A stretch of 16,235 bases of DNA from a bacterium (GTDB lineage: Bacteria; SAR324; NAC60-12). The number at the start of each line of letters is the position of its first letter. Positions within the stretch are counted from its first letter, which is position 1. Shown here one piece after another: positions 1 through 16,235 of the stretch. Below the pieces are notes generated by a model. It saw nothing but the letters and a program-made list of their open reading frames with translations. It had not been told where the DNA came from and did not search any database. A program made the position numbers and the translations under genes. The stretch covers positions 1-16,235 of the forward strand of contig CBDDTI010000653.1 of assembly GCA_965233585.1 (NCBI GenBank), read 5' to 3'.

Positions 1-1267
1 GAACTTCAGGATCAGAAGTTACTTGGTTGTAGTTGAAAATGATATTTCTAATAGGATTTTTATACTGATAGCAAATAAGAGGAGGTTCAAGATTCTCGAA
101 ATACTGAGGAATTTTAGAGGTGACTCTATGATCTCTGAAAATGTTGGAAATATTGAGCAAGTCCAAGCCTTGATTAACGAACTTAATTTTGATAAACTGT
201 GTTTTAGGAGGAAGTGTTGGTATGCGGGGAAAGAGTTTATTAAACGAAAAGGCCATAATCATTTTAAGTTTGAATCAATCTGAATGTCGTATACTTCTGC
301 GGTCAGCCTCATCCAGGATTGGTTTCAGTCGAGACACTGGAATAGAAGAGAGTGCATGTAAAAGCTCATGTCGACCGTTATTTTTCGCGATTCGCAAAAG
401 GTCATCCAAGGACCTATTCAGTCTTTGTTTTCTCCTAGAGAGACCATTGCGACGCACACCATGAGATCGACGCTTTCTGCGAACATCTGGTTTTAATGAG
501 AAGACGTTAATGTTTGAGCGTACGGATGATATATTCCCTTGTTGGTAGATCTGGTCATTAAGGCCAAGAGGATACGGTGTCTGTAGTCGCTTTATCCAGT
601 TGAGTTCGGCCGAAAGTCTGTGTTTTTTCATATCATTTTTAGAATCCCCAGGTTGTTTGGAAAGACTTTCAACTGGAGTTATAGTAACATTTTCTATGGA
701 ATGATTATATTTAATGAAGTGATCGTATAAGAAATTCTTGTATTTGCGTCTAGAAATGTTTCGGATTTTAAACGAATGACTGCGGAAGCGACCTTTCAGA
801 CTTTGAGATGTTTCCCCGACGTACTGAGCGCCACAACCCCTGGCTTCTCATGTAATAACGTATATCAAATTTGAACTATTTCAGTCAACATCTTTGTCGA
901 TTTGGATGCCGTATCTGTTGCCATTGATGGAGGATGTTATAGTTGACTTGCATGAGATATGGTGGCATGTTAAACATCTCCTAGCATTGCACATCGATAT
1001 CTTAGAAAACCTTCTGTTAATACGATTAGCAAGACGAAAGGACTTTGCAGTCCGACCTAAGTTAGAAACTGACTGAGGTTTGGAATTTGGGGAACCAAAG
1101 TGAAGGGGAGAAAGTGAAACTTTAGTAGTAGTAAACAGCTTTTTACCAGAAACGCCAGGAAGATGCAGTGAAGATACAGAAGGCAATCTAAGAGGAGTGA
1201 GTAAAATTCGAGGTGATCTATGTTTGCAATTCAATAAATTTGTAGCCATATTGAGGTTCCGGTACAT
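1..1267 (-). CDS. Partial (N-terminal) GIY-YIG/RT polyprotein with in-frame UGA (putative Sec) codons
   Basis: ATG at 1267. The frame continues through TGA at 881-883, 848-850 and 275-277. Reads DVD*NSSNLIYVIT*EARGCGAQYVGETSQSLKGRFRSH ... ELNWIKRLQTPYPLGLND, a PLE GIY-YIG domain. Confidence 0.8.
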
Positions 1268-1414
1268 GTTGGGAAAAGATTCCGTAGTATAAAGGAATCT
1301 ATCACACAACTAAGTCAGAACTCGAATGAGATGAATAATGACACTTTAAACACCCGGACGCGGGGAACCTTGTTACAACGCTCCACACTGCAGCCGAGAA
1401 TAAGTGTAGATATT
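1..1414 (-). mobile_element. Naiad-type PLE unit A (5' part only; runs off the left window edge)
   Basis: Matches 3553-4966 apart from a few SNPs and contains the N-terminal and GIY-YIG coding region. The boundary is inferred from the recurring AAGAGAAAAAGGAAGAGATCTGACTCAG junction. Confidence 0.85.
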
Positions 1415-1638
1415 AAGAGAAAAAGGAAGAGATCTGACTCAGTCCTATGACAAAAGCCCCTAAACCAACAGAAATGTCAAAAGGGCAAAGTGACAACACA
1501 TTACACGTAAGGCATAGATGATAAATATAATATAGCAAAAATATATATGGTGACATCCGAATAGGGCAGGCTATGCTCCGCCCGGCTGAAAGCGAGCTCA
1601 GGTCTGATGGCTGAAGGAGTCCCGACTAACAATCAGAG

Positions 1639-1701
1639 GGGACGAAGATCAGGACCCTGTCGCCTCTGAGGAGGTTTAGACAAGGCCCGTCATATAGTCC
1701 C
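1639..1701 (-). promoter_or_regulatory. SECIS element (eukaryotic type II), unit B
   Basis: Identical to the hairpin at 5424-5486. Confidence 0.85.
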
Positions 1702-1711
1702 AACCGCCTTG

Positions 1712-4700
1712 TTAGTCAGAGTGCAATGCTTTAGGAAAAGTCTGCACAAGGCTGTACAAGGGCCAAGCACGTTTAACTATTTTCGAACCCGACGAGATGA
1801 AATTCGGTGTGTCTTTGACCCTCCTTAGTTTGTAAACTAGATCACCGTAGAAGACCGGGTGAGAGATTCCTTTAAATACATATTCTTGGAACGAAATATC
1901 ACCAAATTTAGACAGAAGTTCGGAGTACGATCTAAAGAACTTTCCAAATGTTTTTCGAAGCTTGTGATATCTATAACCCTGTGTAAGCAGTTTTGAAGTA
2001 ATTTGGAGATTTTTAGAATGGAAATCCAAAACGCTAGTACAACATCTAGCAAATCTAACCAACTGCGAAATGTAAATACCGTAGGATGGGAGTCTTGGAA
2101 CGTCACCACTCAACCATGGGAAATTAACAATAGGAAATCCGAAGTCATCGCGTTTGTCGTAAACGCTGGTATGAATGTCACTGCCAATAACTTTAATATT
2201 TAAATCCAAGAAAGAAGTTTCTTTGTCCGAAGTGTTTGCTTTATTTAACTGAAGTTCTGCTGGATATATGTCGGGAATATATTTCTCAAATTCAGGGTTA
2301 TCGATGGTGAATATATCGTCAAGATATCGAGAGGTATCATTAAACATGTCTATGAGGTCATGACGTTTAGATTTCTGAAGGTCAGACATAAAGTCCCTCT
2401 CATAACAATATAAAAATAAGTCGGCTATAAGTGGAGCACAGTTAGTGCCCATAGGAATCCCTACTATTTGTTGATATACCATGCCATCAAATTGCACATA
2501 TATGTTTTCCATGAGGAAAGTAAAAGCTTCACATAACTCCGCGCAAGACCAACATCTATACGAGTCATATTTCTTGTTGCTAAAAAATCCTGCCTTAAGT
2601 GAAGTACAGAGGTAAGATTTTGACTCTCTGTTGAAACACCAGTTGACCAGAGACAACACTTTTGCTTTGATCAGATCATGTGGCAATGAGGTGTATAAAG
2701 TAGAAAAGTCGAAAGAAGATACTTGAGAACCCTGAAAGTTACGCAGTCGCAACTTTTCGATGACCTCGGAAGAGTTTTTAATGGACCAAAAATAATTGAC
2801 ATTACTATTGCTAAAAGCAGTTTCACTGTACTTCATAACATGATCTTTGACAGCTGTAAGAGCAGATGTAATATGCTTAGAAAGAATGGTAGTAGAGCAG
2901 TGACTTGAATTTGATATAAAACGCGATTTATAAGGACGTTTGTGTAATTTTGGCAACCAATAAAATGTAGGCAGTTCACATTTATCAATTTTGACATTGA
3001 TTTTGGTGAGAGTATTGATGTGATGCACAAGAAGTTGGTCTTTCGTCAACTGAGCAGGTACATATGTACTCGTAGAATTCAATTCCCCTTTCAAAACCTC
3101 CACGTAGTGTCGTTTTCAAATAATGATCACGTTATTCGCTGCTTTATCGGCAGGAGCAAAGACATATTTACGGTGTAATTTCTCCATTTTCTTTTTCAAT
3201 GACTTGACCGAACGACTGGGTGGCTGTTTGTACAAATGTGGATGTTTAGTAAAATTGTCTATTCTGATGTCAATGACGCGTAAAAATTCATTTTTCCAGT
3301 CGTTAAGGGCATGCACTCCGACGCCTTCCTTTTTAGACCAACGTTTACAATATGTCTGAAGTGCATCCTCGACAATATCCCGGCATTTAGTAAAATCAAT
3401 CCTGGATGGAAGTCTATATTTAGGCCCTTTCTTAAAGAGTGACTGTAATCCTTTGTCAGGAATACAAGTAAGGTCACCTGTGACAACATGTCCAGCAGGT
3501 GGATACAGAAACGGCGAGTCCGCACAAGATCATGATGGCTGAATGGAACTCAGAACATCAGGATCAGAAGTTACTTGGTTGTAGTTGAAAATGATATTTC
3601 TAATAGGATTTTTATACTGATAGCAAATAAGAGGAGGTTCAAGATTCTCGAAATACTGAGGAATTTTAGAGGTGACTCTATGATCTCTGAAAATGTTGGA
3701 AATATTGAGCAAGTCCAAGCCTTGATTAACGAACTTAATTTTGATAAACTGTGTTTTAGGAGGAAGTGTTGGTATGCGGGGAAAGAGTTTATTAAACGAA
3801 AAGGCCATAATCATTTTAAGTTTGAATCAATCTGAATGTCGTAAACTTCTGCGGTCAGCCTCATCCAGGATTGGTTTCAGTCGAGACACTGGAATAGAAG
3901 AGAGTGCATGTAAAAGCTCATGTCGACCGTTATTTTTCGCGATTCGCAAAAGGTCATCCAAGGACCTATTCAGTCTTTGTTTTCTCCTAGAGAGACCATT
4001 GCGACGCACACCATGAGATCGACGCTTTCTGCGAACATCTGGTTTTAATGAGAAGACGTTAATGTTTGAGCGAACGGATGATATATTCCCTTGTTGGTAG
4101 ATCTGGTCATTAAGGCCAAGAGGATACGGTGTCTGTAGTCGCTTTATCCAGTTGAGTTCGGCCGAAAGTCTGCGTTTTTTCATATCATTTTTAGAATCCC
4201 CAGGTTGTTTGGAAAGAATTTCAACTGGAGTTATAGTAACATTTTCTATGGAATGATTATATTTAATGAAGTGATCGTATAAGAAATTCTTGTATTTGCG
4301 TCTAGAATTGTTTCGGATTTTAAACGAATGACTGCGGAAGCGACCTTTCAGACTTTGAGATGTTTCGCCGACGTACTGAGCACCACAACCCCTGGCTTCT
4401 CATGTAATAACGTATATCAAATTTGAACTATTTCAGTCAACATCTTTGTCGATTTGGATGCCGTATCTGTTGCCATTGATGGAGGATGTTATAGTTGACT
4501 TGCATGAGATATGGTGGCATGTTAAACATCTCCTAGCATTGCACATGGATATCTTAGAAAACCTTCTGTTAATACGATTAGCAAGACGAAAGGACTTTGC
4601 AGTCCGACCTAAGTTAGAAACTGACTGAGGTTTGGAATTTGGGGAACCAAAGTGAAGGGGAGAAAGTGAAACTTTAGTAGTAGTAAACAGCTTTTTACCA

Positions 4701-4819
4701 GAAACGCCAGGAAGATGCAGTGAAGATACAGAAGGCAATCTAAGAGGAGTGAGTAAAATTCGAGGTGATCTATGTTTGCAATTCAATAAATTTGTAGCCA
4801 TATTGAGGTTCCGGTACAT
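1712..4819 (-). CDS. GIY-YIG-CxC-RT selenoprotein, ~1035 aa, with C-terminus frameshifted by a 53-bp deletion (ends at TAA; possibly defective)
   Basis: One frame with TGA at 4433, 4400, 3827, 3530 and 3116. RT motifs SFDFSTLYT, QIVGIPMGTNCAP and RYLDD are intact. After KIVKR it shifts to AWPLYSLVQTFPKALHSD. Confidence 0.75.
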
Positions 4820-5070
4820 GTTGGGAAAAGATTCCGTAGTATAAAGGAATCTATCACACAACTAAGTCAGAACTCGAATGAGATGAATAATGACACTTTA
4901 AACACCCGGACGCGGGGAACCTTGTTACAACGCTCCACACTGCAGCCGAGAATAAGTGTAGATATTAAGAGAAAAAGGAAGAGATCTGACTCAGTCCTAT
5001 GACAAAAGCCCCTACACCAACAGAAATGTCAAAAGGGCAAAGTGACAACACAAACAACGCCACAAAAAAG

Positions 5071-5197
5071 TTCGATTAAACAGCGGTTGCGGACCGACTT
5101 AGGACGGTCAGTCGGAGTAACTACAGCCACCCAACTGGTGTGGTTAACCGGTTTACGGGCCCACCTTCCCACTAACCGCAACAGCCGTTTAATCAAA
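5071..5197 (-). other. Structured 3' UTR RNA element (22-position closing stem, internal hairpins), unit C
   Basis: UUUGAUUAAACGGCUGUUGCGG pairs with CCGCAACCGCUGUUUAAUCGAA at 21 of 22 positions, including 2 G-U. Internal hairpin CCGACU/AGUCGG. Confidence 0.65.
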
Positions 5198-5423
5198 AGG
5201 ACACACGTTTAAAAATTTGTAAATAAACCTCCTTATATAGACAACAAACCAACAGCCACCCCAAGCGGAGAGGTCATAAAAATCGTTACACGTAAGGCAT
5301 AGATGATAAATATAATATAGCAAAAATATATATGGTGACATCCGAATAGGGCAGGCTATGCTCCGCCCGGCTGAAAGCGAGCTCAGGTCTGATGGCTGAA
5401 GGAGTCCCGACTAACAATCAGAG

Positions 5424-5486
5424 GGGACGAAGATCAGGACCCTGTCGCCTCTGAGGAGGTTTAGACAAGGCCCGTCATATAGTCCC
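5424..5486 (-). promoter_or_regulatory. SECIS element (eukaryotic type II), unit C
   Basis: Sense RNA: GGGAC-UAU-AUGAC-GGGCCUUGUC-U-AAA-CCUC-CUCA-GAGG-C-GACAGGGUCC-UGAU-CUUC-GUCCC. It has helix I (GGGAC/GUCCC), the AUGA/GA core, a 10-bp helix II with 2 G-U pairs, unpaired AAA, and an apical mini-stem CCUC/GAGG. Confidence 0.9.
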
Positions 5487-8400
5487 AACCGCCTTGTTAG
5501 TCAGAGTGCAATGCTTTAGGAAAAGTCTGCACAAGGCTGTACAAGGGCCAAGCACAAGACCTATAGTCGTCTCGATGATCAATGGGTCATACTGTCGTCG
5601 TCGAAGGCGTTTAACTATTTTCGAACCCGACGAGATGAAATTCGGTGTGTCTTTGACCCTCCTTAGTTTGTAAACTAGATCACCGTAGAAGACCGGGTGA
5701 GAGATTCCTTTAAATACATATTCTTGGAACGAAATATCACCAAATTTAGACAGAAGTTCGGAGTACGATCTAAAGAACTTTCCAAATGTTTTTCGAAGCT
5801 TGTGATATCTATAACCCTGTGTAAGCAGTTTTGAAGTAATTTGGAGATTTTTAGAATGGAAATCCAAAACGCTAGTACAACATCTAGCAAATCTAACCAA
5901 CTGCGAAATGTAAATACCGTAGGATGGGAGTCTTGGAACGTCACCACTCAACCATGGGAAATTAACAATAGGAAATCCGAAGTCATCGCGTTTGTCGTAA
6001 ACGCTGGTATGAATGTCACTGCCAATAACTTTAATATTTAAATCCAAGAAAGAAGTTTCTTTGTCCGAAGTGTTTGCTTTATTTAACTGAAGTTCTGCTG
6101 GATATATGTCGGGAATATATTTCTCAAATTCAGGGTTATCGATGGTGAATATATCGTCAAGATATCGAGAGGTATCATTAAACATGTCTATGAGGTCATG
6201 ACGTTTAGATTTCTGAAGGTCAGACATAAAGTCCCTCTCATAACAATATAAAAATAAGTCGGCTATAAGTGGAGCACAGTTAGTGCCCATAGGAATCCCT
6301 ACTATTTGTTGATATACCATGCCATCAAATTGCACATATATGTTTTCCATGAGGAAAGTAAAAGCTTCACATAACTCCGCGCAAGACCAACATCTATACG
6401 AGTCATATTTCTTGTTGCTAAAAAATCCTGCCTTAAGTGAAGTACAGAGGTAAGATTTTGACTCTCTGTTGAAACACCAGTTGACCAGAGACAACACTTT
6501 TGCTTTGATCAGATCATGTGGCAATGAGGTGTATAAAGTAGAAAAGTCGAAAGAAGATACTTGAGAACCCTGAAAGTTACGCAGTCGCAACTTTTCGATG
6601 ACCTCGGAAGAGTTTTTAATGGACCAAAAATAATTGACATTACTATTGCTAAAAGCAGTTTCACTGTACTTCATAACATGATCTTTGACAGCTGTAAGAG
6701 CAGATGTAATATGCTTAGAAAGAATGGTAGTAGAGCAGTGACTTGAATTTGATATAAAACGCGATTTATAAGGACGTTTGTGTAATTTTGGCAACCAATA
6801 AAATGTAGGCAGTTCACATTTATCAATTTTGACATTGATTTTGGTGAGAGTATTGATGTGATGCACAAGAAGTTGGTCTTTCGTCAACTGAGCAGGTACA
6901 TATGTACTCGTAGAATTCAATTCCCCTTTCAAAACCTCCACGTAGTGTCGTTTTCAAATAATGATCACGTTATTCGCTGCTTTATCGGCAGGAGCAAAGA
7001 CATATTTACGGTGTAATTTCTCCATTTTCTTTTTCAATGACTTGACCGAACGACTGGGTGGCTGTTTGTACAAATGTGGATGTTTAGTAAAATTGTCTAT
7101 TCTGATGTCAATGACGCGTAAAAATTCATTTTTCCAGTCGTTAAGGGCATGCACTCCGACGCCTTCCTTTTTAGACCAACGTTTACAATATGTCTGAAGT
7201 GCATCCTCGACAATATCCCGGCATTTAGTAAAATCAATCCTGGATGGAAGTCTATATTTAGGCCCTTTCTTAAAGAGTGACTGTAATCCTTTGTCAGGAA
7301 TACAAGTAAGGTCACCTGTGACAACATGTCCAGCAGGTGGATACAGAAACGGCGAGTCCGCACAAGATCATGATGGCTGAATGGAACTCAGAACATCAGG
7401 ATCAGAAGTTACTTGGTTGTAGTTGAAAATGATATTTCTAATAGGATTTTTATACTGATAGCAAATAAGAGGAGGTTCAAGATTCTCGAAATACTGAGGA
7501 ATTTTAGAGGTGACTCTATGATCTCTGAAAATGTTGGAAATATTGAGCAAGTCCAAGCCTTGATTAACGAACTTAATTTTGATAAACTGTGTTTTAGGAG
7601 GAAGTGTTGGTATGCGGGGAAAGAGTTTATTAAACGAAAAGGCCATAATCATTTTAAGTTTGAATCAATCTGAATGTCGTAAACTTCTGCGGTCAGCCTC
7701 ATCCAGGATTGGTTTCAGTCGAGACACTGGAATAGAAGAGAGTGCATGTAAAAGCTCATGTCGACCGTTATTTTTCGCGATTCGCAAAAGGTCATCCAAG
7801 GACCTATTCAGTCTTTGTTTTCTCCTAGAGAGACCATTGCGACGCACACCATGAGATCGACGCTTTCTGCGAACATCTGGTTTTAATGAGAAGACGTTAA
7901 TGTTTGAGCGAACGGATGATATATTCCCTTGTTGGTAGATCTGGTCATTAAGGCCAAGAGGATACGGTGTCTGTAGTCGCTTTATCCAGTTGAGTTCGGC
8001 CGAAAGTCTGCGTTTTTTCATATCATTTTTAGAATCCCCAGGTTGTTTGGAAAGAATTTCAACTGGAGTTATAGTAACATTTTCTATGGAATGATTATAT
8101 TTAATGAAGTGATCGTATAAGAAATTCTTGTATTTGCGTCTAGAATTGTTTCGGATTTTAAACGAATGACTGCGGAAGCGACCTTTCAGACTTTGAGATG
8201 TTTCGCCGACGTACTGAGCACCACAACCCCTGGCTTCTCATGTAATAACGTATATCAAATTTGAACTATTTCAGTCAACATCTTTGTCGATTTGGATGCC
8301 GTATCTGTTGCCATTGATGGAGGATGTTATAGTTGACTTGCATGAGATATGGTGGCATGTTAAACATCTCCTAGCATTGCACATGGATATCTTAGAAAAC

Positions 8401-8657
8401 CTTCTGTTAATACGATTAGCAAGACGAAAGGACTTTGCAGTCCGACCTAAGTTAGAAACTGACTGAGGTTTGGAATTTGGGGAACCAAAGTGAAGGGGAG
8501 AAAGTGAAACTTTAGTAGTAGTAAACAGCTTTTTACCAGAAACGCCAGGAAGATGCAGTGAAGATACAGAAGGCAATCTAAGAGGAGTGAGTAAAATTCG
8601 AGGTGATCTATGTTTGCAATTCAATAAATTTGTAGCCATATTGAGGTTCCGGTACAT
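5475..8657 (-). CDS. Full-length Naiad PLE polyprotein, ~1060 aa: N-terminal Cys-rich/GIY-YIG endonuclease, CxC linker, reverse transcriptase; 5 putative selenocysteines
   Basis: First ATG at 8657 (open from 8699; a second ATG at 8639 has a better Kozak context). Track ORFs 8271-8699, 7665-8021, 7368-7652, 6954-7154 and 5475-6941 are in one frame, separated only by TGA at 8271, 8238, 7665, 7368 and 6954. Motifs: CxxxxCxxC, LIY...YVGET, *SCADSPFLYPPAGHVVTGDL, DKAANN, YWLPKLHK, SRFI, FDFSTLYT, GIPMG, YLDD, FLDL, YDKRDDF. Confidence 0.9.
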
Positions 8658-8829
8658 GTTGGGAAAAGATTCCGTAGTATAAAGGAATCTATCACACAAC
8701 TAAGTCAGAACTCGAATGAGATATTAAGAGAAAAAGGAAGAGATCTGACTCAGTCCTATGACAAAAGCCCCTACACCAACAGAAATGTCAAAAGGGCAAA
8801 GTGACAACACAAACAACGCCACAAAAAAG

Positions 8830-8956
8830 TTCGATTAAACAGCGGTTGCGGACCGACTTAGGACGGTCAGTCGGAGTAACTACAGCCACCCAACTGGTGT
8901 GGTTAACCGGTTTACGGGCCCACCTTCCCACTAACCGCAACAGCCGTTTAATCAAA
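8830..8956 (-). other. Structured 3' UTR RNA element, unit D
   Basis: Identical to 5071-5197. Confidence 0.65.
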
Positions 8957-9182
8957 AGGACACACGTTTAAAAATTTGTAAATAAACCTCCTTATATAGA
9001 CAACAAACCAACAGCCACCCCAAGCGGAGAGGTCATAAAAATCGTTACACGTAAGGCATAGATGATAAATATAATATAGCAAAAATATATATGGTGACAT
9101 CCGAATAGGGCAGGCTATGCTCCGCCCGGCTGAAAGCGAGCTCAGGTCTGATGGCTGAAGGAGTCCCGACTAACAATCAGAG

Positions 9183-9245
9183 GGGACGAAGATCAGGACC
9201 CTGTCGCCTCTGAGGAGGTTTAGACAAGGCCCGTCATATAGTCCC
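9183..9245 (-). promoter_or_regulatory. SECIS element (eukaryotic type II), unit D
   Basis: Identical to 5424-5486. Confidence 0.9.
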
Positions 9246-12200
9246 AACCGCCTTGTTAGTCAGAGTGCAATGCTTTAGGAAAAGTCTGCACAAGGCTGTA
9301 CAAGGGCCAAGCACAAGACCTATAGTCGTCTCGATGATCAATGGGTCATACTGTCGTCGTCGAAGGCGTTTAACTATTTTCGAACCCGACGAGATGAAAT
9401 TCGGTGTGTCTTTGACCCTCCTTAGTTTGTAAACTAGATCACCGTAGAAGACCGGGTGAGAGATTCCTTTAAATACATATTCTTGGAACGAAATATCACC
9501 AAATTTAGACAGAAGTTCGGAGTACGATCTAAAGAACTTTCCAAATGTTTTTCGAAGCTTGTGATATCTATAACCCTGTGTAAGCAGTTTTGAAGTAATT
9601 TGGAGATTTTTAGAATGGAAATCCAAAACGCTAGTACAACATCTAGCAAATCTAACCAACTGCGAAATGTAAATACCGTAGGATGGGAGTCTTGGAACGT
9701 CACCACTCAACCATGGGAAATTAACAATAGGAAATCCGAAGTCATCGCGTTTGTCGTAAACGCTGGTATGAATGTCACTGCCAATAACTTTAATATTTAA
9801 ATCCAAGAAAGAAGTTTCTTTGTCCGAAGTGTTTGCTTTATTTAACTGAAGTTCTGCTGGATATATGTCGGGAATATATTTCTCAAATTCAGGGTTATCG
9901 ATGGTGAATATATCGTCAAGATATCGAGAGGTATCATTAAACATGTCTATGAGGTCATGACGTTTAGATTTCTGAAGGTCAGACATAAAGTCCCTCTCAT
10001 AACAATATAAAAATAAGTCGGCTATAAGTGGAGCACAGTTAGTGCCCATAGGAATCCCTACTATTTGTTGATATACCATGCCATCAAATTGCACATATAT
10101 GTTTTCCATGAGGAAAGTAAAAGCTTCACATAACTCCGCGCAAGACCAACATCTATACGAGTCATATTTCTTGTTGCTAAAAAATCCTGCCTTAAGTGAA
10201 GTACAGAGGTAAGATTTTGACTCTCTGTTGAAACACCAGTTGACCAGAGACAACACTTTTGCTTTGATCAGATCATGTGGCAATGAGGTGTATAAAGTAG
10301 AAAAGTCGAAAGAAGATACTTGAGAACCCTGAAAGTTACGCAGTCGCAACTTTTCGATGACCTCGGAAGAGTTTTTAATGGACCAAAAATAATTGACATT
10401 ACTATTGCTAAAAGCAGTTTCACTGTACTTCATAACATGATCTTTGACAGCTGTAAGAGCAGATGTAATATGCTTAGAAAGAATGGTAGTAGAGCAGTGA
10501 CTTGAATTTGATATAAAACGCGATTTATAAGGACGTTTGTGTAATTTTGGCAACCAATAAAATGTAGGCAGTTCACATTTATCAATTTTGACATTGATTT
10601 TGGTGAGAGTATTGATGTGATGCACAAGAAGTTGGTCTTTCGTCAACTGAGCAGGTACATATGTACTCGTAGAATTCAATTCCCCTTTCAAAACCTCCAC
10701 GTAGTGTCGTTTTCAAATAATGATCACGTTATTCGCTGCTTTATCGGCAGGAGCAAAGACATATTTACGGTGTAATTTCTCCATTTTCTTTTTCAATGAC
10801 TTGACCGAACGACTGGGTGGCTGTTTGTACAAATGTGGATGTTTAGTAAAATTGTCTATTCTGATGTCAATGACGCGTAAAAATTCATTTTTCCAGTCGT
10901 TAAGGGCATGCACTCCGACGCCTTCCTTTTTAGACCAACGTTTACAATATGTCTGAAGTGCATCCTCGACAATATCCCGGCATTTAGTAAAATCAATCCT
11001 GGATGGAAGTCTATATTTAGGCCCTTTCTTAAAGAGTGACTGTAATCCTTTGTCAGGAATACAAGTAAGGTCACCTGTGACAACATGTCCAGCAGGTGGA
11101 TACAGAAACGGCGAGTCCGCACAAGATCATGATGGCTGAATGGAACTCAGAACATCAGGATCAGAAGTTACTTGGTTGTAGTTGAAAATGATATTTCTAA
11201 TAGGATTTTTATACTGATAGCAAATAAGAGGAGGTTCAAGATTCTCGAAATACTGAGGAATTTTAGAGGTGACTCTATGATCTCTGAAAATGTTGGAAAT
11301 ATTGAGCAAGTCCAAGCCTTGATTAACGAACTTAATTTTGATAAACTGTGTTTTAGGAGGAAGTGTTGGTATGCGGGGAAAGAGTTTATTAAACGAAAAG
11401 GCCATAATCATTTTAAGTTTGAATCAATCTGAATGTCGTAAACTTCTGCGGTCAGCCTCATCCAGGATTGGTTTCAGTCGAGACACTGGAATAGAAGAGA
11501 GTGCATGTAAAAGCTCATGTCGACCGTTATTTTTCGCGATTCGCAAAAGGTCATCCAAGGACCTATTCAGTCTTTGTTTTCTCCTAGAGAGACCATTGCG
11601 ACGCACACCATGAGATCGACGCTTTCTGCGAACATCTGGTTTTAATGAGAAGACGTTAATGTTTGAGCGAACGGATGATATATTCCCTTGTTGGTAGATC
11701 TGGTCATTAAGGCCAAGAGGATACGGTGTCTGTAGTCGCTTTATCCAGTTGAGTTCGGCCGAAAGTCTGCGTTTTTTCATATCATTTTTAGAATCCCCAG
11801 GTTGTTTGGAAAGAATTTCAACTGGAGTTATAGTAACATTTTCTATGGAATGATTATATTTAATGAAGTGATCGTATAAGAAATTCTTGTATTTGCGTCT
11901 AGAATTGTTTCGGATTTTAAACGAATGACTGCGGAAGCGACCTTTCAGACTTTGAGATGTTTCGCCGACGTACTGAGCACCACAACCCCTGGCTTCTCAT
12001 GTAATAACGTATATCAAATTTGAACTATTTCAGTCAACATCTTTGTCGATTTGGATGCCGTATCTGTTGCCATTGATGGAGGATGTTATAGTTGACTTGC
12101 ATGAGATATGGTGGCATGTTAAACATCTCCTAGCATTGCACATGGATATCTTAGAAAACCTTCTGTTAATACGATTAGCAAGACGAAAGGACTTTGCAGT

Positions 12201-12416
12201 CCGACCTAAGTTAGAAACTGACTGAGGTTTGGAATTTGGGGAACCAAAGTGAAGGGGAGAAAGTGAAACTTTAGTAGTAGTAAACAGCTTTTTACCAGAA
12301 ACGCCAGGAAGATGCAGTGAAGATACAGAAGGCAATCTAAGAGGAGTGAGTAAAATTCGAGGTGATCTATGTTTGCAATTCAATAAATTTGTAGCCATAT
12401 TGAGGTTCCGGTACAT
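9234..12416 (-). CDS. Full-length Naiad PLE GIY-YIG-CxC-RT selenoprotein, ~1060 aa
   Basis: Same translation as unit C. In-frame TGA at 12030, 11997, 11424, 11127 and 10713; terminal TGA at 9234-9236. Confidence 0.9.
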
Positions 12417-12667
12417 GTTGGGAAAAGATTCCGTAGTATAAAGGAATCTATCACACAACTAAGTCAGAACTCGAATGAGATGAATAATGACACTTTAAAC
12501 ACCCGGACGCGGGGAACCTTGTTACAACGCTCCACACTGCAGCCGAGAATAAGTGTAGATATTAAGAGAAAAAGGAAGAGATCTGACTCAGTCCTATGAC
12601 AAAAGCCCCTACACCAACAGAAATGTCAAAAGGGCAAAGTGACAACACAAACAACGCCACAAAAAAG

Positions 12668-12794
12668 TTCGATTAAACAGCGGTTGCGGACCGACTTAGG
12701 ACGGTCAGTCGGAGTAACTACAGCCACCCAACTGGTGTGGTTAACCGGTTTACGGGCCCACCTTCCCACTAACCGCAACAGCCGTTTAATCAAA
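12668..12794 (-). other. Structured 3' UTR RNA element, unit E
   Basis: Identical to 5071-5197. Confidence 0.65.
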
Positions 12795-13020
12795 AGGACA
12801 CACATTTAAAAATTTGTAAATAAACCTCCTTATATAGACAACAAACCAACAGCCACCCCAAGCGGAGAGGTCATAAAAATCGTTACACGTAAGGCATAGA
12901 TGATAAATATAATATAGCAAAAATATATATGGTGACATCCGAATAGGGCAGGCTATGCTCCGCCCGGCTGAAAGCGAGCTCAGGTCTGATGGCTGAAGGA
13001 GTCCCGACTAACAATCAGAG

Positions 13021-13083
13021 GGGACGAAGATCAGGACCCTGTCGCCTCTGAGGAGGTTTAGACAAGGCCCGTCATATAGTCCC
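13021..13083 (-). promoter_or_regulatory. SECIS element (eukaryotic type II), unit E
   Basis: Identical to 5424-5486. Confidence 0.87.
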
Positions 13084-16000
13084 AACCGCCTTGTTAGTCA
13101 GAGTGCAATGCTTTAGGAAAAGTCTGCACAAGGCTGTACAAGGGCCAAGCACAAGACCTATAGTCGTCTCGATGATCAATGGGTCATACTGTCGTCGTCG
13201 AAGGCGTTTAACTATTTTCGAACCCGACGAGATGAAATTCGGTGTGTCTTTGACCCTCCTTAGTTTGTAAACTAGATCACCGTAGAAGACCGGGTGAGAG
13301 ATTCCTTTAAATACATATTCTTGGAACGAAATATCACCAAATTTAGACAGAAGTTCGGAGTACGATCTAAAGAACTTTCCAAATGTTTTTCGAAGCTTGT
13401 GATATCTATAACCCTGTGTAAGCAGTTTTGAAGTAATTTGGAGATTTTTAGAATGGAAATCCAAAACGCTAGTACAACATCTAGCAAATCTAACCAACTG
13501 CGAAATGTAAATACCGTAGGATGGGAGTCTTGGAACGTCACCACTCAACCATGGGAAATTAACAATAGGAAATCCGAAGTCATCGCGTTTGTCGTAAACG
13601 CTGGTATGAATGTCACTGCCAATAACTTTAATATTTAAATCCAAGAAAGAAGTTTCTTTGTCCGAAGTGTTTGCTTTATTTAACTGAAGTTCTGCTGGAT
13701 ATATGTCGGGAATATATTTCTCAAATTCAGGGTTATCGATGGTGAATATATCGTCAAGATATCGAGAGGTATCATTAAACATGTCTATGAGGTCATGACG
13801 TTTAGATTTCTGAAGGTCAGACATAAAGTCCCTCTCATAACAATATAAAAATAAGTCGGCTATAAGTGGAGCACAGTTAGTGCCCATAGGAATCCCTACT
13901 ATTTGTTGATATACCATGCCATCAAATTGCACATATATGTTTTCCATGAGGAAAGTAAAAGCTTCACATAACTCCGCGCAAGACCAACATCTATACGAGT
14001 CATATTTCTTGTTGCTAAAAAATCCTGCCTTAAGTGAAGTACAGAGGTAAGATTTTGACTCTCTGTTGAAACACCAGTTGACCAGAGACAACACTTTTGC
14101 TTTGATCAGATCATGTGGCAATGAGGTGTATAAAGTAGAAAAGTCGAAAGAAGATACTTGAGAACCCTGAAAGTTACGCAGTCGCAACTTTTCGATGACC
14201 TCGGAAGAGTTTTTAATGGACCAAAAATAATTGACATTACTATTGCTAAAAGCAGTTTCACTGTACTTCATAACATGATCTTTGACAGCTGTAAGAGCAG
14301 ATGTAATATGCTTAGAAAGAATGGTAGTAGAGCAGTGACTTGAATTTGATATAAAACGCGATTTATAAGGACGTTTGTGTAATTTTGGCAACCAATAAAA
14401 TGTAGGCAGTTCACATTTATCAATTTTGACATTGATTTTGGTGAGAGTATTGATGTGATGCACAAGAAGTTGGTCTTTCGTCAACTGAGCAGGTACATAT
14501 GTACTCGTAGAATTCAATTCCCCTTTCAAAACCTCCACCGACTGGGTGGCTGTTTGTACAAATGTGGATGTTTAGTAAAATTGTCTATTCTTATATAAAT
14601 GATGCGTAAAAATTCATTTTTCCAGTCGTTAAGGACATGCACTCCGACGCCCTTCCTTTTTGGACCAACGTTTACAGTATGTCTGAAGTGCAACCTCGAC
14701 AATATCCCTGCATTTAGTAAAATCAATCCTGGATGGAAGTCTATATTTAGGCCCTTTCTTAACGAGTGACCGTAATCCTTTGCCAGGAATACAAGTAAGG
14801 TCACCTGTGACAACATGTCCAGCAGGTGGATACAGAAACGGCGAGTCCGCACAAGATCATGATGGCTGAATGGAACTCAGAACTTCAGGATCAGAAGTTA
14901 CTTGGTTGTAGTTGAAAATGATATTTCTAATAGGATTTTTATACTGATAGCAAATAAGAGGAGGTTCAAGATTCTCGAAATACTGAGGAATTTTAGAGGT
15001 GACTCTATGATCTCTGAAAATGTTGGAAATATTGAGCAAGTCCAAGCCTTGATTAACGAACTTAATTTTGATAAACTGTGTTTTAGGAGGAAGTGTTGGT
15101 ATGCGGGGAAAGAGTTTATTAAACGAAAAGGCCATAATCATTTTAAGTTTGAATCAATCTGAATGTCGTATACTTCTGCGGTCAGCCTCATCCAGGATTG
15201 GTTTCAGTCGAGACACTGGAATAGAAGAGAGTGCATGTAAAAGCTCATGTCGACCGTTATTTTTCGCGATTCGCAAAAGGTCATCCAAGGACCTATTCAG
15301 TCTTTGTTTTCTCCTAGAGAGACCATTGCGACGCACACCATGAGATCGACGCTTTCTGCGAACATCTGGTTTTAATGAGAAGACGTTAATGTTTGAGCGT
15401 ACGGATGATATATTCCCTTGTTGGTAGATCTGGTCATTAAGGCCGAGAGGATACGGTGTCTGTAGTCGCTTTATCCAGTTGAGTTCGGCCGAAAGTCTGC
15501 GTTTTTTCATATCATTTTTAGAATCCCCAGGTTGTTTGGAAAGACTTTCAACTGGAGTTATAGTAACATTTTCTATGGAATGATTATATTTAATGAAGTG
15601 ATCGTATAAGAAATTCTTGTATTTGCGTCTAGAAATGTTTCGGATTTTAAACGAATGACTGCGGAAGCGACCTTTCAGACTTTGAGATGTTTCCCCGACG
15701 TACTGAGCGCCACAACCCCTGGCTTCTCATGTAATAACGTATATCAAATTTGAACTATTTCAGTCAACATCTTTGTCGATTTGGATGCCGTATCTGTTGC
15801 CATTGATGGAGGATGTTATAGTTGACTTGCATGAGATATGGTGGCATGTTAAACATCTCCTAGCATTGCACATCGATATCTTAGAAAACCTTCTGTTAAT
15901 ACGATTAGCAAGACGAAAGGACTTTGCAGTCCGACCTAAGTTAGAAACTGACTGAGGTTTGGAATTTGGGGAACCAAAGTGAAGGGGAGAAAGTGAAACT

Positions 16001-16146
16001 TTAGTAGTAGTAAACAGCTTTTTACCAGAAACGCCAGGAAGATGCAGTGAAGATACAGAAGGCAATCTAAGAGGAGTGAGTAAAATTCGAGGTGATCTAT
16101 GTTTGCAATTCAATAAATTTGTAGCCATATTGAGGTTCCGGTACAT
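13072..16146 (-). pseudogene. Disrupted Naiad polyprotein
   Basis: An extra C at ~14651 shifts the frame into a TAA. The 109-bp deletion removes the KYVFAPADKAANNVIII*KRHY segment. TGAs at 15760, 15727, 15154 and 14857 are retained, and the RT core (13072-14538) is intact. Confidence 0.8.
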
Positions 16147-16235
16147 GTTGGGAAAAGATTCCGTAGTATAAAGGAATCTATCACACAACTAAGTCAGAAC
16201 TCGAATGAGATGAATAATGACACCTTAAAACACCC

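Follow-up and report, generated by a model that had tools for sequence, protein, structure and literature searches.

A covarying type II SECIS overlaps the end of a Naiad-type retroelement ORF with five internal UGA codons

The window, by which we mean the whole stretch of 16,235 nt that was analysed, carries tandem copies of a single retroelement, all of them read from the minus strand. No flanking host or bacterial gene was found on the contig, which consists of the array only. The units, their ORFs and the SECIS elements at their 3' ends are arranged as follows:

1..16235, minus strand: head-to-tail array of ~4.3 units spaced 3552 to 3838 nt apart, filling the whole contig
1621..1720, minus strand: SECIS copy of a unit with a 53-nt deletion in its ORF, ~50 nt before the element; 100/100 identity, Rfam match at 1639-1701
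5406..5505, minus strand: extended SECIS element under study, defined by sequence, MFE fold, 30 pairs and covariation in relatives
5475..8699, minus strand: intact ORF, 1074 codons long if the first start-like codon is taken as its beginning, with five internal UGAs and no UAA or UAG
9165..9264, minus strand: SECIS copy after an intact ORF; identical, with Rfam match
9234..12458, minus strand: second intact copy of the ORF
13003..13102, minus strand: SECIS copy of a unit with a damaged ORF (109-nt deletion, 1-nt insertion); identical, with Rfam match

The 100 nt of the SECIS are identical at all four unit ends, two of which follow damaged ORFs, as expected from the original prediction that the element is present in all four 3' ends, that of a deleted unit included. 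That prediction had also noted a single SECIS for five UGAs, and counting gave the same figures, each unit having one SECIS and five internal in-frame UGAs. Between the hairpin and the next ORF there are about 540 nt of unit sequence. A second array, located on contig C448, has kept all five UGAs, and its SECIS scores 42.1 bits with the Rfam model; the SECIS elements of the two arrays differ at three positions, all of them unpaired. In public runs, truncation or rearrangement affects many of the copies.

The intact ORF is laid out as an N-terminal GIY-YIG-like region, a UxC linker motif and a C-terminal RT. Its first in-frame stop, UGA at 5477-5475, is at the same time the UGA within the AUGA core of the SECIS. 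Apart from the internal UGAs, the ORF contains 26 ordinary Cys codons (TGT/TGC), eight Trp codons (TGG) and neither UAA nor UAG, and the other two frames across it hold 38 and 107 stops. The five UGAs lie 1479-2796 nt upstream of the SECIS on the same strand, and four of them align with Cys in relatives, the exception being codon 345:

8271..8273, minus strand: UGA codon 143, 2796 nt upstream of the SECIS core; alignment column with 16 U and 16 C in 32 sequences
8238..8240, minus strand: UGA codon 154, the Cys position just before the GIY-YIG-type 'YVGE' motif; column with 17 U and 15 C in 32 sequences
7665..7667, minus strand: UGA codon 345; never Cys in relatives (L, N, Y, R, H, K and others), UGA kept in C448
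7368..7370, minus strand: UGA codon 444, first position of the CxC linker (here U-S-C); UGA or Cys in relatives with few exceptions (D, T, Y, E)
6954..6956, minus strand: UGA codon 582, 1479 nt upstream from the SECIS core and eight residues past DKA; all covered relatives have UGA or Cys

Purifying selection acts on the ORF over a stretch that includes all five UGAs. Comparison of the window ORF with that of C448 gave a dS of 0.18, a dN of 0.019 and a dN/dS of 0.10; those segments between UGAs that contained differences showed dN/dS values of 0.02-0.38, and codons 144-154 contained no differences.

The element is assigned to the Naiad-type Penelope-like retroelements from its fold and from motifs and published rows compared by eye. 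The AlphaFold model of the RT piece (pLDDT 79.4) was used for a Foldseek search of the PDB, in which the 16 best matches were all telomerase RT (TERT), with E down to 5e-09. Pfam searches of the whole protein, the EN region and the RT piece gave no match above threshold, RVT_1 appearing only at E 0.078, and no family was found with residues 100-260, corresponding to the GIY-YIG region; a PDB sequence-profile search using the RT alignment returned chance-level matches only. The EN motifs IYVIT-U, YVGET, R..H, E and N were recognized by eye, and the rows of the Naiad supplement resemble them by eye as well. Between EN and RT lies the CxC motif, represented by U-S-C at residues 444-446, with C or UGA at 444 in relatives. 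The insertions are in tandem, and SECIS_1 is the only family to pass any Rfam gathering score in the window, no canonical hammerhead ribozyme being found there.

The hairpin at the end of the ORF was resolved into the following parts, given in the sense direction of the minus strand:

5504-5494/5417-5407, minus strand: basal helix, 11 pairs
5486-5482/5428-5424, minus strand: helix I, GGGAC/GUCCC
5478-5475, minus strand: AUGA core, followed by C (from the sequence)
5473-5464/5446-5437, minus strand: helix II, 10 bp (from the fold)
5462-5460, minus strand: AAA within UAAA, unpaired in the MFE fold
5459-5456/5451-5448, minus strand: mini-stem, 4 bp with a 4-nt loop (MFE fold)
5436-5433, minus strand: 3' UGAU of the core (from the sequence)
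5424..5486, minus strand: match to Rfam RF00031 (SECIS_1), model positions 1-64 of 64, 42.8 bits with a gathering score of 35

All the parts that had originally been described (AUGAC, a 10-bp helix, AAA, a mini-stem, UGAU and helix I) were thus recovered on the minus strand of 5406-5505. AUGA (5478-5475) and UGAU (5436-5433) provide the AUGA...GA quartet of a kink-turn, and the AAA follows 12 nt past this quartet. The further basal helix is likewise present and reaches into coding sequence, but its composition had to be corrected: instead of nine Watson-Crick pairs plus flanking pairs, it consists of 11 pairs, ten of them Watson-Crick and one U-G. The 5' 31 nt of the 100-nt element are coding, up to and including the core UGA, and as the 5' arm of the basal stem and of helix I are located inside the ORF, the SECIS does not lie wholly in the 3' UTR. 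Overlap with coding sequence is unusual for a eukaryotic SECIS.

The sense strand of the 100 nt folds with an MFE of −48.1 kcal/mol (z −5.9), and none of 200 shuffled sequences folded as well, whereas the fold of the antisense strand is 12 kcal/mol weaker (z −3.5). Across the whole structure 3 of the 30 pairs are G-U or U-G. A check against Rfam SECIS models had been suggested with the prediction, and in a search of the whole window SECIS_1 scored above its gathering score at four sites, on the sense strand only, with an E-value of 5.8e-06 for the match at 5424-5486; the antisense strand of the SECIS was without an Rfam match, and the proposed sense-strand specificity therefore held by both folding and model. 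The same SECIS_1 search gave no match in any of 14 control prokaryote genomes, and in the window's own 12-Mb assembly it detected only the eight copies of this element.

Relatives were analysed with a covariance model, R2, made from the window and relatives (nine clean rows), which replaced a previous model, R1, that also matched antisense copies (E 1e-6 to 1e-3). The locus L010 was left out of the alignment because MAFFT misaligned the basal stem in its presence. Run on 97 sources (306,793 nt), R2 matched 37 times at E<=1, always on the coding strand, and these matches are located at the ORF end, except for L088, the weakest match (E 0.48), which lies inside the RT, and L056, where the match is the end of the preceding unit in a tandem pair. 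In 30 distinct rows, aligned by fitting to the model's own structure, 90.4% of the pairing cells could pair, compared with 65.1% upon shuffling (none of 500 shuffles reached 90.4%), and the covariation score was 0.657, as opposed to 0.235 for shuffled rows and 0.11-0.14 when partners were slid. Changes on both sides were seen in 29 of the 30 base pairs, i.e. in 10/11 of the basal stem, 5/5 of helix I, 10/10 of helix II and 4/4 of the mini-stem, in which 92.7% of the cells pair. RNAalifold independently recovered all four helices. Covariation across family members, another suggested check, is hence strong in all four helices including the extended basal stem, and the compensatory changes at every pair of the mini-stem bear out the assignment to type II.

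Those positions that are invariant in the relatives constitute the SECIS signature, namely the core UGA, AA and the 3' GA; the AAA is kept in most of them, and in a few GUGA or UUGA replaces AUGA. With the Rfam SECIS_1 model, L009 scored 39.3 and L010 scored 29.2, the latter being under the cut-off. In 22 of the 34 loci of relatives, the stop falls in the 5' strand of helix I, and a UGA terminator appears to be present at the base of the basal stem in L049, L034 and L054.

Where 3' flank of at least 200 nt was present, the SECIS was found in 22 of 26 loci that bear UGAs at the Cys positions and in none of 29 that are UGA-free. As all SECIS-bearing loci belong to a single clade, this split is partly phylogenetic. 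No model match at E<=0.01 was obtained for four of the UGA-bearing relatives that have flank (L046, L058, L059 and L060); L058 shows a SECIS-like fold and L060 a model match at E 0.015, and L046 and L059, in whose 3' flanks no SECIS was detected by model, Rfam or fold, are perhaps decayed copies. L065, which has Cys at position 582, gave a sub-threshold Rfam SECIS match of 28 bits. The number of UGAs per element in relatives ranges from 2 to 6, and 62 of the 64 in-frame stops listed for 16 near-full-length relatives are TGA, both TAA codons being in one damaged copy. The Rfam match, the covariation, the co-occurrence of UGAs with the SECIS in relatives and the purifying selection across the five UGAs support Sec decoding, for which the SECIS had initially been put forward as independent evidence.

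Selenoprotein-coding Naiads with SECIS elements were published in 2021 from clams (Naiad_Mmer and Naiad_Scon) and spiders (Craig, Yushenova, Rodriguez and Arkhipova, PMC8557442), and the comparison made here extends to parts of that paper. Like the published Naiads, the window element encodes, in a single ORF, a GIY-YIG-type region towards the N-terminus and an RT towards the C-terminus, is arranged in tandem and carries one SECIS at the ORF end. In the clam Naiads, three Cys positions are described as UGA, namely the first one of a CCHH finger, the one that precedes GIY-YIG and the one eight residues past DKA, the last two being common to all published families and the finger UGA occurring in clams (PMC8557442). 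UGAs 143, 154 and 582 of the window reproduce this clam pattern, codon 143 corresponding, going by that description, to the first Cys of the CCHH finger. The N-terminal protein of the supplement can be aligned by eye with that of the window, the two U being in the same places, and the 39 nt given in print for Naiad-Mmer, UGA stop included, are similar to the ORF end and SECIS start of L049 (PMC8557442). According to the same account, the published SECIS elements directly follow the ORF, all four were typed as type I, and the stops are either UAA/UAG 1-21 nt upstream of the SECIS or UGA 7 nt upstream. In contrast, the window ORF has five UGAs instead of the three or four described there, with additional putative Sec codons at the CxC motif and at the non-Cys position 345, its first stop is the core UGA of the SECIS, and the SECIS of its clade is of form 2 with a covarying mini-stem. 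Within the parts of PMC8557442 that were compared, we found no covarying mini-stem, no basal stem overlapping the CDS and no core UGA serving as the first stop.

With form 2 (type II) of RF00031 the element shares the AUGA...GA quartet, the 10-bp helix II, the unpaired AAA, the mini-stem, helix I and the sense-strand specificity, but it differs in having a further 11-bp basal helix beyond an internal loop and 5' 31 nt that are coding. SELENOP is a multi-Sec protein with two SECIS elements, and bivalves are rich in Sec in SelP, as mentioned in the part of PMC8557442 compared here; several UGAs per ORF and a 3' SECIS are common to both systems, whereas the window has one SECIS per five UGAs and its protein is an endonuclease-RT and not a selenium carrier. 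In fowlpox virus a SECIS lies inside a coding region (Nucleic Acids Res 2006/2007, PMC1802603), which, as far as the portion of that report considered here goes, provides a precedent for a functional SECIS of eukaryotic type that overlaps coding sequence; unlike that case, only the 5' part of the window SECIS overlaps the ORF end, and the stop codon is within the element.

The window is almost certainly animal DNA that was mis-binned into a bacterial assembly. Cover by long ORFs was low (<30%) in 589 of the 747 contigs of the bin (5.97 Mb) and reached at least 70% in 19 contigs (3.29 Mb), and therefore about half of the bin is not bacterial-looking. Pieces matching the protein were found on 18 further contigs of the bin, comprising a close RT fragment on C487 and 17 distant GIY-YIG/RT pieces, and relatives occur in other host-associated 'bacterial' assemblies as well as in marine plankton and sediment runs. 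A search of the assembly for tRNA-Sec found none, the two RF01852 matches above the cut-off being tRNA-Ser by ARAGORN, which says little because only a fraction of the host genome is present. Contigs from RNA libraries yielded only eight short pieces, from one seawater metatranscriptome, one of them identical over 5286-5415; these pieces may be DNA carry-over and are too weak for a claim of transcription.

It is very probable, in our view, that the hairpin functions, or did so until very recently, as a eukaryotic form-2 SECIS of a Naiad-type element from a marine invertebrate, probably a bivalve, that was binned into a bacterial metagenome-assembled genome, and most likely it lets the enzyme of the element be made through five apparent stops. 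The element would be transcribed on the minus strand, and we infer that host SBP2 binds the kink-turn of AUGA and GA; together with eEFSec and tRNA-Sec, the five in-frame UGAs 1.5-2.8 kb upstream would then be read as selenocysteine, giving a single 1074-residue endonuclease-RT protein in which four of the five Sec would replace conserved cysteines, probably zinc-binding or structural ones. The long basal stem is a lineage-specific feature, and translation in the subfamily of the window would terminate at the core UGA, its first in-frame stop, which presumably is not open to recoding, as the element has already been melted when the ribosome arrives there. UGA 345, with no Cys counterpart in relatives, counts against the Sec reading.

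Other explanations account for some of these observations. The basal stem exceeds the 64-position Rfam model yet covaries like the core (10/11), the element is near the 3' end of the unit, and the summed depth of public-run contigs peaks in the bin of positions that includes it, as 5'-truncated, 3'-primed copies would give; a hairpin that acts mainly in retrotransposition, e.g. as a 3' RNA handle for target-primed reverse transcription, with its SECIS features secondary or shared, would fit these data. Such a handle should, however, be common to UGA-free relatives, none of which (0/29) has the element, the invariant positions are exactly those of the SECIS signature, and the hairpin is not at the very 3' end, as ~540 nt of the unit follow it, so that we hold this explanation to be improbable. 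The open and selected frame across the UGAs shows that they are decoded but not which residue is inserted, and would equally be seen if they were read through or reassigned without selenocysteine (by near-cognate Trp, Cys or Arg or by a variant nuclear code) with the hairpin as a stimulator of read-through. This is very improbable given that UGA is found almost only at Cys columns, while 26 TGT/TGC and 8 TGG codons are used normally, that L049, L034 and L054 appear to terminate at the UGA at the base of the basal stem, and that the hairpin passes the curated SECIS cut-off.

Frame-breaking indels in two of the four complete window units, along with the truncated or rearranged state of many public-run copies, would be expected of dead pseudogenes, whose UGAs would have arisen as nonsense mutations and whose hairpin would be a relic or due to chance. 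This is barely credible in view of a dN/dS of 0.10 at a dS of 0.18 between two arrays that have kept all five UGAs, the preponderance of TGA (62/64) among the in-frame stops listed, with both TAA in one damaged copy, and the compensatory change in 29/30 pairs. Lastly, the assembly that includes the contig is filed as prokaryotic, its contamination being estimated at 2.09%, and the GC content of the contig (39.7%) matches that of the bin (39.8%), as would be the case if the array were truly part of a bacterial chromosome and had been gained by horizontal transfer. The likelihood of this is close to nil, since the contig consists of the array only, about half of the bin does not look bacterial by long-ORF cover, 18 more of its contigs have pieces matching the protein, and relatives are present in other host-associated assemblies and in marine plankton and sediment runs; moreover, a eukaryotic SECIS is not known to have a function in bacteria.

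The window element is a new member of the already published Naiad selenoprotein elements. To our knowledge, selenoprotein-coding transposons have so far been the subject of one paper, covering four families. The clade is broad in marine samples, with at least 26 loci that have UGA at Cys positions and 2 to 6 UGAs each; its SECIS, for which a covariation-backed structural model is now available, is fused to the ORF end in the whole clade. Close relatives alternate between Sec and Cys forms, which makes these elements a natural system for Cys-to-Sec switches and for SECIS acquisition. The case also illustrates that abundant animal repeats with apparent stops can hide in bacterial bins that pass contamination checks.

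A more speculative possibility, to which we attach a rather low probability, is that the SECIS is built into the end of the gene, with the basal stem and helix I coding and the kink-turn UGA terminating in the subfamily, and that this has consequences for coupling, for multi-UGA decoding and for the scattering of copies. If so, each finishing ribosome would have to melt the very element that had allowed the passage of the upstream UGAs, and through this melting, Sec decoding and termination could be linked to each other and to the passing of the RNA from translation on to reverse transcription. Similarly, the clade-specific long basal stem could let one SECIS serve 2-6 UGAs, and the 5'-truncated copies, thousands in number, would spread SECIS elements, ready for use, across the host genome. 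In contigs from public runs, the two commonest variants of the SECIS are a U>C change at an unpaired position and the change of a U-G pair to U-A.

The hairpin at 5406-5505(-), at the ORF end of a tandem Naiad-type Penelope-like retroelement, contained the parts that the original prediction had listed for a type II SECIS, namely the AUGA core followed by C, UAAA and UGAU, together with a helix II of 10 bp, a 4-bp mini-stem and a helix I of GGGAC/GUCCC. The basal helix proposed beneath them was also present, with 11 pairs (10 Watson-Crick and one U-G) rather than nine Watson-Crick pairs plus flanking ones. The Rfam model SECIS_1 matched over its full length with 42.8 bits (gathering score 35) at 5424-5486(-) and at three identical sites, which places a SECIS at all four unit 3' ends as had been claimed; apart from SECIS_1, no Rfam family reached its gathering score in the window. 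In the whole assembly, the family search matched only eight element copies, four on the window's contig (C653) and four on a second contig (C448), and 14 control genomes yielded no match. Folding of the sense RNA gave -48.1 kcal/mol (z -5.9; none of 200 shuffles as good) versus -36.1 kcal/mol (z -3.5) for the antisense strand, on which helix II is broken where three G-U pairs turn into mismatches, in line with the proposed restriction of these pairs to the sense strand. The C653 and C448 copies of the SECIS differ at three positions, all of them unpaired and one adding a pair, and the two commonest variants among public-run contigs were an unpaired U>C and a change from U-G to U-A at pair 5468/5442.

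Over its 16,235 nt the contig contains nothing but a single unit repeated head to tail about 4.3 times, in a 12.0 Mb assembly of 747 contigs filed as prokaryote. Unit spacings are 3552, 3838, 3759 and 3730 nt, and the three central units differ from each other by zero or one substitution and a few indels. The indels were the following:

Length differences among the tandem units
Between ORFs: deletions of 79 nt and 233 nt
Near the 3' end of one ORF: deletion of 53 nt
Inside the ORF of another unit: deletion of 109 nt and insertion of 1 nt

Intact units have a minus-strand frame of 1074 codons with five internal UGAs and not a single UAA or UAG, the remaining two frames of the region containing 38 and 107 stops. 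Each unit has one SECIS for its five UGAs, as the original prediction had stated. The second array (C448, 1-15171) encodes a protein 95.6% identical to that of the window and has kept all five UGAs. Comparison of the two ORFs gave a dS of 0.18 and a dN of 0.019 (dN/dS 0.10), with values of 0.02-0.38 for those inter-UGA segments that showed differences; codons 144-154 showed none.

Using an alignment of RT relatives as query, 24 loci were found in contigs of 'prokaryote' genomes and 80 in metagenome contigs, two of which (L009 and L010) scored 39.3 and 29.2 bits, respectively, with the Rfam SECIS model. A covariance model (R1) was built from the window, C448 and L009 and rebuilt on nine clean rows (R2). 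Searching 97 sources (306,793 nt) with R2 gave 37 matches at E<=1, every one on the coding strand. They lie at an ORF end, except for the weakest (L088, E 0.48), which lies within the RT, and that of L056, which marks the end of the preceding unit in a tandem pair. The covariation anticipated across family members was evident in 30 distinct rows, where 29 of the 30 pairs had changed on both sides (basal helix 10/11, helix I 5/5, helix II 10/10, mini-stem 4/4). Pairing cells amounted to 90.4% versus 65.1% upon shuffling, a value equalled by none of 500 shuffles, and the covariation score was 0.657 versus 0.235 for shuffled rows and 0.11-0.14 when partners were slid; these rows were fitted to the model, which biases the alignment towards the structure. 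RNAalifold recovered all four helices unaided from the same rows. Relatives have kept the core UGA, the AA motif and the 3' GA, the first core base being G or U in three loci. In the predicted protein of one relative (P0019) the frame continues past the core-UGA position, with Trp and no stop, into the hairpin, and its source would be a copy with an altered SECIS core.

Linkage of SECIS and UGA was assessed in loci with 200 nt or more of 3' flank that cover one or more of positions 143, 154, 444 and 582, a SECIS being called at E<=0.01. It was present in 22 of 26 UGA-bearing loci and in none of the 29 UGA-free ones. The exceptions were L046 and L059, in which neither the model, Rfam nor folding revealed a SECIS, L060 with a match at E 0.015, and L058. 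A SECIS-like hairpin with AAA in its apical loop, similar to type I, was seen at 3596-3700 of L058 (grouped with L061) and was picked up by neither R2 nor Rfam. Since the SECIS-bearing loci form one clade (~45-72% identity to the window protein), the split is partly phylogenetic. Nonetheless, Cys-only relatives at ~55% identity (L084, L087) lack the SECIS. These two, L065 and L075, of the same clade, have Cys in place of the UGA at 582, and likewise at 444 in those that cover it, without a SECIS model match; thus, Sec and Cys forms alternate among fairly close relatives. L065, whose upstream part is uncovered, nevertheless showed a sub-threshold Rfam SECIS match of 28 bits.

A general reassignment of UGA to Cys or Trp is argued against by the 26 ordinary Cys and eight Trp codons of the window ORF. 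In an alignment of 32 sequences of the endonuclease region, columns 143 and 154 contain nothing but U or C (16/16 and 17/15), and UGA or Cys occupies position 582 in all covered relatives and, with few exceptions, position 444. No relative has Cys at position 345, the aligned residues being L, N, Y, R, H, K and others. This UGA is either a Sec without constraint on its site, comparable to the odd one reported for Naiad_Scon, or something else. Codon 345 (7665-7667(-)) is UGA in both arrays and Arg in the closest relative, L033. Among the 64 in-frame stops listed for 16 near-full-length relatives, 62 are TGA, with two to six per element, and the other two are TAA, both within one damaged copy. 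An extra UGA at an N-terminal CxxC-type finger Cys (query position 112) was seen in L047, which has six in-frame UGAs, and in L058, L062-L064, L066 and L070.

The position of the ORF end relative to the hairpin varied as follows:

Position of the first in-frame stop
UGA of the AUGA core itself: window, C448, L009 (60% identity) and L033 (72%)
UAG or UAA within the 5' strand of helix I, 10 nt before the core UGA and 16 nt inside the 100-nt element: 22 of the 34 scored loci
UGA at the foot of the basal stem, the arrangement that PMC8557442 prints for Naiad-Mmer: L049, L034 and L054
9 nt before the core UGA: L060
34-69 nt before the core UGA and 8-41 nt ahead of the element start: six loci

Most members of the clade thus have the 5' arm of the basal stem within coding sequence, and the protein tail is conserved down to 50% identity. 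A fowlpox virus study (PMC1802603) reportedly offers a precedent for a SECIS overlapping coding sequence. A UGA within the SECIS should terminate translation, because the structure would be unwound once the ribosome arrives; PMC8557442 makes the same argument about a UGA that precedes a SECIS by 7 nt, citing position-dependence studies, and places its SECIS, bounded by SECISearch3, 1-21 nt past the stop.

Pfam recognized neither half of the protein. The RT piece was modelled with a pLDDT of 79.4 and its best 16 PDB matches were all telomerase reverse transcriptases, the relationship to be expected of Penelope-like elements. The N-terminal half has GIY-YIG-type motifs and aligns by eye with the proteins of Naiad_Mmer and Naiad_Scon, as printed in the supplement of PMC8557442. 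That paper (Craig et al., 2021) reports four Naiad families, their hosts being two clams and two spiders, and terms them the first selenoprotein-encoding transposable elements described. In these families three or four conserved Cys positions carry an in-frame UGA, and a SECIS directly follows the ORF. The clam UGA positions it gives are exactly 143 (first Cys of a CCHH finger), 154 (Cys before GIY-YIG) and 582 (Cys eight residues after DKA) of the window. The paper labels all four SECIS type I, whereas the window clade has a mini-stem; no discussion of basal stem or mini-stem was found in the consulted parts of the text. Our full-text literature search returned no further paper pairing SECIS with Penelope-like elements or retrotransposons. 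Taken at the sequence level, these data support a type II SECIS of a predicted five-Sec Naiad retrotransposon, a kind first described in 2021. What appears to go beyond that description is the covariation-backed model with its mini-stem and long basal stem, a SECIS fused to the ORF end with predicted core-UGA termination in the window subfamily, Sec counts from two to six at sites including a CxC motif and one non-Cys position, and the presence of Sec and Cys forms inside one clade.

About half of the 'prokaryote' assembly is not bacterial-looking, its stated contamination being only 2.09%: ORFs of at least 150 codons cover <30% of 589 contigs (5.97 Mb) and at least 70% of 19 contigs (3.29 Mb), two groups that GC content did not separate. 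Pieces matching the window protein occur on 18 more contigs: C487 has a close RT fragment, and the other 17 have distant GIY-YIG or RT pieces. DNA relatives were found in further host-associated 'bacterial' assemblies, one protein relative carries the label of a lucinid-clam symbiont MAG, and the element occurs in public runs of two organisms and in metagenomes of marine plankton, marine water and marine sediment that eight studies contributed. Based on the ORF-poor contigs, the matching pieces and the host-associated and marine relatives, the array most likely represents animal DNA that was binned with a bacterium, the animal probably being a bivalve. A further contig, C418, has a tRNA gene cluster (Ser-UGA, Ser-AGA, Met, Ile) at ~450-6150; two putative tRNA-Sec genes on it, barely above the Rfam cut-off (48.2 vs 47), were called tRNA-Ser by ARAGORN and rejected as a false signal. 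In the run of one of the two organisms, 25,500 contigs match the unit (5286-8699) at >=88% identity, and summed contig depth, a rough measure, rises ~400-fold from the ORF 5' bins to the SECIS bin (5400-5513), which suggests very many 5'-truncated copies ending in the SECIS.

Follow-up and report, generated by a model that had tools for sequence, protein, structure and literature searches.

The minus strand of a contig assigned to a SAR324 bacterium (assembly GCA_965233585.1, contig CBDDTI010000653.1) carries a long reading frame that is broken five times by TGA. Are these codons read as selenocysteine (Sec), and to what kind of element, from what kind of organism, does the frame belong? We analysed the contig over its whole 16,235 nucleotides, referred to here as the window. 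The reading that we prefer, with a probability of about 0.88, is that the window holds an array of Naiad-clade Penelope-like elements (PLEs) from a marine animal, misbinned with bacterial sequence, and that the five UGAs are recoded to Sec by one SECIS.

A single reading frame interrupted only by UGA

Translation of positions 5475–8657 yields a minus-strand frame of 1060 codons (8657 to 5478) followed by a stop, with TGA as its sole interruption. Neither TAA nor TAG occurs within these 1060 codons and the frame does not shift, and the remaining two frames over the same interval contain 38 and 105 stops, with TAA, TAG and TGA all represented. The first-pass annotation had described one frame of about 1060 residues broken by TGA alone at codons 129, 140, 331, 430 and 568, and retranslation confirms this description together with all five peptide contexts quoted around the TGAs. 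The read-through ORF is terminated by a sixth TGA, at 5475–5477 on the minus strand. The frame and its in-frame UGA codons are as follows:

5475–8657, minus strand: ORF of unit C, intact when read through; GIY-YIG endonuclease at the N terminus, then linker and reverse transcriptase; 1060 codons and the terminator TGA
8637–8639, minus strand: Met7, conserved and probable start codon; full-length database copies align from residue 6–7
8271–8273, minus strand: UGA codon 129; the Cys before the GIY motif; Cys in 71/75 aligned homologues
8238–8240, minus strand: UGA codon 140; the first Cys of CCHH, within the GIY-YIG core; Cys in 75/79
7665–7667, minus strand: UGA codon 331; a variable, non-Cys column in the endonuclease-reverse transcriptase linker; opens a predicted helix, 331–345
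7368–7370, minus strand: UGA codon 430; in place of the first CxC Cys (U-S-C); Cys in 83/88 aligned homologues
6954–6956, minus strand: UGA codon 568; the Cys 8 residues past the DKA motif; Cys in 97/109 aligned homologues

Codons had originally been counted from the ATG at 8657. This ATG does open the 1060-codon frame but is not conserved, since positions 8655–8657 read AAT in a second array, carried by a different contig of the assembly (C448). Met7 is probably the real start.

Domain organisation and predicted fold

Read through, the ORF would encode an N-terminal GIY-YIG endonuclease (EN) and a telomerase-like reverse transcriptase (RT) in one chain. The layout is marked by these features:

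8355–8381, minus strand: CX4CxxC zinc-finger-like motif (C93, C98, C101), with ordinary Cys codons throughout
7938–8402, minus strand: GIY-YIG endonuclease domain, about residues 86–240, with LIY at 134–136 and YVGET at 149–153; homologues carry PF01541
7803–7871, minus strand: KR-rich block, residues 263–285 (RRKRR...RRKQRLNR), in a low-confidence linker
6978–6986, minus strand: Naiad-diagnostic DKA motif, residues 558–560, within PADKAANN (556–563)
5658–6809, minus strand: reverse transcriptase core, about residues 617–1000, with YLDD at 6153–6164

EN lies upstream of RT in the one frame, LIY and YVGET preceding YLDD (residues 832–835), and homologues carry PF00078 as well as PF01541. The two Cys of the CCHH motif are U140 and C145, between the GIY and YIG strands, with the two His unplaced. 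The CxC motif (U430-S-C432) and the GxKF/Y motif (GPKY, 465–468) both lie between EN and RT. Motif A and YxDD are 128 residues apart, compared with about 98 in two canonical PLE ORFs of the assembly (C562 and C61), a comparison of spacing alone in which the IFD-like insertion is not aligned to TERT. The KR-rich block is a candidate nuclear localisation signal.

Pfam searches of the read-through protein returned no family at E ≤ 0.1, and the domain calls therefore rest on motifs, homologues and fold. An AF2 model of the read-through protein (pLDDT 86.7, pTM 0.72) is a single confident model over residues 86–1052, and all 15 of its best Foldseek matches in the PDB are telomerase RTs.

Passages of Craig et al. 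2021 (PMC8557442) characterize Naiads by an N-terminal GIY-YIG domain, the CX2-5CxxC, CCHH, CxC, GxKF/Y and DKA motifs, a KR block, an IFD-like insertion between RT3(A) and RT4(B), and no canonical hammerhead. The first-pass placement of four UGAs at the Cys before GIY, the first CCHH Cys, the CxC motif and the Cys after DKxxNN agrees with the definitions given there. No hammerhead ribozyme was found in the window, where an Rfam scan at E ≤ 1 gave four SECIS_1 matches only. On its motifs, we assign the element to the Naiad clade of PLEs.

UGA codons at conserved cysteine columns

The homologues bear out the proposal that four of the five UGAs stand at Cys positions. Cys makes up 88–95% of aligned homologues at columns 129, 140, 430 and 568, and the non-Cys remainder is mostly Trp from gene calls that translate TGA as W. 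At the DNA level, 85 related loci have TGA, TGT or TGC at these four columns, save for a single alignment gap and a TAA in one decayed copy. The same loci contain 125 in-frame TGAs, 112 of which sit on Cys-or-U columns of the window protein (30 of its 1060 columns), and recurring TGA columns are shared by elements just 42–71% identical. The TGAs are retained in the other copies and families that were checked. L036, one of the related loci, has as many as six TGAs in frame, and the second Cys of the CX2-5CxxC finger is TGA in seven. About 40 UGA-bearing relatives from metagenomes group in a single clade, in which Cys and Sec have been exchanged repeatedly; within it, in a tree built without the published Naiad sequences, the window family and L026 form a separate, fully supported branch. 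Public protein sets bear the same signature: 42 of 120 listed protein clusters end one residue short of column 331, 430 or 568, and others have Trp there.

Between the window ORF and that of C448, 159 of 3183 nt differ; dS is 0.183, dN 0.019 and dN/dS 0.10. By segment, dN/dS is 0.02 for codons 129–331, 0.08 for 332–568 and 0.10 for 569–1060. Purifying selection persists across every UGA.

The Sec codons may be real but have no special role, with Cys and Sec swapping near-neutrally under efficient decoding and new UGAs, such as codon 331, being tolerated. We regard this as a serious prospect, a little short of even odds. It contests a functional interpretation, in which the enzyme is selenium-tuned or chemically improved, and does not contest decoding. 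The RT tree requires at least 10 Cys/Sec changes at column 430, and minima of 5 at 568, 3 at 129 and 2 at 140. Column 430 is mixed within the family, at about 90% identity, with C in 21 clusters, W (TGA) in 16 and the protein end in 12; Sec331 faces Leu, Tyr, Arg and other residues in relatives; and Naiad_Scon is described in a passage of PMC8557442 as having one UGA at a weakly constrained site. Free exchange fits less well with columns 129, 140 and 568, which are TGA in most clade members with few reversals, or with TGA331, which is kept between families of only 57–64% identity. The Sec residues of spider Naiads, judged in the same source to be independent in origin and lying at overlapping Cys positions, also hint at an advantage. 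The frequent Cys/Sec swaps themselves are accommodated about as well by near-neutral exchange as by a selenium-regulatory role.

Codon 331 stands at a column where no homologue has Cys, and its UGA persisted while the two families diverged to roughly 57–64% protein identity. A tentative account, on balance doubtful, is 'nonsense capture', in which a new UGA at a non-Cys site, arising in an mRNA already equipped with an efficient SECIS, was read as Sec, was kept, and reverted to Arg (CGA) in one branch. If this were true then, given that the tree calls for 20 or more exchanges of Cys and Sec, these elements would be a natural system of Sec sites born and lost, and their very numerous 5'-truncated copies, each ending in an intact SECIS, would scatter SECIS elements through the host genome as raw material for new host selenoproteins.

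The SECIS element and the terminator

The recoding signal of unit C overlaps the end of the ORF:

5424–5486, minus strand: SECIS of unit C; Rfam SECIS_1, 42.8 bits (cut-off 35), E 5.8e-6; its AUGA core includes the terminator UGA at 5475–5477

A eukaryotic SECIS_1 above the Rfam gathering score is present in each unit that has an ORF end (four of four), on the coding strand and overlapping the stop. The unit C element scores 67 bits with a purpose-built model, R1. An alignment of the SECIS from 14 family members shows compensatory changes in 18 of 19 predicted pairs, and no variation at the UGA, the apical A's or the 3' GA. The Sec UGAs lie 1468–2785 nt upstream of the SECIS start, and the terminator UGA lies inside it. 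One stem-loop, starting at the ORF end, would recode five in-frame UGAs to selenocysteine, and translation would stop at the sixth, which belongs to the AUGA core of the SECIS. Craig et al. 2021 (PMC8557442) cite a rule of position under which a UGA so near the SECIS should escape recoding.

SECIS elements also track the UGA-bearing relatives. The purpose-built model, whose training set took in 13 of its 26 matching loci, gives 26 matches at E<0.01 among the 85 loci, all on the coding strand just past the ORF and all inside the UGA-bearing clade, with none in loci outside it. The matches in UGA-bearing L055 and L057 are only weak, and this model finds no SECIS in UGA-bearing L044, L048, L051 and L076 despite their 3' flank. 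Rfam in E-value mode gives six ORF-end SECIS matches in 15 UGA loci, and one weak match, inside the ORF, in 16 Cys-only loci. In gathering mode Rfam reports no SECIS in 20 UGA-bearing and 20 Cys-only loci; the fast filters miss these SECIS elements, and those of relatives score 27–32 bits, below the Rfam cut-off.

These data bear on whether UGA might instead specify a standard amino acid, through a variant code (Trp or Cys) or near-cognate read-through (Cys, Trp or Arg). Public gene callers did obtain long ORFs in relatives with TGA as W, and UGA as Cys is compatible with the Cys columns. Trp, however, is ill-suited to columns so dominated by Cys, and the ORF already contains 25 ordinary Cys codons (TGT/TGC), with UGA confined to a few fixed columns and accompanied by a canonical, covarying SECIS. 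A sense TGA at the terminator would carry the frame 66 codons through the SECIS, and most relatives stop on TAA or TAG just ahead of it. Three canonical PLE ORFs elsewhere in the assembly (C339, C562 and C61), with C-terminal EN and DKG, have no in-frame TGA. We consider decoding as a standard amino acid very improbable. A variant code with TGA as Trp or Cys was rejected on these grounds.

A tandem array of animal origin

The window is a head-to-tail array with a unit size of 3552–3838 nt. Its parts, besides unit C, are:

1–1267, minus strand: unit A, partial; codons 1–422 with three TGAs; ends at the contig edge
1501–4819, minus strand: unit B; five TGAs; 52 nt deleted close to the 3' end of the ORF and 233 nt from the spacer; SECIS at 1639–1701
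4820–5474, minus strand: 655-nt spacer between ORFs; SECIS and 3' UTR, element 3' end at about unit position 3690–3698, and the leader of the next unit
9234–12416, minus strand: unit D, second intact ORF; a 100% identical copy; SECIS at 9183–9245
12417–16146, minus strand: unit E; ORF broken by a 109-nt deletion, codon 568 lost; SECIS at 13021–13083

Copies within the array are 98.4–100% identical, and the frame is intact in only two of the four complete units. Codons 129, 140, 331, 430 and 568 occur in the window 5, 5, 5, 4 and 3 times, respectively. The first-pass annotation held that the TGAs are the same in all copies and in both haplotypes. The first part stands wherever the position is present, the codon always being TGA, except that one unit has lost codon 568 to its deletion. 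The second is unfounded: haplotypes are not visible in the window, and the only counterpart known is the second array on C448, which is 95% identical, keeps all six TGAs and includes units beginning at positions 126 and 291.

Read depth in sequencing run X1 climbs about 390-fold from the 5' end to the 3' end of the element, and the runs of two organisms contain a huge population of 5'-truncated copies, as is typical of an active retroelement. None of the 40 best-supported read variants, beyond which there are 369 more, hits a TGA codon. That the TGAs are nonsense in dead copies of a satellite-like array making no full-length protein is scarcely credible and was rejected: the copies within the array are too alike to be independent and two of the four units have frame-breaking deletions, but that reading is contradicted by the dN/dS of 0.10 over the whole frame between arrays 5% apart and by the recurrence of TGA columns in divergent elements, and it sits poorly with the lack of TAA or TAG, the strong SECIS covariation, the confident single-chain fold and the truncated copy population.

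The contig is animal DNA misbinned into a bacterial MAG. Gene models of Pinctada imbricata contain fragments 44–79% identical, which hints at a bivalve host. A search for relatives among viral contigs found none.

The selenoprotein reading and its significance

The selenoprotein reading of the ORF is well supported. The proposal that UGA, read as Sec, joins the EN-RT frame draws its support from the Cys columns, the SECIS and the kept TGAs. Sec insertion itself we infer from the anatomy of the element, SECIS covariation, Cys/UGA exchange and selection. With UGA decoded as Sec, full-length EN-RT would therefore depend on selenium supply and on processive recoding, and five serial UGAs would give a low full-length yield unless recoding is efficient.

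With the approximately 40 UGA-bearing relatives, Sec-Naiads become one large clade and a useful comparative set for the origin of Sec codons. There are also practical consequences. Public protein sets split such elements or translate their TGA as Trp, and bacterial MAGs used as species representatives contain animal repeat contigs.

Comparison with known elements

The kind of element described here is already known. As the first-pass annotation had stated, selenoprotein-encoding Naiads are on record, with three or four UGAs, from two clams and two spiders; selenoprotein-encoding transposable elements come from this one paper and its four families (Craig et al. 2021, PMC8557442), and a full-text literature search found no later report. 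The passages of that paper considered here contain no experimental demonstration of Sec insertion for any transposable element. They give a Naiad body of 3.4–4.4 kb, partial tandem (pLTR) insertions and strong 5' truncation. The additions made by the present element are its Sec count, its Sec sites, the stop in the SECIS core and the clade.

We compared the clam elements Naiad_Mmer (Mercenaria mercenaria) and Naiad_Scon (Sinonovacula constricta) by eye on their printed N-terminal parts, taking the CxC and DKA regions from the text of the paper (PMC8557442). All share the N-terminal GIY-YIG and RT arrangement, DKA, CxC and a single SECIS directly at the ORF end. They would have three Sec sites in common, each encoded by UGA: the Cys that precedes GIY (DVDU), the CCHH motif's first Cys (V[IL]TU) and the Cys that follows DKA by 8 residues. 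The window element has five UGAs, compared with 3 and 4 in Naiad_Mmer and Naiad_Scon, and so raises the Sec count to five per protein. Its fourth Sec would replace the first CxC Cys, and its fifth, residue 331, would occupy a site that is never Cys in relatives; in the printed sequences this column is Phe in Naiad_Mmer and Leu in Naiad_Scon. The CxC motif and a non-Cys site thus join the list of Sec positions. A UGA adjoining the SECIS was likewise proposed as the stop of Naiad_Mmer, whereas in the window element the AUGA core of the SECIS itself supplies the terminator UGA, making the stop codon part of that core. N-terminal peptides of the family are absent from the supplement of PMC8557442, searched over the first ~400 residues of each sequence.

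The Stegodyphus elements Naiad_Sdum and Naiad_Smim also have a multi-Sec EN-RT and a 3' SECIS, with Sec replacing the Cys ahead of GIY and the one that follows DKA. They place Sec in the CX2-5CxxC finger, where the window element has Cys throughout, and the IFD-like insertion is described in PMC8557442 as absent from spider Naiads.

Bivalve forms of selenoprotein P (Baclaocos et al. 2019, as cited in PMC8557442) resemble the window element in their many UGAs, processive decoding, 3' UTR SECIS and selenium-rich hosts. Selenoprotein P is a host selenium-transport protein and is not mobile, and the window element has a single SECIS for sites 1.47–2.79 kb upstream. Selenoprotein P uses two SECIS elements.

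With canonical EN+ PLEs (Penelope/Poseidon, Neptune and Nematis), the element has in common a telomerase-like RT, a GIY-YIG domain with Zn-finger-like motifs, tandem/pLTR insertions and 5' truncation. Canonical EN+ PLEs have a C-terminal endonuclease, DKG and hammerhead ribozymes, and the window element differs from them in all three respects.

Reading frame and array organization

The reading frame of unit C comprises 1060 codons (window positions 5475-8657, minus strand), and its only in-frame stops are TGA, at codons 129, 140, 331, 430 and 568, as the first-pass annotation had claimed. Neither TAA nor TAG occurs among the 1060 codons translated, and the frame ends at a sixth TGA (5475-5477). 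The remaining two frames of the same interval contain 38 and 105 stops, with TAA, TAG and TGA all represented. Units of 3552-3838 nt follow one another head to tail along the window:

8657-5475, minus strand: intact ORF of unit C
12416-9234, minus strand: second intact ORF
1501-4819, minus strand: unit broken close to the end of its ORF by a 52-nt deletion (ORF nt 3051-3102)
12417-16146, minus strand: unit broken by a 109-nt deletion (ORF nt 1608-1716) that removes codon 568
contig end, minus strand: partial unit truncated by the contig end

Deletions thus break two of the four complete units. The inter-unit spacers vary too, with deletions of 75 and 233 nt. The TGAs had been described as the same in all copies and both haplotypes; the first part holds, with TGA wherever the position is present, and the second falls away, as the window gives no haplotype information. 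Because the first ATG (8655-8657) reads AAT in the second array of the element, on contig C448, while Met7 (8637-8639) is conserved and alignments of database copies begin at residue 6-7, Met7 is probably the true start. Every residue number given here would then shift by 6.

Protein architecture and predicted fold

Inspection of the read-through protein recovers the Naiad motifs defined in Craig et al. 2021 (PMC8557442), in the following order:

residues 93-101: CX4CxxC
LIY 134 and YVGET 149: GIY-YIG endonuclease (EN) core, with two Cys-type positions inside
residues 263-285: KR-rich block
residues 430-432: CxC
residue 465: GPKY
residue 558: DKA
YLDD 832: reverse transcriptase (RT) core

AlphaFold2, supplied with 112 aligned homologues, returned one confident model (mean pLDDT 86.7, pTM 0.72) in which pLDDT falls below 50 solely at residues 1-85 and 1053-1060. 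Its best 15 structural matches in the PDB are all telomerase RTs (15/15), as would be expected for a Penelope-like element (PLE). An Rfam scan of the window found no hammerhead ribozyme. Canonical PLEs are also present in the source assembly (C339:16479-17732, C562:3660-4853, C61 and C115); in these, RT precedes GIY-YIG, the open frames reach 1006 aa and in-frame TGAs are absent. They carry DKG, whereas the element studied here carries DKA, and in C562 and C61 the spacing from motif A to motif C is ~30 aa shorter.

Conservation of the UGA columns

We surveyed the UGA columns in 111 database homologues, counting aligned residues only. Cys occupies columns 129, 140, 430 and 568 in 71/75, 75/79, 83/88 and 97/109 sequences, with W in most others, which upholds the earlier assignment of four UGAs to Cys positions. 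Homologues with W at these columns also read W through the terminator and SECIS. Sibling gene calls stop exactly at UGA columns, at residues 330, 429 and 567 in 13, 12 and 17 of the 120 clusters listed and in 11, 15 and 5 of 59 cluster members. Together these patterns show that W at the UGA columns stands for TGA. The public protein sets (P0002-P0009, P0113-P0291) contain two wrong forms of the family: long translations from TGA = Trp calls, with W at every selenocysteine (Sec) site and running through the SECIS, and fragments terminating exactly at columns 331, 430 and 568.

At the DNA level, the codon at columns 129, 140, 430 and 568 is TGA, TGT or TGC across 85 related loci. Only two loci depart from this: the decayed copy L091, with one TAA, and L102, where the alignment has a gap. 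TGA predominates at the four columns among relatives above ~42% identity, and every relative below 40% has TGT or TGC. Of 125 in-frame TGAs in 49 loci, several of them near-duplicates and so partly non-independent, 112 fall on the 30 of 1060 columns that are Cys or Sec in the protein. Other copies had been flagged as a place where the TGAs might be lost; C448 keeps all of them, and the related loci, apart from the two exceptions above, have TGA, TGT or TGC at the Cys columns. The ORFs of the two arrays differ at 159/3183 nt (dS 0.183, dN 0.019, ratio 0.10), and dN/dS by segment is 0.36 for codons 1-128, 0.02 for 129-331, 0.08 for 332-568 and 0.10 for 569-1060. These low values downstream of the UGAs indicate that the sequence past each one evolves as protein.

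A quick maximum-likelihood tree was built from residues 575-1000, a region without any UGA column, with 71 rows after 16/85 loci below 80% column coverage were dropped. Every row with TGA at any of the five columns falls in one 42-row clade (SH-aLRT 99), in which six rows have no TGA at the five columns within the part covered. The present element, C448 and locus L026 form a subclade with support of 100. Minimum Cys/Sec changes on the tree are 3, 2 and 5 at columns 129, 140 and 568; column 430 switches frequently, requiring 10 or more.

At column 430, where the first Cys of CxC lies, 22 related loci carry TGA; within the family, at ~90% identity, the column is polymorphic (21 clusters with C, 16 with W, 12 with a stop). 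Cys is absent from column 331 in all homologues and relatives examined, and in more distant relatives the position is taken by Leu, Tyr, Phe, Lys and other residues. TGA331 is retained in both arrays, and dozens of copies at 73-99% identity show a stop or W. The P0009 protein family (57-64% identity) keeps it as well: P0009 and P0248 show W, and P0247 stops at residue 330. L026 (71% identical) has CGA (Arg), one step from TGA. In the AlphaFold2 model, residue 331 opens a predicted helix (331-345; local pLDDT ~85-93). Further in-frame TGAs occur in L036 (593-3718), L038, L045, L046, L049, L051 and L052. In seven loci such a TGA falls on column 98, where the CX4CxxC finger has its second Cys; L036 and L061 carry one adjoining Cys614; and L036 totals six.

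SECIS element and terminator

Rfam SECIS_1 matches every unit on the coding strand at 42.8 bits (cut-off 35), beginning 9 nt before the stop. An alignment of the element with 13 related loci gives a consensus of 19 pairs, 18 with compensatory changes, and invariant UGA, apical A's and 3' GA. Its 4-bp apical mini-helix makes it form-2-like by eye; the four published Naiad SECIS were graded type I with SECISearch3 in PMC8557442. Two common variants in X1, a public sequencing run rich in the element, lie in the SECIS: 5463 A>G in the apical loop, matching the C448 state, and 5442 C>T, which turns a helix II G-U pair into A-U.

A covariance model of the family SECIS gave 26 matches at E<0.01 among the 85 loci, all immediately downstream of the ORF on the coding strand and all within the UGA-bearing clade, and none in Cys-only loci; 13 are training loci and 7 others look like training near-copies with identical scores, leaving ~6 independent. 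Across the whole source assembly its matches are confined to the eight units of the two arrays. In Rfam E-value mode, 15 UGA-bearing loci gave six sub-threshold SECIS_1 matches at ORF ends (27-32 bits), and 16 Cys-only loci gave one, inside an ORF (22.5 bits).

In most relatives the stop is TAG or TAA, placed 9 nt ahead of the ATGA of the SECIS. The present element and L026 have GGG there, so the frame extends three codons and ends at the UGA of the AUGA core. Work cited in PMC8557442 shows that recoding does not occur at a UGA this near the SECIS, and a similar SECIS-adjacent stop is proposed in that paper for Naiad_Mmer.

Genomic setting

The window spans all of contig C653, which belongs to an assembly filed as a prokaryote genome (12.0 Mb, 747 contigs; 92.5% complete, 2.1% contaminated). 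We conclude that the contig is animal DNA placed in a bacterial MAG by a binning error. All contigs have 30-50% G+C, so composition would not separate foreign ones, and marker-based contamination scores are blind to animal retroelement contigs. The assembly also contains the C448 array (95% identical) and, on C487, a piece of the element. Another ~30 contigs show weaker matches to GIY-YIG or RT, and several of these are canonical PLEs with RT before EN; PLE-type matches span ~35 contigs overall. Near-identical sequence occurs in 20 public runs from 7 studies, covering two organisms and marine plankton and sediment metagenomes. In X1, 25,393 contig pieces map to the element, and summed depth rises from ~1,200 at the 5' end to ~479,000 in the SECIS-holding bin, a profile that marks a very abundant retroelement with 5'-truncated copies. 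That bin (window 5414-5527) stands at ~2x its neighbours (479,000 vs ~250,000). Relatives were likewise recovered from other bacterial 'genomes': L021-L025 lie on contigs of species-representative genomes titled as a SUP05 isolate assembly, a Flavobacteriales MAG, a PVC-group MAG and a Bathymodiolus symbiont MAG, probably the same sort of host carry-over.

Functional implications and comparison with known Naiads

The element mRNA, bearing a single SECIS, would recruit the host Sec machinery, and EN-RT would be made only if ribosomes read through all five UGAs, which lie 1.47-2.79 kb upstream of that SECIS. Failure at the first would leave a 128-residue N-terminal peptide (122 from Met7) ending before the GIY-YIG core. 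Output of full-length protein, and with it retrotransposition, should accordingly hinge on selenium supply and processive recoding. The Sec sites may serve as a regulatory device, or may confer a chemical advantage where the Cys is metal-binding or redox-active. They may also reflect near-neutral exchange in a selenium-rich host, which the frequent swaps favour for column 430; long retention at 129, 140, 568 and 331, however, argues for constraint.

Selenoprotein-encoding Naiads are an already published kind (PMC8557442). A full-text literature search found no later report of such elements, and the PMC8557442 supplement, in its searchable part, does not contain the present family. In that paper, the clam families have Sec in place of three Cys residues, namely the one before GIY, the first in CCHH and the one 8 aa downstream of DKA, and Naiad_Scon has one extra Sec at a weakly constrained RT site. 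The present element joins this published kind with some new features: it has three Sec sites in common with the clam families and adds two, at 430 and 331.
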